A DNA stretch of 64,000 nucleotides from Escherichia coli (GTDB taxonomy: Bacteria; Pseudomonadota; Gammaproteobacteria; Enterobacterales; Enterobacteriaceae): assembly GCF_041248615.1 (NCBI RefSeq), contig NZ_CP158426.1; one strand, 5' to 3'. This document shows, one piece after another, positions 1-64,000 of the stretch. Positions within the stretch are counted from its first letter, which is position 1. Every line of letters starts with the position of its first letter. Under the pieces are notes generated by a model. That model did no database searches, had not been told where the DNA came from, and saw nothing but the letters and a program-made list of their open reading frames with translations. The translations under genes and the position numbers were made by a program.

Positions 1-428
1 ATGGGCTGTTTCAGAATAACGCGATAAACTGCCCAGGCGGCTGCATCTCCATGAACAAACAGTCCGTTATAGCTGCGATTGCCGTCGTAACTGAGACGAC
101 CTGTGCCTTCAATCAGATCCACTTCACCAAAGCCAAAACGGCGGATAACTTCCCGGATTGACCACGGCGTCCCTTTATACCGGTGCAGTTCGATGGCTGC
201 TTTTATAAGCATGCGGCGAACATCGTCCGATTCCGCCAGTTCCCAGCCATCGCCAGACAGTGAGAACTGCTCGCCCAGCCATGGCAGCGCGGAACTGTCG
301 ACGATATCGACGAGAAAGACCATCAGTACGCTCAGGTCGATGTTATCCAGCCGTCCTGCCAGTCTTCCCAGCGTCCTGAGACTGATATCACCCTCAAGCG
401 GTGGCGGGAGTTGTAATGGCTCAGTCAT
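1..428 (-). CDS. Phage tail protein I-like (Mu gp48 / P2 gpI family), C-terminus beyond window edge
   Basis: Manual minus-strand translation from ATG at 428 (ATGA overlap with upstream stop) gives MTEPLQLPPPLEGDISLRTLGRLAGRLDNIDLSVLMVFLVDIVDSS..., a tail protein I-like N-terminus; ORF runs off the left edge. Confidence 0.65.
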   Translation of the reverse strand, partial: MTEPLQLPPPLEGDISLRTLGRLAGRLDNIDLSVLMVFLVDIVDSSALPWLGEQFSLSGDGWELAESDDVRRMLIKAAIELHRYKGTPWSIREVIRRFGFGEVDLIEGTGRLSYDGNRSYNGLFVHGDAAAWAVYRVILKQP

Positions 429-1524
429 CAGACACTCCAGTCATGTTAAGAGTGATTGCCGTACAGTTTGCCCATTCGTTTTCTGCCACCACCCGCAGTG
501 CCGGTGTCACCAGTTCAACCTGGTACACCCCGGAAACGGACAATGCACTGATAATCTGGCTGGGGACAATATCGCGCCCCAGCGTGGCGGCACGTGATGC
601 CACCCAGTTCTGTATGGCGCTGTTAGCGGCATCTTTTACAGACCTGGCATCCTGATCACGATAGATCGTAATCCTGGCTTCAATGGTGTAATCCACCTTC
701 ACTGGTGTTTTAGCCCGCACTGTATCAGTGAGTGGCCTGACTTTCTCATCAGAGCAGAAACTCTCTACCAGCGTGAGAACACCGCCGTCCGGCAGACCGG
801 TACTGAGCAGCGGATACAGATCTACGGTCCCGGGAACCGGGGAAAGCACAGCAACATCGACAATGTTGGGATGGGCCTGCATGGCATGAAAGCGGTATGC
901 GCCACGGCTTCCGGCATTGGTGAATGACTCCGGGGCCAGCCTGATACGCTCCCGGAGCCTGTCATCGTCTTCCTGTTCTGAACCGCCGGAACTGGCCGTC
1001 AGATTGCTCACCAGCAGGTCGACGTTATCAATCTCATCGAGTAACTGACTGACCTGCGCAGGTTGCCAGCCGTTACCAGCGGTACCGGGTTCGGTACAGG
1101 TGGACGTGACATTGACCAGCAGCAATCCGGCCTTCAGTACCACATCTGTATCGGTGGCAAAAATAACGCTGTCGGAAGCGCTGACGCGGGTGCCTGCCGG
1201 GATCAGCACATCAATGGTCAGTGCCTCATCCACAGAGAACTGAAGTGTGGTGGTGGCAGGCTGCGCGGCAAGGCGGTATACACCAACCAGTTCTCCGAGG
1301 TAATCAATCATCGGCTCTCGTGAAAAGGCGACCAGATTCTGCTTTGCTGCCTCCTGTACCGCAACCCTGACCAGCATTTCGCGATAGGCCCACAGATCAA
1401 TCAGCAGACGTTCTGCCTGTGCCGGGTACAGCGTTTTGCCGGTATCCGCTTCATACTTCGCAATCATTTCTGCCGTGATTTTGTCGGCATCGCGTTCAAT
1501 AAAATCGGGTTCTGTCAGCGCCAT
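421..1524 (-). CDS. Baseplate J-like protein (Mu gp47 / P2 gpJ family)
   Basis: 367-aa ORF; position after the gp25-like gene in a baseplate block; recalled similarity to baseplate J family. Confidence 0.8.
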   Translation of the reverse strand: MALTEPDFIERDADKITAEMIAKYEADTGKTLYPAQAERLLIDLWAYREMLVRVAVQEAAKQNLVAFSREPMIDYLGELVGVYRLAAQPATTTLQFSVDEALTIDVLIPAGTRVSASDSVIFATDTDVVLKAGLLLVNVTSTCTEPGTAGNGWQPAQVSQLLDEIDNVDLLVSNLTASSGGSEQEDDDRLRERIRLAPESFTNAGSRGAYRFHAMQAHPNIVDVAVLSPVPGTVDLYPLLSTGLPDGGVLTLVESFCSDEKVRPLTDTVRAKTPVKVDYTIEARITIYRDQDARSVKDAANSAIQNWVASRAATLGRDIVPSQIISALSVSGVYQVELVTPALRVVAENEWANCTAITLNMTGVSDD

Positions 1525-1862
1525 AGCAACTCCTGAGTCCGGGTCTGTCCGTCTGAGCCTTTCCAGCTCACCCGGAGCGTAAGATGTTCGCCGTCGACGG
1601 CGGGTTTAACTGACATAAGCTGGCAGCGGGGCTCCCAGCGTCGGATGGCATCGACGGATTCGCGCACCACATGCGGAATGGCCCGGTCTACAGGCCAGTC
1701 GATATAAAGATGCAGATTGCTGCCGAACTCCGGGCGATGCGGGTCGCTGCCGCGGGGAGTCCGCAGGATAATTTGAATCGCCTGCCGGATATCATCCAGC
1801 CCCCGGACAATTTCGCCGGGAGCCTGCAGGGCTGGTTGCCAGAATACTGAGGTTGTTTTCAT
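1515..1862 (-). CDS. Baseplate wedge protein, GPW/gp25-like
   Basis: 115-aa ORF, size and sequence typical of the GPW/gp25 family; overlaps neighbours as in baseplate operons. Confidence 0.8.
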   Translation of the reverse strand: MKTTSVFWQPALQAPGEIVRGLDDIRQAIQIILRTPRGSDPHRPEFGSNLHLYIDWPVDRAIPHVVRESVDAIRRWEPRCQLMSVKPAVDGEHLTLRVSWKGSDGQTRTQELLWR

Positions 1863-1916
1863 GGGGGCAGTATTGCCCCCGTGCGGGAACGCTGATATTA
1901 AAGGCGTTTAAAAAGC

Positions 1917-2513
1917 TCAGTGGGAGTGGTGGCTGGAGTTTTCGCCATCAGACAACATACTGCCCGTGGCATGGGCATTCCCTTTAATCTCGATATTGCC
2001 ATGGATGGTCGCGGTAACACCTTCACCACCAGAACCCGCCATGCCTCCTTCGTAAATCAGCTTACCCCTGACACGCAGATCTCCGGTAAGTTCGGTTTCC
2101 GGTGCGTCAATCGTGGCTTTCTGTGTTTTCAATACCACATCAGCACCACACTCAATGACAATATGCTCAATGCCGCCCCGGATGATCAGAGTGTGCGTCT
2201 TCCGGTTGTAGCTGTACTCTGCACCATCAGCAAACCGGGTTCCCCGGATATTTTTGTCACTGAACGGTGGTTTATCGACGTCTGAATACACCGCGCCCAG
2301 AATAACACCATCCTCGCCGTTGGCATCGAGCAGCACCTCAACCTGCTCCCCCACGTCAGGGAGCCAGTAATCTTTGTTATCCTGGGTATTGCGCTGCAGC
2401 ACGTTAAGCCAGTTTGTGCGCAGGTTATCGCATTCAGGCAGACGAACGCGGGCCTGAACCCTGTCGGCATCAACGGCACTGACCGTACCGACCTGACGAG
2501 TGACACCAGTCAT
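1917..2513 (-). CDS. Baseplate assembly/spike protein V-like
   Basis: 198-aa ORF with Gly-rich C-terminus; position between D-like and W-like genes. Confidence 0.75.
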   Translation of the reverse strand: MTGVTRQVGTVSAVDADRVQARVRLPECDNLRTNWLNVLQRNTQDNKDYWLPDVGEQVEVLLDANGEDGVILGAVYSDVDKPPFSDKNIRGTRFADGAEYSYNRKTHTLIIRGGIEHIVIECGADVVLKTQKATIDAPETELTGDLRVRGKLIYEGGMAGSGGEGVTATIHGNIEIKGNAHATGSMLSDGENSSHHSH

Positions 2514-3664
2514 TTTTTCTTCTCCTTAATCACCGTCGATGTACTGCCATCCGGGTGATAAACCGTGAGTTTCTGAGTTTTTTGTTTTTTCCCTCTTGTG
2601 ACTGGCCCCCGTGCCACTTCCAGCTCTGTGGTGTAGCCGCTGTTACGGTCAAACGCATGGCGGGCAGTGGTTATGAGCCATGGCCCGGATAACTGCCCAA
2701 AACCCACCAGTTCAATTTTGTTGCCTGCTGTCAGTTGAGGTGTTCCCGTCAGCGTCAGGGAGCCGTTCTGCTGGTATTCGTTATGTCTGGCCAGTGCTGA
2801 ATCCGCTTTAATCCGGGCACTGTCCGGGTCGCTGACGCGGCTGTTAACTTTAAGTGAGTCAGCGCTGGTAACCTTACCACCTTTGAGCTTTTTGTCGCTT
2901 TCACGGGTACCACCATCAGCTTCGTAGACGATCAGTTTTTTACTGCTGCTTTTCTGGTGTTTTACCTTTGCAGATTTATAGACCCGGTTGATGGTGTCAC
3001 GCAGGGAAAAGCGGGCCACATCCTGCGGTTTTAACTGCCTGACCGGCTCCTGACTGCGCAGTGTGGCCAGATGAGAAAAAATCAGCTGGTCACTGACCAC
3101 TTTCACTGCATAACCATACTCGCTGGCCAGCCGGCGCAGAAAACCCACGTCGGTTTCAGCATACTGGGTCACCCGGTCGATTCTGATGGACTCAATGCTG
3201 CCCACCAGTTTCAGCCGGTGCTTTCTGGCAATCCGCCCCGCAACAGCTGCCAGCGTGGTGTTCTCAAAACCACGACTGGTTTTAGTCCGCAGGGCACTGT
3301 TAACCGAGGTGGCCACCCCACGGATAGAAACAACGGAAGCGGGCGAACTCACTTCGATCTCGTCTATAGAGAACGTACCGCAGGACAGCAGCTTCTCGCC
3401 CTGATAGCCCATTTTCAGCGTCAGCGTGTCACCCTTGCCCGGATACCACTTATCCAGCCAGCGGCCATCGGTGTCGTCCAGCTCCACCTCAATGGTATCG
3501 GACTCATTTTTGATGTTATCGCTCCAGGTCACACGGGTGACATAAGGCGCGATATCAGAGGTGATGTTTTTCTGCAGATACCACAGAGTGAACACCGGTG
3601 TCAGCACATCGCTGACGCCGGTTAACGCTGATGTGACTTGCGCAGTGCTGTTTATCTCAGCCAT
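2510..3664 (-). CDS. Tail protein D-like (late control D / Mu P family)
   Basis: 384-aa ORF downstream of tape measure/U/X-like genes; recalled similarity to gpD family. Confidence 0.75.
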   Translation of the reverse strand: MAEINSTAQVTSALTGVSDVLTPVFTLWYLQKNITSDIAPYVTRVTWSDNIKNESDTIEVELDDTDGRWLDKWYPGKGDTLTLKMGYQGEKLLSCGTFSIDEIEVSSPASVVSIRGVATSVNSALRTKTSRGFENTTLAAVAGRIARKHRLKLVGSIESIRIDRVTQYAETDVGFLRRLASEYGYAVKVVSDQLIFSHLATLRSQEPVRQLKPQDVARFSLRDTINRVYKSAKVKHQKSSSKKLIVYEADGGTRESDKKLKGGKVTSADSLKVNSRVSDPDSARIKADSALARHNEYQQNGSLTLTGTPQLTAGNKIELVGFGQLSGPWLITTARHAFDRNSGYTTELEVARGPVTRGKKQKTQKLTVYHPDGSTSTVIKEKKK

Positions 3665-3867
3665 GGGGCAATATCCTCTTCTGTACGGGCTTCTTCAGCC
3701 TCAATCACCGGGATCAGTAACAACAGCCCGGAGGGCAGCACCGGCGTGATGGCCACGTGCGGATTGGCGGCAATAATCCGGGGATAGCCCAGCGGGTCAC
3801 CGTAGTACTGCCATGCCAGCGAATCCCAGCGCTCTCCGTCACGGGTAACATGTTCAAGAAACATCAC
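3652..3867 (-). CDS. Tail protein X-like (LysM-like small tail protein)
   Basis: 71-aa ORF between U-like and D-like genes; pattern resembles P2 gpX. Confidence 0.6.
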   Translation of the reverse strand: MMFLEHVTRDGERWDSLAWQYYGDPLGYPRIIAANPHVAITPVLPSGLLLLIPVIEAEEARTEEDIAPWLR

Positions 3868-4748
3868 ACACTCCTCGTCAGTATTCTGGCGGCCATTGCA
3901 CTTAATCCCGGAGACATGCGGTTGAATGCTGTGCCGGCGGCGTTAAGCTGCCCGGAAACGGTATCCAGAGCACCTGCAATATTTCTTTTGTCCACACCAC
4001 TCAGCGCAGACTGTGCCTGCTGTACATACGTGGCTGCTTCGCTGGCTGTTCTGGCCAGACTGATGGCATCGGGCATGGATTCAGAGAGTGCGTTAAACGC
4101 CGGAACACTTTTCCCCAGAGCCCCGGAGATATTACCCAGTCCGCTCATCAGCCCCGGCACACGGGTCAGTGCGACAACGGGGTTATCCTTCATTTTCTGT
4201 GTCACCCGAACGGCGCTGATAGTGGTCTGGAGTACAGACTGCGCCTGTTTCGCATAGTTGACGCCGTTGCGGATGAACTGCGCCACCCCTGAAGGTGAAG
4301 GAATGGCACCGGAGACCGCCCCGACACCCGGGAGCTTCGTGCGTATTGCCGGTGGTTGCAGAGGATTTTTCGGATCACCGGTGTATTCCCGGAGAGACAC
4401 GGTGGCACTGACAGCCAGCACGTTACCGGTGCTGTCTGTCTGCTCGCTGGTTGCGGTCACATCGGTAATCACGAACCAGCCACGATAGTCACCGTTGCCG
4501 AAGACCAGCGCCAGTGCCTGATGGGCTTTCATGGCTGTTCGCAGTCTCGCCAGCTCCACATCGGGTACACAATAATGCTGATGGAAGACCAGACTTATCT
4601 GGATTTCGTCCAGCCTGTCGCCGACGAACTGCAGGCCAGGCTTACCCCCGATGCGGGCATGCTCCGCATAATCGACGCCGGACGTGGCCTCGAAGCCGTC
4701 CCAGTAGGTAATCAGCTCAAACTCAATATCACCCAGTACGGCAAACAT
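3864..4748 (-). CDS. Tail protein, P2 gpU-like / DNA circulation N-terminal-like
   Basis: 294-aa ORF immediately downstream of tape measure; N-terminus MFAVLGDIEFEL resembles the gpU family. Confidence 0.6.
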   Translation of the reverse strand: MFAVLGDIEFELITYWDGFEATSGVDYAEHARIGGKPGLQFVGDRLDEIQISLVFHQHYCVPDVELARLRTAMKAHQALALVFGNGDYRGWFVITDVTATSEQTDSTGNVLAVSATVSLREYTGDPKNPLQPPAIRTKLPGVGAVSGAIPSPSGVAQFIRNGVNYAKQAQSVLQTTISAVRVTQKMKDNPVVALTRVPGLMSGLGNISGALGKSVPAFNALSESMPDAISLARTASEAATYVQQAQSALSGVDKRNIAGALDTVSGQLNAAGTAFNRMSPGLSAMAARILTRSV

Positions 4749-7699
4749 CAGCGGTACTCCTTACGTTGTTTCTGAGCCAGCAGACGCTCCAGCATTTTTT
4801 CCAGCTCATGCAGACTCATATTCAGGGCACCAGTCAGTCCTGCAGGCGCTGTGGTTTCCCTGCCATTGAGGAAAAACTGAGGATTAAAGCTGACCTGGAT
4901 ACCACCAGACGTTCCACCGCCGGTTGCAGCTGCACCACGGCCTGAATATCCGGCAGTCAGGATTTCAGGCGAGGGGATACGGGGAACATCCGGTGTCATC
5001 TCATTTGCCAGACGTTGCCCTGGTAAAATCGATGCCCGGGTGGGGAGCGGAATAGCGGGCATGGAAGACAAACTATTGATTACGGCTCCGATCGCATTTT
5101 TAGCAGACGACATAAACACATTGATATCGGGCAACGGCATACTGAAGCGAACACCTGAAGTGTTATCCCGTATTTCTGGCCCCTGAATGCTCACGGGCAT
5201 TCTGGGGAGCAGTTCACTGGCCATTCGCTGCCCGGCCAGAGCTGCAAGCGGAGTGGTCCGCTGCAGGCCAATGGCGGCCCCCTGCGCGATATTGTCACCA
5301 AAGCCCATAAACACGCGGCTCGGCGAATGAATGCCCAGCTTTTCGCTGAACCAGCCACTGATGCTGTCGCCCATTCCGGTTACACTGGATTTGAGCGACT
5401 CCCATTTGTTTTTGATACCGTTAATCAGACCATCGACAAGATGGCCACCGAAGTCGGTAAACTTTGCCGGCAGATCAACACCAAGATATTTCAGCGCAGC
5501 TGCAAAGGCTTTATAGAGCAGACCTGCCGGCGACCAGTTAATCAGCAGCTTACCAGTTCCCGCGATACCGCCGTTAAAGGCTTCCTGAATGTCAGCCCAG
5601 CACTGTTTAAACCAGCTACTGATGCTGTCACCCATTCCGGTTACACTGGATTTGAGCGACCCCCATTTGTTTTTGATACCGTTAATCAGACCGTCGATAA
5701 GATGACCACCGAAGTCGGTGAACTTTGCCGGCAGAGTAACGCCGAAATATTTCAGCGCAGCCGCAAAGGCTTTATAGAGCAGACCTGCCGGCGACCAGTT
5801 AATCAGCAGCTTACCAGTTCCCGCGATACCGCCGTTAAAGGCTTCCTGAATGTCAGCCCAGCGCTGTTTAAACCAGCCACTGACTGCCCCCCAGTTGCGG
5901 TAGATAAGGTAAGCTGCTGCCGCGACAGCGGTGATAACGAGACCGATGGGATTCATCATCAGCGCACGTCCAATCCAGAGAACAGCACGTCCGGCGAGCA
6001 TAATTCCGCGAACCAGCCCCCCGGAGAGCACGCCACTCAGTGTTCTGGCTCCTCTGGCGACGGCGCTAAATCCGGTCACCAGCCAGCGGAGCTTACCGCC
6101 TTGCCCCAGTGCGAGCGACAGACGAAGCCAGTTGGCCCGAAGTAAAACAGCATTTTTCCAGACACTTACAAAGGGGGAAATAAGGAGATTCAGCCCCAGT
6201 TTGAGACCAACAGTCGCTATCTTAATCGCAAGGAGCGCACTGATGAGCTTAAAAGCCCCACTGACAAATTGCGGGTGAGTCGCTACCCAGTGTTTTGCCC
6301 CCTGAATGAGTGGAAGCAGTTCCTGAGTCAAAGAAATAAAAGATGGAGCTAATTGATCGCCCAGCGTAATTGCCAGATCGCGACTGCTGACCATAAGTGT
6401 TTTAGTGGCTTCAAGGGGAGATTTCAGCCGCTGATCATAAGCACTGGCAAGCAAATCGTTATCCGCAGCCCTGAGAGCACCGGCACGGATCTCTCGATAT
6501 CTGTCCATGTTGGCCAGCATCGGGCGGATAAATGCCATGACCTGCATATCCGCGAACATATCGCCCAGACCAAAGTTTTTCGCCAGAGCCTGAAGTGCCT
6601 CATCTCTTGCCGTATCATTCTTTATTTTCATGGCTGATTTGAAGCCGGCCAGCGCTTCGGGGCTTTTGGCATTGAGGTAACGTTCTATAACACTCAACAT
6701 CCCTTCAATCGGAGAGATCCCCGCAGCTTTATAACTCGCAATAGATCCCTGCAAATCAATACCCAGATCAGCAAACTGTTTCTGAGTATCGCGGGCAAAA
6801 ATTTTGGTAAGAAAGTTTTTAAAATTATTAGCTGCTTCGTCGGTGGAACCTGCACCGATTTTTGCTATCTGGAGACTGGCCCCGATTTCAGCAACAGCCT
6901 CTTTTCCACTGGCAATACCCGCCATCATTGGGGCCAGGGACTGCATCCACTTGACCTGATCCGGGATTTCAAATGACCCCTGGTCACCGGCATAAGCCAT
7001 AATATTCTGAACGGCACCAAAATCTCTGGCCGCACCTTTCAGGGAGTTTTGCCAGACTGCGGCCACTTTTGCCCAGTCCTGAGCAGACGTGCGTGTTGCC
7101 GTTGCCGCGCGGGCAATATCCGGCATCAGAAAACCGATATCTGACACATTATCAATATTGTCGCTGATGAGTGAACCCACCGCCTCCTGCAGCTCATCCT
7201 GATACTGATTGTATTTAAGCGCCCAGCCTTTTATCTGTCCGGCAAGTGCATCCCGCGTTTTATTGTCATATTTTGCGGTGATCGACATATCAATCATTTT
7301 GTCCTGAAAAGACATGGACTGCTGAACGGCAGGGGAAACCGTATGATAAACAGTCTGTGCCATGCCATACGCTTCAATCCCCTGACCATACAGCGCCATG
7401 CGGTTAGCTTTCAGCGCATCACTGGTAGCGGATGCCGCTGACAGACGGCGCTGCTGGCGCTCAATTTGCTCCATGGTGCGGCTTACCCGCAGCAGCTCGC
7501 TGTTGAGATGCTGCATCCGGGAAGAACCCAGTTGACCATAACGTTCTGTTGCACGGGTTAAAGCGTTCTGACGTTCCTGCAGGCGGCGTGAGGTATCGCT
7601 CAGGGAATCAAGCGCACGGCGGGTACCGCTCATTGCAGAACGGAATGTGCTGCCAATCATCCCGCCGATAACAACGCCGACTGAAAACTGTCCCGACAT
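4748..7699 (-). CDS. Tail tape measure protein
   Basis: 983-aa ORF with coiled-coil N-terminus, hydrophobic central segments and an internal 87-aa tandem duplication; follows the chaperone genes. Confidence 0.85.
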   Translation of the reverse strand: MSGQFSVGVVIGGMIGSTFRSAMSGTRRALDSLSDTSRRLQERQNALTRATERYGQLGSSRMQHLNSELLRVSRTMEQIERQQRRLSAASATSDALKANRMALYGQGIEAYGMAQTVYHTVSPAVQQSMSFQDKMIDMSITAKYDNKTRDALAGQIKGWALKYNQYQDELQEAVGSLISDNIDNVSDIGFLMPDIARAATATRTSAQDWAKVAAVWQNSLKGAARDFGAVQNIMAYAGDQGSFEIPDQVKWMQSLAPMMAGIASGKEAVAEIGASLQIAKIGAGSTDEAANNFKNFLTKIFARDTQKQFADLGIDLQGSIASYKAAGISPIEGMLSVIERYLNAKSPEALAGFKSAMKIKNDTARDEALQALAKNFGLGDMFADMQVMAFIRPMLANMDRYREIRAGALRAADNDLLASAYDQRLKSPLEATKTLMVSSRDLAITLGDQLAPSFISLTQELLPLIQGAKHWVATHPQFVSGAFKLISALLAIKIATVGLKLGLNLLISPFVSVWKNAVLLRANWLRLSLALGQGGKLRWLVTGFSAVARGARTLSGVLSGGLVRGIMLAGRAVLWIGRALMMNPIGLVITAVAAAAYLIYRNWGAVSGWFKQRWADIQEAFNGGIAGTGKLLINWSPAGLLYKAFAAALKYFGVTLPAKFTDFGGHLIDGLINGIKNKWGSLKSSVTGMGDSISSWFKQCWADIQEAFNGGIAGTGKLLINWSPAGLLYKAFAAALKYLGVDLPAKFTDFGGHLVDGLINGIKNKWESLKSSVTGMGDSISGWFSEKLGIHSPSRVFMGFGDNIAQGAAIGLQRTTPLAALAGQRMASELLPRMPVSIQGPEIRDNTSGVRFSMPLPDINVFMSSAKNAIGAVINSLSSMPAIPLPTRASILPGQRLANEMTPDVPRIPSPEILTAGYSGRGAAATGGGTSGGIQVSFNPQFFLNGRETTAPAGLTGALNMSLHELEKMLERLLAQKQRKEYR
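5330..5880. repeat. About 261-bp tandem duplication inside the tape measure gene (two copies plus the start of a third)
   Basis: Near-identical blocks beginning ccagccactgatgctgtc at about 5351 and 5612, partial at 5871; protein repeat WFKQ.WADIQEAFNGGIAGTGKLLINWSPAGLLYKAFAAALKY... twice. Confidence 0.85.
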
Positions 7700-7774
7700 A
7701 GTGGTTAACCTCCGGGGAAGGTGAAAAGACGTGAGGGAATAACGCAGAACAGCCGCTACTGGCGGCTGTCTGTA

Positions 7775-8032
7775 CTATGATTTGTCGCCGTACTCGCTTT
7801 TTATTTGCTCTTCAGCCTGCTCCAGCCACATCTCCAGATCGTCAGTATCGAGGGCATCAATCTCCCCCGGCTGAAACCGGAACCATCTCGCCAGCAGCCC
7901 CTGCGCCTGCGTCAGCGCCCTGGTTGCTCTCACCCATCCCCGTGATGAGCTGAAATCGTTTCTGTAACTGCAGGTAATCAGCCAGATCCATATTGTCGAG
8001 ATCTTCCGGGAGAAGACCAGTACTGCGGGCAA
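7775..8032 (-). CDS. Overlapping ORF likely expressed as a frameshift extension of the tail chaperone (E' -like)
   Basis: Open frame overlapping the 3' half of the chaperone gene and extending 28 codons past its stop; frame is +1 relative to the chaperone frame. Confidence 0.5.
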   Translation of the reverse strand: MPAVLVFSRKISTIWIWLITCSYRNDFSSSRGWVRATRALTQAQGLLARWFRFQPGEIDALDTDDLEMWLEQAEEQIKSEYGDKS

Positions 8033-8192
8033 TCAGCGGTTCGTCCCAGTCTGCCGGGTTTTTGCTGATTTTGCGCACCTGCTTCAGGTCTTTTACCGTC
8101 AGGCGTTTCAGTTCAACCAGCTCAATTCTGGTGCCTGCAGCAGTGGTGAAGGGATAAGACAATTTAAAAGTATCGGATGGGGTCTGTGACAT
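7857..8192 (-). CDS. Tail assembly chaperone (Mu/P2 E-like)
   Basis: 111-aa acidic ORF between tail tube and tape measure. Confidence 0.7.
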   Translation of the reverse strand: MSQTPSDTFKLSYPFTTAAGTRIELVELKRLTVKDLKQVRKISKNPADWDEPLIARSTGLLPEDLDNMDLADYLQLQKRFQLITGMGESNQGADAGAGAAGEMVPVSAGGD

Positions 8193-8289
8193 GATTGTGC
8201 TCCTGTGTAAGTTCAGGGCAGTATGTCGGGAGAAGCGCGTGACGGATATTAAAGGAGATTAAGAAGAAGGGGCCGGAGCCCCTGTGATG

Positions 8290-8571
8290 TCAGCAAGTGC
8301 GAAACCCCTTGCAGTTACGCAGGAAAGCGATGAGAAGCGTCTTTCCCTCAGATTTGCCGATGCCGGAGAACCAGTGGTCGGGAGGCTCCCATGCTTCAAT
8401 CAAATCCGCCAGTTTGCGGGCCTTTGAACGTGTGCAGTCAATCGGGTCATTGGTTTTACGGGTATTAAAAAGGGTTTCCACCCCCGGAATATCAAGGAGG
8501 GTAAACCACGTACCATTTGACATGCCCAGTGCCGCACATCGTCCTCCTTTATCCGTCAGTTCAACACTCAC
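8290..8571 (-). CDS. Hypothetical protein between tail tube and chaperone
   Basis: 93-aa ORF filling the gap after the tube gene stop; no recognisable family. Confidence 0.35.
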   Translation of the reverse strand: MSVELTDKGGRCAALGMSNGTWFTLLDIPGVETLFNTRKTNDPIDCTRSKARKLADLIEAWEPPDHWFSGIGKSEGKTLLIAFLRNCKGFRTC

Positions 8572-8573
8572 CG

Positions 8574-9095
8574 TCAGCCCCCGATATTGATACGGTAGTC
8601 AGTCAGCTGATCAACGCCACCGACGCGGAAGATGTTGGCCAGATAGTCCAGTTGCAGCAGCTCTTCACCATCCAGTACCTGTCTGATATACGTGCAGGTG
8701 AAGCTACTGGAGAACTCGGCGTTCTCGTGCTGTTTGAACGTCCCCAGCGGGTTCTTCTTGAACATAATCGTCAGGAAGGTGACCAGCGGGATTTCGTCAA
8801 TCAGCCCCTGCGAGCTGTAGCGCTGGACGCTGGAACGACACTGCAGTGCCAGCGACCTGTACGGGTTCGCGGCAGACAGCATCGCATCGCGGTAAAAGCT
8901 GTTCCATTTGATTTCGCCTTCCAGTTTGTCAAAACCAGCCGGGAGTTCCACCTTACCCACCATCCCCAGCGCCTTGTGTTCCTGCATAATCATGGAGACA
9001 TCGGGGAGTTTAACTTCCTCAGCCCGTCCCAGCAGGTTAGTACCATCCAGATAGATGTTGGCATTCGTGATGCGGTTTATCTCAATCTTTGACAT
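8574..9095 (-). CDS. Tail tube protein (contractile tail)
   Basis: 173-aa ORF immediately downstream of the sheath gene. Confidence 0.8.
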   Translation of the reverse strand: MSKIEINRITNANIYLDGTNLLGRAEEVKLPDVSMIMQEHKALGMVGKVELPAGFDKLEGEIKWNSFYRDAMLSAANPYRSLALQCRSSVQRYSSQGLIDEIPLVTFLTIMFKKNPLGTFKQHENAEFSSSFTCTYIRQVLDGEELLQLDYLANIFRVGGVDQLTDYRINIGG

Positions 9096-10522
9096 CAGTT
9101 GCCCCCTTTCAGGGTTAACAGGTATTCCGAGGTGATCTCAGTCTCATACGTCAGTCGCTCCAGCGGTGGCGGCGGCGTGTATTTGTAGCTCAGCAACAGG
9201 TGACCGGCTGCCAGTTCCGTCTCCGGATTACGGGCCGGATCAAACCAGCAGTTGAAACCCAGCAGTGCACCATCACTAATCATCTTTCGACCGTAGGCGT
9301 TGACCGACTCCGTCAGTGCATCAATCAGCGCCTGAGTAATCGGCATGTCGATGTACTGCTGACTGAAGTAACGAATGGACTCGTTGATCACATCACCGGT
9401 GCGGCGAACATTCTCAAAGTTACGCATATGGGTGACCGTTGGCCATGCTGCCGTCCGGTTACCACACAGACGAAGGCCGCTGCCATAACTGCTGAATACC
9501 GTGGTGATCCCCTGTTCGTTAAGCAGGTTCACCTCACTCTGTGGGTCATCAATCATCGCGGACAGCTGGCGCTCCACACCGGTGATCCCCAGAATCTCCT
9601 GATTGGAGGACGACCACCAGTAGCCCTTGTCCAGATCGACTCTGGCACGCAGACCTGCTGCACGCTGGCTGAGCGGCTCCAGACGCTCCGTGTTTGTCAC
9701 CGGGTCATATACCTTCACATGCGGATAGCACAGACGGACGCGGTCGGAGCTGGTATTGAAGTTAATGGTGCCTTCCGGGCCACGACCTGCCAGAGCCTGT
9801 GCAAAGGTGGTACCGACAGGCGCATCAATGTAGGTTACCGCTCCCAGCTTCTCTGTCATGGCGATAAGCTCAACTGCTACACTCTTCTGGGTGCAGAACA
9901 CCGGCGCAATCAGAATTTTGGCAAAATAGCCGTACAGGTTGAAGCTGTCGTTAAGCAGCTTCATGCCGGTTCGGTTTCCGGCGCTGTTCACCCCGCCGAT
10001 GATGTCCGCCGCAGTCACCTTCGACGGGTCCGCGTACTCATAGCTCACCTTCACGCTGCCACTGGCCTCAATAGCCTTGCCCAGGTTCGTGAGCACACCC
10101 GTCTGCGCATCAACACGGTAGTCCGTGTTCGCCGTGTGGGTGGTGCTGCCTTCACTGTTTTTCACCACCACATTAGCGACAACCGGATGCGCCAGTCTGG
10201 CCTGCCCTGTCGATTTGTCAAAGGTAACCACTTCACCCTGGATCGCCGTTTTATGTTTCGCCGGGTCGAGGACGTTAATGACCAGAACGGTGCCTGCACC
10301 ATGGTCATAAATCGCATCCAGCGCCTGCGGAATGGTAAAGCCGGTGAACTGGCTGCCAAATGCCGCTGCGTCTTTCTCAGACAGGCACTGTACCAGCGTA
10401 TTGACGTCCCCCATCGGGGCGGTACCAATCAGGCCAATAACGGCAGATTTCACCGTTTTAACCGGGCGGGCTCCGTTTTCCACCTCAATGGTTTCGACGC
10501 CATGCAGATAGTTAGCTGCCAT
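9095..10522 (-). CDS. Tail sheath protein (contractile tail)
   Basis: 475-aa ORF; recalled similarity to Mu L / P2 FI sheath family. Confidence 0.85.
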   Translation of the reverse strand: MAANYLHGVETIEVENGARPVKTVKSAVIGLIGTAPMGDVNTLVQCLSEKDAAAFGSQFTGFTIPQALDAIYDHGAGTVLVINVLDPAKHKTAIQGEVVTFDKSTGQARLAHPVVANVVVKNSEGSTTHTANTDYRVDAQTGVLTNLGKAIEASGSVKVSYEYADPSKVTAADIIGGVNSAGNRTGMKLLNDSFNLYGYFAKILIAPVFCTQKSVAVELIAMTEKLGAVTYIDAPVGTTFAQALAGRGPEGTINFNTSSDRVRLCYPHVKVYDPVTNTERLEPLSQRAAGLRARVDLDKGYWWSSSNQEILGITGVERQLSAMIDDPQSEVNLLNEQGITTVFSSYGSGLRLCGNRTAAWPTVTHMRNFENVRRTGDVINESIRYFSQQYIDMPITQALIDALTESVNAYGRKMISDGALLGFNCWFDPARNPETELAAGHLLLSYKYTPPPPLERLTYETEITSEYLLTLKGGN

Positions 10523-10766
10523 GGGAGTCCTCCGTTTTCACTTCGCTGTCACTGCTGCTTCTGCGCTTTGGTGACTGCACAGCCGGTGCGCCGGCGGGTT
10601 TAGTCTCTTCTGGTACCGGCGTCAGGTGCTTCAGTGCCACCAGTACCTTCACATAGTCATGCTCCTCCGGCAGGGAAACAGTCTTCCCCGGCCAGAGCAG
10701 GATTTCGGTTCCGTCCGACAGCGTGACGCCGCTGGCCGGGCCGGAATAGCGGTATGCTTTCATCAC
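10512..10766 (-). CDS. Small phage protein (DUF2635-like)
   Basis: 84-aa ORF upstream of the sheath gene, as in Mu-like phages. Confidence 0.5.
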   Translation of the reverse strand: MMKAYRYSGPASGVTLSDGTEILLWPGKTVSLPEEHDYVKVLVALKHLTPVPEETKPAGAPAVQSPKRRSSSDSEVKTEDSHGS

Positions 10767-11227
10767 TCGCTTTCCTCATAGTTCACTTCGGTTAACAGCG
10801 GGCCGGACGGTAAATCGCTGTCTTCGATAAAGACGCTTTCAGTCGCGAAGTCGAGGGCGTATTGCCACAGCCCCCTGACTTCACCGATAAACACCTCGCG
10901 GGTCAGCCAGATACGACGGCGGCAGCCGGGCGGGGTGTAGCCACCGAGAATGCGGCGGACAGCATCCAGGACATTAATCGCCCCTTTTTTACCGTTGAGC
11001 TGGCGGAAGACCACCGTGACGCAGAGCTGGATAGTCTGAGGCTGGATCACCGCACCGGTATCATCCGGCCTGTCAAAGCGCGAACCGGCATAGCTCAGCA
11101 GCAACGCGCCAACCGGATGGTTCAGGCGATATTCAGCCGGTTTCTCCGGGAAGTACTCCACCTGCAGTTGCGGCAGCTTCTCGCGTAACCGGGCCAGTAC
11201 CGCATCAAGGACGGGCAGAACGTTCAT
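10763..11227 (-). CDS. Mu gp37-like head-tail protein (DUF1834-like)
   Basis: 154-aa ORF in the conserved position between head and tail genes. Confidence 0.6.
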   Translation of the reverse strand: MNVLPVLDAVLARLREKLPQLQVEYFPEKPAEYRLNHPVGALLLSYAGSRFDRPDDTGAVIQPQTIQLCVTVVFRQLNGKKGAINVLDAVRRILGGYTPPGCRRRIWLTREVFIGEVRGLWQYALDFATESVFIEDSDLPSGPLLTEVNYEESE

Positions 11228-11673
11228 CAGTATTTCTCCAGTAAACCGTCACGACCGCCGAAAGTGGCCGGGCGACTGCGTACACGAAACTCTCCTGGTT
11301 CAGGCACATCTTTCTGAGTGGACGGCAGCCCCAGCGTGAGCCTGTTATCACGTAACTCCCTGAGTTGCCGCAGCGCTTCTTTGTGGTCATCCTTCACCGT
11401 ATCCGGGAGGTCACCTTCCGGGCGGCGGGCGTAGAGCCGGTAACGGACCAGCGTGATGGCAATGTCCCGCAGAACGGTCGGTATCTCCGCCAGCGGCAGG
11501 ATATAGCGTCCGCGCAGATGGGCATCAATCAGCTCGTCGGCATAGCGGATACAGCTGTCCACCACACGGGTATTCACTGTTGCAGGCGAGTCGAAGTCCA
11601 TATCTTCACTGGTGAGCTCGATCAGCGTTCGTTCCGGCACCTGCGCAAGCAAATCCTCCAGGGTGCAGTACAT
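11227..11673 (-). CDS. Mu gp36-like protein (DUF1320-like)
   Basis: ORF 11227..11835; start placed at internal Met (MYCTLEDLL...) abutting the upstream gene stop. Confidence 0.55.
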   Translation of the reverse strand: MYCTLEDLLAQVPERTLIELTSEDMDFDSPATVNTRVVDSCIRYADELIDAHLRGRYILPLAEIPTVLRDIAITLVRYRLYARRPEGDLPDTVKDDHKEALRQLRELRDNRLTLGLPSTQKDVPEPGEFRVRSRPATFGGRDGLLEKY

Positions 11674-11674
11674 C

Positions 11675-12010
11675 TCACACCCCGCGCAGGATACGGATGA
11701 TGTCGCCTTCGGCCTTTGCCTCATCCAGTGCAATGCCACAGGATTTACCACTGTCAGCCTGAGGAACAGCCCTTGATTTGGCATCAGACTGTACCAGTGC
11801 CCCTCTGGAAACTGCCGCTCCCGTTTCAACTGCAAGGATCCCAGTCACACTCACCGGGGTCAGATCACCTGCACGGGCATCCACCTGGGCGACACCGACG
11901 GCAACGGCACCCTGCTTACATGCGCCGTTATCTGCTCCCACAAACCTCTGCTGAGTAAGTGCAGTACTGGCTGTGACTGTCATGGTCAGAGTGACCTGCT
12001 GTGTAGTCAT
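11675..12010 (-). CDS. Small head-associated protein (DUF2190-like)
   Basis: 111-aa Ala/Thr-rich ORF directly after the major capsid gene. Confidence 0.5.
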   Translation of the reverse strand: MTTQQVTLTMTVTASTALTQQRFVGADNGACKQGAVAVGVAQVDARAGDLTPVSVTGILAVETGAAVSRGALVQSDAKSRAVPQADSGKSCGIALDEAKAEGDIIRILRGV

Positions 12011-12020
12011 AGACTTCTCC

Positions 12021-12974
12021 TTACTTCACTATATTTGTAACGAGATAACCGGCATCCCCGCCCACGACCGCCACCTTATAGATGTCGGTATAACGGCAGT
12101 ACTTCACCTTTCCGCCCACTCCATCGTATTTATCTGCCACCGGCATCCCCTTACGTCGCAGGGTATACCCGAACGATGGTTCATTTTCGTCGGCACTTTC
12201 GGCACCTTCTCGCGGTGGAGTGACATAGAAGAGCATGAGATTATCTCCCCAGATGTCCACCGGATATTTGTTCCGGTTGCCTGCATCAGTCATGGATGCC
12301 ATGGAAACAGGCTCACCCACAATGACCTTGTCCAGACCAAAAAGCTCCCTGAGGATTTGCGGGGTGATCCGTTTTCTCTCATTAAGTCCCAGAGCAGTGG
12401 TGATGGCTGGATGATATCTCAGCAGGGGCATCACACTGGCTCCCATGACCATCAGATTGGGTCTGACCCCGATCTTACTTCGCACAGCTTCAATGCCTCC
12501 CTCAATGACCTCAACAGGATCACCATGGCCTCCTTCCCAGCGTTCAACAGACGTCATCGTCTTTACCGAAGATGCCGGGTACACTTTTTTGTCCTGCGCA
12601 AGACGGGCAGCAATAAGCTCACGGCGAAGATGAATGCCATTTGTCACCCGCCGGATTGCCTTGGCCTCTTCGTTGAACATTGACTCCGTCTGTTCACGGT
12701 AGTCCACAGGTGCAGCAAGATCGTGCTCATGCAACACCAGATCCAGCGTACTGCTCTTTTCCCTGATCAGAACATTACTGTCTGCCCCCACAGCACGGAC
12801 GGTATCAACTTCCACAAACGCTGATCTCCCGAAAACGGGGACCGTTACCGCTTCTCTGTCCGTATACACAACCGGAAATATATGTTCTCCGATGAAGGCT
12901 GCATTCCTGTAGCCACGCGCGATGCTGGTCATAACAGGATCAACAACGCGTTTACTTTTTAAGTAATCAGACAT
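12021..12974 (-). CDS. Major capsid protein, Mu T-like
   Basis: 317-aa ORF following the protease/scaffold gene. Confidence 0.8.
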   Translation of the reverse strand: MSDYLKSKRVVDPVMTSIARGYRNAAFIGEHIFPVVYTDREAVTVPVFGRSAFVEVDTVRAVGADSNVLIREKSSTLDLVLHEHDLAAPVDYREQTESMFNEEAKAIRRVTNGIHLRRELIAARLAQDKKVYPASSVKTMTSVERWEGGHGDPVEVIEGGIEAVRSKIGVRPNLMVMGASVMPLLRYHPAITTALGLNERKRITPQILRELFGLDKVIVGEPVSMASMTDAGNRNKYPVDIWGDNLMLFYVTPPREGAESADENEPSFGYTLRRKGMPVADKYDGVGGKVKYCRYTDIYKVAVVGGDAGYLVTNIVK

Positions 12975-12983
12975 GCTTTCTCC

Positions 12984-14099
12984 TTACAGGCAGCGTGTGA
13001 CAGCAGCCTCATAGCTGATGCCTTCTTTTTTCGACAGTTCCACAGCCTTCTGGTGCAGTGCCAGACGGTCAGGGTCGGCTTCTGCAAACTCCGTCACATC
13101 CACTTTCACCGTGTCGCCGACACGCTCCTTCGTGGCCTGTTCGGCGAAGTTCATCACCGGCTCCCCGTCGGAGAGCAGCGAACGGAAGGCGGTGGCCAGC
13201 GGTGTGCGGCTTTCCCCCTCAGCAAACTCCACCGGCTTGTTGCCACCGGCGACGGCATCCAGCAGGGCAACCACCACGGAGGAGGCGCGGGGAGCCAGAC
13301 GGCCCTCTGCGACCAGTTTTTCTGCAAAGGCCACATTGTCCTTATGCAGTTGCTCCTGTCTGACCTGTGCATCACGCGCATCGCGATCAGCAGCCTGCTG
13401 CTTCAGGCGGCGGTTCTCCGCCTGAAGGGCTTCAATCTCTTCTTTTGTCATCGATGATTCCTCGTTACTTGCGGAAGACGGCACCTGGCCTGTCTCACTG
13501 AATTGCGCACCTGCTGCATCCTGCGACGGTGTGTCGCGGTACGCCTCTTCGCGCAGACTGTTGAGCTGCCATTCCGGCAGAACTTTTTCTGCTTCGTCCA
13601 GACTGAAGCGGGCGATCAGAAAATCGCGCAGCTTTCCCCACAGTGAGGCATTCGTGATGGCCTGCCAGTCGGCGAACTCCACCACACCTTCTTCCTGCTC
13701 ACTGAAGGACACCTGTTTCAGCCCTTTGACGGAAGGTGGCTGTGCCCCGAGAAAGCCCACATGGCGCAGGTAGAGCACGCCGGGCTTCGGATTGGACGGT
13801 GAATCCGGGAGGTAGAAAGAGGCAGACACTTTTTTGAATCGTCCGTCGGTGACCATCTCAGCAAACTGCGGGTCCAGCTGGGCAGGCTCTGCCATCAGAT
13901 CGACGCCGCTGAGCGACAGGGCTTTCACCCAGCCCCACGCCGGGTCTTCCGTTCTGGGATGACCAATCACGAGTGGTGCTTCATGGACGGACGGGTCATA
14001 GGCTTTCACGCAGGCGGCAAGATCGTCTGGCGTGAACGGCAGTTTTTTGCCGTGCATATCGGTATGAGTACCGGCTTTAAAAATGTGAATGGCTGACAT
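12984..14099 (-). CDS. Head maturation protease/scaffold, Mu I-like
   Basis: 371-aa ORF with coiled-coil Gln/Ala-rich C-terminal half, upstream of the major capsid gene. Confidence 0.75.
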   Translation of the reverse strand: MSAIHIFKAGTHTDMHGKKLPFTPDDLAACVKAYDPSVHEAPLVIGHPRTEDPAWGWVKALSLSGVDLMAEPAQLDPQFAEMVTDGRFKKVSASFYLPDSPSNPKPGVLYLRHVGFLGAQPPSVKGLKQVSFSEQEEGVVEFADWQAITNASLWGKLRDFLIARFSLDEAEKVLPEWQLNSLREEAYRDTPSQDAAGAQFSETGQVPSSASNEESSMTKEEIEALQAENRRLKQQAADRDARDAQVRQEQLHKDNVAFAEKLVAEGRLAPRASSVVVALLDAVAGGNKPVEFAEGESRTPLATAFRSLLSDGEPVMNFAEQATKERVGDTVKVDVTEFAEADPDRLALHQKAVELSKKEGISYEAAVTRCL

Positions 14100-14313
14100 T
14101 TTGCTGTCCCGCGTTATGTTGTCGGAGACAGTTTGTGAGAAATGCGGGCCCGGCGATTTTAATCTGCTTTAGAAAACATCAGGGGAGAAGGACAGGGAAA
14201 GCAATGTGGTGAACCGGAGGCAGTTATAAAACAGAGGCTGTAAAGCCTTTATAAAGGTAATACAGCCCCTCATTCGCTGGCAATGATAAATCACCCGCCT
14301 GAAGAGAGAAAAC

Positions 14314-14772
14314 TCAGCGACGGGCCGCTGATTCAAGATGGCGGACAATGGTATCGAGGATGGGGATTACCACTTCAGGCTGTAGTTCTCCATCCCCCGT
14401 CACCGGCAGGAACGGGCGGGCCGGAAGTTCAACAGACTCATTACGCCCCGTTTTACCCCCGAACTGGTGAATGGCACCGTAAACAACGTTGGTCCCCACA
14501 ACCGCCTGCCGGTCGTCATGGTCGGTTGATACTGACCCCATCAGACGCCCGGTATCCTGCAGTGTCTGCCCGTCACGTTCTTCCGCTGCCAGCGAGGGCA
14601 TCCACCCCGGACGCCCCTCATCAAGAAAGTTAAACTGTGTTTCCGCCAGCAGGGTTCCGGCGATTTTGCGCATCGCGGGCTCCATGTCTGTGGCAGCCAG
14701 ATCCAGCGCACGGAGGCTCCGGCGCAGGGATTTATCATTAATGGTGATACTGACCAGGTTATCGGAAGCCAT
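14314..14772 (-). CDS. Virion morphogenesis protein, Mu G-like
   Basis: 152-aa ORF between F-like and I-like genes. Confidence 0.65.
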   Translation of the reverse strand: MASDNLVSITINDKSLRRSLRALDLAATDMEPAMRKIAGTLLAETQFNFLDEGRPGWMPSLAAEERDGQTLQDTGRLMGSVSTDHDDRQAVVGTNVVYGAIHQFGGKTGRNESVELPARPFLPVTGDGELQPEVVIPILDTIVRHLESAARR

Positions 14773-14774
14773 TG

Positions 14775-15596
14775 TTATCCTCTCAGTTCCTGTTGTGCCA
14801 GTGTCTGAAGCGTACCCTGATAGCGGGCCAGGTCGGGACGGTATGCTGCCCCCGGTGCATAAGACCAGCCGACGTCGGTGGTCACCTTCGTGGTGCCGGT
14901 ATTAAAGGTGGCCACGTTCCGCATTTCGCCGGTTTTCTCTGAGACCAGTTTCAGTTCCTGGCCCATGGCAGAGCCGGAGCTGATAACCTTCAGGCCACGG
15001 GCACGTACATCCGCCGCACTCAGGGCAATCACACTACAGCGGCAGCGCCAGCCGTTCGGCGGGTAAAATGCCTGCCAGAACGGGTCATCCCAGCGCAGCA
15101 CCAGACCATGCAGCGCCAGATGGCTCCTGCGGGTATGGCTGTCGTTGATGCCGGTATACATCCAGTACGGCCTGTCGTCGACGTTTTCCATCTGTTCCGC
15201 CCAACGACCGGCGCTGTAGAGTACGGACATATTGGTGCGAAAGATGGTATCGAGCCGCCACGGACTGCCCTGCTGAATGGTGACCGGCTCACCCGTTACC
15301 GGGTCAGTCGTGTCACGTGGTCCCCACCATCCCTTACGCTTCAGCACCGGCTCCAGCTCCTGCCGGAACCAGCGATCGGTTTTTCCTTCATCGACAGCCT
15401 GCTGCAGTGCCCCGCGAATATCTTCCAGGATATCCAGGCGGGTCACTTTAGCAACGGTAAAGGCGCGGGCATGGGCCTCCTGCCACATTTCTTCCTGGTC
15501 CCAGGTAATCTGATATCCTTTGGACTTCAGGTAGTTGATTGCCCGCTTCGGGGGAAGCGTCATGCAGTACGCCAGTTCAGCCGTTGTCACGCTCAT
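14775..15596 (-). CDS. Head morphogenesis protein, Mu F-like
   Basis: ORF 14775..15623; start placed at MSVTTAEL; follows the portal gene. Confidence 0.7.
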   Translation of the reverse strand: MSVTTAELAYCMTLPPKRAINYLKSKGYQITWDQEEMWQEAHARAFTVAKVTRLDILEDIRGALQQAVDEGKTDRWFRQELEPVLKRKGWWGPRDTTDPVTGEPVTIQQGSPWRLDTIFRTNMSVLYSAGRWAEQMENVDDRPYWMYTGINDSHTRRSHLALHGLVLRWDDPFWQAFYPPNGWRCRCSVIALSAADVRARGLKVISSGSAMGQELKLVSEKTGEMRNVATFNTGTTKVTTDVGWSYAPGAAYRPDLARYQGTLQTLAQQELRG

Positions 15597-17073
15597 GCAG
15601 ACGCCCCCAGATATTTGCCACAAAGAGAATGCGGGCCAGCCGCTCCTGCAGATCGTCCGTGTTCATCTGAGGGTAGAGCTCCGCCAGTTCGCCCAGCAGC
15701 TCAGACGGGTTAACCCCATTTTCGACCCGCCTGAACAGAGGTGCCAGGACGGGTTCCAGCGTGCCATTTAACGCGCCTCCGTTCATCAGAATGTCCAGCG
15801 CGTCGTCAAGCTGCTGCTGAGCCTGAATATCAGCATCAATCGCCTCGGCAAATGACAGCGGCAGCATGTTATTCTGGCGTTCCGACGGTGGTGTCTCGTC
15901 AATATCGCCGTCCTGCAGTTGGTACTCACGCTTGAAGTACTGCGGGGTCAGACGCAGACCCGCCCGGGTGAGTTTTTCGTCGCGGGTGGCACGGGTGTCA
16001 TCAATGGCCTCCTGTTCCCACATGGCCCAGACCGGACACGGCACATCGCCGAAGTTCAGGGTGACCACCGTTCTGATGACCTGATTCACTGCCGCCTGAA
16101 TGATGTCCGCATCCGCATCGCGGATATCAGCCGTTACCTCCAGCCCGGCCTGTGCAGAGGCCTTGTTACTGTTCGCTTCCGTGGTCTGATTCTGACCGAG
16201 TAATGCAATGGAGATCTCACTGCGTGACAGTGTGATCAGCTCGCGAAATACCTCGCTGCTGTCCGCCTTGCCATCCGCTGCTTTGAGTTCGATGCTGCTG
16301 TCATCAGGGATGGCGGCCACCGCGTCCTCCACCATCTGCTCCATGGAGTCCAGCAGTTTTTCAATCTCTGCATCATTTGCACCCCTCGGGTGCTTACCGA
16401 TGACCCAGGGGGAGCCAAACTTTTCGGCAAAGCGGAGCCAGAATTTCATCCCGCCTTTCTTGAAGGCGACCGGCCAGAAGCACATGGACAGGTCCGGGAA
16501 ACCGTAAGGATTGTCATACGAGGCATCCTGTGCCGGCACCACGAATTTTGACGGTGACAGCAGCTCACCCTCCACACCCGCATCACGAGCCCGGAAGCGC
16601 AGGCAGTTGTCCGTATCAAACTGAAACCACTCAGGCGGTTTGCCGACAATATCCGTCACCGTCCACGCCCTGACCGAACGGCCCCACATGATTTCACAGG
16701 GCTGATACCCGTAGAGCACGGCATCGCTCATCTCACCGATGATGCGGGACAGATCCAGATCGTCGAGCATGTCGCGGATGAAACGGAAGACCCGGGCAGA
16801 AGCGTGACCGCGCTCCAGTCCACGCTCCAGTGATTTGAGCGCTGCTTTACGTCTGCGGATACAGCCCCCGACCAGCGGGTCGGTGCGCAGTTCGCGGTAG
16901 ATACGGATATCCCGTCCCTGAGCCTTGAGAATGGGATCAGGATTGGGCAGATACATGCCCAGAGCGTAAAAATCAATGGCTCGACTGCGGGAGGCAATCT
17001 GCGCGGTCAGTGATTTTTTGGGTTCGGCGAACGCCACGAACTCATCGGGTGAAACCCAGATGCCTTTTGCCAT
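15577..17073 (-). CDS. Portal protein, Mu gp29-like (DUF935)
   Basis: 498-aa ORF directly after the terminase large subunit. Confidence 0.8.
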   Translation of the reverse strand: MAKGIWVSPDEFVAFAEPKKSLTAQIASRSRAIDFYALGMYLPNPDPILKAQGRDIRIYRELRTDPLVGGCIRRRKAALKSLERGLERGHASARVFRFIRDMLDDLDLSRIIGEMSDAVLYGYQPCEIMWGRSVRAWTVTDIVGKPPEWFQFDTDNCLRFRARDAGVEGELLSPSKFVVPAQDASYDNPYGFPDLSMCFWPVAFKKGGMKFWLRFAEKFGSPWVIGKHPRGANDAEIEKLLDSMEQMVEDAVAAIPDDSSIELKAADGKADSSEVFRELITLSRSEISIALLGQNQTTEANSNKASAQAGLEVTADIRDADADIIQAAVNQVIRTVVTLNFGDVPCPVWAMWEQEAIDDTRATRDEKLTRAGLRLTPQYFKREYQLQDGDIDETPPSERQNNMLPLSFAEAIDADIQAQQQLDDALDILMNGGALNGTLEPVLAPLFRRVENGVNPSELLGELAELYPQMNTDDLQERLARILFVANIWGRLHERDNG

Positions 17074-18389
17074 CAGAATCCCTCCAGCATGCGGGCGGCT
17101 TCACGGCGGCGGCGCGAACGCGCCACTACCGGCCCTGACGGTCCGTCAGTGGCGTTAATAGCCAGAAAACAGGCCCATGTACGGTCGGCGTGACCTGCTG
17201 CATCACTTTCCGCCACAAAGCGAGGCGCTCCGGTAGGTCCGGTGATCTTACGGAGCTTATGCAGATCACTGCGCAGTACCACATCTCCCGCGGGAATACG
17301 CAGGCGGCGGTCCTCAAACATCTCCCTGCCACGGGTCGCGAGGGTGAGCTTGTTCGGGCTGTTAAATATCACCCCCTCCACACGACTCCTGCCGTGGCGC
17401 TCCTGAGCATCTTCCACAGGCTTTTCCCCCATTCCTGTCTGATCCATACAGCAGCGCAGCACGCGATAACGGAAAAATACGTCATCCAGCAAAGCATCCT
17501 GCTCAGCAAAGGTGGCCCGTTTACGGGTGATGATTTCCCGGGTCCAGTAGACATCCCCCACCTGTTCAAGCACCCAGATGACAAACAGGTCATTACGAAC
17601 AGCAATATCCACCCCCACAAAGCAGGGGCCACCCGTATAGTGCACCGGCAGCCCGGCAGCATCGTGCTCCACGCCGTCAATCAGTTCAAACGTCAGCCAG
17701 GCCGATGCCTCATCCAGCCACTTCAGTTCAAACTCCTGTGCCCAGGCGTCATCATCGTTGAGCGCCTGTCGCATCTGTGCAATATCACGCGGAAGGCCGT
17801 CGCGCACGGCACGGTAAATATCCACGATGTGACGTGACCAGACATTTTCAAGGGCGTTGCTGGTCATCAGTTCATAAAACTTGTTTCCCTTGCCGTTCGG
17901 CGTCGATGTCACACGCAGTCTGTAGCCGTTGGAAATGACCGGAAACAGAGCGGTCCAGATTTTGCGACTGTCGGCATGGAAGGCGAACTCATCCAGAAAA
18001 ACGTTAGCCGCAAACCCACGGGCCGTGTCGGCATTGGCCGGCAGGGCCGTGATACGGGAGCCACCGGGTAACTCCACCTCAAGCATGGTATAGCGTTCGC
18101 CACTTTCGGCCCTGTAATAACTCTCCATTTCACGGGCTGCCATCCGGTAGGCGCTGCAGTGTTTTTTCACCCCCTCCACCATGGCTTCTTTTGCCTGGCG
18201 CTCCCCGCGCGAGAGGATCACCCAGCGTGTACGTCCCCCTGAGGCCTCCGTTTCAAAACAGTCATCAACCAGCTCCAGCGTGGTGGTGAACGTCTTGCCC
18301 GTCTGACGGGCAAACATACCAATCTTGAAACGGGCACGATCCAGAAACCACGACTGCTGATAGGGATACAGCTGAATGGCCGCTGTCAT
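17073..18389 (-). CDS. Terminase large subunit, Mu gp28-like
   Basis: 438-aa ORF with ATPase-like N-terminus (FARQTGKT) upstream of the portal gene. Confidence 0.8.
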   Translation of the reverse strand: MTAAIQLYPYQQSWFLDRARFKIGMFARQTGKTFTTTLELVDDCFETEASGGRTRWVILSRGERQAKEAMVEGVKKHCSAYRMAAREMESYYRAESGERYTMLEVELPGGSRITALPANADTARGFAANVFLDEFAFHADSRKIWTALFPVISNGYRLRVTSTPNGKGNKFYELMTSNALENVWSRHIVDIYRAVRDGLPRDIAQMRQALNDDDAWAQEFELKWLDEASAWLTFELIDGVEHDAAGLPVHYTGGPCFVGVDIAVRNDLFVIWVLEQVGDVYWTREIITRKRATFAEQDALLDDVFFRYRVLRCCMDQTGMGEKPVEDAQERHGRSRVEGVIFNSPNKLTLATRGREMFEDRRLRIPAGDVVLRSDLHKLRKITGPTGAPRFVAESDAAGHADRTWACFLAINATDGPSGPVVARSRRRREAARMLEGF

Positions 18390-18940
18390 GAGATCACCCC
18401 GTAAATCTGTTCCCGCACCATCTTCAGGGTTTCCAGACTCAGGCGGGTGTCGCCGGACTTCGCCTGTTTTTCCAGAGCATTCATCCGTGCCTCAATTTTT
18501 GCCAGCACCTCGGCCCGGAATCGCTTGTGGGTCACCGAAGCACGGACAAGAGTGGCTATGCTTTCCGAAGCAGTGGCCAGCAGTTTTGCGCGTTTTGCAG
18601 GATCATCACTTTCTCCGATTTCCTGCAGACGCATCAGAACATCCAGCATCTCGGTCTGAATCAATGCCATCATCCCGGCAGAACGATCGTCCGCCTCGTC
18701 ACCGGCTTCCTGCGCCATCAGACGCGCGGCCTCGGTGGCGGCGCGGATGCGGGCCAGTTGTCGCTCCATTTTGTACCCGAACCGCTGCAGGGAGGAACGG
18801 GTGATGACGTATCCCTTCTCCTTCAGCAGGGCTTCCAGCCGGGCGTAGCCGCTGAAGTTATTCTCCGTCAGGGCTCGCTCCAGCCAGCGGCGCACCTCTG
18901 TCGGGAGGGTATCAATGCTGCTGCGACGTCCCATAATCAC
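18386..18940 (-). CDS. DUF3486 protein, Mu gp27-like (possible terminase small subunit)
   Basis: 184-aa helical ORF immediately upstream of the terminase large subunit. Confidence 0.6.
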   Translation of the reverse strand: MIMGRRSSIDTLPTEVRRWLERALTENNFSGYARLEALLKEKGYVITRSSLQRFGYKMERQLARIRAATEAARLMAQEAGDEADDRSAGMMALIQTEMLDVLMRLQEIGESDDPAKRAKLLATASESIATLVRASVTHKRFRAEVLAKIEARMNALEKQAKSGDTRLSLETLKMVREQIYGVIS

Positions 18941-19248
18941 TCACTCCAGTACTTTTCCGGGCGGGCAATACCCGGGCCGCATTCCACGGTGTATTCCACA
19001 ATATCCACACCAAGGCGACTCAGATCGGCAAACCAGTCACCGGAAGGTCTCTTCTCCAGCTCCACCATTTTGCGATCTGCCAGATAATCAAGCTCCCGGC
19101 GCAGCTCCAGTTGCGTGGTGTCCGGGTAGATGGCGCGGGACACTTCCAGCAGCAACGTCTCGCTGGCGGTGTAAGGGCGGGTTTTGTTAAGGGCAACCAG
19201 CAGACTCCAGCGCAGGGATTCACGGCGTACCCGGGTAATATCGACCAT
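18937..19248 (-). CDS. Hypothetical phage protein
   Basis: 103-aa ORF translationally coupled within the late operon. Confidence 0.5.
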   Translation of the reverse strand: MVDITRVRRESLRWSLLVALNKTRPYTASETLLLEVSRAIYPDTTQLELRRELDYLADRKMVELEKRPSGDWFADLSRLGVDIVEYTVECGPGIARPEKYWSE

Positions 19249-19574
19249 TATTGACCTCCGGTATTGCGGTACTGCTGTACCACTTCCAGTTTGTTGTAAA
19301 GCGCGTCCAGTTTGGCCTCGATGACTGTCTGGCCACGGATATAATCCTCGCGACGGACATAATTCAGCGGTAAATCCGCTTTAAATCGCATCAATTCTTT
19401 TTCCAGCTCGCCCCAACTGGAGGCGGACTGCTGCAGTGACTGCTCAAGAGAGGCAAAACGTGCAGCCTGACGTTCCTCCGCTTTACTGAACAGCCATTTG
19501 GCCATACCGCCAACAAAGCTCATGAAGGTGATGAGAAAGCCCACCACCGTCCAGAATTCAACCTGCAGTGTCAT
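19248..19574 (-). CDS. Membrane protein (DUF2730-like), lysis-associated
   Basis: 108-aa ORF with N-terminal transmembrane segment following the spanin gene. Confidence 0.55.
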   Translation of the reverse strand: MTLQVEFWTVVGFLITFMSFVGGMAKWLFSKAEERQAARFASLEQSLQQSASSWGELEKELMRFKADLPLNYVRREDYIRGQTVIEAKLDALYNKLEVVQQYRNTGGQ

Positions 19575-20224
19575 TTCTGTAATCCTTCCCGTTCATCCAG
19601 CAACGCGTTTATCTGGTTCCGCCAGCGACGACATTGTCCTGCGTTGTCGATGATGTTGGCGAGAACGTCACGCTGGGAGACACCCGAATCGCGTAACCGG
19701 GTATCAGCGGTTTCAGGTTGCCCGGTCGCTGCGCCAGTGCCGGTGCCAGCGGTGGCAGTTGCGTCTGAATGACCGGTGTCGACGGATGCGTTGTCATATC
19801 CGAGTGCGGCGTTGTACTGGCGCACGAAACCGCGAGTAAACACGCACTCAATGGGATGGCTCTTACCTTTTTCATCAATCCAGCGCTGTGTGACATCGTT
19901 AATTTGCCCCTGTAGTTGTTTGTTCCGGCTCTCCAGTTGAGCAATCTGCTCAAGGTAACTGGCTTCAGCCCGTTGCCCGGCGGCTACCTGCTCCTGATAC
20001 CGTTTTGCCCATGCTCGCAATGCAGCGTTCTCAAGCATTGCCTGCTCCGTTTTGTATGTGTCGAATGCTGACTGCAACTCACTGATCGCCTTATCGCCGT
20101 TGCGCGTGGCGTTTTCATGCCCGCTTTTGTAGCCCAGGTAATAAAGTCCAATCAGAAAAGCATTTATGAGCACTGCCAGCAGCAGACTGCGCCACGGCAG
20201 ATTTTTTAGCAGGTTAGTCCACAC
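19571..20224 (-). CDS. i-spanin (Rz-like) of the Mu-like lysis cassette
   Basis: 217-aa ORF with N-terminal TM helix and coiled-coil body; a lipoprotein ORF is embedded in another frame. Confidence 0.7.
   Translation of the reverse strand: MWTNLLKNLPWRSLLLAVLINAFLIGLYYLGYKSGHENATRNGDKAISELQSAFDTYKTEQAMLENAALRAWAKRYQEQVAAGQRAEASYLEQIAQLESRNKQLQGQINDVTQRWIDEKGKSHPIECVFTRGFVRQYNAALGYDNASVDTGHSDATATAGTGTGAATGQPETADTRLRDSGVSQRDVLANIIDNAGQCRRWRNQINALLDEREGLQK
19609..19875 (-). CDS. o-spanin (Rz1-like lipoprotein) embedded in the i-spanin gene
   Basis: Embedded ORF with MKKVRAIPLSACLLAVSCAS signal/lipobox and Pro-rich mature region. Confidence 0.65.
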   Translation of the reverse strand: MKKVRAIPLSACLLAVSCASTTPHSDMTTHPSTPVIQTQLPPLAPALAQRPGNLKPLIPGYAIRVSPSVTFSPTSSTTQDNVVAGGTR

Positions 20225-20948
20225 AGCTGCCGCCCCCCCATGTCAGATAACGGGGGGCCAGTTCGTGCAGGATGCGCTGCGGATAATGACGGTTCTCCCG
20301 CCAGCTGGCAGCATTGCGTCCGGCATTCACCGTGGCGACATGTCCGAACCAGCGCTGACTGTCCAGCCCCAGATTTGCGGCGAGCCGCTGGTCACGACGC
20401 ACCCAGCCCGGGCCACCGTTATAGCCCGACAGTGTCATGGCCATACGCTCGCAGTCACTGGCGGCGCTGATGCGCTGCCACAGCCAGCGGTCATAGCTGA
20501 CCAGCGCCCGGATGGCCCATGCCGGATTAAACGGCTCACGACTGCTCAGCGCCGGCATCAACTGGCTTATCCAGTCAGCGGTGGCGGGCATAAACTGCGC
20601 CAGCCCCTGAGCGCCCACCGGCGAGACCGCATCAGGCCGCCAGCCGCTTTCCTGATGCAGTTGCGCGGCGAAATCGGCCACCGGCGCAGACAGCCCCCAT
20701 TCAAGCCGGGCATTACGGATCACATCATCGCGATACTGCAGCGCAGCCTGCGGAGGCTGCGCTGCGCGGGCCTGACTGAAGAAGCCGCCACACCAGAGCA
20801 ACATTGCGACAAAGAATACCCATGCCATATGAACCAGAAAGGTCCCGACACGGACTGACAGGCGTTCGGTTCTGATGAAGACCAGAAAGGCTTCGAAAGC
20901 CAGTTTCAGGGACATGCATACAATCCAGGTGCTCTGTGGCCAGTTCAT
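20214..20948 (-). CDS. Endolysin, lytic transglycosylase (SLT domain) with N-terminal membrane/signal segment
   Basis: 244-aa ORF; hydrophobic N-terminus followed by an SLT-like region (QESGWRPDAVSPVGAQGLAQFMP). Confidence 0.75.
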   Translation of the reverse strand: MNWPQSTWIVCMSLKLAFEAFLVFIRTERLSVRVGTFLVHMAWVFFVAMLLWCGGFFSQARAAQPPQAALQYRDDVIRNARLEWGLSAPVADFAAQLHQESGWRPDAVSPVGAQGLAQFMPATADWISQLMPALSSREPFNPAWAIRALVSYDRWLWQRISAASDCERMAMTLSGYNGGPGWVRRDQRLAANLGLDSQRWFGHVATVNAGRNAASWRENRHYPQRILHELAPRYLTWGGGSCVD

Positions 20949-20950
20949 GA

Positions 20951-21301
20951 TTAAAGCCCCATCGCAACAGCCAGACAGACAGCTGCAACAATCAGTGCAC
21001 GGCGGATTAACGCAGCAGAAAAAACCAGGTGAAGGCCGGTCTGTACGGGCCAGCGCCCCTCAGCCATGAGGCGCTCGTCATGCTTCAGGTACTGCCCCGG
21101 ACGGGCCTTCGGGAAGAGTGAGCGGTCCAGCCAGTAGCCGAGCACGGCGGCGAGGGAGATGAGAGAGAGCTTGTACACCACCACCGGCAACTGCTGGGGC
21201 GAGACCAGCGCGATGATGAGGAGTAGCAGCACGGCCGCAACAAGCCATCCACGCAGGCGGGTTTTTTGTACGTCAGCGATAAGGGAAGTGAATGGTTTCA
21301 T
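20951..21301 (-). CDS. Putative holin (multi-TM small membrane protein)
   Basis: 116-aa ORF with hydrophobic segments, first gene of the leftward late operon, RBS ggaga upstream. Confidence 0.6.
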   Translation of the reverse strand: MKPFTSLIADVQKTRLRGWLVAAVLLLLIIALVSPQQLPVVVYKLSLISLAAVLGYWLDRSLFPKARPGQYLKHDERLMAEGRWPVQTGLHLVFSAALIRRALIVAAVCLAVAMGL

Positions 21302-21432
21302 GAAAATGTCTCCTTGTTGTGTGGAGACAGCATGGCAAAAGCGTGGCGCGGAGGATTTTAAAGCGCGTTAAGAGAGAGGCGTGTTCGGGGTATGCAGAAT
21401 ACACGCTGGATCACTCACAAAGGAGATACAGA

Positions 21433-21981
21433 ATGACAGTCACACCGAAGCCGACCATCACCGTCAGAGTGTCCGGGCCTGTGGGCAGCGGTAAAAGTTA
21501 CGTTCTGACGCGTATAAAAGAGATGGTGAAAAAGGAATTTGGAAAAAGCGTCATTGTCGATGCCGCAGTTGTGGACGACGAGCGTATCTGTCGGACGAAT
21601 GAGCTGCTTCAGGAGCAACTCATGAAGGTGTTACGCAAACTCACCGGTCAGACAACAAAATGTTTTTCAGCCCCGGAGTACGGGATACAGGAACACATCC
21701 CGGTGAACATGCCCCCCGTTAACCAGCCTCCCCGGTTCTTCGACGAATACATTCTGACACCGGAAAATAAAGCTGAGCATGAAGAGATCAAAGCGGCGTT
21801 GTTCCGGGAAATCAGGAAGATTGCTGAAATGCAGCTGGAGGGCGGGCTGGACAGAGTGATGGCGAGAGGAGAATGGGAATCGCTGTTTGAAAGAGTTTCC
21901 CCGGAATTGCTTCCCCTCGCACTGGCTATCGGGATTATGCAGACAGCGGATAAACCTCACTTACGTTCATTAAACACGTAA
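21433..21981 (+). CDS. Small P-loop NTPase-like protein of unknown function
   Basis: ATG at 21433 preceded by aaaggag; Walker A-like GPVGSGKS near N-terminus and possible Walker B VIVDAAVVDDE. Confidence 0.6.
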   Translation: MTVTPKPTITVRVSGPVGSGKSYVLTRIKEMVKKEFGKSVIVDAAVVDDERICRTNELLQEQLMKVLRKLTGQTTKCFSAPEYGIQEHIPVNMPPVNQPPRFFDEYILTPENKAEHEEIKAALFREIRKIAEMQLEGGLDRVMARGEWESLFERVSPELLPLALAIGIMQTADKPHLRSLNT

Positions 21982-22361
21982 CGCATAATCCGGGATACGC
22001 ATTCAGCGATGACTGCATTTTCACCGGTTTTTACTGCATCCAGAAGTGACTCTTTAAATGGTACGGGCCGGGGCTGCAGAAAGGTCGGCATGGCATTGAG
22101 CAGACAGAGCGTTTTTTCCGTGAGGACGACATCAGCCGCTCCCACAGCCAGCAACTGAGAGTAACGAATATAGCTGTTATCCCGAAGCCATATCAGCGTA
22201 TCAATAAAATACCGGCACTTTTTCTGATCGTGATCAACCTGGTCCGGGATATCGAAAAAACCAGAATAAATCAAAACCTGAGGAGCCGGATGCGTGTTCA
22301 GTAATCGGCAGAATATTTTGCCGGTGAGTACATAAAAATCATCATTTAAGGAGTGCATCAT
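21957..22361 (-). CDS. Hypothetical protein (134 aa)
   Basis: ORF in an otherwise uncovered gap, convergent with the P-loop gene; weak RBS. Confidence 0.4.
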   Translation of the reverse strand: MMHSLNDDFYVLTGKIFCRLLNTHPAPQVLIYSGFFDIPDQVDHDQKKCRYFIDTLIWLRDNSYIRYSQLLAVGAADVVLTEKTLCLLNAMPTFLQPRPVPFKESLLDAVKTGENAVIAECVSRIMRYVFNERK

Positions 22362-22575
22362 GAATCCCCGATTAACGTTAACAGAACATCAGCGCCGTGC
22401 CGAAGCAGTGAACAATGTTCTGGAAGATATTATCCGGTTACATCGCGGAGAACTGAGTGTCTGTCGTGCCACTGTTCATTTTCAGGAAATACAAAAGCAG
22501 TTTGATACTTCTGTTTTTGCAGAAGGGATCACTTATGCCCTGGACCAGATAAGGTCAGAAAATCGCCCCGGATAA
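22360..22575 (+). CDS. Hypothetical small protein (71 aa)
   Basis: ATG at 22360 preceded by aaggag at good spacing; upstream of the methyltransferase gene on the same strand. Confidence 0.5.
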   Translation: MNPRLTLTEHQRRAEAVNNVLEDIIRLHRGELSVCRATVHFQEIQKQFDTSVFAEGITYALDQIRSENRPG

Positions 22576-22767
22576 TCCCTAAACCACATTAACAGAAATC
22601 ACTTCATCCCTGCCGCATCATGAAAGAACGACCAGCCCGGTGCTTCGGACCCACCAGGCTGGCCATCGTCCCACAGGAATGCGCTGTGAGCCGACCGGGG
22701 TTCAGTCAGTCTCGCGAGACCAGACTAGCCTGCCATATTTTTAATAATTGTAAAAGGCTTACAGATT

Positions 22768-23532
22768 ATGAAAATGCAGACATTACCCATCGTTCCATGG
22801 ATTGGTGGCAAACGTCGCCTGGCAAAACACATCCTGCCGCTGTTTCCGGCGCATGAATGTTACGTGGAGCCGTTCTGCGGCGCAGCAGCGCTCTATTTTC
22901 TTAAGACACCTGGTAAGCTCGAAGTCATTAACGATATCAATGGTGAACTGGTAAATCTGTATCGGGTGGTAAAACATCATCTGGAAGAATTTGTCCGCCA
23001 GTTCAAATGGGCGCTGGTCAGCCGGCAGATCTACAAATGGCTGCAGATCACCCCGACAGAAACACTGACGGATATCCAGCGTGCAGCACGGTTCTACTAC
23101 CTCCAGAAGCAGGCGTTTGGCGGCAAGGTGGCAGAGCACAGCTTCGGCACCTCCACCACATCCCCGCCACGCTTCAACCTGCTGCGTATCGAGGAAGAAC
23201 TGTCAGCGGCACACCTGCGGCTTTCCAGAACGGTGATAGAACACATGGACTGGCAACAGTGCATTGAGCGCTATGACCGTCCGCACACGCTGTTCTACTG
23301 TGACCCGCCGTATCTGGGTACAGAAGGCTATGGTGTGGATTTTCCTGAAGGGAACTACTCGCGGCTGGCAGAGCTGGCCCGGTGCATCAGAGGAAAGATG
23401 ATAATTTCGGTGAACGACATCCCGCAGATGCGCGAGGTGTTCACTGGACTGAACATACAGACAGTGAACATCAACTACAGTCTGGCAGGCAAATCAACTC
23501 CACGCCGTGAGCTGGTGATCTGCAATTTCTAA
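22768..23532 (+). CDS. DNA adenine methyltransferase, Dam family (orphan, phage-borne)
   Basis: 254-aa ORF with DPPY catalytic motif (FYCDPPY) and Dam-like N-terminus (PIVPWIGGKRRL). Confidence 0.85.
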   Translation: MKMQTLPIVPWIGGKRRLAKHILPLFPAHECYVEPFCGAAALYFLKTPGKLEVINDINGELVNLYRVVKHHLEEFVRQFKWALVSRQIYKWLQITPTETLTDIQRAARFYYLQKQAFGGKVAEHSFGTSTTSPPRFNLLRIEEELSAAHLRLSRTVIEHMDWQQCIERYDRPHTLFYCDPPYLGTEGYGVDFPEGNYSRLAELARCIRGKMIISVNDIPQMREVFTGLNIQTVNINYSLAGKSTPRRELVICNF

Positions 23533-23540
23533 AAGCCATA

Positions 23541-23565
23541 ACCGGAAAGTACAGTGCTTTCCGGT
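23541..23565. terminator. Hairpin between the convergent methyltransferase and repressor genes
   Basis: accggaaag-tacagtg-ctttccggt inverted repeat; no strong U-tract, so a bidirectional stem rather than a classic intrinsic terminator. Confidence 0.4.
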
Positions 23566-23650
23566 AAGCCCGCCGATTTCTGCCATGCTACTGACGGCGT
23601 TTTCTGAAAGCATCCAGATCAACCACCTGTCCTTTCTGTCCAGGTCAGAA

Positions 23651-24043
23651 TCAGCCTGCGAGTTTGCCTGGTTTTGGCTGAGTGAAGACTTTGCCGACGT
23701 CAAGAAATGAACGTTGTTGTTCTCTTGTCATTTTATCAAACGCAGCCACCAATTCTTGCTGATCATGAGAAAGTGGTTTAGTAGGTGGCACACTATCTTC
23801 CGTAAGAAACCTTGAACCGACACCTGTTAATAGCCAATTAATGTTTATACCCAACTGTGTACAAAGTTTTGTTAACCCCACAATATTCGGCTCACGAGCT
23901 CCATTCAAATAGCTTTGCGCAGTACGGTATGGCAGCTCACACGCTTCCGCAAACTCTTTGATAGATTTGATTTTCTTTTCTGTCAAAACTTCCTTCAAAC
24001 GTTCAGCAATACACATTTGCATCTCTTTTATTGCTTTATACAC
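23651..24043 (-). CDS. Phage repressor, HTH XRE/CI-type (c-like)
   Basis: 130-aa ORF with N-terminal HTH (IKEFAEACELPYRTAQSYLNG), transcribed divergently from the early operon. Confidence 0.75.
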   Translation of the reverse strand: MYKAIKEMQMCIAERLKEVLTEKKIKSIKEFAEACELPYRTAQSYLNGAREPNIVGLTKLCTQLGININWLLTGVGSRFLTEDSVPPTKPLSHDQQELVAAFDKMTREQQRSFLDVGKVFTQPKPGKLAG

Positions 24044-24046
24044 ATT

Positions 24047-24064
24047 TGTGTATATAATCTATCA
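24047..24064. promoter_or_regulatory. Candidate operator palindrome in the repressor/early divergent promoter region
   Basis: Perfect inverted repeat TATACACA-TT-TGTGTATA; partial copy acacatttg at 24012-24020. Confidence 0.5.
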
Positions 24065-24104
24065 CATATAACGCAAACATCATTACACCAAAAAGGAGGC
24101 AACA

Positions 24105-24293
24105 ATGACTGCAGACCAGGTCAAAGCCCATTTCCGCCGCAATGGGATCACCTTTACCCAGTGGGCAAAACAGAACAACTACACCAGAGCGGAGGTGTAC
24201 CGCGTTCTGAATGGTCAGGTAAAAGCGAACTACGGCAAAGCCCATGAAATCGCCGTCAAGCTGGGATTAAAAACCATCACTGACGCCGCTTAA
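24105..24293 (+). CDS. Small DNA-binding protein, Cro/Ner-like early regulator
   Basis: 62-aa ORF with RBS aaaggagg; HTH-like segment FTQWAKQNNYTRAEVYRVLNG; first gene of the early operon. Confidence 0.6.
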   Translation: MTADQVKAHFRRNGITFTQWAKQNNYTRAEVYRVLNGQVKANYGKAHEIAVKLGLKTITDAA

Positions 24294-24340
24294 AAAGATA
24301 CAGCATACGAAAAAGATTATCACATATTGAAAAAAGAGGT

Positions 24341-24655
24341 GTGCAGATGAGTAAGACGAATGTTTCAAGCTCCGGCAGTCGCATCCTCCGGGTACTTAAA
24401 GCGCTGCGTGGGCATGCCCTGAACGGTATTTCCAATGGTGAACTGGCAGCAGCACTGCACGAGTCACCGGCGAACATCAACCGGGCACTCAACACCCTCA
24501 TTGAAGAAGGGCTGGCTCTGAAACTGGAGAACGGACGTTTCGCACCGGGCATCCAGTTATTACAGATCGCCATGGCACACACTAATGAGATGGCACGAGC
24601 ACAGGATCGTATTAACGAAATCAACCAACGTGTCATTTCAGGTAGTCGTTTATAA
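24341..24655 (+). CDS. Winged-helix DNA-binding protein
   Basis: 104-aa ORF; wHTH-like segment ISNGELAAALHESPANINRALNTLIEEGL. Confidence 0.5.
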   Translation: MQMSKTNVSSSGSRILRVLKALRGHALNGISNGELAAALHESPANINRALNTLIEEGLALKLENGRFAPGIQLLQIAMAHTNEMARAQDRINEINQRVISGSRL

Positions 24656-24665
24656 GGAGTAATCA

Positions 24666-25583
24666 ATGGGACGTACCAAATCACCGGTTAACACTGAACT
24701 GAGCGTCGAGGTACCGCTGTCGGATGATCTCAACGTCAGCCTGAATGCCATGACACAGCATCGCATGGAGATCATGCAGCAGTTTGGCGATGGTCAGCCC
24801 TATGAGCGCGATCGTATCGTGCATGAAGCTCGCTTTTATATGGCACAGAGCGCTGAGGCTATGCTGGAAGCGGGTAAGCGACTGATTATTCTAAAAGAAA
24901 ATGAACCGCATGGTGATTTCATAAATATCGTCGAGTCTGAATTATCAATGTCGAAGCGTACTGCACAGGTCATGATGCAGGCATCAATAAAATATTTATC
25001 ACCACAACTTGGGTCAAAAGCGCAGACGTTTGCGCTTTTAGGAAAAGCAAAACTATTTGAGTTAATGACGGAAGACGATGAAGACCTTGCCGAACTGGCC
25101 GACGGCGGTACGGTTGCCGGCCTGACGCTTGACGATGTTGATCGCATGTCAGTACGTGAACTTCGTCAGGCCCTGCGCGAAGCGCGCGAAACCAATGCAG
25201 CACAACAGCGTGTTCTAGCCGACAAAAATGAAAAAATCGACTCACTCTCCACCAGGCTGGAGAAAAAATCCCGTATTCAACCGCCTGAGCCTGATGAAGA
25301 GGTGAAGAAGCTGCGGGCGGAAGTGACCGCATTAGCGGTTGAGGCGGAATCTGCCATCGCCGTCCGGCTCTCCGGTGCCTTTGAAACCCTGTGTGAATAC
25401 TGCAGTAAAAACATGATTGATACCCCCAGAGATTTCATGGCCGGTCTGGTCTGCCAGATTGAACGCAGTGTTCATGCATTGCGTGAGACGTTCGACCTTG
25501 ATGCCGCACCATCGGGTAACGATGTCCCCGCATGGCTGACCGAACCGGAGCCTGAAATCAACCGACCGGAGGGCATGCGTTAA
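24666..25583 (+). CDS. Early-region protein (DUF3102-like) of unknown function
   Basis: 305-aa ORF between regulators and transposase, translationally coupled. Confidence 0.5.
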   Translation: MGRTKSPVNTELSVEVPLSDDLNVSLNAMTQHRMEIMQQFGDGQPYERDRIVHEARFYMAQSAEAMLEAGKRLIILKENEPHGDFINIVESELSMSKRTAQVMMQASIKYLSPQLGSKAQTFALLGKAKLFELMTEDDEDLAELADGGTVAGLTLDDVDRMSVRELRQALREARETNAAQQRVLADKNEKIDSLSTRLEKKSRIQPPEPDEEVKKLRAEVTALAVEAESAIAVRLSGAFETLCEYCSKNMIDTPRDFMAGLVCQIERSVHALRETFDLDAAPSGNDVPAWLTEPEPEINRPEGMR

Positions 25584-25900
25584 TGAACACGAATAATACA
25601 CAAAATATCCTGATGGACAGCCCGGAAGCACTGGGGCACGCACTGTGTAATCTGCTGCCGGAGATGGTGCAGGGTTTCCGCGTGGTGACACCTTCCGGTG
25701 AAATCTGCGTACCCGCACAGGAGGCGCATCCGTTTGTACTGACGATGGAAGTGATGCTGATGCAGCAGATAAGACGTCTGCAGCATCAGTCAGCATTGCG
25801 CCCGGCAGTTGCGCCGCAACCGGTAAATAACGTGGTGAAAACCTGCGATGGCGAAACACTGTACGACCTCGCCAGAAAAATTGCCGCCAGAATCGGATAA
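25583..25900 (+). CDS. Hypothetical early protein
   Basis: 105-aa ORF overlapping the previous stop by ATGA-type coupling. Confidence 0.45.
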   Translation: MNTNNTQNILMDSPEALGHALCNLLPEMVQGFRVVTPSGEICVPAQEAHPFVLTMEVMLMQQIRRLQHQSALRPAVAPQPVNNVVKTCDGETLYDLARKIAARIG

Positions 25901-25915
25901 CAGGGAAGACAAGCT

Positions 25916-27685
25916 ATGACCCCGGCACTGACTGAAAAACTTGTTGAAACAGCCCGCGCGGCACGTAATGCAGGGCATGGTAAACGCGGTGCAATATACG
26001 ACGCTGCCTGTGCTGAACTTGGCATGTCCCGCGCCACTCTGCTGCGCAGGCTGAAGGAGGTCTCTGTGACTGATAAACGCAAAAAACGCGCCGATGCCGG
26101 ACGCAGCACCCTGACCCGCGACGAAGCCGCGCTGATATCTGCCACACTACGTGAGGCCACCCGCAAGAACGGTAAGCGTCTCTATTCCATCGCGGATGCA
26201 GTGGAAACCCTGCGGGCTAACGGCTTTATCTCCGCAGGCAGAACAGATGAAACTACCGGTGAGTTTTTCCCGTTGTCCGAAGATGCCATCAGTCGTGCCC
26301 TGCGTAACTATGGCCTGCACCCGGAACAACTGGATGCCCCTGCACCGCATACCGAAGTGGCCAGTCTGCACCCCAATCATGTCTGGCAGATTGACGCCTC
26401 ACTCTGCACGCTTTACTACCTGAGCAATGGACATAAAGGGCTGCAGGTGATGGACAGCGCGAAATTCTACAAGAACAAGCCCGCTAACCTTGCCCGTATC
26501 GCCAGTGACCGCGTGTGGAGTTACGAGATTACCGACCATGCCAGCGGCTGGATTTACGTTGAGTATGTGACGGGTGCGGAATCCGGTGAGAACCTGTGTT
26601 CTGTGCTTATCAACGCCATGCAGGAGCGTGGCGGCGCAGACGTGCTGCACGGCGTGCCAAAAATACTCTATCTCGACCCCGGCTCGGCAAACACCGCGGG
26701 TATGACGAAAAACATGTGCCGCTCACTGGGCATCGACCTGATAGCGCACAAGCCGCATAACGCCCGCGCCACCGGACAGGTGGAAAAGGCGCGTGACATT
26801 ATCGAACGCAAGCTGGAGCCGGGTCTGAAGTTCCGGCCGGTTCACAGTCTGGAAGAACTCAACGCGCTGGCCGCGAAATGGCGCAGCCACTTTAACGCCA
26901 CGGCTGTTCACAGCCGCCACGGTAAAACCCGCACGGATATCTGGCTGAAGATTACTGCTGAGCAGCTGAAAAAAGCGCCTTCCGTTGAGGTATGTCGTGA
27001 ACTGGCTGTGGCGGGACCAGAACTCCGCAAAGTCACGCCAAAACTTCGTGTCTCGTTCCGGGGCACTGAATTTGACGTATCAACGGTACCGGGCGTACTG
27101 GTCGGTGAAAAACTGATGATTACCCGTAACCCGTGGCGCAGCGATGTGGCACAGGTGGTTCTGACCGGTGAGGACGGCCACGAGACGTTCTTCCTGGTCG
27201 AAGAGGTCAGAAAGAACGAGTTTGGCTTTGCTGAAGGCGCGGCGGTATTTGGCGAAAGTTACAAAGCCCTGCCGGAAACCCCGGCGCAGATGGCGGCAAA
27301 AGAAACCGAAGCGCTGGTCACCGGTACAGACAACGCCGCAGATGCAGCTGCCGCACGCAAGGCGAAGGCGCTGCCGTTCGGCGGGCGGCTTGACCCGTAT
27401 AAACATATTGATGACGCCACACTTCCGGCCTGTATACCGAAGCGTGGTCAGGCCTCTGACGTACGCGGACCGCGCACTGAACAGCGTCCCATGACTCATG
27501 TGGAGGCCGCGAAAGCCCTGCGCGGGAAGTTTAGCGCAAACGGCCTGACCTGGACGCCGGAACATTACCGCCAGTTAACAGCACAGTACCCGGACGGCGT
27601 ACCGGAAGCCGCACTGGATGAAGTCATGGCCACGCTGACCACGCCGGCCCGCAGCAGCGTTATCAGCATTGTTAACGGCAACTGA
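25916..27685 (+). CDS. DDE transposase A (Mu-like, rve/integrase-core type)
   Basis: 589-aa ORF; N-terminal HTH, catalytic core with candidate D (WQIDAS), D (LYLDPGSANT) and E (GQVEKARD) residues. Confidence 0.8.
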   Translation: MTPALTEKLVETARAARNAGHGKRGAIYDAACAELGMSRATLLRRLKEVSVTDKRKKRADAGRSTLTRDEAALISATLREATRKNGKRLYSIADAVETLRANGFISAGRTDETTGEFFPLSEDAISRALRNYGLHPEQLDAPAPHTEVASLHPNHVWQIDASLCTLYYLSNGHKGLQVMDSAKFYKNKPANLARIASDRVWSYEITDHASGWIYVEYVTGAESGENLCSVLINAMQERGGADVLHGVPKILYLDPGSANTAGMTKNMCRSLGIDLIAHKPHNARATGQVEKARDIIERKLEPGLKFRPVHSLEELNALAAKWRSHFNATAVHSRHGKTRTDIWLKITAEQLKKAPSVEVCRELAVAGPELRKVTPKLRVSFRGTEFDVSTVPGVLVGEKLMITRNPWRSDVAQVVLTGEDGHETFFLVEEVRKNEFGFAEGAAVFGESYKALPETPAQMAAKETEALVTGTDNAADAAAARKAKALPFGGRLDPYKHIDDATLPACIPKRGQASDVRGPRTEQRPMTHVEAAKALRGKFSANGLTWTPEHYRQLTAQYPDGVPEAALDEVMATLTTPARSSVISIVNGN

Positions 27686-27695
27686 GGAGGGAAAC

Positions 27696-28862
27696 ATGCT
27701 GGTACTGAAGCAGCAACTGAAAGAGGCCCGTATTCCACAGGCGGTGGCGGCGAGAGCTGTCGATGTTTCTGAGGCCACGCTGGCCCAGATTGTGAATCAT
27801 AACGCGTGGCCCCGCACCAGCCCCGGAGAAGTGCGCCGGCGTCTTGCGTCCTGGCTGGAAAGCCAGGGGATTGATACAACGAAGAGTTTTGATGCTGTAC
27901 AGGGCGCGGCCACGCCCCGTACAGCGGATACCACAGATAAAACGAGCCTCAGTGAGGAAGAGAATATGTTACTCAAAAAACAGGTGTTATTTCCAGCAAC
28001 CAAAAAAGCGTTTGGTCTTTTCCGTGACCCGTTCGCCGATGAAGCCATGCAGGGTTCTGATGATGTGTTCACCACCCCGGACATTCGCTACGTGCGTGAG
28101 GCGCTGTACCAGACAGCCCGTCATGGTGGGTTTATGGCCGTCATCGGTGAGTCCGGTGCGGGTAAATCCACGCTGCGCCGCGACCTGACTGAACGTATTA
28201 ACCGCGAGAATGCGCCGGTAATTGTTATCGAGCCATACATCATCGCTATGGAAGACAACGATGTGAAAGGGAAAACCCTGAAGGCAGCAGCTATTGCCGA
28301 AGCCATTATCAGTACCATCGCACCACTGGAAAGCATCAGACGCAGTCAGGACGCCCGCTTTCGCCAGTTGCATCGCGTCCTGAAAGACAGCAGCCAGGCG
28401 GGGTTCAGCCACGTTCTGGTGATTGAGGAGGCCCACAGTCTGCCCATTCCGACACTGAAACACCTCAAACGCTTTTTTGAGCTGGAGTCCGGTTTCAAAA
28501 AACTGCTGTCCATCGTGCTGATTGGCCAGCCGGAACTGGCGACAAAACTGTCTGAACGCAATATGGAAGTCCGTGAAGTCGTTCAGCGCTGTGAGGTGGT
28601 CGAACTTCTGCCTCTGGACAATAACCTTGAAGAATTTCTGACGTTCAAACTGCAACGGGCCGGTAAACAACTGACGGACATTATGGACGCCAGCGCAGTG
28701 GATGCCATACGTGCCCGCCTGAGCAATCCGGGAAGTCATCGTAAAAATATGGTCAGCCTGCTGTATCCGCTGGCCGTCAGTAACCTGGTAATAGCCGCCA
28801 TGAATCTGGCCGCTGAAATCGGGGTTCCACAGGTCAACGCTGACGTTGTCAAAGGAGTTTAA
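27696..28862 (+). CDS. Transposition protein B, AAA+ ATPase
   Basis: Start at ATG 27696 after aggaggg; Walker A GESGAGKST and Walker B VLVIEEAH; directly downstream of the transposase. Confidence 0.8.
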   Translation: MLVLKQQLKEARIPQAVAARAVDVSEATLAQIVNHNAWPRTSPGEVRRRLASWLESQGIDTTKSFDAVQGAATPRTADTTDKTSLSEEENMLLKKQVLFPATKKAFGLFRDPFADEAMQGSDDVFTTPDIRYVREALYQTARHGGFMAVIGESGAGKSTLRRDLTERINRENAPVIVIEPYIIAMEDNDVKGKTLKAAAIAEAIISTIAPLESIRRSQDARFRQLHRVLKDSSQAGFSHVLVIEEAHSLPIPTLKHLKRFFELESGFKKLLSIVLIGQPELATKLSERNMEVREVVQRCEVVELLPLDNNLEEFLTFKLQRAGKQLTDIMDASAVDAIRARLSNPGSHRKNMVSLLYPLAVSNLVIAAMNLAAEIGVPQVNADVVKGV

Positions 28863-28864
28863 TA

Positions 28865-46380: not shown

Positions 46381-48956
46381 CGTCCACCTCCGGAGAACAG
46401 GCCACCATCACGCATCTGTGTCTGAATTTCATCACGGGCACCCTTGCGGGCCATGTCATACACTGCCTTCATCATCTGTGGACCTGGCAGACCATTCGTA
46501 CCGTCGTTCTGAATCACCACGTGATTGTTCTGATTAAAATTAATGCCTTCAGCCCGCCGCATCTGCGCCGGACTTCCGGTGCCACCGACATAACCACCAG
46601 TGGCATAGCCGCGCATCAGCCGGTAGAGATTCCCCACGCCAATCCGGCTGGTTGCCTCCTTCGTGAAGACAAATTCACCACGGTGAACAATCCCCGCTGG
46701 CTCATATTTGCCGCCGGTTCCCGTAAATCCTCCGGTCGCAAAATGGAATTTTGCCGCAGCAGCCTGAATGGCTGTACCGCCTGACACTGATGCGCCACCA
46801 CCGGCAGCACCGCCAATGACGCTGCCGATACTCCCGACAATCCCCACCATTGCCTGCTTAACCAGAATTTCTGTCATCATGGACAGCACGGAACGGGTGA
46901 AGCTGCGCCAGTTCTGTTCACTGCCGGTCAGCATCGCCGCCATATTCTGCGCAATACCATCAAAGGTCTGCGTGGCAGCACTTTTAACCTGCGACATACT
47001 GTCCGTGGCGCTCTCTTCCCACTCACTCCAGCCGGACTTCAGGCCTGCCATCCAGCTCCCGCGAAGCAGGTCTTCAGCCGCCCAGGTCTTTTTCTGCTCT
47101 GACATGACGTTATTCAGCGCCAGCGGATTATCGCCATACTGTTCCTTCAGGCGCTGTTCCGTGGCTTCCCGTTCTGCCTGCCGGTCAGTCAGCCCCCGGC
47201 TTTTCGCATCAATGGCGGCCCGTTTTGCCCGTTGCTGCTGTGCGAATTTATCCGCCTGCTGCGCCAGCGCGTTCAGGCGCTCCTGATACGTAACCTTGTC
47301 GCCAAGTGCAGCCAGCTGGCGTTTGTACTCCAGCGTCTCATCTTTATGCGCCAGCAGGGATTTCTCCTGTGCAGACAGCTGGCGACGTTGCGCCGCCTCC
47401 TCCAGTACCGCGAACTGACTCTCCGCCTTCCACAAATCCCGGCGCTGCTGGCTGATTTTCTCATTTGCTCCGGCATGCTTCTCCAGCGTCCGGAGTTCAG
47501 CCTGAAGCGTCAGCAGGGCAGCATGAGCACTGTCTTCCTGACGATCGCCCGCAGACACCTTCACGCCGGACTGTTTCGGCTTTTTCAGCGTCGCTTCATA
47601 ATCCTTTTTCGCCGCCGCCATCAGCGTGTTGTAATCTGCCTGCAGGATTTTCCCGTCTTTCAGTGCCTTGTTCAGTTCTTCCTGACGGGCGGTATATTTC
47701 TCCAGCGGTGTCTGCAGGCGTTCGTAAGCCTTCTGCGCCTCTTCGGTATATTTCAGCCGTGATGCCTCAGAGTCGGCCCAGTCCTTTGCTGCCATCTCTC
47801 TGGCCTTTTCAAGATCGGCCTGCAACGTGGCGGCTGAAAGCCCAAGTTGCGCATTCGCTCTGTCCTCCCATGCTCCCCGGAGATTGGCAAGAAATGCTGA
47901 GGTTTTACCGCGCCGGTGGCTCCGGCTCTGATACCACTGCCATTTTTTGTCCGCCTCATCAAAAGCCTTTTCTGCTTTCTCCAGCATTTCCCGGGCAGTG
48001 TCCGGGCGACCAATATCCAGCACCGAATCCCACATGGATTTGAATGCCCGCGCTGTCCTGTCTGCCCAGGTCTCCAGCGTGCCCATGTTCTCTTTCAGGC
48101 GGCGGGTCTGGTCATCAAACCCTTTCGTTGCGGCCTCGTTCGCCGCCTGCAATGCCCCTGCCTCATCGCCGGAACGCTGCAACTGAGCAACATACGCAAT
48201 CTGCTCCGCCGTCACGTTATGGAACTGACGCGCCATCGCTGTCAGCCCTGACGTCGGGTCTGTGGTCAGCTTCCCGAAGGCTTCAGCGACCTTGTCCACC
48301 TCCACGCCGGATGCAGAGGAGAAACGCGCCACACTCTGGCTGATGGACGCAATCTGAGCCTCACCGCTTACCCCCGCCTTAACCAGTGCGCTGAGTGACT
48401 CGCTGGTCTGGTTAAACGTCAGCCCTGCCGCCTGCCCGGCTCTGGACAGGACCAGCATACGATCTGCCGTCAGACCCGACTGATTGCCGGAAAGGACCAG
48501 CGTTTTGTTGAAATCGGACAGGGTTGAGTTGCCCTGATACCAGGCATACGCCAGCGCACCGGTCGCCACCGCCAGCGAGGTGGCCCCGACCATCGGCAGG
48601 GTGATCGCACCGGCAAGCCCCCTGAACATGGGGATCATCCCGCCGAAGGAGTCCTTCACCTGCCCCCCCTGTTGCAGCAGGATCAGCCACGGACTTTGCC
48701 CGCCTGCAAGCTGCGTGGCCACGTCGGTGAACTGTGCAGGCAGCATACGCATGGCGGCTTTATACTGCCCGACGGAAATCCCCGCTTTCTGTGCAGCCAG
48801 CGCCTGCCGGTTCATTGACTGTTCAACGACTGCCGCTGTTTTTTTCGCATCACTTTCCGTACCGGAAAAATGACGCCTGACTCTGGCCATCTGCTCGTCA
48901 AATCTGGCCGCATCCAGACTTAAATCAACGACCAGATCGCCTACCGGTTCAGCCAT
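46377..48956 (-). CDS. H: Tail tape measure protein H
   Basis: 859-aa ORF in lambda order after G/T. Confidence 0.85.
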   Translation of the reverse strand: MAEPVGDLVVDLSLDAARFDEQMARVRRHFSGTESDAKKTAAVVEQSMNRQALAAQKAGISVGQYKAAMRMLPAQFTDVATQLAGGQSPWLILLQQGGQVKDSFGGMIPMFRGLAGAITLPMVGATSLAVATGALAYAWYQGNSTLSDFNKTLVLSGNQSGLTADRMLVLSRAGQAAGLTFNQTSESLSALVKAGVSGEAQIASISQSVARFSSASGVEVDKVAEAFGKLTTDPTSGLTAMARQFHNVTAEQIAYVAQLQRSGDEAGALQAANEAATKGFDDQTRRLKENMGTLETWADRTARAFKSMWDSVLDIGRPDTAREMLEKAEKAFDEADKKWQWYQSRSHRRGKTSAFLANLRGAWEDRANAQLGLSAATLQADLEKAREMAAKDWADSEASRLKYTEEAQKAYERLQTPLEKYTARQEELNKALKDGKILQADYNTLMAAAKKDYEATLKKPKQSGVKVSAGDRQEDSAHAALLTLQAELRTLEKHAGANEKISQQRRDLWKAESQFAVLEEAAQRRQLSAQEKSLLAHKDETLEYKRQLAALGDKVTYQERLNALAQQADKFAQQQRAKRAAIDAKSRGLTDRQAEREATEQRLKEQYGDNPLALNNVMSEQKKTWAAEDLLRGSWMAGLKSGWSEWEESATDSMSQVKSAATQTFDGIAQNMAAMLTGSEQNWRSFTRSVLSMMTEILVKQAMVGIVGSIGSVIGGAAGGGASVSGGTAIQAAAAKFHFATGGFTGTGGKYEPAGIVHRGEFVFTKEATSRIGVGNLYRLMRGYATGGYVGGTGSPAQMRRAEGINFNQNNHVVIQNDGTNGLPGPQMMKAVYDMARKGARDEIQTQMRDGGLFSGGGR

Positions 48957-49383
48957 ACCGGACTCCTCCTGCGATCCCTTCTGATACTGTCATCAGCATT
49001 ACGTCATCCTCCGTCATGTCCGCCACATCCGGGGAAGCGGGGATAACTTCATTCCCGTCCGGGCCAAAGCGGACACCTCCGGCAAGCCCTGCCGCTTTCT
49101 GCATCAGCACATCATCTTCAGGCTCTTCGTCAGCCTCACGCCGGTTCAGCAAACTGAAATCCAGCGGATGCATATCCGGATCGCTGAAAAACAGGCTGAG
49201 CACGGTGTACGTCAGCCCGGAAAAGTGCATATCCAGCAGAACATCATGAAAATAATGGGTACTGTAAAAGCGGTGCCAGTCGGCATACTCCGTGGATGAC
49301 ATCCCGGCAAGCATGGCACGCCAGTCGGGTCGCCCCATCTCACGCGCCAGTTTCAGGGCAAAACTCAGCTCACCGTCGAACAC
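48949..49383 (-). CDS. T: Tail assembly chaperone T frame (expressed as G-T fusion by -1 frameshift)
   Basis: ORF in -1 frame relative to G, overlapping G 3' end; slippery heptamer GGGAAAG at 49383-49389 (minus strand). Confidence 0.75.
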   Translation of the reverse strand: MFDGELSFALKLAREMGRPDWRAMLAGMSSTEYADWHRFYSTHYFHDVLLDMHFSGLTYTVLSLFFSDPDMHPLDFSLLNRREADEEPEDDVLMQKAAGLAGGVRFGPDGNEVIPASPDVADMTEDDVMLMTVSEGIAGGVRYG

Positions 49384-49787
49384 TTTCCCGCAGAAACAGG
49401 CTCTGCAGGCCCGGCGTCATCTGCCTGTTCAGGGGCATTATTCACCACAAACTCATACATACCGGACAGCCGGTACACCACGTTTTCAGCATGATAAATT
49501 GCCTGTGTGGGCCAGGTGGTAAGCACTTCCTGCTCAATCTGTTTAACGGCTTCATTCATGGAAGGCTGCTTTGTCTTCTGCGGATGGTTATGCCACAGGG
49601 ACATCGCCACCAGAAACGCGCCGGTTCTGATGGCGTCTTCCACAGTAAACTTCCGGTTGCTGTCTGACTCCGCCTGTTCTGCCTGCCGTTTCATCAGGGC
49701 GAGATGCTCAATACGCTGCAGGGCTGACAGTTCAGAAAGCGTGACGGTCACGCCGTTATGTTCAAATTGTTCTGTTTTCAGAAACAT
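49365..49787 (-). CDS. G: Tail assembly chaperone G
   Basis: 140-aa ORF following V; ends ...AGKCSTVS across the slippery site. Confidence 0.8.
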   Translation of the reverse strand: MFLKTEQFEHNGVTVTLSELSALQRIEHLALMKRQAEQAESDSNRKFTVEDAIRTGAFLVAMSLWHNHPQKTKQPSMNEAVKQIEQEVLTTWPTQAIYHAENVVYRLSGMYEFVVNNAPEQADDAGPAEPVSAGKCSTVS

Positions 49788-49800
49788 GTATTACCTCCGT

Positions 49801-50553
49801 TTACCCTGCAGCGCCCGCTTCAGTAACGGTGACTTCAGCCACTGCGGCGAACTGACCATTTCCGCTCACCACAGGGATCTGCACCTTACCTGTCGCCACG
49901 CCGTTTACCGTAATTGTCATATCTTTCACACTAATGGTGGCTTTCGACGGATCGGCGGAAACCGCTCTGAACGTCTTGTCGGTTGCACTTTCCGGCTCAA
50001 AAGAAACCGTCAGGGTGGTTGTTTTCCCTTTTGCCACCGTACCGGATGTCGGCGTCACCTTAATCGCACTGACCGGCGTAATTTTGCTGCGTTCTTCCGC
50101 TACAGAAGGTTTACCCACGTTAGTGACTTTCACCGTGCGGGTGATCACTTCTTTCGCCGTCACCGCCTTACCGATGCTGCTGACCCAGCCGCGGAACACA
50201 TCGACCGTGCCGTTCGGGAAGCGGATTTTATAGGCACGGGTATCACCTTCATTAAACCACGCCAGCAGCGCCTGCTGCCCCTGCTCTCCGGGCATCCACG
50301 CCAGCGTGAAGCTGGTATCTCCGGCGGATTTCTGCCCCTGTCCGGTCGCGGCCCAGTCCGCATCTTCATCATCGAGATAACTGTCGTCATAGGACTCAGC
50401 GGTCAGTTCGCCGGGCGTCAGGTCTTTAACTTTAGCCAGACGCGACCAGTCAACGTCTGAAAGCGGGTTCGCATAAGGGTCACCGTTCCCCTTATAAACC
50501 CACAGTGTGGTCCCGGCCCCTTTCACCGGTGCCAGAGGATTTGGTGTTGGCAT
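49801..50553 (-). CDS. V: Major tail protein V with C-terminal Ig-like domain
   Basis: Start at [22 protein letters not shown]; near-identical in recall to lambda V. Confidence 0.9.
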
Positions 50554-50560
50554 ATCGTCC

Positions 50561-50956
50561 TCACATTTCATAGGTAATGACATAAGTCAGATCGGCTGAA
50601 CTCCACAGGCCCGCATCATCGTCGCGCCGGTAGTCATAGCCACTGGCCACCATACTGGTGATCAAATCTGACAGTGCCGGGATATCACTCATCACCGGAT
50701 AAATCCGGGACTCCATCCACGCATCCAGCTCTGAATCCGGCACCTGAGCAGGCAGGAAAACTTCAATATGCAGCTCCGCCTGCCAGGTATCGCTGTCCAG
50801 CTCTTCGCCCGTGTATTCAGCGCCGGTGAGATAAACGGCAACTGCCGGAAAATCCGCCTCATCAAAAACAGCGGGGCGACCATCAAAAAGCGTCGCCCCG
50901 GTGTCATGCTTCTCCAGTGCATCCAGTACGGCTGTACGGAGTTCAGTATTTTTCAT
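50561..50956 (-). CDS. U: Tail terminator protein U
   Basis: 131-aa ORF in lambda order between Z and V. Confidence 0.85.
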
Positions 50957-51528
50957 CGCTTTATCACAATCCTCAGTTGTTGTTTCAGCGCATAGCTCAG
51001 TTCTTTTGGCAGACGTTCGCGTCGGATACGGTTAACGTTCTCATCAAAAGCCTGTTTCAGTGGGGCCGACATCGGAATTTTCACCACCTGAATGGGAAGA
51101 CGATTACGCTTTTTCCTTCCCTTATCGTCATTGCCCTTCGCATACCTGGCTTCTGGCAGACGTTGCATAACATGCCAGCGCCCATTATTCAGTCGCTGGA
51201 TGAATGCCCGCTGATAACGATGCTGACCGGCTTTGAGTATGCTGTTCGGGCGACGTCCCAGCATCCTGATCCCCAGCTTAATCACAGGAAGATCGCCGCG
51301 GTTAACGATAATTTTTGCGTTCGGATTTCTGACCGTAGCCCGTTTCAGTCTGGATCGCTGTTTAACCAGTTTTCTCGGCACCCGGGTTTCACGGGCGACC
51401 TGAGACGAAGACTGATTAATCGCCGTTGTGGCCACGCGGTTAATGGCCATTGCTGACGCACCGGGCACCGCCGTTCTGCTGATACGGCTGAGGTTTTCAA
51501 CGGCCTGCTCAAGACCCTGTATGGCCAT
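50953..51528 (-). CDS. Z: Minor tail protein Z
   Basis: 191-aa ORF in lambda order. Confidence 0.8.
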   Translation of the reverse strand: MAIQGLEQAVENLSRISRTAVPGASAMAINRVATTAINQSSSQVARETRVPRKLVKQRSRLKRATVRNPNAKIIVNRGDLPVIKLGIRMLGRRPNSILKAGQHRYQRAFIQRLNNGRWHVMQRLPEARYAKGNDDKGRKKRNRLPIQVVKIPMSAPLKQAFDENVNRIRRERLPKELSYALKQQLRIVIKR

Positions 51529-51539
51529 ACATCCCCCTT

Positions 51540-51902
51540 TCAGCGGCGACGATTAACGGCAGGCGGTACGCCCCGCCCAAGCCAGAGATGACAGCTTCCG
51601 CCATCATCCGGCGAAACCCGGTCTATCCAGAAGTTTTCCTCACCGATGGTCAGCGTGTCTCCACGCCGCAGTTGCCGCACATCATCAGTCCGGACAAACA
51701 GGGACGGGCTGGAGCCTTCAACGCGCACGCCCTGTCCGGCATAGCTGATATTTTCAGGGTCATCAAAAACACCACGTATTACTGCGCCGGGCTGCTCACC
51801 GGATGTAATGGTGGCTGACGTTCCCATATGCCCGCGTATCGTTTCATCAGCCCGGGCAATGGCTGTATCAAAACCGTTATCCCTGATATTAATAACTTTC
51901 AT
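51540..51902 (-). CDS. FII: Head-tail joining protein FII
   Basis: Start placed at MKVINIRDNG; strong recalled match to lambda FII (...AIARADETIRG.MGTSATITSGEQ...). Confidence 0.85.
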   Translation of the reverse strand: MKVINIRDNGFDTAIARADETIRGHMGTSATITSGEQPGAVIRGVFDDPENISYAGQGVRVEGSSPSLFVRTDDVRQLRRGDTLTIGEENFWIDRVSPDDGGSCHLWLGRGVPPAVNRRR

Positions 51903-52254
51903 CTGTAACAAGCCCCTCCAGGACAAGTTCCGCAACATTCACTGGATCAACTCTGACAGTCATACCTGTAACAACAATCTCCATATCACTGTCATCATGC
52001 GGATGTTTTCCCGCCACATGCAGGGTTTTGAGTACACGAACAGTGCTCATTTCATCCCCGCCAGTGGAGTAGCTATACGTCATCAAATGCCTTTCGTTCT
52101 CATCACTCGCCTGGTTTTTGTCCTCTGCTTCCTCTTCCCATTCCGCCACCCGCTGCGCTATCTCTGCGGCACTCCCGGATATATCCGGCTCACGCCCCAG
52201 AATCCGGGCCAGTTCATCAAGCCGTTTCAGATTTTGCTCTTTCGTTGCCATATC
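51889..52254 (-). CDS. DNA packaging protein FI-like
   Basis: Start placed at MATKEQNLKRLDE; acidic protein between E and FII. Confidence 0.65.
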   Translation of the reverse strand, partial: DMATKEQNLKRLDELARILGREPDISGSAAEIAQRVAEWEEEAEDKNQASDENERHLMTYSYSTGGDEMSTVRVLKTLHVAGKHPHDDSDMEIVVTGMTVRVDPVNVAELVLEGLVTDESY

Positions 52255-52302
52255 AGGCCTCTGTGAAAAAAGACACGGGGGCATTTCGCCCCCGCTCACG
52301 GA

Positions 52303-53331
52303 TTATTTCACCTGTACCACCACAAACTCATCCGGGTCCGGCAACACCATCAGCGGCGCGGACTGCGTCATGGTAAATTCACGGGCGGGATCCCCCACCG
52401 TCAGCCAGTGTTTCGGATAACGGGAAGAGGCCACCACTCCTTCAGACAACGCCTGTGCATCCTGAATGGCACCGTAACAACGGATCCCATCTGCAGCAGT
52501 ATTCCCCAGGACCAGCGTGCCGTCTGGCAGATAACGTTTTTCGGTACCGTCCTCTGCCACATAAGACGTTTTCGCCACCACAATGGCCAGATCACCGTAA
52601 TACCCTTTGAAAGACACCACCGCCCCCAGGTCTTTCACTGCCGTTTCGAGTTGCGAATTTGAACCGCGACGGGTATCCAGTTTTTCGCGGAACAGCTTAA
52701 AACCATTCAGCAGACGCCAGACGGTACCGTCCATAATGGCAATATTCACAAGGCCGCTGGCCTGGTCGCAGTAGAGGTCAATATCATGCGCAGGATCGAA
52801 CGTGTCACGATCGTGCTCAGACCATTTTTTACCACTGGCCTGCGTAATGTTATTCTTCGTCGACCTGCCAAAATCGACCTCAATTTTCTCGAACTGGTCT
52901 CCTTCCATGGTGTATTTGCCATACAGCACGGCATTTACCGCCTGCATTTCTTCCACCTGGACAATCGCGTGCTCTTCCTGTTTGAGGTTATCGGTAATGA
53001 TACGCAGACGGCGGTAAGCCGGATCATTCAGTTGAGATGGATCTTCACCAGGAAGGCGCTCAACCGCCTGCCGGGAATTAAATTCGTGTTTCGGCTTGAC
53101 GTAGCCCGGACGCAACACGCGGGTTTCACCACCACGATGACGCAGCACTTTTCCTTCAACAACCGGGGAGACATAGGCCGCCACCGGCGTTTTTCCGGTA
53201 ATTTTGTCCAGCATCACCTCTTCGGTATGGAAATTCACCGTACGACGGAAAAACAGCTCCAGAAACAGCGCACGAAATTTCACTTTTTGTTCGGTATAAC
53301 CGAGTAACTGGCGGGTCGTAAACAATCCCAT
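52303..53331 (-). CDS. E: Major capsid protein E
   Basis: 342-aa ORF in lambda order after D. Confidence 0.85.
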   Translation of the reverse strand: MGLFTTRQLLGYTEQKVKFRALFLELFFRRTVNFHTEEVMLDKITGKTPVAAYVSPVVEGKVLRHRGGETRVLRPGYVKPKHEFNSRQAVERLPGEDPSQLNDPAYRRLRIITDNLKQEEHAIVQVEEMQAVNAVLYGKYTMEGDQFEKIEVDFGRSTKNNITQASGKKWSEHDRDTFDPAHDIDLYCDQASGLVNIAIMDGTVWRLLNGFKLFREKLDTRRGSNSQLETAVKDLGAVVSFKGYYGDLAIVVAKTSYVAEDGTEKRYLPDGTLVLGNTAADGIRCYGAIQDAQALSEGVVASSRYPKHWLTVGDPAREFTMTQSAPLMVLPDPDEFVVVQVK

Positions 53332-53388
53332 AAATCAGTTCCTTTCATTCAGAAATCAGTCAGGCCACCGCGGTGGCCTGATAACGTG

Positions 53389-53736
53389 TTACGGCAGCGC
53401 CGCGTGACTCAGGGCACTACCGGCAAAGGCGTTGGCCTTTTTGTGTTCATCCACACTGTCAGGCCAGCGGATTGCCTCCGTCGCAAAGGTTCCCGACTTG
53501 TAATACGTCAGCACCGTCTCTGTGCCTTCAAGCGGCAGTACCAGTATGCCAACCGCACTACCGGCTTTCTGTCCGTCCCAGACCACCAGTTTCCCGGTGG
53601 CTTCATCCAGCATCAGGGGCGTCAGTGCCGGTGTTGGCGAGGAAATCCCGCTGCTGCCTGTGGCGGTATGAGCCGGATCATTACCGGCAAAAATACGTAC
53701 TTCCGCACGCTGTTCAGTGATGGTTTTCGTTACCAT
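53389..53736 (-). CDS. D: Head decoration protein D
   Basis: 115-aa ORF in lambda order after C. Confidence 0.8.
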   Translation of the reverse strand: MVTKTITEQRAEVRIFAGNDPAHTATGSSGISSPTPALTPLMLDEATGKLVVWDGQKAGSAVGILVLPLEGTETVLTYYKSGTFATEAIRWPDSVDEHKKANAFAGSALSHAALP

Positions 53737-53772
53737 ATTGTAAAAACCTCCTATTGATGGTCAGCACTGGCT

Positions 53773-55278
53773 TCATGGCATGGCCATGAGCATTTTCACG
53801 TCCGCATCACCGTCTGCTGACGTCTGTGGCACGCCACCCTGTACCGCTGCCGGTGAATGGTTCGCCATGAAATGTTCAAACATGGCGGTTGTGGATGCAG
53901 AGACCGGTTCTGCTTTACCTGACCCCGCAGCCAGCACAGCCCGGGCGTTCTCCACGGTCATTCCCGGGCAGGCAGCCAGCTGTTCAGCCTGCGCCTCAGC
54001 CCCTTTTGCCTCATCCAGGGCCATGATCTGATCACGGAGTGATGGTCCGGCATCCGCCTGCGGTGAAGCTGCCAGGATCGGGCGGGCTTTTTCCACCGTC
54101 ATCTCCGGCATCGCCGCCAGCGTTGCCGCCAGTTGTTCACGACCTTTCGCCTCTTCACACGCCATAATGCGATCGGCTTCACTCTGCGCGGATGCCACCG
54201 GCTGCTGTGGTGCCGCCGCGGCCAGGATCTCCCGGGCCTGTTCAACGCTCATGCCCTGTTGTCCCGCCAGCATCGTGGCAAGCTGTTCACGTCCTTTCGC
54301 TTCCTTACTCGTCAGGATCCCCATCACTCGCTGGTTCTCCTGCGCGGCGGCTTCCGTTGCAGTTAATTGCGGCATAGTGCCTCCTGTATCATGTGTGTAC
54401 AGCGCCGTGGTCATCACACTGATGGCATCCGACGCATTGACTAATTCATCCGCCAGCCCGGCCTCAATGCCGGACTGACCTTCAAAAACGGCGGCCTCTG
54501 TTCCCGTGACCACATCCACAGACAGCCCGGTATACATCGCCACTTTTTCGGCAAACATCCGGTGTGCCGCATCAATGCGCTGCTGCATGTCCTGACGCAC
54601 CTCTTCCGGTAAGGCTTCAAACTGATTGCCATCCACCTTGTGCGCCCCGGCATAAATCAGCGTGATATCCACACCGGCCTGCGCCAGATGACCGGCATAG
54701 CTGAGATGGCTCATCATCACGCCAATGGAGCCGATACGGGATGTCTGGGTAACCAGCCGTCGGGAGCAGGCCGACGCCAGCAGCATGGCTGCAGAACAGG
54801 CCGTGTCATTGCACAGTGCCCAGACCGGCTTCTGCTGACGGAGGCGGTAAATCATGTCAGCGCAGTCAAACGCGCCTGCGGCCTGCCCGCCCGGACTGTC
54901 AATGTCCAGCAGTACGCCCCGGACAGCGGTGTCCGCCATTGCCTGCTGAAGACAGGCGACAATGCCGTCATAGCCTGTCATTCCGGAAAATGGCCGCATA
55001 CCACCCAGCCGGTGCACCAGCATGCCGGTCACCGGCAGTACAGCAATACCGTTCACCACCCGGTAAACACGGGCCGGTCGTTTACCTCCGGCCATGTACT
55101 CGTCCGTTTCAGCCAGCATTCCGGGAGCATCAAGCTGTACCTGCTGTTGTGGTACCGAAAGACTTGCTGCCCCCATCTCGCGCCCGAGCGCGCAAAAGAA
55201 AACCCGCGCATAGGCGGGCTCCAGAAGCAGCGGTTCATTGAATGCTGCGGCAATAATGTGTGAAAGATTACGTCTCAC
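53773..55278 (-). CDS. C: Capsid assembly protease C (S49 family), with internal repeats
   Basis: 501-aa ORF; protease core then three EAKG(R/A)EQLA... repeats; in lambda the scaffold Nu3 is nested in the C 3' region. Confidence 0.8.
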   Translation of the reverse strand: MRRNLSHIIAAAFNEPLLLEPAYARVFFCALGREMGAASLSVPQQQVQLDAPGMLAETDEYMAGGKRPARVYRVVNGIAVLPVTGMLVHRLGGMRPFSGMTGYDGIVACLQQAMADTAVRGVLLDIDSPGGQAAGAFDCADMIYRLRQQKPVWALCNDTACSAAMLLASACSRRLVTQTSRIGSIGVMMSHLSYAGHLAQAGVDITLIYAGAHKVDGNQFEALPEEVRQDMQQRIDAAHRMFAEKVAMYTGLSVDVVTGTEAAVFEGQSGIEAGLADELVNASDAISVMTTALYTHDTGGTMPQLTATEAAAQENQRVMGILTSKEAKGREQLATMLAGQQGMSVEQAREILAAAAPQQPVASAQSEADRIMACEEAKGREQLAATLAAMPEMTVEKARPILAASPQADAGPSLRDQIMALDEAKGAEAQAEQLAACPGMTVENARAVLAAGSGKAEPVSASTTAMFEHFMANHSPAAVQGGVPQTSADGDADVKMLMAMP

Positions 55279-56860
55279 GTGGTGTTGTCTCCTCTTCCGG
55301 CCTGCGACTCGCCGCTATCTGCTGCTGATACGCCTGCGCTATCCACACCGGACGTGAGAGTCCGGCTTTTTCCCGCTCTGCAGATTCCCTGACCTGCTGG
55401 CGGAAAATGTCCTGATAATCCTCACCCATCAGCGCCAGCTCTTTCTCATACGTGCTCAGTCCGGCCTCAATGCGCATCACCGATTCCTGGACCTCCTTGA
55501 GCCCGTCAATGGCCATTCTTCCGTCTCCAATCCACTCTGCCCGTGACCAGGATGAACGCGCCTGATAAAAATCAAAACGCGCCCGTGGCGGACGAATAAT
55601 CCCCCGCAGAAGAGCCTCTTCCAGCCAGCAGGAAAACATCTGCGTGGCCAGCCGGGCCGCAATAAATTTTCGCCGCCCCATAAAATAGCGCCACGACTCA
55701 TTGGCGGAGGCGCGGGCACTTGAATAACTGACCTTCGAGTAATCACGGGACAACTGTTCGTAGGAAACGCCAAGACCGGCGGCGATATACCGCAGCAGCG
55801 CCTGTTCAAGCGCAGAAAATCCATTGTCTGAATCCTGCGCAGTCTGTAGTTTCAGATCATCACCGGGGAAAAGGTGCGGAATTTTGACACCGCCCAGTGT
55901 CACGTTATTCGTGTCATACCAGCTGGAGAACTTCTCCAGAATATTAATAAGCGGATTATCCTTCTGCCCCTCCGGCGCACCGGCGATATATTCAAAGGCC
56001 TTTTCGGTATCAAGTTCACTTTCAATCGTCGCTGCATACATCGCCTTCACTATGGCTGACTGAAGCTGTGTTGCCTGCAGGGAATCGAGCATTTTCAGCC
56101 GTTCCATGACGCTGTAAAACTGATTAGCCCCACGGGTCTGCCCGTCCTCAACCGGCTCGAAAATATGCAGCATGGCCGGACGCCCGGTGGGAAGTTCACG
56201 CGGGATCCGTTCCCATCGTCCACTACCAGAGAGCGGAAAATCATCCTCACAGATATGGTACGCAACGGCCCGTCCATGCCGATCGACCTCCACCCCGGCC
56301 CGCAGAAAGCGGTTCCCCAAACCGTATCCTGGCGTGTCCACCCGTTTCGGACTCACGGCTTTAAAACGCGTACGAAACAGCTGCGTAGTCTCCGCATCCC
56401 AGACCGGCTGCACAAAGATTTCGCCGTTAAACGCATGAACGCCCACGCCTTCCCGGATAAATTCCGTGAACGTGCGTTTTCCTTCCACGTCGATCTCGCC
56501 AGACATCCCTTCGGCGTATTCCGACCAGGCCGCCTCCACCTCATCGACAAAGCTTTTTGCTGCGGTCTCCCGCATCCCCAGCCAGCGCCAGTTCGGACGG
56601 TAGCTGATCAGAAACATATGCCCGACTATGTGATCCTTATGCAGGGCCACCGCATTAGCCGCTATTCCGTTATTGCGCACCAGATCATCTGCCCGGGCAT
56701 TCCCCAGACGCAACGCGGGCAGCAGGGCCGCATCGACACTCTGCGCCGGTGGCAACCACTCCTCCATTTGCCCGCCAAATCCTGCGCCGCCCCCGTTGTA
56801 GCTGAGACTCTCACGAAGCGGAACGCCGTTCACATCAATCAGGACAGGCGTTCTTTTCAT
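55268..56860 (-). CDS. B: Portal protein B
   Basis: 530-aa ORF in lambda order after W. Confidence 0.85.
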   Translation of the reverse strand: MKRTPVLIDVNGVPLRESLSYNGGGAGFGGQMEEWLPPAQSVDAALLPALRLGNARADDLVRNNGIAANAVALHKDHIVGHMFLISYRPNWRWLGMRETAAKSFVDEVEAAWSEYAEGMSGEIDVEGKRTFTEFIREGVGVHAFNGEIFVQPVWDAETTQLFRTRFKAVSPKRVDTPGYGLGNRFLRAGVEVDRHGRAVAYHICEDDFPLSGSGRWERIPRELPTGRPAMLHIFEPVEDGQTRGANQFYSVMERLKMLDSLQATQLQSAIVKAMYAATIESELDTEKAFEYIAGAPEGQKDNPLINILEKFSSWYDTNNVTLGGVKIPHLFPGDDLKLQTAQDSDNGFSALEQALLRYIAAGLGVSYEQLSRDYSKVSYSSARASANESWRYFMGRRKFIAARLATQMFSCWLEEALLRGIIRPPRARFDFYQARSSWSRAEWIGDGRMAIDGLKEVQESVMRIEAGLSTYEKELALMGEDYQDIFRQQVRESAEREKAGLSRPVWIAQAYQQQIAASRRPEEETTPRET

Positions 56861-57063
56861 AACCTCACTCCCAGCGGACGACGGCGACGTCGGGTTGTCC
56901 CCAGTACCGACTCCGCATCATTGATCGCCCGGTTAAGCTCATCCAGAGAAGCCGCCGTATATTCAATTCTGCGACCATCTTTCTGGACAGACACCACCCG
57001 TTTACCGGTTAATAAATCAAGGCGCGCCTGACGCAGCGCCTGCAGTTCAGCGACTGTAACCAT
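56857..57063 (-). CDS. W: Head-tail connector protein W
   Basis: 68-aa ORF between A and B. Confidence 0.8.
   Translation of the reverse strand: MVTVAELQALRQARLDLLTGKRVVSVQKDGRRIEYTAASLDELNRAINDAESVLGTTRRRRRPLGVRL

Positions 57064-64000: not shown

What the first reader, a model, noticed from the sequence alone, without database searches (positions are those of the whole stretch)
5330..5880. Tandem 261-bp duplication in the Mu-like tape measure gene
Two full 87-aa copies and the start of a third are present. Tape measure length sets tail length, so the duplication predicts a longer tail than in relatives lacking it; alternatively it could be an assembly artefact.
Basis: seen in the sequence. 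Interest (0 to 1): 0.35.

Follow-up and report, generated by a model that had tools for sequence, protein, structure and literature searches.

The report
Copy-variable repeat in prophage tape measure
The 261-bp in-frame tandem duplication in a prophage tail tape measure gene is real, not an assembly error; the same unit is present in one, two or three copies in hundreds of E. coli genomes, which should give tails of three lengths, an ordinary kind of variation for this type of protein.

Summary
Observation confirmed. Window 5349-5883 holds two in-frame 261-nt (87-aa) units that differ at 14 of 261 nt. A 13-nt motif, TCAGTGGCTGGTT, occurs before, between and after them. The units lie in a 983-aa tape measure protein (TMP) gene on the minus strand (4748-7699).

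The prophage is transposable and BcepMu-like, with a P2-type contractile tail module. The TMP resembles BcepMu gp44 (E 9e-95) but not Mu gp42 (E 0.59).

The assembly-artefact alternative is rejected. The copies are diverged, and the same two-unit gene aligns in one piece in hundreds of independent complete E. coli genomes.

The unit number varies among alleles:
- 896 aa: one unit
- 983 aa: two units
- 1070 aa: three units

My estimate for about 647 genes in 593 complete genomes is roughly 2-4% one-unit, 72-75% two-unit and 23-24% three-unit. No four-unit allele was seen. Mosaic units, several crossover points, and all three classes on both flanking haplotypes point to recurrent unequal recombination. 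More distant relatives carry one unit.

The same module is duplicated independently in many other TMP lineages. A longer tail, about 13 nm or three tube rings per unit, is inferred from ruler experiments in other phages and was not shown here. This is a new example of a known kind of variation and of modest interest.

The parts
4748..7699 (-). Tail tape measure protein gene, 983 aa, intact ORF
   Evidence: ORF list and translation. PF10145 PhageMin_Tail at aa 159-340, 74 bits. PHROG 5690 and PHROG 28 'tail length tape measure protein'. Annotated as tape measure protein in the 100%-identical record NZ_LT599825.1.
5618..5878 (-). Repeat unit 1 (aa 608-694), 'alpha' type: ...KYFGVTL...HLIDG...KWGS
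5357..5617 (-). Repeat unit 2 (aa 695-781), 'omega' type: ...KYLGVDL...HLVDG...KWES. The last unit is of this type in all seven two- and three-unit alleles examined.
5871..5883 (-). 13-nt motif TCAGTGGCTGGTT at the upstream border of unit 1
   Evidence: The same border is present in all alleles compared.
5610..5622 (-). Internal unit-to-unit junction, variant TCAGTAGCTGGTT (Gly to Ser)
   Evidence: An 80-nt junction probe finds 779 places in 571 genomes.
5349..5361 (-). 13-nt motif TCAGTGGCTGGTT at the downstream border.
5900..5965 (-). Second hydrophobic segment (aa 579-600), immediately upstream of the repeat
   Evidence: Kyte-Doolittle scan. The segment is conserved in distant homologues.
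6176..6268 (-). First hydrophobic segment (aa 478-508)
7857..8192 (-). Tail assembly chaperone gpE (Phage_TAC_7) upstream of the TMP gene
   Evidence: The same protein, WP_000084213.1, accompanies one-, two- and three-unit alleles.
3864..4748 (-). P2 gpU-like tail protein immediately downstream of the TMP gene
   Evidence: PF06995, 134 bits
8574..10522 (-). Tail tube (FII, 8574-9095) and tail sheath (FI, 9095-10522), the polymers whose length the TMP is expected to set
   Evidence: PF04985, and PF04984 with PF17482

Best explanation
This is a genuine in-frame tandem duplication of an 87-aa module in the tape measure protein of a BcepMu-like transposable prophage with a P2-type contractile tail. 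I propose it arose once in this prophage lineage, possibly by slippage or illegitimate recombination at the 13-nt motif that flanks the unit. The two copies then diverged into an upstream 'alpha' type and a terminal 'omega' type. Since then, unequal homologous recombination between units has repeatedly added a copy (three-unit alleles with hybrid middle units) or removed one (single-unit alleles that are chimeras with different crossover points). The E. coli prophage population therefore carries TMPs of 896, 983 and 1070 aa. The TMP acts as a molecular ruler around which the tube and sheath polymerise, so each extra unit is expected to lengthen the tail by about 13 nm (87 aa x about 0.15 nm), roughly three tube/sheath rings or 9-10%.

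Shown here: the duplication, its reading frame, the copy-number polymorphism, the mosaic structure of the units, and the TMP identity.

Inferred: the direction of the individual events, the role of the 13-nt motif, and the effect on tail length.
For: Repeat and reading frame.

TMP identity and tail-module context.

Not an artefact:
- The full 2952-nt gene aligns in one piece in all 41 top-ranked records and in most of a 60-row sample spread down the ranking. These include IAI39, CE10 and many ST131 strains.
- The internal junction 80-mer occurs in 571 genomes.

Copy-number classes:
- Genes of 2691, 2952 and 3213 nt hold 1, 2 and 3 units, all with intact ORFs.
- The protein database shows length classes of 896, 983 and 1070 aa, and nothing longer ranked at the top.
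- Census: 647 C-flank places against 779 junction places, and 16 ingroup single-unit genomes.

Recurrence:
- Two N-flank haplotypes differ at 68 of 1821 nt, and each carries one-, two- and three-unit alleles.
- L004 has a flank identical (0 of 1821 differences) to the two-unit ST131 allele L008. Its unit equals the start of L008 unit 1 followed by the rest of L008 unit 2.
- L003 and L015 cross over between unit sites 72 and 117.
- L016 carries a unit that is alpha type throughout.
- The middle unit of L005 has an internal-type (unit 2-like) 5' end joined to an alpha 3' half.

Polarity of change:
- Outgroup TMPs (L009, L010, phage KP12) have one unit.
- Alpha and omega each carry derived states relative to the outgroups. 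Single-unit L003, L004 and L015 carry all the omega-derived states.

Generality: 581 TMP cluster representatives contain the module. Of the 90 full-length ones among the best 150, 25 have 2-4 copies with lineage-specific spacing.

Ruler effect in other phages: TP901-1 deletions and a duplication scale tail length, from 118 nm down to 65 nm, with an x-intercept at 127 aa. Deletion in the first hydrophobic region also shortens the tail (PMC5099701). Lambda and T4 are cited in the same paper and in PMC3271669.
Against: - No particle measurements exist for any of these alleles, so the tail-length effect is extrapolated from unrelated siphophage TMPs.
- The conformation of the unit is unknown. The single-sequence AlphaFold2 model has a mean pLDDT of 44, and no solved relative was found. 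If the module folds back on itself, the length added per unit would be less than 13 nm.
- Allele frequencies are biased by clonal sampling, for example of ST131.
- The direction of change (collapse versus retained ancestral single unit) rests on parsimony over few sites. An alternative origin, by recombination between two diverged single-unit alleles, is not excluded.
- Some single-unit proteins in the large protein database may come from short-read assemblies that collapsed the repeat.
Confidence: 0.78

Rival explanations
1. Assembly artefact: the second copy was created by mis-assembly, and the true gene has one unit.
For: Repeats of this size do trouble short-read assemblies. The phage PhiKM record has a 100-N gap exactly inside the repeat. 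PGAP splits intact three-unit genes into two 'partial' features.
Against: The two units differ at 14 of 261 sites in a consistent alpha/omega pattern. An artefactual duplication would normally give identical copies. The same two-unit gene aligns in one piece in hundreds of independently assembled complete genomes. The junction is present in 571 genomes.
Confidence: 0.01
2. The duplication is real but neutral for tail length. The module would be a compact or baseplate-proximal or membrane-insertion element that does not lie extended in the tube lumen, so copy number changes DNA-delivery properties or nothing at all.
For: The unit follows the hydrophobic segments directly and precedes a strongly conserved motif, GWF..LGIHSPSRVF.GFG. 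That placement could reflect a role in channel formation rather than length measurement. The structure prediction is uninformative. Some TMPs are known to carry non-ruler domains (own knowledge).
Against: In TP901-1, deleting residues in the repeat region and in the first hydrophobic region both shortened tails proportionally. The module tolerates one to four copies and variable spacing across lineages, which fits a spacer or ruler better than a precisely folded functional domain.
Confidence: 0.18
3. The two-unit allele did not arise by duplication followed by divergence. Instead it arose by illegitimate recombination at the 13-nt motif between two already diverged single-unit alleles (alpha type and omega type) from co-infecting phages. 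The extant single-unit alleles would then be the parents, not collapse products.
For: A fully alpha single-unit allele (L016) and mainly omega single-unit alleles (L004) both exist. This would explain 5% divergence at birth.
Against: L004 has an N-flank identical to the two-unit allele L008 (0 of 1821 differences). The start of its unit matches L008 unit 1, as expected for a recent deletion product. L003 and L015 are alpha/omega chimeras with internal crossover points. Alpha/omega divergence in the 3' half of the unit is about 8%. That exceeds the divergence of the adjacent C-flank, which is at most about 2%.
Confidence: 0.1
4. The prophage is defective, so TMP length variation is drift in a decaying gene with no phenotype.
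For: In this strain the tail-fibre invertase is frameshifted. Induction was not tested.
Against: The TMP ORFs of all nine ingroup alleles checked are intact and every length change is in frame. The structural and transposition genes are annotated intact in the record, the frameshifted invertase being the only exception listed. A 97%-identical genome was deposited as an isolated phage, PhiKM.
Confidence: 0.1

Closest known systems
Tandem-repeat 'units' in tape measure proteins and their duplication/loss history (Belcaid et al. 2011, PMC3271669; TP901-1 TMP repeats, Mahony et al. 2016, PMC5099701)
   Same: In-frame tandem repeats in a TMP that change in number by duplication and loss. They are proposed as a natural route to tail-length change, and aromatic residues (W, F) are conspicuous in the unit.
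   Different: Those units are 11 aa (or 11-11-18) with periodic W/F. Here the unit is 87 aa without an 11-residue W/F period. It sits after the hydrophobic segments, in a contractile-tailed phage of a Gram-negative host. The polymorphism of one, two or three copies is seen within one closely related prophage population.
BcepMu gp44 tape measure protein (Bcepmuvirus)
   Same: Homologous TMP: 31% identity over 763 aligned positions, E 9e-95. The tail module has the same P2-like gene order and the phage has the same transposable lifestyle. The 97%-identical phage PhiKM is classified as Bcepmuvirus.
   Different: BcepMu has a single copy of the module that is 24 aa shorter, and a TMP of 846 aa.
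Engineered TMP length mutants (lambda gpH, T4 gp29, TP901-1)
   Same: In-frame duplication or deletion within the ruler protein. These are the experimental basis for predicting proportional change in tail length.
   Different: Those are laboratory constructs. Here the series is natural and no tail measurements exist.
Phage Mu gp42 tape measure protein
   Same: Same role and position in a transposable myophage.
   Different: No detectable pairwise similarity (best E 0.59). The Mu tail module (L, M, gp41, gp42, N, P) is not the P2-type module found here.

Membership tests
Phage tail tape measure protein (Pfam PF10145 / PHROG 28 and 5690) | Match to the family profile above the curated threshold | tested here: met
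   PF10145 at 74 bits against a cut-off of 33.2, aa 159-340. phrog_5690 E 3e-301 and phrog_28 E 8e-135.
Phage tail tape measure protein (Pfam PF10145 / PHROG 28 and 5690) | Gene lies after the tail tube and tail assembly chaperone genes and before the distal tail and baseplate genes | tested here: met
   Order is sheath, tube, hypothetical gene, gpE (Phage_TAC_7), TMP, gpU, gpX, gpD, then baseplate V/W/J/I.
Phage tail tape measure protein (Pfam PF10145 / PHROG 28 and 5690) | Long, largely helical protein with internal hydrophobic segments | tested here: inconclusive
   Hydrophobic segments at aa 478-508 and 579-600. The AlphaFold2 model of aa 476-831 is mostly helical but has pLDDT 44.
Phage tail tape measure protein (Pfam PF10145 / PHROG 28 and 5690) | Protein length determines tail length | not testable with these tools
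   This needs EM of phages with one-, two- and three-unit alleles.
TMPs with 11-aa W/F periodic units (Belcaid 2011) | W or F recurring every 11 residues (or in an 11-11-18 pattern) over at least 7 periods | tested here: not met
   W/F positions in aa 603-800 have irregular spacing: 609, 610, 614, 621, 635, 645, 652, 660, 663, 679, 696....
Mu (Muvirus) tape measure gp42 | Sequence similarity to Mu gp42 | tested here: not met
   BLASTP best E 0.59.
Mu-like transposable phage (genome level) | DDE transposase with a MuB-like ATPase, plus Mor, Gam and Mu-type head genes, and insertion within a host gene | tested here: met
   RefSeq annotation of the identical record lists a DDE transposase, ExeA-family ATPase, Gam, Mor, a DUF935 protein and a virion morphogenesis protein. 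The prophage lies between the two halves of a YadA-like gene. This rests on annotation and was not re-derived here.
Bcepmuvirus-type TMP (BcepMu gp44) | Significant full-length similarity and a P2-like tail module in a transposable phage | tested here: met
   E 9e-95 with 31% identity. Synteny. PhiKM (Bcepmuvirus) is 97% identical at the nucleotide level.

The most novel reading that the evidence does not exclude
The 87-aa unit behaves as a recombination-driven length switch. Recurrent unequal crossing-over would keep one-, two- and three-unit alleles circulating in a very common E. coli prophage (including ST131). The resulting phage particles would have three discrete tail lengths, and selection would favour different lengths on hosts with different capsule or O-antigen thickness. 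This would be a contingency-like mechanism for a virion dimension.
Probability: 0.1. Interest if true: 0.55.

Novelty: new member of a known kind. Interest (0 to 1): 0.3.

Why it matters
Tape measure proteins are the standard example of a molecular ruler, but most evidence comes from engineered mutants of a few siphophages. Here nature provides an isogenic-like series of 896, 983 and 1070 aa. The sheath, tube and chaperone proteins are the same across the series, and the host is a contractile-tailed prophage found in about 11% of complete E. coli genomes. That series would allow a clean test of the ruler rule (nm per residue, and integer numbers of rings) in a P2/BcepMu-type tail. It would also allow a test of whether tail length matters for host range.

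There is a practical point too. The repeat breaks short-read phage assemblies (PhiKM) and misleads automatic annotation, which marks intact three-unit genes as pseudogenes.

Tried and rejected
- I first read the group of genomes matching only query positions 602-2952 as alleles with a different C-terminus. Fetching them showed they are simply three-unit alleles.
- I looked for alleles with four or more units. Genomes with 3-4 junction places carry several prophages with three-unit genes. The protein database shows nothing longer than 1070-1084 aa at the top of the ranking.
- I tested whether the extra 71 aa (aa 823-893), absent from outgroups, is a second duplication. BLASTP gave E 7.7 and no DNA repeat was found, so this is not supported.
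- The AlphaFold2 single-sequence model of aa 476-831 had pLDDT 44 and is unusable, so no fold search was run.
- The PDB sequence search found no relatives.
- Literature searches for PhiKM, for E. coli BcepMu-like prophages and for Mu-like prophages of ST131 found no description of this polymorphism.
- Comparisons with Mu gp42 and P2 gpT gave no similarity and marginal similarity respectively.
Full report
**1. The observation**

Tandem Repeats Finder reports a single array at window 5349-5883: period 261, 2.0 copies, 94% matches, no indels, score 972. The repeat finder gives two 261-nt copies at 95% identity.

The array lies inside a 2952-nt ORF on the minus strand (4748-7699, 983 aa). In that reading frame the units are aa 608-694 (window 5618-5878) and aa 695-781 (window 5357-5617). 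They differ at 14 nt and 6 aa.

The 'start of a third copy' is a 13-nt motif, TCAGTGGCTGGTT (S-G-W-F). It occurs just before unit 1 and at the end of unit 2. A one-mismatch variant occurs at the internal junction.

**2. What the gene is and where it sits**

The protein matches Pfam PF10145 (PhageMin_Tail) at 74 bits against a cut-off of 33.2. It also matches PHROG families of tail length tape measure proteins.

The window is 100% identical to the E. coli NRZ14408 chromosome. The gene lies in this order: sheath (FI), tube (FII), a small ORF, chaperone gpE (Phage_TAC_7), TMP, gpU, gpX, gpD, then baseplate V/W/J/I. This is a P2-type contractile tail module.

The rest of the prophage is annotated with Mu-type head genes, a DDE transposase, a MuB-like ExeA ATPase, Gam and Mor. 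It lies between the two halves of a YadA-like gene. It is therefore a transposable phage of the BcepMu type. The 97%-identical phage PhiKM is classified in Bcepmuvirus.

Pairwise comparisons of the TMP:

| Compared with | Result |
|---|---|
| BcepMu gp44 | 31% identity, E 9e-95 |
| Mu gp42 | no similarity, E 0.59 |
| P2 gpT | marginal, E 0.015 |

'Mu-like tape measure' is thus right about the phage's lifestyle but wrong about the ancestry of the gene.

**3. Not an assembly artefact**

- The two units differ at 14 sites in a pattern that recurs in other genomes.
- The complete 2952-nt gene aligns in a single piece, at 96-100% identity, in most of a 60-row sample spread down the ranking of 635 matching complete genomes. 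These include IAI39, CE10 and many ST131 strains.
- An 80-nt probe across the internal junction finds full-length matches in 571 genomes.

The artefacts that do occur run the other way. The PhiKM record has 100 Ns exactly inside the repeat. PGAP annotates some intact three-unit genes as two 'partial' pseudogenes.

**4. Copy number is polymorphic**

Fetched examples:

| Gene length | Protein length | Units | Examples |
|---|---|---|---|
| 2691 nt | 896 aa | 1 | FCI23, AVS0947, UPEC129, F1140 |
| 2952 nt | 983 aa | 2 | the window, JJ2434 |
| 3213 nt | 1070 aa | 3 | A1.S1.65, 2016C-3878, 10034292-3, NR3838, M-17 |

All of these have intact ORFs. The same sheath, tube and chaperone proteins (WP_000729834.1, WP_162832341.1, WP_000084213.1) accompany all three classes.

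The 5.8-billion-protein collection shows the same three length classes. No four-unit protein ranked at the top.

Census in 5426 complete genomes:
- A C-flank 80-mer gives 647 places in 593 genomes.
- The junction 80-mer gives 779 places in 571 genomes.
- A single-unit probe finds 16 ingroup single-unit genomes.

Solving n1+n2+n3 = 647 and n2+2·n3 = 779 gives n3 − n1 = 132. With n1 of about 16-25, this yields roughly 460-485 two-unit genes and 148-157 three-unit genes. These are rough estimates and are biased by clonal sampling, for example of ST131.

**5. How the variation arises**

Unit types:
- Across alleles the last unit always has an 'omega' 3' half (YLGVDL...HLVDG...KWES).
- Upstream units have an 'alpha' 3' half (YFGV[TA]L...HLIDG...KWGS).

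Polarity:
- Outgroup TMPs from related prophages and from Klebsiella phage KP12 (821-825 aa, 62-94% protein identity to the single-unit allele L004) have one unit.
- Relative to them, alpha and omega each carry derived states: alpha at unit sites 133, 143 and 218, and omega at sites 117, 135, 138 and 181.
- All ingroup units are closer to each other (up to 21 differences) than to the outgroups (25-39 differences).
- So the duplication arose within this prophage lineage and the two copies then diverged.

Single-unit ingroup alleles are chimeras with different breakpoints:
- L004 has an N-flank identical (0 of 1821 differences) to the two-unit ST131 allele L008. Its unit is the first approximately 16 nt of L008 unit 1 followed by L008 unit 2.
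- L003 and L015 switch from alpha to omega between unit sites 72 and 117.
- L016 is alpha throughout.

Three-unit alleles have middle units that are hybrids. An example is L005 unit 2, which joins an internal-type (unit 2-like) 5' end to an alpha 3' half.

Two N-flank haplotypes differ at 68 of 1821 nt, and each carries one-, two- and three-unit alleles. Protein-level signatures in the large database show still more mosaic types. Some of those may be short-read collapses.

The most economical reading is recurrent unequal homologous recombination between units. The 13-nt flanking motif is a plausible site for the original event, but that is an inference. An alternative origin, by recombination between two diverged single-unit alleles, is not excluded. 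It fits the flank data less well.

**6. The unit is a widespread, repeatedly duplicated module**

phmmer with the 87-aa unit against 1.84 billion cluster representatives finds 581 proteins at E ≤ 0.001. The sequences inspected are TMP-like. They share a hydrophobic segment, the module, and the motif GWF..LGIHSPSRVF.GFG.

Re-scoring the best 150 with a profile gives these counts among the 90 proteins of at least 700 aa:

| Copies of the module | Proteins |
|---|---|
| 1 | 65 |
| 2 | 22 |
| 3 | 2 |
| 4 | 1 |

Unit spacing ranges from 54 to 116 aa depending on lineage. This indicates independent duplications with different boundaries. Pfam has no model for the module. W/F residues are frequent but not 11-periodic, so this is not the 11-aa unit class of Belcaid et al..

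**7. Expected consequence (inferred, not shown)**

TMPs determine tail length in lambda, T4 and TP901-1. In TP901-1, deletions in the repeat region and in the first hydrophobic region shortened tails proportionally. Tails went from 118 nm to 65 nm and the x-intercept was 127 aa. A 29% duplication lengthened the tail by about 30% (background).

Taking TP901-1 TMP as about 937 aa (own knowledge), the slope is about 0.146 nm per residue, close to an alpha-helical rise. On that basis 87 aa adds about 13 nm. This is roughly three tube/sheath rings of about 4 nm (ring height from my own knowledge of contractile tails), or 9-10% of the tail.

The conformation of the module is unknown. The AlphaFold2 model has pLDDT 44 and no solved relatives were found. 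The size of the step, and even its existence, therefore needs EM.

**8. Verdict**

- The gene is a BcepMu/P2-module TMP, not a Mu gp42 relative.
- The window carries the commonest of three natural copy-number alleles.
- Single-unit alleles within this group appear to be secondary collapses, while more distant relatives are ancestrally single-unit.

The phenomenon, TMP repeat duplication and loss, is known. I found no description of this particular polymorphism in the searchable literature. Interest is modest.

Noticed in passing
window 5021-5233 (minus strand; TMP aa 823-893): A 71-aa segment is present in this prophage group but absent from the single-unit outgroup TMPs (L009, L010, phage KP12). 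Its first ~21 aa (GQRMASELLPRMPVSIQGPEI) echo the sequence that follows it (GQRLANEMTPDVPRIPSPEI). This is a second length difference in the same ruler protein. BLASTP does not support a duplication (E 7.7).
   Followed up: partly
window 34051-34863 (and L001 11277-11657, upstream of the window): The transposable prophage lies between the two halves of a YadA-like adhesin gene. The right prophage end is near window 33.7-34.0 kb, and the prophage is about 37.6 kb long.
   Followed up: no
window ~35600-64000: A second, lambdoid prophage lies directly beside the first. It has its own tape measure gene (window 46377-48956). An IS256-like IS1414 (window 39459-40667) splits a gpJ-like tail-tip gene.
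   Followed up: no
L005 900-4112; L013 2171-5383: Intact three-unit TMP ORFs (3213 nt, no internal stop) are annotated by PGAP as two 'incomplete' pseudogenes. This is an annotation artefact of the repeat.
   Followed up: yes
L002 6853-6952 (phage PhiKM, PQ738613.1): The deposited phage genome has a 100-N sequencing gap exactly inside the repeat, so its unit number is undetermined.
   Followed up: yes
window 7775-8192 (minus strand): The tail chaperone gene gpE (7857-8192, Phage_TAC_7) overlaps an ORF in another frame (7775-8032). That ORF corresponds to the 'GpE family' E' extension annotated in another genome (L007 3927-4085). This suggests a P2-like E/E+E' programmed frameshift that is not annotated in this record. 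No slippery site was identified.
   Followed up: partly
L001 11732-12303 (just upstream of window start): The tail-fibre invertase (recombinase family) of this prophage is annotated as frameshifted in strain NRZ14408.
   Followed up: no
proteins P0130 and P0141 (distant TMP homologues): Besides 2-4 copies of the module, these TMPs carry long C-terminal arrays of short repeats: PELPA[ML]RV..EAPALPELGTLRAPG in one and QQQTI.QRL..A.IPP.GD in the other. These are further repeat-based length variation in the family.
   Followed up: no

What the first reader, a model, noticed from the sequence alone, without database searches (positions are those of the whole stretch)
7775..8192. Tail chaperone pair in the Mu-like prophage implies a +1 (or -2) rather than -1 programmed frameshift
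The chaperone ORF (7857-8192) and the overlapping extension ORF (7775-8032) are offset so that the extension frame is +1 relative to the chaperone frame; the coordinates show codon starts at 8033 and 8032. Most tail chaperone pairs use a -1 slip. The minus-strand sequence CC-GGGGG-AG immediately before the chaperone stop (plus-strand C-run 7864-7868) would allow Gly-tRNA to re-pair one base downstream, giving ...SAG then EIDALDTDDLEMWLEQ... I could not identify a canonical X-XXY-YYZ heptamer in the correct frame.
Basis: seen in the sequence. Interest (0 to 1): 0.5.

Follow-up and report, generated by a model that had tools for sequence, protein, structure and literature searches.

The report
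Tail chaperone +1 frameshift, slip site relocated

Summary
The chaperone ORF (7857-8192, minus strand, Pfam PF10109) overlaps a downstream ORF that lies in the +1 frame. That offset is kept in every relative of this clade examined (about 100 unique loci).

The proposed slip site, the G5 run at 7864-7868, is not supported. In 46 of 101 unique relatives the chaperone stop lies upstream of that position. Only 28 of 101 have a run of four or more G there. Substitution patterns show that the +1 frame is already the selected frame from 7936 downstream.

Stop codons in relatives confine the shift to 7963-7935. The only slippery motif shared by all of them in that interval is CGA_UUU_C, with UUU_C at 7955-7952. 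TTT plus C is invariant in all +1 loci, including phages of GC-rich hosts that otherwise avoid TTT.

The predicted product is a 138-aa fusion with the junction ...LQKRF|SSSRGWVR...ARWFRFQPGEIDAL.... No experiment supports it.

A second candidate is GGG_A at 7940-7937.

Tail chaperone frameshifts in the -1, -2 (Mu) and +1 directions are already documented, so this is an unannotated member of a known kind. RefSeq misses it in 636 complete E. coli genomes.

The parts
7857..8192 (-). Tail assembly chaperone ORF (the 'G' analogue, P2 gpE type), 111 aa. Only residues 1 to about 85 are conserved. The C-terminal tail (ESNQGADAGAGAAGEMVPVSAGGD) is unconstrained in this frame.
   Evidence: PF10109 Phage_TAC_7, E = 5e-22, 78 bits against a cutoff of 25. 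phrog_166, E = 4e-32. Frame-0 pN/pS is 0.36 in the domain and at least 1.05 after window 7936.
7775..7951 (-). The +1-frame coding segment of the predicted fusion (the 'T' or E'-like extension), 58 codons plus the stop: SSSRGWVRATRALTQAQGLLARWFRFQPGEIDALDTDDLEMWLEQAEEQIKSEYGDKS.
   Evidence: phrog_8286, E = 1.8e-25. PF06528 P2_GpE, E = 0.01, below its cutoff. In the +1 frame, synonymous/nonsynonymous counts are 70/95 (anchor +22..+52) and 87/28 (+53..+96); in frame 0 they are 18/122 and 8/103. The AlphaFold2 model of the fusion has pLDDT 82-94 over this part.
7952..7958 (-). Best candidate slip site, CGA_UUU_C. Peptidyl-tRNA-Phe would move from UUU (7955-7953) to UUC (7954-7952), and the next codon read would be AGC (7951-7949).
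   Evidence: TTT plus C is found in 83 of 83 unique loci that match a strict T motif, and in all Burkholderia, Pseudomonas and Ralstonia relatives. The preceding codon is CGA in 70 of 83, although CGA makes up 7% of Arg codons in the prophage. BcepMu structural genes use TTT for only 7 of 55 Phe codons.
7935..7963 (-). Interval within which the shift must occur, if its position is conserved across the clade.
   Evidence: The latest stop in the T frame ends 9 nt upstream of the Phe codon (L143, L228). The earliest chaperone stop starts 18 nt downstream of it (L212, L222).
7937..7940 (-). Second candidate slip site, GGG_A: a +1 slip of tRNA-Gly from GGG to GGA, or a -2 slip onto CGG.
   Evidence: The codon is GGG in 47 of 51 enteric sequences and sits exactly where selection changes frame. 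The motif is absent in BcepMu, Ralstonia, Salmonella SARB27, L054, L060, L128 and L130.
7864..7868 (-). It most likely just encodes Pro-Gly-Glu (CCG GGG GAG) of the extension.
   Evidence: The chaperone stop lies upstream of this position in 46 of 101 unique relatives, and only 28 of 101 have at least four G there.
4748..7699 (-). Tape measure protein gene, 983 aa, immediately downstream of the pair.
   Evidence: PF10145, E = 2e-20; phrog_28.
8574..9095 (-). Tail tube gene (P2 FII type), upstream of the pair. The sheath gene is at 9095-10522.
   Evidence: PF04985, E = 3e-53; sheath PF04984 and PF17482.

Best explanation
The locus is the tail-assembly chaperone module of a BcepMu-type transposable prophage.

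Most ribosomes translate the 111-aa chaperone. Only its first 85 or so residues form the functional domain. By analogy with lambda gpG and P2 gpE, that domain coats the tape measure protein.

A small fraction of ribosomes shift +1 at CGA_UUU_C (window 7958-7952). Peptidyl-tRNA-Phe (anticodon GAA) leaves the wobble-paired UUU and re-pairs with the Watson-Crick-matched UUC one base downstream. Translation then continues in the +1 frame.

The result is a 138-aa fusion, ...DYLQLQKRF-SSSRGWVRATRALTQAQGLLARWFRFQPGEIDALDTDDLEMWLEQAEEQIKSEYGDKS. By analogy with lambda gpGT and P2 gpE+E', its E'-like C-terminal helices recruit the tube protein to the tape measure.

Shown here: the frame offset, its conservation, where selection switches frame, the bounds on the shift position, and the invariance of UUU_C.

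Inferred: that UUU_C is the actual slip site, that the direction is +1 rather than -2, that efficiency is low, and the roles of the two products.
For: 1. Gene order is sheath, tube, a small ORF, chaperone plus extension, tape measure.

2. The extension is in the +1 frame in 54 of 54 close loci and about 100 unique wider loci. It has no start codon of its own in the relevant stretch.

3. Selection changes frame:
- In the chaperone domain, pN/pS is 0.36 in frame 0 and 1.06 in frame +1.
- From the Trp codon at 7936-7934 onward, pN/pS is 0.44 in frame +1 and 1.22 in frame 0.
- Tree-based counts for the +1 frame give p = 8e-7 for anchor +22..+52 and p = 4e-31 for +53..+96.

4. Chaperone stops in relatives fall as early as 18 nt after the Phe codon. 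Stops in the T frame fall as late as 9 nt before it.

5. Within that 29-nt interval, TTT followed by C is invariant in every +1 locus.
- The next amino acid varies (Gln, His, Arg or Leu), but its codon always begins with C.
- TTT is kept in GC-rich Burkholderia, Pseudomonas and Ralstonia phages, whose neighbouring genes use TTT for 0-13% of Phe codons.

6. The rare Arg codon CGA precedes the site in 70 of 83 loci.

7. UUU_C is an experimentally established +1 site in influenza PA-X, UCC_UUU_CGU (PMC3498833). UUU is among the most slippery P-site codons in the prfB context (PMC10885494).

8. Members of the same Pfam family shift close to this point of the chaperone domain: P2 and Wolbachia WO at GGT_TTT_TTG, and Vibrio Valp1 at G_GGT_TTT, all -1.

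9. The AlphaFold2 model of the UUU_C fusion has mean pLDDT 86.6 and pTM 0.74. The +1-encoded residues 81-138 form confident helices.
Against: - There is no protein, ribosome-profiling or reporter evidence for any fusion product.
- No recognised stimulator was found. The 0-frame A-site codon (CAG, CAA, CGC) is not rare, there is no Shine-Dalgarno-like element upstream, and there is no conserved downstream RNA structure (alifold -2.1 kcal/mol, no covariation).
- Between 7951 and 7937, frame 0 still shows synonymous variation at the Thr and Gly codons, while the +1 frame (SSSRG, SKSLG, RKSQG) is variable. Substitution data therefore cannot separate UUU_C from GGG_A in the enteric subgroup.
- A shift at UUU_C would leave the last five positions of the PF10109 profile out of the fusion.
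- The bounds assume that all relatives are functional phages and that all shift at the homologous place.
Confidence: 0.6

Rival explanations
1. The shift occurs at GGG_A (window 7940-7937). Peptidyl-tRNA-Gly would slip +1 from GGG to GGA, giving ...FQLITG-WVR.... Alternatively it would slip -2 onto CGG, as in Mu, giving ...FQLITGG-WVR....
For: - The site lies exactly where frame-0 constraint ends and +1 constraint begins.
- The codon is GGG in 47 of 51 enteric sequences, although GGG makes up only 20% of Gly codons locally.
- The fusion would keep the whole PF10109 domain.
- Mu's proven -2 site is also a G run, CGG_GGG_CGA, lying two codons before a Trp-Leu-Arg motif that resembles the Trp-Val-Arg here (PMC3498833).
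Against: - The motif is missing in BcepMu and phiE255 (AGC A), Ralstonia (TTC G), Salmonella SARB27 (AGC A), L128 and L130 (GGA T), and L054 and L060 (GGC C), all of which keep the +1 extension.
- In L212 the interval between UUU_C and the chaperone stop (CGC CTC ATG CTG GGT TAA) contains no GGG_N motif.
- Conservation of GGG is also explained by dual coding, because its third base is the second base of the Gly codon in the +1 frame.
Confidence: 0.2
2. One reading: Gly-tRNA slips +1 (or -2) on the G5 run CC-GGGGG-AG (7870-7862) just before the chaperone stop, giving ...VSAG(G)-EIDAL....
For: - The run exists, and tRNA-Gly could re-pair perfectly on it.
- In this particular prophage, frame-0 ribosomes do reach it.
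- Mu's -2 site is a similar G run near the chaperone stop.
- Indel variants fused exactly at this homopolymer exist in raw assemblies, so the run is slippery for polymerases or sequencers.
Against: - The chaperone stop lies upstream of this position in 46 of 101 unique relatives.
- The run is present in only 28 of 101.
- The 22 codons upstream of it are under strong purifying selection in the +1 frame: 87 synonymous to 28 nonsynonymous changes, against 8 to 103 in frame 0.
- Such a fusion would lack the near-invariant LLARWFRFQP segment, which aligns to the P2 GpE' Pfam profile and is modelled as a confident helix.
Confidence: 0.05
3. No programmed frameshift occurs. The +1 ORF is translated separately, or is a relic, or the offset is a sequencing, assembly or transcription-slippage artefact.
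For: Public annotation lists only the 111-aa protein. Some records call the +1 ORF as a separate small gene: BcepMu gp42, phiE255 gp16 and Komp_PAO1_1 CDS0016.
Against: - The offset is identical in 636 complete E. coli genomes and in about 100 unique, divergent loci.
- There is no conserved start codon or ribosome-binding site in the +1 frame between the bounding stops.
- The +1 peptide is under purifying selection from well upstream of any possible internal start.
- No A or T homopolymer long enough for transcriptional slippage is present.
Confidence: 0.05

Closest known systems
Phage Mu gp41 tail assembly chaperone with its -2 programmed frameshift (Xu, Hendrix and Duda 2004, as cited in PMC3498833, PMC5009743 and PMC2628397)
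   Same: - It lies in the same position, between the tube and tape-measure genes of a transposable myophage.
- The extension is in the +1/-2 frame.
- Efficiency is low (2.2% reported).
- The extension begins with a Trp-hydrophobic-Arg motif.
   Different: - Mu's chaperone belongs to PF23746 (Gp41_Mu) and matches PF10109 only marginally. The protein here is a clear PF10109 member with no Gp41_Mu hit.
- Mu slips on CGG_GGG_CGA. No such motif is conserved at the junction here.
- The extensions show no detectable sequence similarity.
Phage P2 gpE / gpE+E' (-1 frameshift at GGT_TTT_TTG)
   Same: - Both chaperones belong to Pfam PF10109, and the extension here is E'-like (PF06528), with the shared motif W/F-x-x-x-P-x-E-[IL]...L...W.
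- The tail module is the same: FI, FII, E, T, U, X, D.
- The P2 slip codon is a Phe about three profile positions from the Phe codon proposed here.
   Different: The direction is opposite (-1 in P2), on a canonical heptamer. Here the extension is in the +1 frame and no heptamer is usable.
Lambda gpG / gpGT (-1 at G_GGA_AAG)
   Same: The functional logic, as established for lambda, is two products in a fixed ratio: the short one coats the tape measure, and the long one links it to the tube subunit (PMC5009743).
   Different: There is no sequence homology, lambda is a siphovirus, and the shift is -1. A relative of the present family, Pasteurella phage AFS-2018a, does use G_GGA_AAG.
Influenza A PA-X +1 frameshift at UCC_UUU_CGU, and the bacterial prfB +1 site
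   Same: The proposed chemistry is the same: P-site tRNA-Phe moves +1 from UUU to UUC (PMC3498833). UUU is a good +1 P-site codon in the prfB context (PMC10885494).
   Different: PA-X relies on a rare A-site codon. prfB relies on a stop codon plus a Shine-Dalgarno-like element. Neither feature was found here.

Membership tests
Tail assembly chaperone G/GT-type frameshift pair (Xu et al. 2004 definition) | The pair is located between the major tail/tube gene and the tape measure gene. | tested here: met
   Tube at 8574-9095, the pair at 7775-8192, tape measure at 4748-7699, all on the minus strand.
Tail assembly chaperone G/GT-type frameshift pair (Xu et al. 2004 definition) | There are two overlapping ORFs, and the second has no start of its own and is reachable only by a frame change near the end of the first. 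| tested here: met
   The overlap is 176 nt and the second ORF is in the +1 frame, with no conserved start codon. The same holds in about 100 unique relatives.
Tail assembly chaperone G/GT-type frameshift pair (Xu et al. 2004 definition) | A slippery sequence lies in the overlap. | tested here: inconclusive
   There is no -1 heptamer. The invariant CGA_UUU_C is a plausible +1 site supported by comparative data only.
Tail assembly chaperone G/GT-type frameshift pair (Xu et al. 2004 definition) | Both the short and the fused protein are made, in a fixed low ratio, and both are needed for tail assembly. | not testable with these tools
   This needs proteomics, reporter assays or genetics.
Pfam PF10109 Phage_TAC_7 (P2 E / Mu 41 / 14) | The score exceeds the family gathering threshold. 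| tested here: met
   74.8-78.1 bits against a cutoff of 25; residues 8-81 match profile positions 1-75 of 79.
Pfam PF06528 Phage_P2_GpE (the E' extension) | The score exceeds the family gathering threshold. | tested here: not met
   15.7 bits against a cutoff of 23 (E = 0.01), although the match covers profile positions 4-36 of 37. Homology is likely but membership is not demonstrated. phrog_8286 matches at E = 1.8e-25.
Mu-type -2 frameshift chaperone (PF23746 Gp41_Mu, slip at CGG_GGG_CGA) | A Gp41_Mu domain, and a G-run slip site at the junction. | tested here: not met
   There is no PF23746 hit. The G runs are not conserved at the junction across the clade.
Canonical -1 X_XXY_YYZ chaperone frameshift | The extension lies in the -1 frame downstream of an in-frame heptamer. 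| tested here: not met
   The extension is in the +1 frame. The -1 frame yields a short peptide with no family hit.

The most novel reading that the evidence does not exclude
A whole clade of BcepMu-type myophages of Enterobacteria, Burkholderia, Pseudomonas and Ralstonia would use a strictly conserved minimal +1 signal, CGA_UUU_C, with no stop codon, rare A-site codon, Shine-Dalgarno-like element or RNA structure. The rare CGA codon, read through an inosine:A wobble pair, might act from the E site to loosen frame maintenance. This would be a bacterial counterpart of the influenza PA-X site. It would also show one protein family switching between -1, -2 and +1 solutions at nearly the same codon.
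Probability: 0.45. Interest if true: 0.45.

Novelty: new member of a known kind. Interest (0 to 1): 0.3.

Why it matters
Annotation: RefSeq and GenBank list only the short chaperone for this prophage family, which is present in 636 of 5426 complete E. coli genomes. The BcepMu reference record appears to assign the G and T roles to the wrong ORFs. A defined junction would allow the fusion protein to be annotated.

Mechanism: if CGA_UUU_C is confirmed, it would add a well-sampled natural bacterial +1 site that lacks the usual stimulators. It would also give a clean comparative example of one chaperone family (PF10109) reaching the same two-product outcome through -1, -2 and +1 shifts.

This is a refinement of established biology, not a new principle.

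Tried and rejected
1. Fused 138-aa ORFs in public protein sets (P0007-P0011, P0023, P0060, P0113). The frame change falls at different places, including the G5 homopolymer. They look like indel or assembly errors and say nothing about the ribosomal site.

2. Profile comparison of the clade alignment with P2 gpE by hhalign. The probability was 0.3%, which is uninformative. Pfam profile coordinates were used instead.

3. Search for a conserved RNA stimulator downstream of the site. RNAalifold on 25 diverse sequences gave -2.1 kcal/mol with no covariation, and single-sequence z-scores were mostly insignificant.

4. Solved-structure searches. No PDB sequence match was found for the fusion alignment, and no Foldseek match better than E = 2.7.

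5. Xu et al. 2004 is not held in the library. Mu's -2 shift is therefore cited through PMC3498833, PMC5009743 and PMC2628397.

6. No paper in the library describes the BcepMu-type chaperone frameshift.

7. Considered and rejected:
- Separate initiation of the +1 ORF, because no conserved start exists.
- Transcriptional slippage, because there is no long A or T run.
- A -2 slip at UUU, because tRNA-Phe would land on GAU.

Full report
**What is in the window.** On the minus strand the genes run in this order: tail sheath (9095-10522), tail tube (8574-9095), a 93-aa ORF (8290-8571, DUF7739), a 111-aa ORF (7857-8192), and a 983-aa tape measure protein (4748-7699).
- The 111-aa protein is a clear member of Pfam PF10109, the family named 'tail assembly chaperone E, or 41 or 14' (E = 5e-22).
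- The region is 99.4% identical to Escherichia phage PhiKM, which is classified in Bcepmuvirus.
- The window also carries a Mu-type portal, a Mu F-like protein, an rve-domain transposase and an adjacent AAA ATPase. 'Mu-like prophage' is therefore accurate, although the tail module is of the P2 type.

**Checking the observation.** The frame arithmetic is right: (8192-8032) mod 3 = 1, so the overlapping ORF 7775-8032 is in the +1 (or -2) frame.
- The G5 run is at 7868-7864, just before the TGA stop.
- The -1 frame gives only a short peptide with no family hit.
- The +1 peptide hits phrog_8286 (E = 1.8e-25) and weakly matches the P2 E' family PF06528 (E = 0.01, below its cutoff).
- In 54 of 54 related viral contigs the homologous extension is in the +1 frame.

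**Why the proposed slip site is wrong.**
- In many relatives the chaperone ORF ends at a TAG 21 nt upstream of the G5 run (...GGT GGT T|TAG|ATT TCA GCC GGG GGA G). The +1-frame peptide ARWFRFQPGEID is nevertheless unchanged. The nucleotide differences (TTT AGA versus TTC CGG) are synonymous only in the +1 frame.
- More distant relatives end the chaperone even earlier...FAGLAA* in L057 and L058, and ...GDAV* in L060.
- Across 101 unique loci, 46 have the chaperone stop upstream of the Pro-x-Glu codons that carry the run. Only 28 have at least four G there.

**Where selection changes frame.** Positions below are relative to the Phe codon of the conserved motif RFQ (window 7955-7953), using 60 unique enteric sequences.

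| Region | Measure | Frame 0 | Frame +1 |
|---|---|---|---|
| Chaperone domain | Nei-Gojobori pN/pS | 0.36 | 1.06 |
| Trp codon (7936-7934) to the common stop | Nei-Gojobori pN/pS | 1.22 | 0.44 |
| +22..+52 | Synonymous/nonsynonymous, parsimony on NJ tree | 18/122 | 70/95 (p = 8e-7) |
| +53..+96 | Synonymous/nonsynonymous, parsimony on NJ tree | 8/103 | 87/28 (p = 4e-31) |

- One subgroup (L119, L122, L126, L134) shows six substitutions right after the Trp codon. All are synonymous in the +1 frame and nonsynonymous in frame 0.
- The junction therefore lies at or upstream of 7936, at least 66 nt before the G5 run.

**Bounding the site.** A wider scan brought in Burkholderia, Pseudomonas, Ralstonia and other relatives, down to about 30% chaperone identity.
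- All those with a recognisable extension have it in the +1 frame.
- The latest stop codon in the extension frame ends 9 nt upstream of the Phe codon (Ralstonia L143, and L228).
- The earliest chaperone stop begins 18 nt downstream of it (L212, L222).
- If the position is conserved, the shift must occur within window 7963-7935.

**The candidate site.** Within that interval the Phe codon is TTT and the next base is C in every +1 locus.
- The count is 83 of 83 with a strict extension motif, plus all BcepMu-type and Pseudomonas-type sequences.
- The following amino acid varies (Gln, His, Arg, Leu), but its codon always starts with C.
- TTT is retained in GC-rich phages whose neighbouring structural genes use TTT for 7 of 55 (BcepMu), 0 of 12 (Bise) and 0 of 10 (phiE255) Phe codons.
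- The preceding codon is the rare CGA in 70 of 83 loci, although CGA makes up 7% of Arg codons in this prophage.
- These are nucleotide-level constraints that the chaperone's protein sequence does not explain.
- UUU_C lets tRNA-Phe (anticodon GAA) exchange a G:U wobble pair for a G:C pair one base downstream. This is the established chemistry of the influenza PA-X site UCC_UUU_CGU (PMC3498833). UUU is also a good +1 P-site codon in the prfB context (PMC10885494).
- The predicted product is 138 aa, with the junction ...LQLQKRF|SSSRGWVRATRALTQAQGLLARWFRFQPGEIDAL....
- An AlphaFold2 model built on 33 such fusions has mean pLDDT 86.6 and pTM 0.74. The +1-encoded residues 81-138 form confident helices. 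This shows that the segment behaves like real protein. It does not discriminate between junctions a few codons apart.

**The main rival.** GGG_A at 7940-7937 sits exactly at the change-point in the enteric subgroup.
- The codon is GGG in 47 of 51 sequences.
- The motif is absent from BcepMu, phiE255, Ralstonia, Salmonella SARB27 and several enteric relatives that keep the extension.
- Its conservation can also be explained by dual coding.

**What is missing.**
- No stimulatory element was found. The A-site codon is common, there is no Shine-Dalgarno-like sequence, and there is no conserved downstream structure.
- There is no experimental evidence for the fusion.
- The roles of the two proteins are inferred from lambda G/GT and P2 E/E+E' (PMC5009743, and general knowledge of those systems).

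**Comparison with known systems.**
- Reviews state that tailed phages use -1, -2 or +1 shifts to make the two chaperone forms (PMC5009743).
- Mu's gpGT analogue is the classic natural -2 case, at about 2.2% efficiency (PMC3498833; also PMC2628397).
- Hundreds of +1 chaperone frameshifts are annotated in actinophages (PMC10885494).
- I confirmed that Mu's extension is in the +1/-2 frame, downstream of CGG_GGG_CGA. Mu's chaperone, however, is PF23746 with only a marginal PF10109 match.
- Within PF10109 the direction varies:
  - P2 and Wolbachia WO use GGT_TTT_TTG (-1).
  - Vibrio Valp1 uses G_GGT_TTT (-1).
  - Pasteurella AFS-2018a uses the lambda heptamer G_GGA_AAG (-1).
  - The BcepMu-type clade uses +1.
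- The P2 slip Phe maps about three profile positions from the Phe proposed here.

**Verdict.** The frame offset is real, conserved and functional-looking, but it is an instance of a known phenomenon.
- A better-supported site, CGA_UUU_C at 7958-7952, is proposed.
- The practical value lies in annotation. RefSeq lists only the 111-aa protein in 636 of 5426 complete E. coli genomes. The BcepMu record labels gp42 and gp43, rather than gp41 and gp42, as the G/T pair.

Noticed in passing
window 5349-5883: The tape measure gene contains a tandem duplication of 261 nt in 2.0 copies at 94% identity, which is an 87-aa repeat in the protein. It would lengthen the tail ruler. It probably also explains the 'sequencing gap' that splits the tape measure gene in the PhiKM record.
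   Followed up: partly
window 8268-8283 (minus strand): There is a terminator-like GC-rich hairpin followed by a T-rich tail (AGGGGCTCCGGCCCCT TCTTCTT). It lies directly after the 93-aa DUF7739 ORF and about 75 nt before the chaperone start, inside the tail operon.
   Followed up: no
window 8290-8571 (minus strand); L060 1066-1344: The slot between the tube and chaperone genes holds a small variable ORF. Here it is DUF7739/phrog_1239. In L060 it is a PF13876 (Phage_gp49_66) protein. In L057 and L058 there is none. It looks like a cargo or moron position.
   Followed up: no
window 7749-7769 (minus strand): A perfect 8-bp hairpin, ACAGCCGC-CAGTA-GCGGCTGT, begins 6 nt after the extension's TAG stop, in the 75-nt gap before the tape measure start. 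It is seen in the sequence and did not meet the terminator scan's T-tail rule.
   Followed up: no
L056 (BcepMu NC_005882) 2103-2864: The GenBank record labels gp42 as the lambda-G analogue and gp43 as its slippage product. Here gp41 is the PF10109 chaperone, and gp42 is the +1-frame ORF carrying the E'-like motif QPSEIAELDMDDYW. The G/T assignment in the record therefore appears to be shifted by one gene.
   Followed up: partly
proteins P0004, P0007-P0011, P0016, P0023, P0041, P0060, P0113: Public assemblies (mostly Logan and ENA) contain 135-147-aa 'fused' versions of this chaperone. The frame change falls at various places, several of them at the G5 homopolymer. These are most likely indel errors and could mislead annotation.
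   Followed up: partly
L019 / L079: One close relative (98% identical) has a premature TAG in the chaperone tail, 33 nt after the Phe codon. The C-to-T change is synonymous in the +1 frame. This is consistent with the chaperone tail being dispensable.
   Followed up: partly
L057 1926-2186, L058 1944-2204, L060 1884-2183, L147 1182-1472, L148 1263-1505: Many relatives carry an 80-99-aa ORF on the opposite strand between the chaperone extension and the tape measure gene. It is annotated 'membrane protein' in phiE255. The window's prophage lacks it.
   Followed up: no
L144 (Pasteurella AFS-2018a), L149 (Vibrio Valp1), L150 (Wolbachia WO): Other members of the same chaperone family have the E'-like extension in the -1 frame, behind G_GGA_AAG, G_GGT_TTT and GGT_TTT_TTG respectively. 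None of these is annotated as a frameshift in its record.
   Followed up: partly
window 22768-23532 and 25916-28862: The prophage also encodes a D12-class Dam-like methyltransferase, an rve-domain transposase (589 aa) and an overlapping AAA ATPase (397 aa). This is the expected BcepMu-type replication and transposition module.
   Followed up: no

What the first reader, a model, noticed from the sequence alone, without database searches (positions are those of the whole stretch)
19248..21301. Mu-like lysis module with SLT-type endolysin and embedded o-spanin
The module consists of a putative holin, a lytic transglycosylase endolysin with a hydrophobic N-terminus, an i-spanin with an embedded lipoprotein o-spanin, and a further small membrane protein. 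The start of the endolysin is ambiguous (20948 or an internal Met near 20828), which affects whether it is signal-anchored.
Basis: partly seen in the sequence, partly recalled or inferred. Interest (0 to 1): 0.3.

Follow-up and report, generated by a model that had tools for sequence, protein, structure and literature searches.

The report
BcepMu-type prophage lysis cassette
This is the ordinary cell-bursting gene set of a BcepMu-like transposable prophage in E. coli, with one unexpected detail: the wall-degrading enzyme carries at its front a two-helix membrane piece that related Pseudomonas phages encode as a separate small gene.

Summary
Window 19248-21301 (minus strand) encodes five tightly coupled genes. 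They are a Holin_2-3 holin, a 244-aa SLT lytic transglycosylase, an i-spanin with a +1-frame embedded o-spanin that RefSeq does not annotate, and a 108-aa membrane-tethered coiled-coil protein. The set matches BcepMu gp21-gp25 gene for gene. The window is an E. coli chromosome, and the cassette occurs in 637 of 5,426 complete E. coli genomes.

The endolysin start is 20948, not Met41 (20828). The MxWPQ N-terminus is conserved across Enterobacterales, codons 1-40 are under purifying selection, and Met41 is clade-specific. Either start keeps the hydrophobic export segment.

Two points are new. Residues 1-57 form a two-helix hairpin homologous to a free-standing 52-aa membrane protein of JBD25-like Pseudomonas phages. 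The hairpin is followed by a conserved AxA|A signal-peptidase-type site. I infer Sec export and probable cleavage, with SAR-like tethering as the main rival.

The 108-aa protein sits in the slot that a true DUF2730 (Mu releasin family) protein holds in JBD25, but it shows no detectable homology to DUF2730.

Overall this is a known kind of module with a modestly interesting export variant. None of the mechanism has been tested experimentally.

The parts
20951..21301 (-). Holin, 116 aa, with two or three hydrophobic segments (about residues 17-35, 38-58 and 89-115)
   Evidence: Pfam PF13272 Holin_2-3 E=1.7e-41. phrog_1528 holin E=8.7e-51. 58% identity to BcepMu gp21. Hydropathy. Strong Shine-Dalgarno AAGGAG, -8.5 kcal/mol.
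20214..20948 (-). Endolysin precursor, 244 aa: N-terminal hairpin, AxA site and family-1 lytic transglycosylase domain
   Evidence: Pfam SLT PF01464 55.8 bits against a cut-off of 21.3. phrog_669 endolysin E=1.5e-67. PDB profile hit to Slt70 E=1.4e-8. Foldseek top hits are all MltF/MltE/MltC, weak E values but probability up to 0.99. Start 20948 supported.
20778..20948 (-). Hairpin module, residues 1-57: conserved MxWPQ N-terminus, helix 1 (7-25; 20874-20930), K/R-rich loop (26-33), helix 2 (34-57; 20778-20849) ending in WCGGFF
   Evidence: Hydropathy and dG sums. AF2 helices 3-26 and 30-53. pN/pS 0.34-0.35 for codons 1-40. A profile of 42 enterobacterial pre-sequences hits the free-standing JBD25 52-aa protein end to end at 32.8 bits, against a maximum of 13.7 in 2,000 shuffles, and at E=5.6e-8 among 2,726 ORF segments.
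20763..20771 (-). Ala60-Arg61-Ala62, a putative signal peptidase I site with predicted cleavage between Ala62 and Ala63
   Evidence: In 147 unique homologues, position -1 is Ala in 146 and -3 is A/S/V/G in 142. Position -2 is hypervariable (R, N, H, C, D, S, A and others) and +1 is Ala in 146. AF2 pLDDT is below 50 at residues 58-62. Cleavage itself is inferred, not shown.
20373..20660 (-). SLT catalytic domain (Pfam match to residues 97-192); Glu100 is encoded at 20649-20651
   Evidence: E100 and S101 are invariant in alignment A1. The GLAQFMP and SGYNGG motifs are conserved.
19571..20224 (-). i-spanin (Rz-like), 217 aa, GTG start, N-terminal TMD (about 13-31), periplasmic coiled coil, two periplasmic Cys
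   Evidence: phrog_1403 Rz-like spanin E=1.8e-88. Hydropathy. 27% identity to BcepMu gp23, E=1e-14. G-rich Shine-Dalgarno, -10.6 kcal/mol.
19609..19896 (-). o-spanin (Rz1-like), 95 aa, fully embedded in the +1 frame of the i-spanin. Signal is MSHSAGLMKKVRAIPLSACLLAVSC, with the lipidated Cys25 at 19822-19824. The mature part is Pro/Ser/Thr-rich. Alternative start at 19875.
   Evidence: The open +1 frame with the same signal and lipobox is conserved in nearly all related loci that could be analysed. Relatives have canonical LVSC, LASC or VASC at the second Cys. 36% identity to BcepMu gp24 Rz1, E=6e-12. It spans 0.50-0.94 of the i-spanin length, as is typical for embedded spanins (PMC6139136). 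The upstream Met is the only one conserved in L062, L074 and L076, and it has the better Shine-Dalgarno (-5.7 against -3.1). Not annotated in RefSeq.
19248..19574 (-). p108, the BcepMu gp25-like protein: N-terminal TMD (about 7-25, predicted N-out/C-in) plus a cytoplasmic helical domain with the invariant motif YVRREDYxRGQxVIEAKLD
   Evidence: phrog_462 E=6.6e-35. 46% identity to BcepMu gp25 and 40% to B3 ORF28. Family alignments A2 and A4. 1,114 cluster representatives at E<=1e-3. It holds the slot that a true DUF2730 protein holds in JBD25.

Best explanation
This is the late lysis cassette of a BcepMu-like (Bcepmuvirus) transposable prophage in an E. coli chromosome.

Steps shown by homology and synteny: a PF13272 holin, a family-1 lytic transglycosylase endolysin, an embedded two-component spanin (inner-membrane Rz-like protein plus outer-membrane lipoprotein Rz1-like protein), and a gp25-like membrane-tethered protein. 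All are translationally coupled and lie directly upstream of the gp26/TerS/TerL genes.

Steps shown by comparative sequence analysis: translation of the endolysin starts at 20948. Its first 57 residues are a two-helix membrane hairpin homologous to a free-standing 52-aa protein of JBD25-like phages.

Steps inferred: helix 2 acts as a Sec export signal that puts the SLT domain into the periplasm without help from the holin. Host signal peptidase I then cuts at Ala60-Arg61-Ala62|Ala63. This leaves the hairpin in the inner membrane as a separate small protein and releases a soluble SLT domain of about 20 kDa. Lysis is timed by the holin, which collapses the membrane potential and unleashes the pre-positioned enzyme. 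The spanin complex then destroys the outer membrane.

Likelihoods: module identity about 0.95; start at 20948 about 0.9; holin-independent export about 0.85; cleavage rather than tethering about 0.5. The confidence of 0.5 given for this explanation refers to the whole chain including the cleavage step.
For: Identity and synteny. Gene-for-gene collinearity with BcepMu gp21-gp28 comes, with 58/62/27/36/46/57/47% identity for holin, SLT, Rz, Rz1, gp25, gp26 and TerS. The closest phages, PhiKM (classified Bcepmuvirus) and KP12, share about 90% DNA identity. The window matches NZ_LT599825.1 at 100%, within a prophage carrying a DDE transposase, ExeA, Gam, Mor and P2-like tail genes.

Start codon. 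MxWPQ(I/V) is the first ATG after the holin stop in essentially all of 80 related loci and in homologues from at least 8 genera. pN/pS of codons 1-40 is 0.34-0.35. Met41 is absent outside the window's own clade. The anti-SD pairing energy is -4.7 for 20948, against -3.1 for Met12 and -3.5 for Met41. The 2-nt junction between holin stop and ATG is the same as in BcepMu.

Hairpin. There are two marginally hydrophobic segments separated by a K/R loop, and AF2 predicts helices 3-26 and 30-53. The architecture is kept even though the window-type sequence is a non-homologous-looking replacement and not a frameshift. The hairpin is homologous to JBD25 p52. That protein is present as a separate gene in 48 Pseudomonas phage records and ends at GGFFG*, exactly where the c-region of the fused forms begins.

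Cleavage. The (-3,-1) pattern is conserved while -2 is hypervariable. One-segment relatives (BcepMu, L075-78, L081) look like classical n-h-c signal peptides with the same site. Similarity to BcepMu gp22 begins at residue 62.

Muralytic nature..
Against: No signal-peptide or topology predictor (SignalP, DeepTMHMM) was available. Topology rests on hydropathy, the positive-inside rule and a moderate AF2 model (mean pLDDT 67.5).

The dG scale was recalled from memory, as were the P1 and R21 SAR control sequences used there and the identification of Slt70 Glu478 as the catalytic residue.

The hydrophobic segments are only marginally hydrophobic, in the range of proven SAR domains. Chamblee et al. 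classify the N-termini of the related Pseudomonas SLT endolysins as SAR domains (PMC9239132).

Cleavage after the second helix of a hairpin is unusual. The conserved AxA-AQPP could instead be conserved as part of the mature fold. A freely soluble periplasmic transglycosylase made before holin triggering would need some unexplained restraint.

I know of no experimental data for any member of this endolysin clade.
Confidence: 0.5

Rival explanations
1. The cassette is the same, but the endolysin is not cleaved. It stays tethered to the inner membrane, inactive, by the hairpin or by a SAR-like helix 2. It is released when the holin, acting as a pinholin, depolarises the membrane. The 108-aa gp25-like protein may help as a functional analogue of the Mu releasin.
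For: Both helices have summed dG of about 0-5 kcal/mol, like the proven SAR domains of Mu, P1 and phage 21. Helix 2 contains a GG pair, and in many homologues it falls below a Kyte-Doolittle mean of 1.5. Related Pseudomonas SLT endolysins are called SAR endolysins and are paired with DUF2730 proteins (PMC9239132). p108 sits in the exact slot that a true DUF2730 protein holds in JBD25. It also has the same predicted architecture: an N-out TMD followed by a cytoplasmic coiled coil.
Against: The G/A/S/T content of the helices is 0.21-0.42, against 0.53-0.63 in proven SAR domains. The conserved (-3,-1) site with a hypervariable -2 is hard to explain if it is never cleaved. Releasing a two-helix hairpin from the bilayer has no precedent that I know of. 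The hairpin exists as a separate protein in JBD25-like phages, so it does not need to be attached to the enzyme. T4 RI is a precedent for a presumed SAR domain that turned out to be a cleaved signal peptide (PMC8385771). p108 shows no detectable homology to DUF2730.
Confidence: 0.35
2. Translation starts at the internal Met41 (20828). This would give a 204-aa protein with a single N-terminal signal or anchor segment, as in BcepMu gp22. The upstream 120 nt would then be non-coding or a gene-calling artefact.
For: Met41 aligns with the start of BcepMu gp22. MAWVFFVAMLLWCGGFFSQARA resembles a signal peptide.
Against: Met41 is absent in most homologues, and one member of the window's own clade has Val there (L020). 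Codons 1-40 are under purifying selection in this frame. The MxWPQ N-terminus is conserved across genera. There is no Shine-Dalgarno sequence at a usable distance, with pairing at the background level of -3.5 kcal/mol. A Met41 start would leave no charged n-region. The upstream segment is homologous to a real protein, JBD25 p52.
Confidence: 0.05
3. The hydrophobic N-terminus is not an export signal. The enzyme accumulates in the cytoplasm and needs large holin holes to reach the wall, as in the canonical lambda-type pathway.
For: A holin gene lies immediately upstream. Export has not been demonstrated.
Against: Every homologue examined carries at least one hydrophobic segment followed by an AxA-type site directly before the catalytic domain, whatever the N-terminal variant. 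This includes classical n-h-c signal peptides in the short forms.
Confidence: 0.04

Closest known systems
Burkholderia phage BcepMu lysis cassette gp21-gp25 (NC_005882)
   Same: The gene order is identical: PF13272 holin, SLT endolysin with a hydrophobic N-terminus starting 2 nt after the holin stop, Rz with a +1-embedded Rz1, a gp25 membrane protein, then gp26/TerS/TerL. All five proteins are homologous at 27-62% identity.
   Different: BcepMu gp22 is 203 aa and has a single signal-peptide-like segment (MRVLIAFVVALLGAAAPVAA|Q). It has no hairpin, and no hairpin homologue is present anywhere in the BcepMu region that was fetched (12 kb, gp13-gp33). The window protein has about 41 extra N-terminal residues.
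Pseudomonas phages B3 (NC_006548) and JBD25 (JX495042): Mu-like siphophage cassettes
   Same: Both share the holin family, the SLT catalytic domain (59-61% identity), an Rz-like spanin, and gp26/gp27 downstream. B3 has the same fused hairpin-AxA-SLT architecture when started at MGIPQ (243 aa), and it has a phrog_462 protein.
   Different: In JBD25 and 47 further records the hairpin is a separate 52-aa gene. The endolysin there has its own signal (MKRLLTLGLLGLLSAC...), and the p108 slot holds a true DUF2730 protein. Both phages also have an extra ORF of about 70 aa between the endolysin and the spanin.
Phage Mu lysis system: gp22 SAR endolysin, gp23/gp23.1 spanins, gp25 releasin (PMC9239132)
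   Same: It is a transposable phage whose lysis genes lie directly upstream of gp26/gp27/gp28. The endolysin has an N-terminal membrane segment. A small N-out/C-in membrane protein with a cytoplasmic helical domain lies between the spanins and gp26.
   Different: The Mu endolysin is a muramidase, not an SLT. Mu has no holin. Mu gp25 is DUF2730 (phrog_736), whereas p108 is phrog_462 and shows no significant similarity to it (hhalign probability 5-12%).
Pinholin / SAR-endolysin systems (phage 21, P1 Lyz)
   Same: The endolysin is exported by Sec without the holin, through an N-terminal hydrophobic segment of marginal hydrophobicity. The holin is then needed only to depolarise the membrane (PMC6139136).
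   Different: Classical SAR domains are single, G/A/S/T-rich helices with no cleavage site. Here there are two helices, a lower G/A/S/T content and a conserved AxA site.
Secreted endolysins with cleavable signal peptides (for example Lys44 of Oenococcus phage fOg44, cited in PMC2628397); T4 RI (PMC8385771)
   Same: These have an N-terminal signal with a signal peptidase I site. The enzyme is placed outside the membrane before the holin acts.
   Different: The known examples have a single N-terminal signal peptide and are mostly from Gram-positive hosts. Here the signal is preceded by an extra helix, so cleavage would also produce a two-helix membrane peptide.

Membership tests
BcepMu-type (Bcepmuvirus) lysis cassette | Gene order of holin, SLT endolysin, Rz with embedded Rz1, gp25-like, gp26, TerS (Mu gp27 family), TerL, inside a transposable prophage | tested here: met
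   The prophage carries a DDE transposase, ExeA, Gam, gp16/GemA-like and Mor genes. PhiKM, at about 90% DNA identity, is classified as Bcepmuvirus.
BcepMu-type (Bcepmuvirus) lysis cassette | Each protein is homologous to its BcepMu counterpart | tested here: met
   BLASTP E values from 7e-40 to 6e-12 for holin, SLT, Rz, Rz1 and gp25.
Holin_2-3 (PF13272) | Score above the Pfam gathering threshold over the full-length profile; a small protein with 2-3 TMDs next to the endolysin | tested here: met
   141.2 bits against a cut-off of 27, profile positions 1-106 of 106. Three hydrophobic segments.
Holin_2-3 (PF13272) | Forms membrane lesions and times lysis | not testable with these tools
   This needs expression and energy-poison triggering assays. 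I know of no experimental work on this family.
Family-1 lytic transglycosylase (SLT, PF01464) | Domain score above threshold and the catalytic Glu-Ser motif | tested here: met
   55.8 bits against a cut-off of 21.3. HQES(100-101) aligns with Slt70 RQES(478-479). E100 and S101 are invariant in A1. Foldseek top hits are MltF, MltE and MltC.
Family-1 lytic transglycosylase (SLT, PF01464) | Cleaves MurNAc-GlcNAc bonds with formation of 1,6-anhydroMurNAc | not testable with these tools
   A biochemical assay is required.
Two-component spanin, embedded architecture | i-spanin with an N-terminal TMD and a periplasmic helical domain | tested here: met
   TMD at about residues 13-31. phrog_1403 Rz-like spanin E=1.8e-88.
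Two-component spanin, embedded architecture | o-spanin with a lipoprotein signal and lipobox Cys, a non-Asp residue at +2, and a gene wholly inside the i-spanin gene in another frame | tested here: met
   The signal is MSHSAGLMKKVRAIPLSACLLAVSC|AS. The lipobox AVSC deviates from [LVI][ASTVI][GAS]C only at -3, and relatives carry LVSC, LASC or VASC at that position. Non-canonical lipoboxes such as AWAC have been validated (PMC6139136). The gene is in the +1 frame and spans 0.50-0.94 of Rz. No LipoP or SignalP run was possible.
Two-component spanin, embedded architecture | At least one periplasmic Cys for intermolecular disulfides | tested here: met
   The i-spanin has Cys126 and Cys198. The mature o-spanin has none beyond the lipidated Cys.
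SAR endolysin | A single N-terminal, weakly hydrophobic, G/A/S/T-rich TMD | tested here: inconclusive
   Hydrophobicity is marginal, like the SAR controls. However, there are two segments, and their G/A/S/T fraction is 0.21-0.42 against 0.53-0.63 in the controls.
SAR endolysin | The signal is not cleaved; the enzyme is membrane-tethered and then released on depolarisation | not testable with these tools
   Sequence argues against it, because an AxA|A site is conserved. Only fractionation and Western blots can decide.
Sec signal peptide cleaved by signal peptidase I | An h-region followed by a short c-region with small residues at -1 and -3 | tested here: met
   The site is ...LLWCGGFF-SQARA|AQPP. 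Position -1 is Ala in 146 of 147 homologues, -3 is small in 142 of 147, and -2 is variable.
Sec signal peptide cleaved by signal peptidase I | A positively charged n-region at the extreme N-terminus | tested here: not met
   In the window protein the h-region is preceded by another helix and a K/R loop, not by the N-terminus. Short-form relatives (L075-78, L081, BcepMu) do have a classical n-region.
DUF2730 / Mu gp25 releasin | Match to PF10805 | tested here: not met
   p108 gives no hit even at E<=10. None of 22 homologues hit, and 2 of 83 hit only at E>=0.025 among random coiled-coil matches. The controls do hit: Mu gp25 at 2.5e-13 and the JBD25 protein at 4.6e-9. UniRef labels two homologues as DUF2730.
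DUF2730 / Mu gp25 releasin | Profile-profile homology to Mu gp25 | tested here: not met
   hhalign probability is 12% (A2 vs A3) and 5% (A4 vs A3), covering only the TMD region. BLASTP against the JBD25 DUF2730 protein gives E=2.4. Profile A3 covers only close Mu relatives.
DUF2730 / Mu gp25 releasin | [quoted passage not shown] | tested here: met
   Hydropathy and the positive-inside rule. The gene is the third (counting Rz1) after the endolysin. It holds the same slot as the DUF2730 gene of JBD25.
DUF2730 / Mu gp25 releasin | Required for release of the endolysin | not testable with these tools
   Genetic deletion and complementation are required.

The most novel reading that the evidence does not exclude
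The 244-aa protein may be a natural two-in-one precursor. A small two-helix inner-membrane lysis protein, which is a separate gene in JBD25-like phages, would be made fused to the endolysin and then cut off by host signal peptidase I. One translation event would then deliver stoichiometric amounts of a membrane regulator (an antiholin, holin partner or tether) and a periplasmic transglycosylase. Separately, the phrog_462 protein (p108, BcepMu gp25) could be a second family, unrelated in sequence, doing the releasin-type job that DUF2730 does in Mu.
Probability: 0.3. Interest if true: 0.6.

Novelty: new member of a known kind. Interest (0 to 1): 0.35.

Why it matters
As a module this is routine. 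It is the lysis cassette of a BcepMu/SalMu-type prophage, and related cassette DNA occurs in about 12% of complete E. coli genomes.

It has three practical uses. It fixes the endolysin start codon. It adds a missing o-spanin gene to the annotation. It also flags the PHROG label 'lipoprotein' for the gp25-like family as probably wrong.

The modest scientific interest lies in how the endolysin reaches the cell wall. The same catalytic domain occurs in three forms: with a plain signal peptide (BcepMu), with a fused two-helix hairpin (E. coli, Salmonella, B3), or next to a free-standing hairpin gene (JBD25). This natural fusion/fission series offers a direct way to ask two questions. What does the small membrane protein do in lysis timing? 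Are these enzymes SAR-tethered or signal-peptidase-processed?

The alternation of phrog_462 and DUF2730 in one genomic slot likewise offers a test of how general the 'releasin' step is among transposable phages.

Tried and rejected
1. Frameshift origin. I asked whether the window-type N-terminus is a frameshifted version of the common enterobacterial one. It is not. Nucleotide alignment and three-frame translation show a diverged replaced segment flanked by conserved ends.

2. Internal start. Met12 and Met41 were rejected on conservation, pN/pS and Shine-Dalgarno strength.

3. p108 as a DUF2730 member. Pfam at E<=10, member-by-member scans of 22 and 83 homologues, two hhalign runs and BLASTP against the JBD25 DUF2730 protein gave no support. 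The library-wide profile search returned only family members in its top 150.

4. First Cys of the o-spanin signal (LSAC at Cys19) as the lipidation site. I rejected it in favour of Cys25. The signal would be too short from the MKK start. In addition, relatives and BcepMu place the canonical lipobox and the following S/T/P-rich stretch at the second Cys.

5. A second +1-frame ORF inside Rz (MKTPRATAIRRSVSC...). It has no hydrophobic core and is not Pro-rich, so it is spurious.

6. Promoter and terminator consensus scan. Nothing exceeded the shuffle expectation. Late promoters here are probably activator-dependent.

7. Hairpin homologue elsewhere. None was found in the BcepMu region, the Mu region or the short-form loci. 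The Mu gp19 region gave only E=0.33.

8. Literature searches. I looked for endolysins with two N-terminal TMDs and for further releasin families, and found nothing relevant. The 2004 BcepMu paper is not in the held library.

9. Foldseek on the AF2 model. It gave only weak E values (>=0.019). The hits are all lytic transglycosylases, but the model quality is moderate.

Full report
OBSERVATION

- 20951-21301, 116 aa
- 20214-20948, 244 aa
- 19571-20224, 217 aa, GTG start
- a +1-frame ORF embedded in the 217-aa gene and ending at 19609
- 19248-19574, 108 aa

The genes are packed for translational coupling. The holin stop is 2 nt from the next ATG. The following junctions are an 11-nt overlap, an ATGA overlap and a TAATG overlap.

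Family searches show these are real genes. Pfam gives Holin_2-3 (PF13272) at E=1.7e-41 and SLT (PF01464) at E=4e-15. PHROGs gives holin 8.7e-51, endolysin 1.5e-67, Rz-like spanin 1.8e-88 and phrog_462 6.6e-35.

CONTEXT

The window is 100% identical to E. coli chromosome NZ_LT599825.1. Related cassette DNA (>=80% identity over >=80% of the length) is present in 620-637 of 5,426 complete E. coli genomes.

The RefSeq annotation of the surrounding 40 kb shows a transposable prophage. It carries a DDE transposase, ExeA, Gam, a gp16 family protein, Mor, Mu-like head genes and P2-like tail genes. It runs from before window position 1 to about 33 kb.

The closest phages are Escherichia phage PhiKM, classified as Bcepmuvirus, and Klebsiella phage KP12, at 89-91% DNA identity.

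The region is collinear gene for gene with Burkholderia phage BcepMu gp21 (holin), gp22 (SLT endolysin), gp23/gp24 (Rz with embedded Rz1), gp25, gp26, TerS and TerL. Protein identities for the first seven are 58, 62, 27, 36, 46, 57 and 47%. 'Mu-like' is therefore correct in the broad sense, and 'BcepMu-like' is the precise description. Mu itself has a muramidase SAR endolysin, no holin and a DUF2730 releasin (PMC9239132).

THE ENZYME IS MURALYTIC

A profile of 27 homologues hits E. coli Slt70 (1sly) at E=1.4e-8. In that alignment window HQES(100-101) lies on Slt70 RQES(478-479), which I recall as the catalytic Glu-Ser pair. Glu100 and Ser101 are invariant, and the GLAQFMP and SGYNGG motifs are conserved.

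An AF2 model has mean pLDDT 67.5. Its Foldseek top hits are only lytic transglycosylases (MltF, MltE, MltC). The E values are weak (>=0.019), with probability up to 0.99.

THE START CODON

Four lines of evidence favour ATG 20948.
1. Across 80 related loci from IMG/VR and homologues from E. coli, Pantoea, Serratia, Salmonella, Pectobacterium, Dickeya, Arsenophonus and Morganella, the first ATG after the holin stop always opens with M-x-W-P-Q-(I/V).
2. Codons 1-40 are under purifying selection in this frame. pN/pS is 0.34 within the window's clade and 0.35 among the other long forms, compared with 0.18-0.21 for the catalytic body.
3. Met41 (20828) exists only in the window's own clade, and even there one member has Val.
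4. Anti-SD pairing is -4.7 kcal/mol for 20948. It is -3.1 for Met12 and -3.5 for Met41, which is the background level of -3.0 +/- 2.5.

In addition, the 2-nt junction between holin stop and ATG is the same as in BcepMu. Either start keeps the hydrophobic segment that abuts the catalytic domain.

THE N-TERMINUS IS A TWO-HELIX HAIRPIN

The N-terminus reads as follows:
- residues 7-25 are hydrophobic (TWIVCMSLKLAFEAFLVFI)
- residues 26-33 form a K/R-rich loop (RTERLSVR)
- residues 34-57 are hydrophobic (VGTFLVHMAWVFFVAMLLWCGGFF)
- the sequence continues SQARA|AQPP

Both segments are marginally hydrophobic. Summed apparent dG is about 0-5 kcal/mol across variants, using a scale recalled from memory. 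That range overlaps the proven SAR domains of Mu gp22, P1 Lyz and R21 (the last two sequences recalled from memory). The G/A/S/T content is lower, at 0.21-0.42 against 0.53-0.63.

AF2 predicts helices 3-26 and 30-53, with pLDDT below 50 at residues 58-62. The positive-inside rule puts the loop in the cytoplasm and both the N-terminus and the catalytic domain in the periplasm. This topology is an inference.

The window-type sequence of codons about 6-48 is unrelated in detail to the common enterobacterial version. It is not a frameshift of it. It is almost invariant within its clade, with pS 0.024 against 0.15-0.21 downstream, which suggests a recent replacement. The two-helix architecture is nevertheless retained.

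Other relatives have only one hydrophobic segment, and these look like classical n-h-c signal peptides. Examples are BcepMu MRVLIAFVVALLGAAAPVAA|Q, Pectobacterium/Brenneria-type MANRIRNNDPGTGLLLLLFILLLVGALDSDA|AQPP, and locus L081.

A CONSERVED SIGNAL-PEPTIDASE-TYPE SITE

In 147 unique homologues that carry the junction:
- position -1 is Ala in 146
- position -3 is A, S, V or G in 142
- position +1 is Ala in 146
- position -2 varies freely (R, N, H, C, D, S, A, Q, L, V, Y)

This is the signature expected of a site selected for signal peptidase I. It is hard to explain for a linker that is never processed. BLASTP similarity to BcepMu gp22 begins at residue 62. No signal-peptide predictor was available, so cleavage remains an inference.

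THE HAIRPIN IS A SEPARABLE MODULE

Pseudomonas phage JBD25 has a homologous cassette. It contains a PF13272 holin, an SLT endolysin with 61% identity in the catalytic part, an Rz-like spanin, and gp26 and gp27.

Between the JBD25 holin and endolysin lies a separate 52-aa gene: MGAPQIIWIVLAAVVLVTSYACDGLTNVISFKQRVFDVIAMTALVWWGGFFG*. The JBD25 endolysin starts at an ATGA overlap with its own signal, MKRLLTLGLLGLLSACQPAFA....

A profile built from 42 enterobacterial endolysin pre-sequences matches this 52-aa protein end to end at 32.8 bits. Two thousand composition-preserving shuffles gave a mean of 0.7, an SD of 1.6 and a maximum of 13.7. Among 2,726 stop-to-stop segments the match has E=5.6e-8.

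The separate gene is present in 48 Pseudomonas phage records, many of them from phages isolated from plaques, so it is not a sequencing artefact (Table S1 of PMC9239132).

Phage B3 has the fused form once its endolysin is started at MGIPQ. That gives 243 aa, with ...LLLLAGGFFSSAKA|DEIP at the junction.

The free-standing protein ends exactly where the c-region of the fused forms begins. No hairpin homologue was found in the BcepMu region that was fetched or in the short-form loci, so the hairpin appears to be an accessory element.

THE SPANINS

The 217-aa protein has an N-terminal TMD, a long helical periplasmic part and two Cys residues.

The embedded +1 ORF is open and conserved in nearly all related loci that could be analysed. 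Its signal is M(M)S.[SN]AGL.KK.RAIPLSACLL(A/L)(V/A)SC|(A/S)(S/N)TTP.

Relatives carry the canonical lipoboxes LVSC, LASC or VASC at the second Cys, and BcepMu Rz1 has LSAC|GTPPP. The lipidated residue in the window is therefore Cys25 (19822-19824), in the lipobox AVSC. The +2 residue is Ala, which implies sorting to the outer membrane.

The conserved start is the upstream ATG at 19896. The second Met is missing in L062, L074 and L076, and the upstream ATG has the better Shine-Dalgarno pairing (-5.7 against -3.1).

The gene spans 0.50-0.94 of the i-spanin length, as is typical for embedded spanins (PMC6139136). RefSeq does not annotate it.

THE 108-AA PROTEIN

It has an N-terminal TMD followed by K/R residues, which predicts an N-out/C-in topology. 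Its helical C-terminal domain carries the near-invariant motif YVRREDYxRGQxVIEAKLD.

It belongs to phrog_462 together with BcepMu gp25 and B3 ORF28. The family has 1,114 cluster representatives at 50% identity. The PHROG label 'lipoprotein' is unsupported, because the protein contains no Cys.

It occupies the same slot as Mu gp25, the DUF2730 releasin (PMC9239132). In JBD25 that slot holds a true DUF2730 protein, with PF10805 at E=4.6e-9.

Homology was tested and not found:
- Pfam gives no hit at E<=10
- 0 of 22 members hit, and 2 of 83 hit only at sub-threshold E values
- hhalign probability is 12% and 5%
- BLASTP against the JBD25 DUF2730 protein gives E=2.4

The two families are therefore positional and architectural alternates. 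A releasin-like role is a hypothesis, which I put at about 0.35, not a finding.

MECHANISM

Shown by homology: the parts list and its order.

Inferred: Sec-dependent, holin-independent export of the SLT domain by helix 2; probable signal peptidase I cleavage at Ala62|Ala63, which would leave the hairpin as a small membrane protein equivalent to JBD25 p52; the holin as timer through depolarisation or permeabilisation; and the spanin complex completing outer-membrane disruption.

The main rival is an uncleaved, SAR-like or hairpin-tethered enzyme released on depolarisation, possibly with help from p108 (confidence 0.35). It is supported by the marginal hydrophobicity of the helices. It is also supported by the classification of the related Pseudomonas enzymes as SAR endolysins (PMC9239132). 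It is weakened by the conserved cleavage-type site, by the separability of the hairpin, and by the T4 RI precedent of a presumed SAR domain that proved to be a cleaved signal peptide (PMC8385771).

NOVELTY AND SCORE

The cassette is a new member of a kind known since the description of BcepMu, and as such it is ordinary.

I found no description of the fused or free hairpin series, or of the phrog_462/DUF2730 alternation, in the held literature. That search is limited, and the original BcepMu and B3 papers could not be read.

Interest is 0.35. The finding is useful for annotation and offers a tidy experimental handle on endolysin export control, but it is not a surprise to specialists.

Noticed in passing
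window 19609-19896 (-): The o-spanin gene embedded in R2K29_RS22255 is not annotated in RefSeq NZ_LT599825.1. KP12 and PhiKM label the i-spanin 'putative lipoprotein' and also lack the embedded gene.
   Followed up: yes
window 20829-20948 (-), codons 1-40 of the endolysin: Within the window-type clade this segment is almost invariant at synonymous sites (pS 0.024), whereas the rest of the gene has pS 0.15-0.21. It is also unrelated in sequence to the common enterobacterial version. This points to a recently acquired or swept recombinant segment.
   Followed up: partly
L006 (phage B3) 2211-3005; L088 (JBD25) 2375-3004: The annotated start of B3 ORF25 gives 264 aa and overlaps the holin by 60 nt, which looks wrong. 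The MGIPQ start gives 243 aa. The JBD25-type endolysin's own signal contains a lipobox-like LLSAC, so it might be a lipoprotein rather than a SAR or Sec protein.
   Followed up: partly
window 19248-19574 (-); phrog_462: The PHROG and GenBank label 'lipoprotein' for this family (BcepMu gp25, B3 ORF28) is not supported, because the window protein contains no Cys. UniRef names two homologues (Dickeya, Brenneria) 'DUF2730' although Pfam PF10805 does not match them here.
   Followed up: yes
window 21319-21981 (+) and 21957-22361 (-): Two conserved phage genes of unknown function lie divergent from or adjacent to the holin. One is phrog_3787, with weak P-loop/AAA-like Pfam hits; RefSeq starts it at 21433. 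The other is phrog_2266. A Dam-type adenine methylase follows at 22768-23532. The 131-bp gap at 21302-21432 presumably holds the late lysis/head promoter, but no consensus sigma-70 site was found there.
   Followed up: no
window 33000-40000: Beyond the Mor end of the prophage lie a YadA-like pseudogene, remnants of a lambdoid tail-fibre/Lom region and an IS1414 transposase. The transposable prophage is therefore inserted next to, or inside, older prophage debris.
   Followed up: no
window 17073-18389 (-): The large terminase is 438 aa and only 24% identical to BcepMu gp28 (500 aa). KP12 has a 507-aa TerL at this position. The packaging gene is thus mosaic relative to close relatives.
   Followed up: no
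L005 (phage Mu) 960-1322, gp19: The hairpin profile gives a weak, non-significant hit (E=0.33, 9 bits) to the Mu gp19 membrane-protein region (QWPDFLSVVLLALLLW...). This is probably chance.
   Followed up: no

Follow-up and report, generated by a model that had tools for sequence, protein, structure and literature searches.

The four genes that separate the lysis genes from the repressor of an Escherichia coli BcepMu-like transposable prophage are real, and they represent three parts of a variable slot, each with an inheritance of its own, rather than one new defence system. The window analysed here is a 64,000-nt stretch of contig NZ_CP158426.1, and the same four genes are annotated by RefSeq/PGAP in identical E. 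coli chromosomes. In addition, all four open reading frames are present in the sequence as a previous sequence-only reading had given them, with regard to coordinates, strands and motifs. The features of the locus are as follows.

20951-21301, minus strand: holin
21302-21432: control region between the divergent holin and P-loop genes, largely kept in PhiKM
21433-21981, plus strand: P-loop ORF (protein X), 182 aa, with an AAGGAG ribosome-binding site upstream
21957-22361, minus strand: 134-aa protein, winged-helix domain plus C-terminal helical hairpin, fold similar to DUF2513, the more conserved member of the pair
22359-22362: CATG junction, a palindrome common to two divergent start codons, which overlap by 2 nt
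22360-22575, plus strand: 71-aa protein, predicted three-helix bundle, GGAG ribosome-binding site, phrog_4490
22621-22767, plus strand: structured 5' leader of the Dam mRNA, about 150 nt, inside the 192-bp gap upstream of Dam
22768-23532, plus strand: Dam-family (D12-class) N6-adenine DNA methyltransferase, 254 aa, orphan
23541-23565: terminator-like hairpin where the Dam and repressor genes converge
23651-24043, minus strand: repressor

The content of the slot that separates the lysis genes from the repressor varies among E. coli prophages. The cluster occurs in about 480 of the 635 E. coli carriers, including the ST131 prophage, and the remaining carriers hold different cargo; at least three further cargo sets occupy the slot in related E. 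coli prophages, and in BcepMu it contains gp18-20. Comparison with related Mu-like prophages thus bears out the earlier view of the slot as accessory and variable. The objection that these are core genes of the phage lineage fails for X and for the 134-aa and 71-aa genes, none of which is present in BcepMu, KP12 or three E. coli slot variants. A PADLOC search of the alternative cargo returned nothing beyond one weak KwaA-like match.

It had been proposed that the P-loop, 134-aa, 71-aa and Dam genes form one undescribed defence or exclusion system, with, e.g., methylation as the mark of self and the P-loop protein as the effector. The genes are indeed adjacent in about 480 E. coli genomes, they take the repressor-proximal place in a variable slot, and the three non-Dam proteins are found in no catalogue. 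However, the parts are found separately in other phages: the 134-aa/71-aa pair occurs in P2-like phages, Dam occurs without the pair, and so does the P-loop module; the four genes are not one system. Moreover, Serratia lacks the P-loop module entirely, the window copy of that module is internally deleted, Dam is preceded by a leader of its own and far exceeds its neighbours in conservation, and a nuclease or other effector domain is absent. We therefore regard a single four-gene system as very improbable.

The Walker A motif previously reported in the 182-aa protein is present (GPVGSGKS, residues 15-22, nt 21475-21498). Protein X is a fusion that joins an N-terminal P-loop module to a C-terminal one of about 85 aa, and each of the two is also found separately. 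The N module alone, 141-158 aa and annotated as 'ABC transporter ATPase', occurs in other slot variants (variant B), and the C module alone, 89 aa, occurs in Serratia, with 39% identity to that of E. coli. In the window copy, a minority form, two in-frame segments of the common 242-247-aa form are missing (36 and 29 aa, 65 residues together), a deletion that the earlier reading had overlooked. The missing segments come out of a P-loop module of about 155 residues and, as a check of the Walker B core indicated, include the TVIRLEE strand; the module is probably inactive in this copy. Profile matches of X are weak (AAA_35, 5.7e-4; PADLOC SngB, 3.8e-4, and HerA, 2.2e-3) and at the level of the Walker A region only, and none of the three non-Dam proteins belongs to a Pfam family or matches a PADLOC defence model. 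The statement that the P-loop and 134-aa proteins match nothing recognised is thus borne out in the Pfam and PADLOC profile searches. Upstream of X, a 15-nt inverted repeat (21309-21323/21412-21426) spans the ribosome-binding sites of both the holin and the P-loop gene, and GTCTCC-N9-GGAGAC (21308-21328) overlaps that of the holin.

The fourth gene encodes a D12-class methyltransferase, with the DPPY motif at nt 23302-23313 within CDPPYLG (residues 178-184), which is invariant in four orthologues. It matches TIGR00571 (116.8 bits; cut-off, 114.85), phrog_56 and the PADLOC model MTase_II PDLC03253 (1.3e-112 over 4-253), and it is distant from DpnM and E. coli Dam (only 55-65 bits) and from the equivalog model PRK10904 (67 bits, versus a cut-off of 441). 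Dam is flanked by the 71-aa gene and, in convergent orientation, the repressor gene, neither of which has a nuclease profile, and its description as an orphan methyltransferase with no adjacent restriction enzyme gene is confirmed. Its assignment to variable cargo is not. The amino acid identity of Dam across E. coli, Klebsiella and Serratia is 84-88% (84% between E. coli and Serratia), it has its own conserved leader, it is kept in most enterobacterial relatives, and KP12 and E. coli slot variant D have it but lack the pair. Identity of this degree across genera argues that Dam is a widely conserved backbone gene of the enterobacterial BcepMu-like lineage.

The D12 methylase M.EcoMIV of the ST131 prophage was poorly transcribed and showed no methylation motif in the lysogen (PMC4659465); judged by position and annotation, it is the apparent equivalent of this Dam. 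The recognition site is known for no close relative of Dam (PMC4659465), and a GATC specificity, if that is what it has, would duplicate the activity of host Dam in E. coli. Like Mu mom, Dam is probably a tightly controlled self-methylation function of the lytic phase.

A conserved structured element in the 192-bp gap before Dam, also overlooked previously, accounts for the leader listed above. Its parts are as follows.

22632-22641/22653-22662: hairpin 1
22686-22692/22756-22762: anti-SD GUGAGCC and GGCUUAC, predicted to pair and cover the Dam ribosome-binding site
22705-22712/22717-22725: hairpin with the palindrome GTCTCGCGAGAC
22727-22730: AGCC, alternative pairing partner

The leader shows 82-97% nucleotide identity in every locus where Dam is at least 81% identical, regardless of the upstream content. 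It contains eight pairs with compensatory changes, compared with 1.3 in shuffles, and a covariance model built on it finds full-length, sense-strand matches ahead of the Dam relative in 35 of 51 distant Mu-like contigs. In an alignment of 47 sequences, which was fitted to the model structure, 24 of the 30 pairs covary (0.477, versus at most 0.068 for slid controls). Hairpin 1 and the helix at the ribosome-binding site also emerge from an independent alignment, in which eight of 20 sequences show a UA-to-CG swap. The frequent G-U pairs favour the sense strand. No Rfam match was found in 21000-24400 at E up to 1, and only chance-level matches in 22590-22800 at E up to 10. The leader is not a conserved ORF; ORF 22620-22856, considered as a candidate Com-like peptide, was rejected because it is interrupted by stop codons in several orthologous leaders.

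Alternatively, the 150 nt might act as DNA or through the minus strand, as an activator-dependent late promoter that has a dyad operator at GTCTCGCGAGAC, combined with a minus-strand terminator or short antisense RNA. The contiguous palindrome fits a dimeric DNA-binding protein and could equally be a protein-binding dyad, symmetric operator changes may imitate covariation, and on the minus strand there are a promoter-like site at 22774-22747 and hairpin 1 followed by GGTCGTTCTTTC, which was flagged as terminator-like. However, read from the opposite strand, the numerous G-U and U-G pairs would become A-C mismatches, covariation extends to the long-range helix with the ribosome-binding region (the UA-to-CG swap), and the minus-strand -10 element is not kept in other lineages. 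A regulator site common to the other late operons was searched for in the window and not found, and these operons carry no second copy of the palindrome. Action at the DNA level or from the minus strand accordingly appears unlikely to us, and we favour a regulatory RNA. In the folded leader, the upstream GUGAGCC would pair with the ribosome-binding region and block Dam translation, which we infer would stay off until a lytic-phase signal opens the structure. Dam would then methylate the replicating phage DNA before packaging, and the methylation would shield the progeny from restriction.

The 134-aa and 71-aa genes have an unusual anatomy. The 134-aa ORF is convergent with the P-loop ORF, the 3' ends overlapping by 25 nt, and the two start codons of the pair share CATG at 22359-22362; the strong ribosome-binding site of the 71-aa ORF (GGAG) and its head-to-head start overlap, both reported previously, are thus present. 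The ribosome-binding site of each gene sits within the first codons of its partner. CATG is shared in this way in all 52 related IMG/VR viral loci, P2-like phages among them, as well as in Midge, ST147-VIM1phi7.1, Serratia and L015.

Substitution patterns rule out chance or spurious ORFs. Between diverged homologues, pN/pS of the 134-aa gene is about 0.05-0.2, and the 71-aa gene shows a pN of 0.24 versus a pS of 0.83; purifying selection acts on both. The 71-aa gene is the faster-evolving partner, with non-synonymous divergence two to three times that of the 134-aa gene; positive selection on it was looked for and not seen. Between E. coli and Serratia, the 134-aa proteins are 53% identical and the 71-aa proteins 28-31% identical in amino acids, the latter gene being free of frameshifts.

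No match to the 134-aa protein was found in Pfam at E up to 10, and the PF10711 (DUF2513) HMM matches none of 83 relatives. A Foldseek search of AFDB50 with the predicted structure retrieved proteins named DUF2513 over the full length (E 1e-9 to 1e-8, TM 0.76-0.87), and there is a weak profile match to YjcQ (2hgc). Against the PDB only generic winged-helix matches were obtained, and against a viral structure library nothing significant. In the model, a loop replaces helix 2 of the canonical winged HTH. The 71-aa protein is hydrophilic, without invariant catalytic residues, and is modelled with helices at residues 7-28, 34-47 and 50-67 (pLDDT 75-87). A fused-chain AlphaFold model of the two proteins (pTM 0.58) speaks neither for nor against a complex. 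Neither protein has a PADLOC match, and literature searches for DUF2513, PF10711 and the locus tags of the adjacent EC958 genes gave nothing useful. A type II toxin-antitoxin system was rejected, as the genes are divergent and no toxin or antitoxin profile was found in Pfam, NCBIfam or PADLOC.

Since the start codons share CATG, the promoter and leader of each gene would have to lie inside the partner gene, and the two mRNAs would then overlap head-to-head across both ribosome-binding sites. Such overlap would make expression of the pair mutually exclusive, in the manner of a toggle. Leaderless divergent transcripts starting at CATG were considered and rejected, both genes having Shine-Dalgarno sequences and nothing -10-like being present at -12 to -7; promoter scans near the pair gave weak matches that are not conserved.

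Of 5,426 complete E. coli genomes, 94 contain the pair as the P2 type and about 490 as the BcepMu type. P2-like phages carry it in the gpA-gpQ (tin/old) hotspot without Dam or the P-loop gene, and in these loci the pair is constant and the neighbours vary; in ST147-VIM1phi7.1 it adjoins a reverse-transcriptase gene. The small partner is absent from distant members of the 134-aa family. A 90-aa neighbour in Midge was considered as a homologue of the X C module; by eye it shows no resemblance, and it does not accompany the pair consistently.

The pair may have a role in defence or exclusion. It might be an anti-phage (superinfection exclusion) or counter-defence module in its own right, in which the winged-helix protein would be a regulator or sensor and the small protein the specificity determinant or effector, a logic like that of an anti-CRISPR with its Aca. 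Its occurrence in an accessory hotspot in each of two unrelated prophage families, its number in complete E. coli genomes (94 plus about 490), its retention while neighbours change, the adjoining reverse-transcriptase gene and the two- to threefold faster non-synonymous change of the small partner are consistent with this, as is the P2-like site, the gpA-gpQ hotspot, which holds validated defence systems (PMC9122126). However, the hotspot holds non-defence genes as well (PMC9122126), the pair is absent from the systems tested by Rousset et al. and from PADLOC, it has no enzymatic or membrane effector domain, positive selection was not seen, and more distant family members lack the partner. On balance, we consider a self-contained module of this kind less likely than not. 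The 'hp+hp+hp' (3HP) system of Rousset et al. was considered as the same pair and rejected, since its proteins are unrelated and much larger and the pair sequences are missing from the tables of that paper.

Less probable still, and in our view a poor candidate, is that the pair is a local cis switch for Dam, the lysis operon or lysogeny, like P2 C/Cox or the controller proteins of restriction-modification systems. The winged-helix fold and the divergent layout, which is typical of switches, would suit such a role, and the X C module, the pair and Dam occur together in both E. coli and Serratia, so that in this lineage the pair may be linked to Dam in function. However, P2-like phages carry the pair without Dam and without any constant neighbour, Dam occurs without the pair and keeps its leader, an intergenic operator region is wholly absent, and the loop in place of helix 2 departs from the canonical winged HTH. 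We infer instead that the pair would combine a conserved nucleic-acid- or protein-binding component with a rapidly diverging partner, and that it would work in trans as a function of benefit to the lysogen, e.g. exclusion or counter-defence, without regulating the neighbouring genes.

Taken together, the explanation that we favour, with moderate confidence, is a recombinational mosaic of units with separate histories and the roles proposed above. Unit A, comprising leader RNA, methylase and terminator, is a backbone function in enterobacterial BcepMu-like and many other Mu-like phages; unit B is a mobile cassette of the X C module with the 134-aa winged-helix and 71-aa three-helix proteins; and unit C, the N-terminal P-loop module of X, is part of the holin-proximal flank. 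The tempting "new four-gene defence system" thereby gives way to a testable dissection. The pair is carried by roughly one in ten complete E. coli genomes, pandemic ST131 included, and its unusual, strictly conserved architecture and its movement between unrelated prophage families make it a well-defined candidate for phage challenge. We think it rather unlikely, as a joint claim, that the locus holds two undescribed elements, namely a CATG-toggle exclusion or counter-defence cassette and a new class of cis-regulatory RNA gating translation of Dam in Mu-like phages; as part of that claim, the RNA class might respond to SAM, SAH or a phage late factor.

Several known systems resemble parts of the locus. 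Face-to-face or overlapping divergent units are known from P2 Pe/Pc, phage 186 pR/pL and the 'excludons'. Mutual interference is likewise expected for the pair, whose transcripts are predicted to overlap head-to-head, but in its case the overlap is extreme: the start codons themselves have 2 nt in common, and each ribosome-binding site falls in the coding sequence of the other gene. The 134-aa protein, as modelled, resembles DUF2513 (PF10711)/YjcQ-like winged-helix proteins over its whole length (TM about 0.8); however, the Pfam HMM misses it, and the back-to-back small partner is undescribed. To our knowledge, no function is on record for DUF2513. A P2-type homologue of the pair lies in exactly the gpA-gpQ (tin/old) hotspot whose cargo was surveyed by Rousset et al. 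(2022, PMC9122126), although the pair is not among the validated or listed tested systems there. Dam shares the DPPY motif, a full-length D12 match and the lack of a partner endonuclease with orphan phage Dam-family methyltransferases (MethyltransfD12, TIGR00571).

For the Dam leader, a covariation-supported RNA element that is not in Rfam, the nearest comparisons are the cis-regulatory leaders found before other methyltransferase genes, in particular the D12-methyl RNA motif, reportedly a structured RNA upstream of a D12-class methylase (said to be described by Weinberg et al. in 2017 and listed in Rfam). The motif and the Dam leader are both structured and precede such a gene, but the motif fails to match the Dam leader (Rfam, E up to 10), and the hosts of the latter are proteobacterial Mu-like phages. 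In regulatory logic, the Dam unit is closest to mom/com of Mu, where mom is a late DNA-modification gene under translational control and the terminal gene of the genome. In both cases a transposable phage encodes a DNA-modifying enzyme that is apparently silent in the lysogen (here through M.EcoMIV), the start of the gene is masked by mRNA structure (predicted for Dam), and the Dam relative, like mom, occupies the terminal position in many Mu-like contigs. In contrast, Dam is a D12 m6A methyltransferase and not Mom, its leader has no conserved Com-like ORF, and in this prophage it lies centrally in the genome, with the lysis genes to one side and the repressor to the other. The same role and regulatory logic would thus be built from different parts; the leader would account for the apparent silence of prophage Dam homologues in methylome studies, and it would provide a second example, after Mu mom/com, of a transposable phage keeping its DNA-modifying enzyme off until lytic growth.

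The interval between the holin and repressor genes (21302-23600, hereafter the slot), 2.3 kb in length, shares 100% identity with E. coli chromosomes and 93.8% with Escherichia phage PhiKM, classified as Bcepmuvirus. It is flanked on one side by a holin/SLT lysis operon, and on the opposite side by genes for an HTH repressor, a BcepMu gp16-family protein, a DDE transposase and an ExeA-like protein. The PhiKM match and this flanking gene content indicate that the host element is a BcepMu-like transposable prophage. The four ORFs described in the sequence-only reading were all found with their features, and PGAP calls the same genes in identical genomes:

21433-21981, P-loop protein gene (X)
21957-22361, minus strand, gene for the 134-aa protein
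22360-22575, gene for the 71-aa protein
22768-23532, orphan methyltransferase gene (Dam)

The head-to-head start overlap of the 134-aa and 71-aa ORFs is likewise real (CATG at 22359-22362). In RefSeq the repressor has a later start (339 nt, 23651-23989, versus the 393-nt ORF at 23651-24043 read earlier). An inverted repeat, TGTCTCC-N9-GGAGACA at 21307-21329, overlaps the holin ribosome-binding site (GGAGAC, minus strand) and is kept in PhiKM; once transcribed into the holin mRNA, it may fold into a hairpin sequestering that site. In addition, the prophage early region at 28001-32000 has one GATC site in 4 kb versus about 15 predicted from base composition, and the adjoining bin (24001-28000) has seven.

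The slot with its flanks (5.4 kb) was searched against 5,426 complete E. coli genomes. Matches were found in 635 genomes, only 478 of them at ≥80% of the query length, and the remaining matches carry other cargo in the slot:

158-aa P-loop protein, 193-aa and 328-aa proteins
DUF2441, 203-aa and 328-aa proteins
Dam, 401-aa protein and nucleoid-associated-like protein

The slot holds gp18-gp20 without Dam in BcepMu, and a 188-aa gene with Dam in Klebsiella phage KP12. The slot is thus variable among related Mu-like prophages, and the three proteins of unrecognised function are not core proteins of the lineage, because relatives carry other cargo. The findings do not support the proposal that the four genes belong to one undescribed system, as the pair of 134-aa and 71-aa genes and Dam also occur in different gene settings.

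The alternative cargo has features of its own. In variants B (L011 2228-3886) and C (L012 1937-4540), the gene for the 328-aa protein overlaps a 153-aa repressor gene by 4 nt; one variant also encodes a 193-aa protein, the other DUF2441 and a 203-aa protein, and PADLOC gave no match for the 328-aa protein or these companions. In variant D (L013 2576-4791, E. coli L4_E1441_ETEC), the 401-aa protein beside Dam has a weakly KwaA-like C-terminus (PADLOC 8e-5), and its gene is followed by that of a 335-aa protein called 'nucleoid-associated protein' by PGAP; these two genes may represent a further uncharacterised module.

Alignment with PhiKM showed two in-frame deletions in X of the window, one of 36 and one of 29 residues. 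Among database clusters, in which the family was found in E. coli only, the 242-247-aa form sums to 1,190 member sequences versus 59 for the 182-aa form, and an end-to-end match to the window form was obtained in only 14 genomes. The N-terminal P-loop module occurs alone as a 141-158-aa protein in variant B, and the C-terminal module (~85 aa) alone as an 89-aa protein in Serratia prophages (39% identity). Profile searches matched X to no known family outside the Walker A region. X is a fusion protein, and its copy in the window is a decayed one.

The 134-aa/71-aa pair is a conserved mobile cassette of prophage hotspots. Homologues of the 134-aa protein (30-33% identity) were found in the P2-like phages Midge, FSL SP-004 and ST147-VIM1phi7.1, where a 63-64-aa ORF likewise begins back to back. 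The CATG junction with a divergent 63-86-aa ORF is present in all 52 IMG/VR loci recovered with the 134-aa protein, and junction and partner also occur in a metagenomic homologue at 29% identity; remoter relatives lack the small partner, and the family comprises 820 clusters at 50% identity. Between Midge and ST147, pN and pS are 0.03 and 0.39 for the large gene and 0.24 and 0.83 for the small gene. Both genes are thus under purifying selection, with non-synonymous change 2-3 times faster in the small gene, for which the substitution analysis gave no indication of positive selection. P2-like phages carry the pair between gpA/DinI and the portal gene, where its neighbours vary and no third gene is constant; ~94 complete E. 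coli genomes have the P2-type pair. The location is the gpA-gpQ hotspot, the site of defence systems validated by Rousset et al. (PMC9122126); their list of systems does not include the pair. At the same hotspot of a P2-like metagenomic contig (L014 4001-4981), a 134-aa homologue without small partner is convergent with a true PF10711 (DUF2513) gene, so that two paralogous winged-helix genes adjoin.

The AlphaFold2 model of the 134-aa protein is confident (pLDDT 92, pTM 0.86) and shows a winged-helix domain, with a loop replacing the usual second helix, followed by a C-terminal helical hairpin. Foldseek against AFDB50 gave whole-length matches to many proteins named DUF2513; the Pfam DUF2513 HMM did not match the protein, and a literature search for DUF2513 found nothing. 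Three helices are predicted for the 71-aa protein, and the fused-chain prediction of both proteins reached a pTM of 0.58. The Shine-Dalgarno sequence of each gene sits within the first codons of the other; therefore, the two mRNAs must overlap head-to-head across both translation-initiation regions. Such an architecture would allow transcriptional interference and antisense pairing, making expression of the two genes mutually antagonistic. Promoter predictions around the pair are weak. An imperfect direct repeat (24-mer, 75% identity) lies at the start of the 71-aa gene (22363-22386) and just past its stop (22574-22597), and the exact 10-mer GCATCATGAA occurs at the gene start (22355-22364) and at the start of the Dam leader (22615-22624), although a 10-mer repeat is roughly to be expected by chance in 2.4 kb. 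These repeats could be a recombination scar.

Profile searches identified Dam as a divergent D12 methyltransferase. It is 84-88% identical among the window, E. coli variant D, KP12 and Serratia, a conservation far above that of its neighbours; at least 597 viral contig stretches contain relatives, and in many Mu-like contigs the last gene is a Dam relative. Dam belongs to the phage backbone and has a structured leader. The 150 nt that immediately precede it (22621-22767) are kept wherever Dam is ≥81% identical, whatever lies further upstream, and the ORF overlapping them is not conserved. RNAalifold on 19 leader sequences gave 30 pairs, eight with compensatory changes versus 1.3 in shuffles, and none of 500 shuffles reached eight. 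These sequences were used to build a covariance model; in 35 of 51 more distant loci, with Dam at 65-74% identity, it detected the complete leader in sense orientation just upstream of Dam (E-values 1e-16 to 5e-5). In a 47-sequence alignment, whose counts lean towards the model structure because it was fitted to the model, covariation is seen in 24 of 30 pairs, paired cells make up 93% versus 75% in shuffles, and the covariation score is 0.477 versus ≤0.068 for slid controls; the alignment is also rich in G-U pairs, a point in favour of the sense strand. MAFFT/RNAalifold, run independently on 20 diverse sequences, recovered hairpin 1 and a 7-bp long-range helix, GUGAGCC (22686-22692) with GGCUUAC (22756-22762), which covers the Dam ribosome-binding region and has a UA-to-CG swap in eight of the 20. 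Meanwhile, GAGCC has an alternative local pairing and a second AGCC (22727-22730) can pair with the Dam ribosome-binding site, making a switch between alternative leader structures plausible. In six distant Mu-like contigs (L126, L136, L138, L115, L107 and L113), the leader is found 150-1000 nt ahead of where the Dam match begins rather than adjoining it, with perhaps a small gene for a Com-like factor in between. No Rfam family matches the leader, a covariation-supported RNA that most likely gates translation of the Mu-like phage Dam.

The remaining interest of the cluster lies in the mobile back-to-back gene pair and this Rfam-absent leader RNA. The same cluster is present in ST131 strain JJ2434, where X has its long form, and EC958 carries the Mu-like prophage at the equivalent place in its chromosome. 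For the D12 orphan methylase M.EcoMIV on EC958 prophage Phi2, transcription was far lower than for host dam and a methylation motif could not be assigned (Forde et al., PMC4659465). By position and annotation, M.EcoMIV is taken to be the Dam of the present cluster.

What the first reader, a model, noticed from the sequence alone, without database searches (positions are those of the whole stretch)
24011..24064. Operator-like palindrome between repressor and early operon
A perfect inverted repeat TATACACA-TT-TGTGTATA (24047-24064) and a partial copy (acacatttg, 24012-24020) lie in the 60-bp divergent promoter region between the c-type repressor and the first early gene, within or just upstream of the repressor coding start. 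These are probable binding sites for the repressor and/or the Cro/Ner-like protein.
Basis: seen in the sequence. Interest (0 to 1): 0.4.

Follow-up and report, generated by a model that had tools for sequence, protein, structure and literature searches.

The report
Prophage repressor operator over early promoter
An 18-bp palindrome in a Mu-like (BcepMu/B3-type) prophage of E. coli is very probably the main docking site where the phage's own repressor blocks the promoter of the lytic genes; this is an ordinary kind of switch element, but comparison with relatives supports it unusually well.

Summary
TATACACA-TT-TGTGTATA lies at 24037-24054, not 24047-24064. The partial copy is an exact 11-nt repeat, ATACACATTTG, at 24009-24019, over the repressor ATG.

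The window is a BcepMu/B3-like transposable prophage of E. coli NRZ14408. The palindrome fills the 16-bp spacer of the early promoter (TTGCTT-N16-TATAAT) ahead of the gp16-family gene.

Related loci carry about 18 different repressor DNA-binding domains. In most of them the same spacer holds a different dyad. Dyad arms follow the repressor domain (Mantel 0/2000), not gp16: identical gp16 proteins sit beside unrelated dyads.

Homology with heteroimmune relatives stops at 23740/23758 and resumes exactly at 24054. The binding domain and its sites are therefore swapped as one cassette of about 300 bp. Within this immunity type the arms TATACAC/GTGTATA are invariant, apart from one substitution in two near-identical strains, and the centre varies.

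A second site recurs 29-34 bp to the left. In several types a third site lies inside the repressor gene (here 23846-23863).

Verdict: this is the primary operator of the adjacent Cro/C1-type repressor and it occludes the early promoter. It is not the gp16 site. It is a known kind of element, and I found no published description of operators for this phage group.

The parts
24037..24054 (.). O1: the primary operator, TATACAC-ATTT-GTGTATA. It is an 18-bp dyad written as a perfect 8+2+8 palindrome.
   Evidence: locate it. It fills the Pe spacer and its last 2 bp overlap the -10. In type-A relatives the arms are invariant while the centre varies (ATTT/GTTT/GATT). It is the right-hand end of the immunity cassette.
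24008..24025 (.). O2: an auxiliary half-site with core ATACACATTTG at 24009-24019. Its centre lies 29 bp left of the O1 centre and it overlaps the repressor start codon (CAT 24014-24016).
   Evidence: D5 and locate it. ATACACATT is invariant in 8 type-A sequences while the flanks diverge. An equivalent site lies 29-34 bp left of O1 in many other immunity types, and the cross-type permutation test gave 0/20000.
23846..23863 (.). O3 (candidate distal operator): TATACCC-AACT-GTGTACA, 12 of 14 arm positions matching O1. It lies 191 bp left of O1 inside the repressor coding sequence (codons C-T-Q-L-G-I).
   Evidence: Searches find it. It is present in all type-A lineages and its left arm is invariant. 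Own-type matches at -176 to -277 occur in several other types, and the cross-type permutation test gave 0/20000. The synonymous-site test is only marginal (p about 0.05-0.07).
24031..24036 (+). -35 hexamer of the early promoter Pe (TTGCTT).
   Evidence: It is conserved as TTGCTT/TTGCTA in type-A relatives. Relatives have TTGACA-like hexamers at the same place. With 3 of 6 matches it falls below the threshold of the tool's own promoter scan.
24053..24058 (+). -10 hexamer of Pe (TATAAT). The predicted transcription start is about 24064-24066.
   Evidence: An xATAAT hexamer is conserved at this position in the enterobacterial-type loci. Homology with heteroimmune relatives resumes at 24054. The transcription start has not been mapped.
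23651..24016 (-). Repressor gene (121 aa). The model shows an N-terminal five-helix Cro/C1 HTH domain (residues 3-64), a linker, two C-terminal helices (84-112) and a short tail.
   Evidence: PGAP CDS. Pfam HTH_3/HTH_19/HTH_26. PHROGs transcriptional repressor families. AlphaFold2 model, mean pLDDT 75.9. The fold is close to the P22 c2, 434, SinR and DdrO DNA-binding domains.
23741..24053 (.). Exchangeable immunity cassette. It holds the repressor DNA-binding domain codons, O3, O2, O1 and the Pe -35.
   Evidence: BLASTN against heteroimmune relatives: homology of 90-95% stops at 23740 (L003) or 23758 (L007-9) and resumes at 24054.
24105..24293 (+). First early gene, a 62-aa HTH protein of the BcepMu gp16 family. 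Its homologue in B3 is ORF17, which occupies the position of the gene called 'ner-like' in B3-type phages.
   Evidence: TIGR04111, E = 1.2e-27. phrog_925. Synteny with phage B3 ORF17/ORF18.
24056..24064 (-). Candidate extended -10 (TGaTAGATT) of a proximal repressor promoter. It overlaps the Pe -10 and predicts a start near 24049, inside O1. This is a hypothesis.
   Evidence: The TGnTAnnnT pattern is kept in register in the enterobacterial-type loci even where the sequence differs (TGTTATATT, TGACATTAT). The same bases could instead be conserved as the Pe start site (CA).

Best explanation
The 18-bp dyad at 24037-24054 (O1) is the primary operator of the divergently encoded 121-aa Cro/C1-type repressor (23651-24016).

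How it most likely works:
- A repressor dimer binds the two 7-bp arms TATACAC / GTGTATA. The four central bases are not read.
- O1 occupies the whole 16-bp spacer of the early promoter Pe (TTGCTT-N16-TATAAT) and the first two bases of its -10. A bound repressor therefore excludes RNA polymerase and silences the early operon: gp16, an IclR-HTH gene, a DUF3102 gene, the rve transposase and the ExeA/MuB-like gene.
- A half-site 29 bp to the left (O2), over the repressor's own start codon, probably helps through cooperative binding and/or looping. A weaker dyad 191 bp to the left inside the repressor gene (O3) may do the same. Together they would give negative autoregulation.
- The conserved two-helix C-terminal module is the likely oligomerisation surface.

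What is shown: the position of the sites, the co-variation with the repressor domain, and the cassette exchange. What is inferred: binding itself, cooperativity and looping, the promoter start sites, and the location of the repressor's own promoter.
For: 1. Position. The dyad lies between TTGCTT (24031-36) and TATAAT (24053-58). In 38 of 60 unique related upstream regions the best dyad is centred 7.5-9 bp upstream of the -10 of a strong sigma-70 promoter, mostly with 10.5-11.5 of 12 matches and a 17-bp spacer.
2. Type specificity. About 18 immunity types each have their own dyad in that spacer. Examples are TGCTCATAATTATGAGCA, ATGAGAAC-AATA-GTTCTCAT, TGTCTAAATTTTTAGACA, TATCCCATTTATGGGATA and GTGATCTATAGATCAC. 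Phage B3 has GGTGCAATATTTGGCACC.
3. Co-variation. Arm identity follows repressor-domain identity (Spearman 0.35, Mantel 0/2000). Pairs with domain identity of 60% or more share 91% of arm positions. Pairs with gp16 at least 90% identical but domains below 40% share 29%.
4. Cassette. Homology with heteroimmune relatives breaks at 23740/23758 and resumes at 24054, the right edge of O1.
5. Footprint within the type. In 8 type-A sequences whose three deep lineages are only about 68-73% identical across the gene, the arms are invariant and the centre varies. The predicted recognition helix LPYRTAQSYLNG is identical.
6. Extra sites. Each type's own motif matches the zones left of O1 better than other types' motifs do. 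O2 zone: 4.11 vs 6.62 mismatches, 0/20000. O3 zone: 4.28 vs 5.37, 0/20000. A control zone to the right of Pe shows no signal, p = 0.2.
7. Protein. It has a Cro/C1 HTH. The model superposes on the P22 c2 DNA-binding domain (TM 0.87, rmsd 1.4 A) and on 434 repressor, which from established knowledge bind 14-18-bp dyads as dimers.
8. Precedent. In the B3-type phage Fc02 the repressor and ner-like genes are divergent. Overlapping pC2/pE promoters lie in a 106-bp gap, and repressor inactivation switches on pE (PMC9936078).
Against: - There are no binding, footprint or transcription-start data for this phage or any close relative.
- The window's Pe has a weak -35 (3 of 6), and the tool's own promoter scan did not list it.
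- Perfect 8-bp-arm palindromes occur about a dozen times in the window, so the case rests on position and comparison, not on symmetry.
- O2 is only a half-site here: 5 of 14 arm positions mismatch a full dyad.
- O3 lies in a protein-conserved stretch. The excess conservation at synonymous sites is marginal (p about 0.05-0.07), its right arm varies, and many immunity types show no convincing O3.
- The co-variation is not perfect. L046 carries a dyad like type B (TGCTCA..TGAGCA) next to a domain whose recognition helix resembles type E.
- If the proximal repressor promoter really starts inside O1, how repressor synthesis continues in a lysogen is unresolved.
Confidence: 0.85

Rival explanations
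1. The palindrome is the binding site of the small first early protein (gp16, the 'Cro/Ner-like' protein), either alone or shared with the repressor as lambda Cro shares OR.
For: gp16 is a small HTH protein encoded immediately downstream. In lambda-type switches, from established knowledge, Cro and the repressor share operators. In the literature on B3-type phages the first gene of the early operon is called ner-like and is assumed to turn off repressor transcription.
Against: Identical gp16 proteins accompany unrelated dyads: WIN vs L007-9, and L003 vs L004/L006. Across 48 loci, arm identity does not follow gp16 identity (Spearman 0.05; 72 pairs with gp16 at least 90% identical share only 29% of arm positions). 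The gp16 gene lies in the conserved backbone, outside the exchanged cassette. Any specific gp16 site is more likely to lie in the conserved sequence to the right of the -10 (24056-24104).
Confidence: 0.05
2. The palindrome is a chance feature of an AT-rich promoter region with no specific protein partner.
For: Perfect 8-bp-arm inverted repeats are not rare in the window: 17 hits at about 12 places. The arms are AT-rich and overlap TATA-like promoter sequence.
Against: About 0.009 would be expected in this 88-bp gap (my arithmetic). There is an exact 11-nt second copy 29 bp away and a 15/18 copy 191 bp away, against 0.03 expected per window. The arms are invariant across lineages about 70% identical while the centre drifts. 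Independent dyads occupy the same promoter position in about 18 immunity types.
Confidence: 0.02
3. The palindrome acts at the nucleic-acid level, as an RNA hairpin, terminator or attenuator in a leftward repressor transcript, or as a cruciform.
For: It folds into a 7-bp stem at -6.4 kcal/mol, z = -3.4 against shuffles. It would lie in the leader of the repressor mRNA if that transcript starts to its right.
Against: The hairpin is weak and all AT/GT-rich. No T-run follows on either strand and no terminator call covers it. No Rfam family matches. Related types keep dyad symmetry while the centre varies from 2 to 6 bases, and several are only imperfect dyads (GGTG..CACC types), which fits protein half-sites better than stems.
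Confidence: 0.02
4. It is a Mu-style multifunctional operator that also serves as a transposition enhancer bound by the transposase, or as a host-factor (IHF) site.
For: The element is a transposable prophage with an rve transposase and a MuB-like ATPase just downstream. In Mu, from established knowledge, the operator region doubles as the internal activation sequence.
Against: The repressor shows no meaningful similarity to the transposase N-terminus, unlike Mu c and MuA. The dyad changes completely between relatives that otherwise share 82-92% DNA identity downstream through the early genes, so a conserved transposase or host factor could not read it.
Confidence: 0.03

Closest known systems
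P22 c2 / 434 repressor operators (lambdoid Cro/C1-type dyad operators)
   Same: Both have a five-helix Cro/C1 HTH domain; the model superposes on P22 c2 at TM 0.87. Both use an 18-bp dyad with conserved outer arms and a free centre that overlaps the core of the lytic promoter, next to a divergent repressor gene. In both, operator and binding domain define the immunity type.
   Different: There is no S24 peptidase/RecA-cleavage domain; the C-terminus is a short two-helix module. There is no tripartite OR with three equal sites: here there is one perfect dyad, one half-site and one distal weak site. The small early protein does not share the operator specificity. The host element is a transposable phage.
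Lysis-lysogeny region of B3-type transposable Pseudomonas phages (B3, Fc02; PMC9936078)
   Same: The gene order is homologous: a P22-c2-like repressor lies divergent from the gp16 homologue ORF17, followed by a regulator and a DUF3102 gene. The gap is short (85-106 bp) and is reported to hold overlapping pC2/pE promoters. B3 has the same design, TTGACA-GGTGCAATATTTGGCAC-CACTAT.
   Different: The paper as read predicts promoters but defines no operators. The window's cassette and dyad sequence are different. Whether this prophage has a distal pC1-like maintenance promoter is unknown; the candidates are not above chance.
TP901-1 CI switch with OR, OL and OD (PMC7250872)
   Same: There are three dyad operators: one over the lytic promoter, one near the divergent repressor promoter, and one distal inside a coding sequence. 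The topology is conserved among relatives although the operator sequences differ. The repressor is an N-terminal HTH domain plus a helical oligomerisation module.
   Different: The distal site here lies in the repressor's own gene, not in the lytic gene. There is no significant sequence relationship: the TP901-1 CI N-terminal domain is only a weak fold hit, rank 34. Hexamer formation and any MOR-like anti-repressor role for gp16 are untested.
Phage Mu c repressor / Ner with O1-O2-O3
   Same: Both are transposable phages in which a repressor is divergent from an early operon that begins with a small DNA-binding protein and continues to the transposase and its ATPase partner. In both, several operators spread over about 200 bp.
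   Different: The repressor is XRE-type, not Mu-c-type, and is unrelated to the transposase N-terminus. gp16 gave no Mu Ner family hit. The operators here are short dyads, not Mu-type repeats.

Membership tests
Dyad operator of a Cro/C1 (XRE)-type temperate-phage repressor | Two-fold symmetric site of about 14-18 bp with conserved arms and a tolerant centre | tested here: met
   The arms TATACAC/GTGTATA are perfect. They are invariant in 8 type-A sequences while the centre is ATTT, GTTT or GATT.
Dyad operator of a Cro/C1 (XRE)-type temperate-phage repressor | Overlaps core elements of the promoter it controls | tested here: met
   At the sequence level only. The site fills the spacer of TTGCTT-N16-TATAAT and overlaps 2 bp of the -10. 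The same position holds in relatives with near-consensus promoters. The transcription start is not mapped.
Dyad operator of a Cro/C1 (XRE)-type temperate-phage repressor | Cognate HTH repressor encoded next to it | tested here: met
   A divergent 121-aa protein carries HTH_3/19/26 domains. The model is close to the P22 c2, 434 and SinR DNA-binding domains.
Dyad operator of a Cro/C1 (XRE)-type temperate-phage repressor | Operator sequence changes together with the repressor's DNA-binding domain in heteroimmune relatives | tested here: met
   Mantel 0/2000. There is 91% arm identity when the domains are at least 60% identical, against 30% when they are below 40%. The cassette boundaries are 23740/58 and 24054. 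One exception is L046.
Dyad operator of a Cro/C1 (XRE)-type temperate-phage repressor | Further copies nearby that allow cooperative binding | tested here: inconclusive
   O2 is a half-site and O3 matches 12 of 14 arm positions. The family-wide signal is significant, but the window's O2 is half a site and the conservation of O3 is confounded by coding.
Dyad operator of a Cro/C1 (XRE)-type temperate-phage repressor | Physical, sequence-specific binding by the repressor and loss of repression on mutation | not testable with these tools
   This needs EMSA or footprinting and reporter assays.
Lambda cI / LexA-like cleavable repressor system | C-terminal S24 peptidase domain for RecA-stimulated self-cleavage | tested here: not met
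   There is no Peptidase_S24 hit. The C-terminus is two short helices plus a tail.
Mu-type operator region (Mu c / Ner / enhancer) | Repressor homologous to Mu c and to the transposase N-terminal DNA-binding domain | tested here: not met
   The repressor is an XRE-type HTH protein. BLASTP against the transposase gives only an 8/17 chance-level match.
Mu-type operator region (Mu c / Ner / enhancer) | First early gene is a Ner-family protein | tested here: not met
   The Pfam scan at E <= 0.01 gave only weak HTH_31/HTH_7 hits and no Ner-family hit. NCBIfam assigns TIGR04111, BcepMu gp16.
Binding site of the gp16 (Cro/Ner-like) protein | Site sequence tracks the protein that reads it | tested here: not met
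   Identical gp16 proteins sit beside unrelated dyads. Spearman 0.05, Mantel 204/2000.
Rho-independent terminator / structured RNA | Stable GC-rich stem followed by a U-run, or a match to a curated RNA family | tested here: not met
   The fold is -6.4 kcal/mol with an AT-rich stem and no T-run. The terminator scan does not call it. There is no Rfam match at E <= 1.
TP901-1-type three-operator switch | Lytic-promoter operator, central operator and distal intragenic operator bound by a multimerising CI | tested here: inconclusive
   The topology is similar, but the distal site lies in the repressor gene. The oligomeric state is unknown, and the fold similarity to the CI N-terminal domain is only weak.

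The most novel reading that the evidence does not exclude
The DNA-binding domain, the Pe -35 and all three sites form a self-contained plug-in immunity cassette of about 300 bp. Its right edge is the last base of O1. Its distal operator is written into the repressor's own coding sequence and loops to O1/O2 for autoregulation. The conserved backbone supplies the -10, the leader, gp16 and gp16's own conserved target. The phage group would then be a natural library of at least 18 orthogonal repressor/operator pairs on one common promoter chassis.
Probability: 0.35. Interest if true: 0.45.

Novelty: new member of a known kind. Interest (0 to 1): 0.3.

Why it matters
It gives a concrete, testable map of the lysis-lysogeny switch of the BcepMu/B3-type transposable prophages. 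The gp16 region matches in 577 of 5426 complete E. coli genomes, including ST131 strains. I found no description of their operators in the papers searched.

The map separates what the repressor reads, which is the cassette-borne dyads, from what the conserved small early protein could read, which is backbone sequence. It predicts superinfection-immunity groups directly from an 18-bp sequence. This immunity type is rare, present in 5 of 5426 genomes.

It also points to a set of naturally orthogonal repressor/operator pairs that share one promoter scaffold, which could be useful for circuit design. As biology it is an expected kind of element, not a surprise.

Tried and rejected
- Terminator or RNA structure: weak hairpin, no T-run, no Rfam hit.
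- Mu-style link between repressor and transposase: no similarity.
- Repressor promoter -10 TATAAA (24040-24035, minus strand): it is conserved only because it overlaps O1 and the -35, and it would give a 12-nt leader. It is less plausible than the conserved extended -10 TGaTAGATT, which itself remains a hypothesis.
- Leftward promoter-like site TGCACA-N18-GATAAT at 24345-24316 as a distal repressor promoter: the number of such sites is not above shuffles, and the -10 becomes GATAAC in L003 and L005.
- The 9-bp inverted repeat TGATAGATT / AATCTATCA (23959-67 / 24056-64; I3): not conserved in L087, so taken as chance.
- Synonymous-site constraint on O3: only marginal (4 of 6 codons against a 30% baseline, p = 0.07; 3 of 5 against 19%, p about 0.05).
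- Sequence search of the repressor and gp16 against solved structures: nothing informative.
- Literature search for BcepMu-type operators: none found.
- The first attempt at search for related loci failed for lack of a slot and was repeated.
- L091, found with the operator pattern, is an unrelated chance match in a coding region.

Full report
**Observation**

Reading the window and the repeat finder (I5) place the perfect inverted repeat TATACACA-TT-TGTGTATA at 24037-24054. The arms are 8 bp and cannot be extended.

The 'partial copy' is an exact 11-nt direct repeat, ATACACATTTG, at 24009-24019 and 24038-24048, 29 bp apart (D5).

A pattern search with mismatches found one more site in the whole 64-kb window. 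TATACCCAACTGTGTACA at 23846-23863 matches 15 of 18 positions and 12 of 14 arm positions. Shuffles predict 0.03 such matches per window.

Perfect 8-bp-arm palindromes as such are not rare here: there are about 12 places. Symmetry alone proves nothing. Position and repetition are what stand out.

**Context**

The window is 100% identical to the chromosome of E. coli NRZ14408, NZ_LT599825.1. The annotated genes around the site are:
- a DNA adenine methylase
- a leftward 121-aa HTH protein, 23651-24016
- a rightward 62-aa DNA-binding protein, 24105-24293
- an IclR-HTH protein
- a DUF3102 protein
- a DDE (rve) transposase
- an ExeA-family ATPase

The closest phage record, PhiKM, is classified as a Bcepmuvirus.

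The leftward protein carries Cro/C1-type HTH domains and hits PHROGs repressor families. The 62-aa protein is TIGR04111, 'BcepMu gp16 family' (E = 1.2e-27). It is not detectably a Mu Ner family member.

Phage B3 has the homologous arrangement: ORF18, 'similar to P22 c2 repressor', lies divergent from ORF17, the gp16 homologue.

The conserved start of the repressor is ATG 24016. The upstream ATG at 24022 is absent in L047 and L087, and PGAP chooses 24016. The intergenic gap is therefore 88 bp. O1 lies 21 bp upstream of the start codon and the 11-nt copy covers it.

**Promoter**

The palindrome lies between TTGCTT (24031-36) and a consensus TATAAT (24053-58), with a 16-bp spacer. It fills the spacer and overlaps the first two bases of the -10.

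The tool's own promoter scan did not list this site, because the -35 has only 3 of 6 matches. My scan of the homologous position in relatives did find promoters there. They are mostly TTGACA-like, with a 17-bp spacer, xATAAT and 10.5-11.5 of 12 matches. The best dyad is centred 7.5-9 bp upstream of the -10 in 38 of 60 unique sequences.

**Comparative evidence**

Searching IMG/VR with gp16 gave 80 loci. E. coli genomes and phage records added more. To the right of the -10, the sequence ATAATCTAnCACAnATAA..CAAACATCATTGCA is conserved across the enterobacterial-type loci. To the left of it, the sequence falls into about 18 unrelated classes, and most have their own (near-)palindrome in the spacer. 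B3 has GGTGCAATATTTGGCACC between TTGACA and CACTAT.

Which protein reads the dyad follows from which protein it tracks.
- The window's gp16 is 62/62 identical to that of L007-L009. Their repressor shares only the C-terminal 66 residues (44%) and their dyad is TGTCTAAATTTTTAGACA.
- L003 and L004 have identical gp16 but repressors only 33% identical, and different dyads.
- L045 and L047 have gp16 only 73% identical to the window's, yet their repressors are about 70% identical and the arms are the same.
- Over 48 unique loci, arm identity correlates with repressor-domain identity (Spearman 0.35, Mantel 0/2000) and not with gp16 identity (0.05, 204/2000).

BLASTN shows that homology with heteroimmune relatives (90-95%) stops at 23740 (L003) or 23758 (L007-9) and resumes at 24054, which is the last base of the palindrome. 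So the DNA-binding domain, O3, O2, O1 and the Pe -35 travel together as one cassette of about 300 bp. The -10, the leader and gp16 belong to the backbone.

**Within the immunity type**

Eight type-A sequences fall into three deep lineages only about 68-73% identical across the gene. They keep TATACAC...GTGTATA exactly, while the centre is ATTT, GTTT or GATT. They also keep ATACACATT of O2 while its flanks drift. The predicted recognition helix (LPYRTAQSYLNG) is identical.

The only difference in the 321-bp cassette between the window and two near-identical strains is T to C at 24051, in the right arm of O1.

This type is rare: 5 of 5426 complete E. coli genomes. The gp16 region as a whole matches in 577.

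**Additional sites**

Scanning each type with its own O1 showed a second site 29-34 bp to the left, usually over the repressor start codon. In several types there is a third site 176-277 bp to the left, inside the repressor gene. For example, type B has TGCTCA-N6-TGAGCA with perfect arms in two diverged members, L004 has AGTGCAGATAACTGCACT, and L020 has a copy with 2 mismatches.

I ran a permutation test that assigns the motifs to the wrong loci, which preserves composition and coding constraints.
- O2 zone: 4.11 vs 6.62 arm mismatches, 0/20000.
- O3 zone: 4.28 vs 5.37 arm mismatches, 0/20000.
- Control zone to the right of Pe: no signal, p = 0.2.

For the window itself, O2 is only a half-site. 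The conservation of O3 is confounded by a conserved peptide (KLCTQLGIN). Invariant synonymous codons are enriched only marginally (4 of 6 against 30%, p = 0.07; 3 of 5 against 19%, p about 0.05, with the longest run of invariant synonymous codons in the gene at L-G-I-N). I rate O2 as probable and O3 as possible.

**Protein**

An AlphaFold2 model was built on an alignment of 11 repressors that share the C-terminal module (mean pLDDT 75.9). It shows a five-helix N-terminal domain (3-64), a disordered linker, two helices (84-94 and 98-112) and a tail. Foldseek places the N-terminal domain next to P22 c2 (TM 0.87), 434 repressor/Cro, SinR and DdrO. From established knowledge these are dimeric readers of short dyads, and SinR and DdrO have helical C-terminal oligomerisation domains.

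There is no S24 peptidase domain. The C-terminal module is shared by at least 7 different binding-domain types, and at least two other C-terminal modules exist.

**Mechanism**

A repressor dimer on O1 sterically excludes RNA polymerase from Pe. This step is inferred from position and is strongly supported by the comparisons.

O2 and O3 probably add cooperativity or looping through the C-terminal helices and limit repressor expression. This step is inferred.

The repressor's own promoter is unresolved. A conserved extended -10 (TGnTAGATT, 24064 to 24056 on the minus strand) overlaps the Pe -10 and would start transcription near 24049, inside O1. That promoter would then be auto-repressed and mutually exclusive with Pe. 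This fits the published picture for the B3-type phage Fc02. There the proximal pC2 overlaps pE in a 106-bp gap and is active only after repressor inactivation, while a distal pC1 maintains repressor transcription in the lysogen (PMC9936078). However, the same bases could be conserved simply as the Pe start site. Candidate distal leftward promoters in the window are not above chance and are poorly conserved.

**Rivals**

- A gp16 site is contradicted by co-variation.
- A chance palindrome is contradicted by repetition, conservation and the family-wide pattern.
- An RNA hairpin or terminator is contradicted by weak energy, no T-run, no Rfam match and variable centres.
- A Mu-like enhancer or host-factor site is contradicted by type specificity next to a conserved downstream backbone and by the lack of similarity between repressor and transposase.

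**Comparison and novelty**

Functionally this is a lambdoid-style dyad operator (P22/434 class) inside a transposable phage whose gene layout resembles Mu. Its three-site topology is reminiscent of TP901-1 OR/OL/OD (PMC7250872), except that the distal site lies in the repressor's own gene. It is not a Mu-type operator. It is not a cleavable cI system.

The searchable literature gave no description of operators for BcepMu/B3-type phages. This is a new, well-supported member of a known kind of element, not a new kind. Overall interest is modest, at 0.3. The cassette logic and the natural set of orthogonal repressor/operator pairs are the most useful by-products.

Noticed in passing
window 24060-24069 and 24318-24327: There is an exact 10-nt direct repeat, TATCACATAT. 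One copy sits just after the Pe -10, around the predicted start. The other lies 29 nt before the ATG of the third gene (IclR-HTH, 24347). The second copy is conserved as (G)TTATCACATAT in one subgroup of relatives and replaced by GTTTCATATATAG in another. It is backbone sequence, not cassette, so it is a candidate target for gp16 or for the IclR-like protein. It remains unexplained.
   Followed up: partly
window 24051 (L089 = NZ_CP029747.1; also NZ_CP041996.1): Two otherwise near-identical prophages (99.7% over the 321-bp cassette) differ from the window by a single T to C change. It falls in the right arm of O1 (GTGTATA to GTGCATA). This may be a natural operator variant.
   Followed up: partly
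window 23651-23760 (repressor residues about 84-121): The C-terminal two-helix module plus the QPKPGKLAG tail is shared by repressors with at least 7 unrelated DNA-binding domains. At least two alternative C-terminal modules exist in the family, so the domains are shuffled. The function of this module (oligomerisation, or a protease or anti-repressor target) is unknown.
   Followed up: partly
window 24316-24345, minus strand: There is a leftward promoter-like site, TGCACA-N18-GATAAT with an upstream TG, between gp16 and gene 3. It would run antisense through gp16 into the repressor gene, like lambda PRE or Fc02 pC1. The -10 is GATAAC in L003 and L005, and such hits are not above chance, so support is weak.
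   Followed up: partly
L046 (IMGVR_UViG_2576861014_000008), about 90 bp upstream of gp16: This locus is an exception to the co-variation. Its dyad, TGCTCAAAATATTGAGCA, resembles type B. Its repressor's recognition-helix region (ARNTIYNWMAKGN) resembles type E, whose dyad is TGTCTAAATTTTTAGACA.
   Followed up: no
window 23541-23565: A terminator-like hairpin (ACCGGAAAG...CTTTCCGGT followed by a T-rich tail on the minus strand) lies between the convergent 3' ends of the methylase gene and the repressor gene.
   Followed up: no
L090 (phage B3, NC_006548.1) 1350-1434: The archetype phage B3 shows the same design: TTGACA-GGTGCAATATTTGGCAC-CACTAT. A related second site (GTGATTTTTCTGTCACC) lies over the GTG start of its repressor ORF18.
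   Followed up: partly
L091 (IMGVR_UViG_3300044698_000063) 5317-5338: The operator pattern TATACAC-N4-GTGTATATAAT also occurs once in an unrelated viral contig, inside what looks like coding sequence. I took this as a chance match.
   Followed up: no

What the first reader, a model, noticed from the sequence alone, without database searches (positions are those of the whole stretch)
48949..49787. Canonical lambda-type G/T -1 frameshift site present
The G ORF and the T ORF overlap with T in the -1 frame, and the slippery heptamer G-GGA-AAG sits at 49383-49389 on the minus strand in the correct phase (G ends ...AGKCSTVS). This supports an intact tail assembly chaperone system in the lambdoid prophage despite the J disruption.
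Basis: partly seen in the sequence, partly recalled or inferred. Interest (0 to 1): 0.3.

Follow-up and report, generated by a model that had tools for sequence, protein, structure and literature searches.

The report
Ordinary lambda G/T tail-chaperone frameshift site
This is the well-known phage lambda G/T programmed -1 ribosomal frameshift site, carried essentially unchanged in an E. coli prophage, so it is correctly spotted but ordinary.

Summary
On the minus strand, ORF G (49787..49365, 140 aa, ending ...AGKCSTVS) contains GGGAAAG at 49389..49383 in the phase G_GGA_AAG. This is 25 nt before the end of G. The -1 frame is open from there to 48949 and gives a 279-aa G-T fusion.

The window is E. 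coli NRZ14408 (NZ_LT599825.1). The region is 97.6% identical to phage lambda 9711-10549. It matches lambda exactly from 17 nt upstream to 230 nt downstream of the heptamer. T is 100% and G is 95% identical to the lambda proteins. Pfam finds Phage_TAC_2 in G and Phage_tail_T in the -1 frame. The pair lies between V and H as in lambda.

In 81 related loci a shift-prone heptamer (GGGAAAG, AAAAAAG or GGAAAAG) sits at exactly this position. Lambda's site is experimentally established: about 4% frameshifting, gpG:gpGT about 30:1, and the ratio is essential for tail assembly.

The context claim also holds. J is split by an IS1414 insertion with an 8-bp target duplication, while Z to I are full length.

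Verdict: already known, low interest. The one open point is a possible 3' stem-loop, and its conservation test was inconclusive. Expression in this strain was not tested.

The parts
49365..49787 (-). Gene G: tail assembly chaperone gpG, 140 aa, the 0-frame product (stop TGA at 49367..49365)
   Evidence: ORF and translation. Pfam PF06894 Phage_TAC_2, E=2.2e-58. 95% aa identity to lambda G over 140/140 residues. RefSeq gpG WP_103026087.1.
49383..49389 (-). Slippery heptamer G_GGA_AAG. 0-frame codons are GCG GGA AAG (Ala-Gly-Lys); after the -1 slip the ribosome reads GGG AAA then GTG.
   Evidence: Phase computed. Identical sequence and position to lambda. The same position holds a shift-prone heptamer in 81/81 usable related loci. 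Lambda site G_GGA_AAG per PMC7618472 and PMC3296357 Table 1.
48949..49383 (-). T segment in the -1 frame: 144 codons plus stop. Translated only as the C-terminal part of the 279-aa gpGT fusion (join 49787..49383, 49383..48949).
   Evidence: -1 frame open from 49416 to 48949. Pfam PF06223 Phage_tail_T, E=2.1e-14. 100% aa identity to lambda T. RefSeq lists it as a stand-alone CDS, WP_000459457.1.
49305..49375 (-). Putative 3' stem-loop starting 7 nt after the heptamer. Outer helix 49375-49368 with 49312-49305; inner helix 49349-49334 with 49329-49314. Status unproven.
   Evidence: MFE -38.7 kcal/mol against shuffles -31.2 +/- 3.3, z=-2.25. RNAalifold consensus. 98% of cells paired in 32 distinct relatives, but 14/22 pairs are invariant and only 2 show compensatory change. 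The stretch overlaps the most conserved T peptide motif, so the test is inconclusive.
46377..48956 (-). Gene H, tape measure protein (859 aa), the client of gpG/gpGT. Its ATG overlaps the T stop by 8 nt.
   Evidence: ORF. 90% identity to lambda H over its full length. RefSeq 'phage tail tape measure protein'.
49801..50553 (-). Gene V, major tail tube protein, the partner bound by the T domain. It lies immediately upstream of G.
   Evidence: 85% identity to lambda V residues 1-244. RefSeq CDS coordinates. Role of the T domain per PMC5009743.

Best explanation
This is the phage lambda G/GT tail-assembly-chaperone recoding site, carried by a lambda-like prophage of E. coli NRZ14408. Most ribosomes translating G read GCG GGA AAG in frame and stop 6 codons later, which makes gpG (140 aa). 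A small fraction (about 4% in lambda) slip back one base on G_GGA_AAG, so that the tRNA-Gly and tRNA-Lys re-pair on GGG AAA. Those ribosomes continue in the -1 frame through T and make gpGT (279 aa).

Many gpG copies and a few gpGT copies coat the tape measure protein H. The T part recruits the major tail protein V, which polymerises around H. Neither chaperone ends up in the virion.

Shown here: sequence, phase, frame architecture, domain content, synteny, near-identity to lambda, and positional conservation in relatives. Inferred from lambda experiments: that slippage occurs, its rate, and the chaperone function. Not tested: expression in this strain.
For: The heptamer is in phase at 49389..49383, the -1 frame stays open for 144 codons to 48949, and the fusion is 279 aa. 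The region is 97.6% identical to lambda 9711-10549, with no difference from 17 nt upstream to 230 nt downstream of the heptamer. T is 100% and G is 95% identical to lambda. Pfam finds Phage_TAC_2 in G and Phage_tail_T in the -1 frame, and both in the modelled fusion. The gene order Z-U-V-G-T-H-M-L-K-I-J matches lambda, with all but J full length.

A shift-prone heptamer lies exactly 25 nt before the end of G in lambda, PhiR12_2 (GGGAAAG), CP-1639 (AAAAAAG) and N15/phi80/LLS (GGAAAAG). This holds even though overall protein identity falls to 48%. The same is true in 81/81 usable loci overall. N15 and LLS records annotate that position as the -1 frameshift site.

Literature supports the mechanism in lambda. 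There is -1 frameshifting in G-T, a 30:1 product ratio crucial for tail assembly, G binding to H and T binding to V (PMC5009743). The 0 frame is kept about 96% of the time and the rate is sensitive to tRNA-Lys modification (PMC3296357). G_GGA_AAG is highly shift-prone in E. coli (PMC5009743).
Against: There is no direct evidence of expression or of a gpGT product in this strain. The prophage is defective in J (IS1414), so present-day selection on G/T cannot be assumed. The RefSeq record annotates T as an independent CDS rather than a joined one. The heptamer alone is not statistically enriched in the window. G differs from lambda G at 7 of 140 residues, and the effect of these differences is untested.
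Confidence: 0.95

Rival explanations
1. The site is a sequence-intact relic without current function. The prophage is decaying, with J split by IS1414 and a transposable prophage inserted at its distal end. G/T looks perfect only because inactivation is recent, and the chaperone system does nothing for this cell or phage. This rivals the claim of present function, not the identity of the site.
For: J is interrupted by IS1414 with an intact 8-bp target duplication, which suggests a recent event. A Bcepmuvirus-like prophage abuts a truncated YadA-like pseudogene at the distal end of the lambdoid prophage. No expression data exist.
Against: All other head and tail genes are full length. T is 100% identical to lambda T with only two nucleotide changes, both silent. 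Precise loss of IS1414 plus one duplication copy would restore a 1301-aa J. Intact tail modules can also be rescued by recombination with incoming lambdoid phages (established knowledge, not tested here).
Confidence: 0.3
2. T is translated independently from the GTG at 49383, as both the mechanical ORF call and the RefSeq annotation imply. No frameshift would then be needed.
For: the ORF listing and RefSeq both give a 144-aa ORF starting at GTG 49383. The original lambda record J02459 annotates T the same way.
Against: The GTG is formed by the last base of the slippery heptamer itself. I saw no AGGAGG-like ribosome-binding motif in the bases before it, read directly from the sequence. In relatives the corresponding codon is GTC, GCA or GCC, not a start codon, yet the -1 frame is conserved. 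The reviews describe T-frame sequence only as part of the frameshift product gpGT. PhiR12_2 and CP-1639 annotators had to pick different internal starts.
Confidence: 0.03
3. The long product arises by transcriptional slippage, meaning RNA polymerase stuttering on the G or A run, rather than by ribosomal slippage.
For: The site contains short homopolymer runs (GGG, AAA). Transcriptional slippage is used in some analogous length-control systems (PMC5009743).
Against: Runs of three are far shorter than those that support productive RNA polymerase slippage (established knowledge). In lambda the frameshift rate responds to tRNA-Lys U34 modification, which points to the ribosome (PMC3296357). The review explicitly contrasts lambda GT ribosomal frameshifting with transcriptional slippage systems.
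Confidence: 0.01

Closest known systems
Bacteriophage lambda genes G and T (gpG / gpGT), -1 programmed ribosomal frameshift at G_GGA_AAG (Levin, Hendrix & Casjens 1993; Xu, Hendrix & Duda 2013, 2014, as cited in PMC5009743)
   Same: The heptamer, phase, distance to the G stop (25 nt), G/T overlap (19 nt), T/H overlap (8 nt) and flanking genes V and H are all the same. The DNA is 97.6% identical, T is 100% identical and G is 95% identical.
   Different: There are 7 amino-acid substitutions in G. The copy resides in a prophage whose J gene is split by IS1414. H is 859 aa against 853 aa in lambda. Nothing differs at or near the recoding site.
G/T homologs of N15 (gp14/gp15), phi80 and phage LLS, with annotated -1 site GGAAAAG
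   Same: They have the same two Pfam families, the same gene position and a slip site at the identical position 25 nt before the G stop.
   Different: The heptamer is G_GAA_AAG, so the P-site re-pairing is imperfect. The fusion proteins are only 48-54% identical to the window's.
Stx-phage / CP-1639-type G/T with A_AAA_AAG
   Same: The architecture and the slip position are the same.
   Different: The heptamer is A_AAA_AAG, the dnaX-type motif. The G C-terminus has diverged, and T is shorter in CP-1639 (117-aa extension).
P2 E/E+E' and Mu-type tail chaperones (Pfam PF10109 Phage_TAC_7), which use -1 or -2/+1 shifts
   Same: The logic is the same: a short chaperone plus a frameshift-extended form encoded just upstream of the tape measure gene (PMC5009743). 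An example lies in this same window at 8192..7775.
   Different: This is an unrelated protein family belonging to contractile tails. In the window's copy the extension is in the +1/-2 frame, not -1.
E. coli dnaX -1 frameshift at A_AAA_AAG
   Same: Both involve a -1 slip of tRNA-Lys on an AAG codon in E. coli.
   Different: dnaX shifts at about 50% and depends on an upstream Shine-Dalgarno-like element and a strong downstream stem-loop (from my own knowledge, not tested here). Lambda G-T shifts at about 4%, and no stimulator was demonstrated here.

Membership tests
Lambda-type G/GT tail assembly chaperone with -1 programmed frameshift | The upstream ORF is a gpG homolog (Pfam PF06894 Phage_TAC_2) | tested here: met
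   E=2.2e-58, 196 bits against a cut-off of 27, covering profile positions 1-125 of 126. 95% identity to lambda G.
Lambda-type G/GT tail assembly chaperone with -1 programmed frameshift | The downstream segment in the -1 frame is a T homolog (Pfam PF06223 Phage_tail_T) | tested here: met
   E=2.1e-14, 54 bits against a cut-off of 25.9. The frame relation was computed. 100% identity to lambda T.
Lambda-type G/GT tail assembly chaperone with -1 programmed frameshift | An in-phase X_XXY_YYZ slippery heptamer lies within the G/T overlap, just before the G stop | tested here: met
   G_GGA_AAG at 49389..49383, phase 2 of the G frame, 25 nt before the end of G. It is identical to lambda.
Lambda-type G/GT tail assembly chaperone with -1 programmed frameshift | The pair is located between the major tail gene and the tape measure gene | tested here: met
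   V at 50553..49801, G/T at 49787..48949 and H at 48956..46377, all on the minus strand.
Lambda-type G/GT tail assembly chaperone with -1 programmed frameshift | The slip site is positionally conserved in diverged relatives | tested here: met
   81/81 usable loci have GGGAAAG (75), AAAAAAG (3) or GGAAAAG (3) at the same position.
Lambda-type G/GT tail assembly chaperone with -1 programmed frameshift | Two products, gpG and gpGT, are made at roughly 30:1, and T is not made on its own | not testable with these tools
   This is established for lambda (PMC5009743; PMC3296357). It needs protein detection in this strain or from the cloned region.
Lambda-type G/GT tail assembly chaperone with -1 programmed frameshift | Chaperone function: G binds the tape measure protein H, T binds the tail tube protein V, and both are absent from virions | not testable with these tools
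   Inferred from identity to lambda proteins. Function is described in PMC5009743.
Stimulator-dependent -1 PRF signals (dnaX / retroviral type) | A conserved 3' RNA structure 5-9 nt after the heptamer, supported by covariation | tested here: inconclusive
   A stem-loop is predicted with a 7-nt spacer, z=-2.25. In 32 distinct sequences 98% of cells pair, but 14/22 pairs never vary and the 2 compensatory pairs come from one clade. The region also encodes the most conserved T motif.

The most novel reading that the evidence does not exclude
The lambda-type G-T site might not be a bare slippery heptamer. It could be assisted by a conserved 3' stem-loop (window 49375-49305) that starts 7 nt after G_GGA_AAG and overlaps the ELxFxLKLAREMGRPDWRAMLAGM-coding stretch of T. 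This structure would tune the roughly 30:1 product ratio. The evidence here neither establishes nor excludes it. Pairing is kept in 98% of cells across 32 distinct relatives, but almost all pairs are invariant within a conserved peptide motif.
Probability: 0.15. Interest if true: 0.25.

Novelty: already known. Interest (0 to 1): 0.05.

Why it matters
It matters little for discovery, because this is the textbook lambda G/GT recoding site in a prophage copy. Lambda-like tail modules matching this 8-kb region occur in 4468 of 5426 complete E. coli genomes.

Its practical value is for annotation. RefSeq lists T as a free-standing CDS here instead of a joined G-T product. Proteomics searches and functional calls for this strain should therefore use the 279-aa fusion, join(49787..49383, 49383..48949).

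It also shows that the tail-shaft assembly genes of this prophage are intact. The only evident tail defect is the IS1414 insertion in J, which would be reversible by precise excision or by recombination.

Tried and rejected
(1) Heptamer frequency as evidence. GGGAAAG occurs 11 times against 9.0 +/- 3.3 expected, so the count alone says nothing. The argument rests on phase, architecture and homology.

(2) A conserved 3' stimulatory stem-loop. I tested it by folding, RNAalifold on 6 sequences, and pair counting on 6 and then 32 distinct sequences from 81 loci. The result is inconclusive, because the stem lies in a nearly invariant coding motif and the structure was derived from these same sequences.

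(3) Literature on a stimulator. Xu et al. 2013 (PMC3762263) is not held, and the two reviews found give no statement on a stimulator for lambda G-T. My recollection that Levin et al. 1993 found no required downstream structure is unverified.

(4) Independent translation of T from GTG 49383. Rejected, because that codon is not a start codon in relatives while the frame is conserved.

(5) Pfam could not tell which alternative frame extends the second chaperone (the Mu/P2-type gene). Cross-species comparison settled the frame but not the exact slip site.

(6) Heavy tools (structure prediction, large protein searches) were deliberately not used. Near-identity to lambda made them unnecessary.
Full report
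OBSERVATION

- ORF G runs 49787..49365 (140 aa) and ends ...PVSAGKCSTVS*.
- The single GGGAAAG in G lies at 49389..49383. Its first base is the third base of codon 133, so the 0-frame reading is GCG GGA AAG. This is the G_GGA_AAG (X_XXY_YYZ) phase required for tandem -1 slippage.
- The -1 frame is open from 49416 to the stop at 48951..48949. Slipping on the heptamer yields ...SAGK|VFDGELSFALK... and a 279-aa fusion.
- G and the T frame overlap by 19 nt.
- The T frame ends 8 nt inside the start of the next gene, whose ATG is at 48956.

IS IT MORE THAN CHANCE?

The heptamer alone is not. It occurs 11 times in the window on both strands, against 9.0 +/- 3.3 in dinucleotide-preserving shuffles.

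The configuration is. I scanned all 151 mechanical ORFs of >=100 aa. They contain 95 in-phase X_XXY_YYZ heptamers, and ten of these open a -1 frame that runs >=50 codons past the 0-frame stop. The three others I checked (in ORFs 27844-28188 and 25859-25332) lie in ORFs inside or opposite annotated genes. G/T is the only case with the heptamer within 30 nt of the stop.

WHAT IT IS

- The window is 100% identical to E. coli NRZ14408 chromosome NZ_LT599825.1, positions 4547546-4611545.
- The 839-bp region is 97.6% identical to phage lambda J02459 positions 9711-10549, which are annotated G, T and the start of H.
- In the pairwise alignment nothing differs from lambda between 17 nt upstream and 230 nt downstream of the heptamer.
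- The T segment is 100% identical to lambda T at the protein level. G is 95% identical, with 7 substitutions.
- Pfam assigns G to PF06894 (Phage_TAC_2, 'lambda tail assembly chaperone protein G', E=2e-58). It assigns the -1 frame segment to PF06223 (Phage_tail_T, E=2e-14). Both are found in the modelled fusion.
- The surrounding genes follow the lambda order Z-U-V-G-T-H-M-L-K-I-J. Every one except J aligns full length with its lambda counterpart.

CONSERVATION IN RELATIVES

In six annotated phages the slip site sits at exactly the same place, 25 nt before the end of G, although the fusion proteins fall to 48% identity.
- Lambda and PhiR12_2 have GGGAAAG.
- CP-1639 has AAAAAAG.
- N15, phi80 and LLS have GGAAAAG.

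The N15 and LLS records explicitly annotate that position as the -1 frameshift site. A scan of viral contigs with the alignment of fusion proteins returned 80 further loci. Of the 87 loci examined, 81 were usable. All 81 carry GGGAAAG (75), AAAAAAG (3) or GGAAAAG (3) at that position.

In these relatives the codon corresponding to the 'GTG start' of T is often GTC, GCA or GCC. The T frame therefore has no conserved initiation codon. This argues against independent translation of T, whatever the mechanical ORF call and the RefSeq annotation suggest.

HOW IT MOST LIKELY WORKS

The mechanism is taken from lambda, where it was established experimentally.
- Low-level -1 frameshifting links gpG and gpGT at a molar ratio of about 30:1, and this ratio is crucial for tail assembly. 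[quoted passage not shown] Neither chaperone is in the virion (PMC5009743, citing Levin et al. 1993 and Xu et al. 2013, 2014).
- The 0 frame is maintained about 96% of the time.
- The rate rises when tRNA-Lys(UUU) U34 is hypomodified, which reduces phage yield (PMC3296357; PMC7618472).
- G_GGA_AAG is listed among the highly shift-prone heptamers in E. coli (PMC5009743).

The site and at least 230 nt of its 3' context are identical here, and the host is E. coli. The same behaviour is therefore expected. This step is inferred, not shown, because no expression data exist for this strain.

A POSSIBLE 3' STIMULATOR

The 93 nt after the heptamer fold into a stem-loop that begins 7 nt downstream. The MFE is -38.7 kcal/mol, z = -2.25 against shuffles, and 5 of 200 shuffles fold as well. 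RNAalifold recovers it in six relatives.

On 32 distinct sequences 98% of cells pair. However, 14 of 22 pairs never vary, and the two pairs with compensatory change trace to one clade, N15/phi80/LLS. The stretch also encodes the most conserved peptide of T (ELxFxLKLAREMGRPDWRAMLAGM). The structure was derived from these same sequences, so the slide control is biased in its favour. I regard this as inconclusive.

I could not retrieve the primary papers to check what was tested in lambda. The reviews I could read say nothing about a stimulator at this site.

THE CONTEXT CLAIM: 'DESPITE THE J DISRUPTION'

- Lambda J residues 1-836 and 841-918 map to 43999..41492 and 40966..40736. Residues 915-1131 map to 39424..38777.
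- Between them lies an IS256-family IS1414 (RefSeq annotation).
- The IS has 30-nt terminal inverted repeats at 39425-39454 and 40710-40739.
- It is flanked by an 8-bp direct duplication, ACAAACAA.
- Removing the 1315-bp element plus one duplication copy restores a continuous 1301-aa J frame.

The disruption is real, clean and probably recent. The chaperone genes and their partners V and H are intact.

COMPARISON WITH WHAT IS KNOWN, AND VERDICT

All sequence-testable defining features of the lambda G/GT system are met: the G domain, the T domain in the -1 frame, the in-phase heptamer in the overlap, the position between V and H, and positional conservation. The two functional features, product ratio and chaperone activity, cannot be tested with these tools.

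This is a copy of the archetype itself rather than a variant. Matches to this 8-kb tail region occur in 4468 of 5426 complete E. coli genomes. The finding is correct, already known and of low interest. Its practical use is to correct the annotation to a joined G-T CDS.

SIDE OBSERVATIONS

- Window 1-33700 is a Bcepmuvirus-like transposable prophage. It is 99.4% identical over the 511-bp tail-chaperone query to phage PhiKM. It abuts a truncated YadA-like pseudogene at the distal end of the lambdoid prophage.
- Its own tail chaperone gene (8192..7857, Pfam PF10109) is followed by an unannotated 158-nt gap before the tape measure gene.
- A +1/-2 frame extension (...LLARWFRFQPGEIDALDTDDLEMWLEQAEEQIKSEYGDKS*) is conserved through synonymous changes in Klebsiella, Salmonella and Pseudomonas relatives. 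A Pasteurella relative reaches the equivalent motif by -1 at an in-phase G_GGA_AAG.
- This matches the known use of -1, -2 or +1 in different tailed phages, with -2 in Mu (PMC5009743). The exact slip site in the window copy was not resolved.
- The IS1414 copy in J carries an intact 38-aa astA/EAST1 enterotoxin ORF (39952..39836; Pfam PF08090, E=1.5e-25).

Noticed in passing
window 39425-40739 (IS), flanks 39417-39424 and 40740-40747; J fragments 43999-40740 and 39424-38771 (minus strand): The host-specificity gene J of the lambdoid prophage is split by a 1315-bp IS1414. The IS has 30-nt terminal inverted repeats and an 8-bp target duplication, ACAAACAA. Removing the IS plus one duplication copy in silico restores a continuous 1301-aa J frame, so the insertion looks clean and recent.
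   Followed up: yes
window 39836-39952 (minus strand), inside IS1414: An intact 38-aa [41 protein letters not shown], lies within IS1414. It matches Pfam PF08090 'Heat stable E. coli enterotoxin 1' (EAST1/astA) at E=1.5e-25. The IS that broke J therefore carries a toxin gene.
   Followed up: yes
window 7775-8192 (minus strand); probable slip region ~7890-7935: There is a second tail-chaperone recoding candidate. The Phage_TAC_7 gene (8192..7857) of the neighbouring prophage is followed by an unannotated 158-nt gap before the tape measure ATG at 7699. A +1/-2 frame extension ending at 7775 is conserved at the amino-acid level through synonymous changes in Klebsiella, Salmonella and Pseudomonas relatives, while 0-frame C-termini differ. 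A Pasteurella relative uses -1 at G_GGA_AAG instead. None of the records annotates a joined CDS, and locus tag RS22165 is missing in RefSeq. This is probably a Mu-type -2 (or +1) frameshift, but the exact site is unresolved.
   Followed up: partly
window 1-~33700, junction near 33681-34863: This stretch is a Bcepmuvirus-like transposable prophage, 99.4% identical over the 511-bp tail-chaperone query to phage PhiKM. Its late genes are on the minus strand (1-21301) and its early genes, including transposase, Gam and Mor, are on the plus strand (24105-32701). It abuts a YadA-like pseudogene lacking its C-terminus (34051-34863) at the distal end of the lambdoid prophage. This suggests one prophage transposed into the other. 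The other end lies outside the window, so target duplication could not be checked.
   Followed up: partly
window 48949-49383 (minus strand): RefSeq (WP_000459457.1), like the original lambda record J02459, annotates T as a stand-alone 144-aa CDS starting at the GTG formed by the last base of the heptamer. It is not annotated as a ribosomal-slippage join with G. The fusion, join(49787..49383, 49383..48949), is therefore missing from the proteome of this assembly.
   Followed up: yes
window 40966-41492 and 38777-40966 (minus strand): Relative to lambda J, this J has about 170 extra residues between lambda positions 836 and 841. Its last ~300 residues are only ~51% identical to lambda, against 94% identity over the first 836. 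The receptor-binding end therefore belongs to a different specificity type.
   Followed up: no
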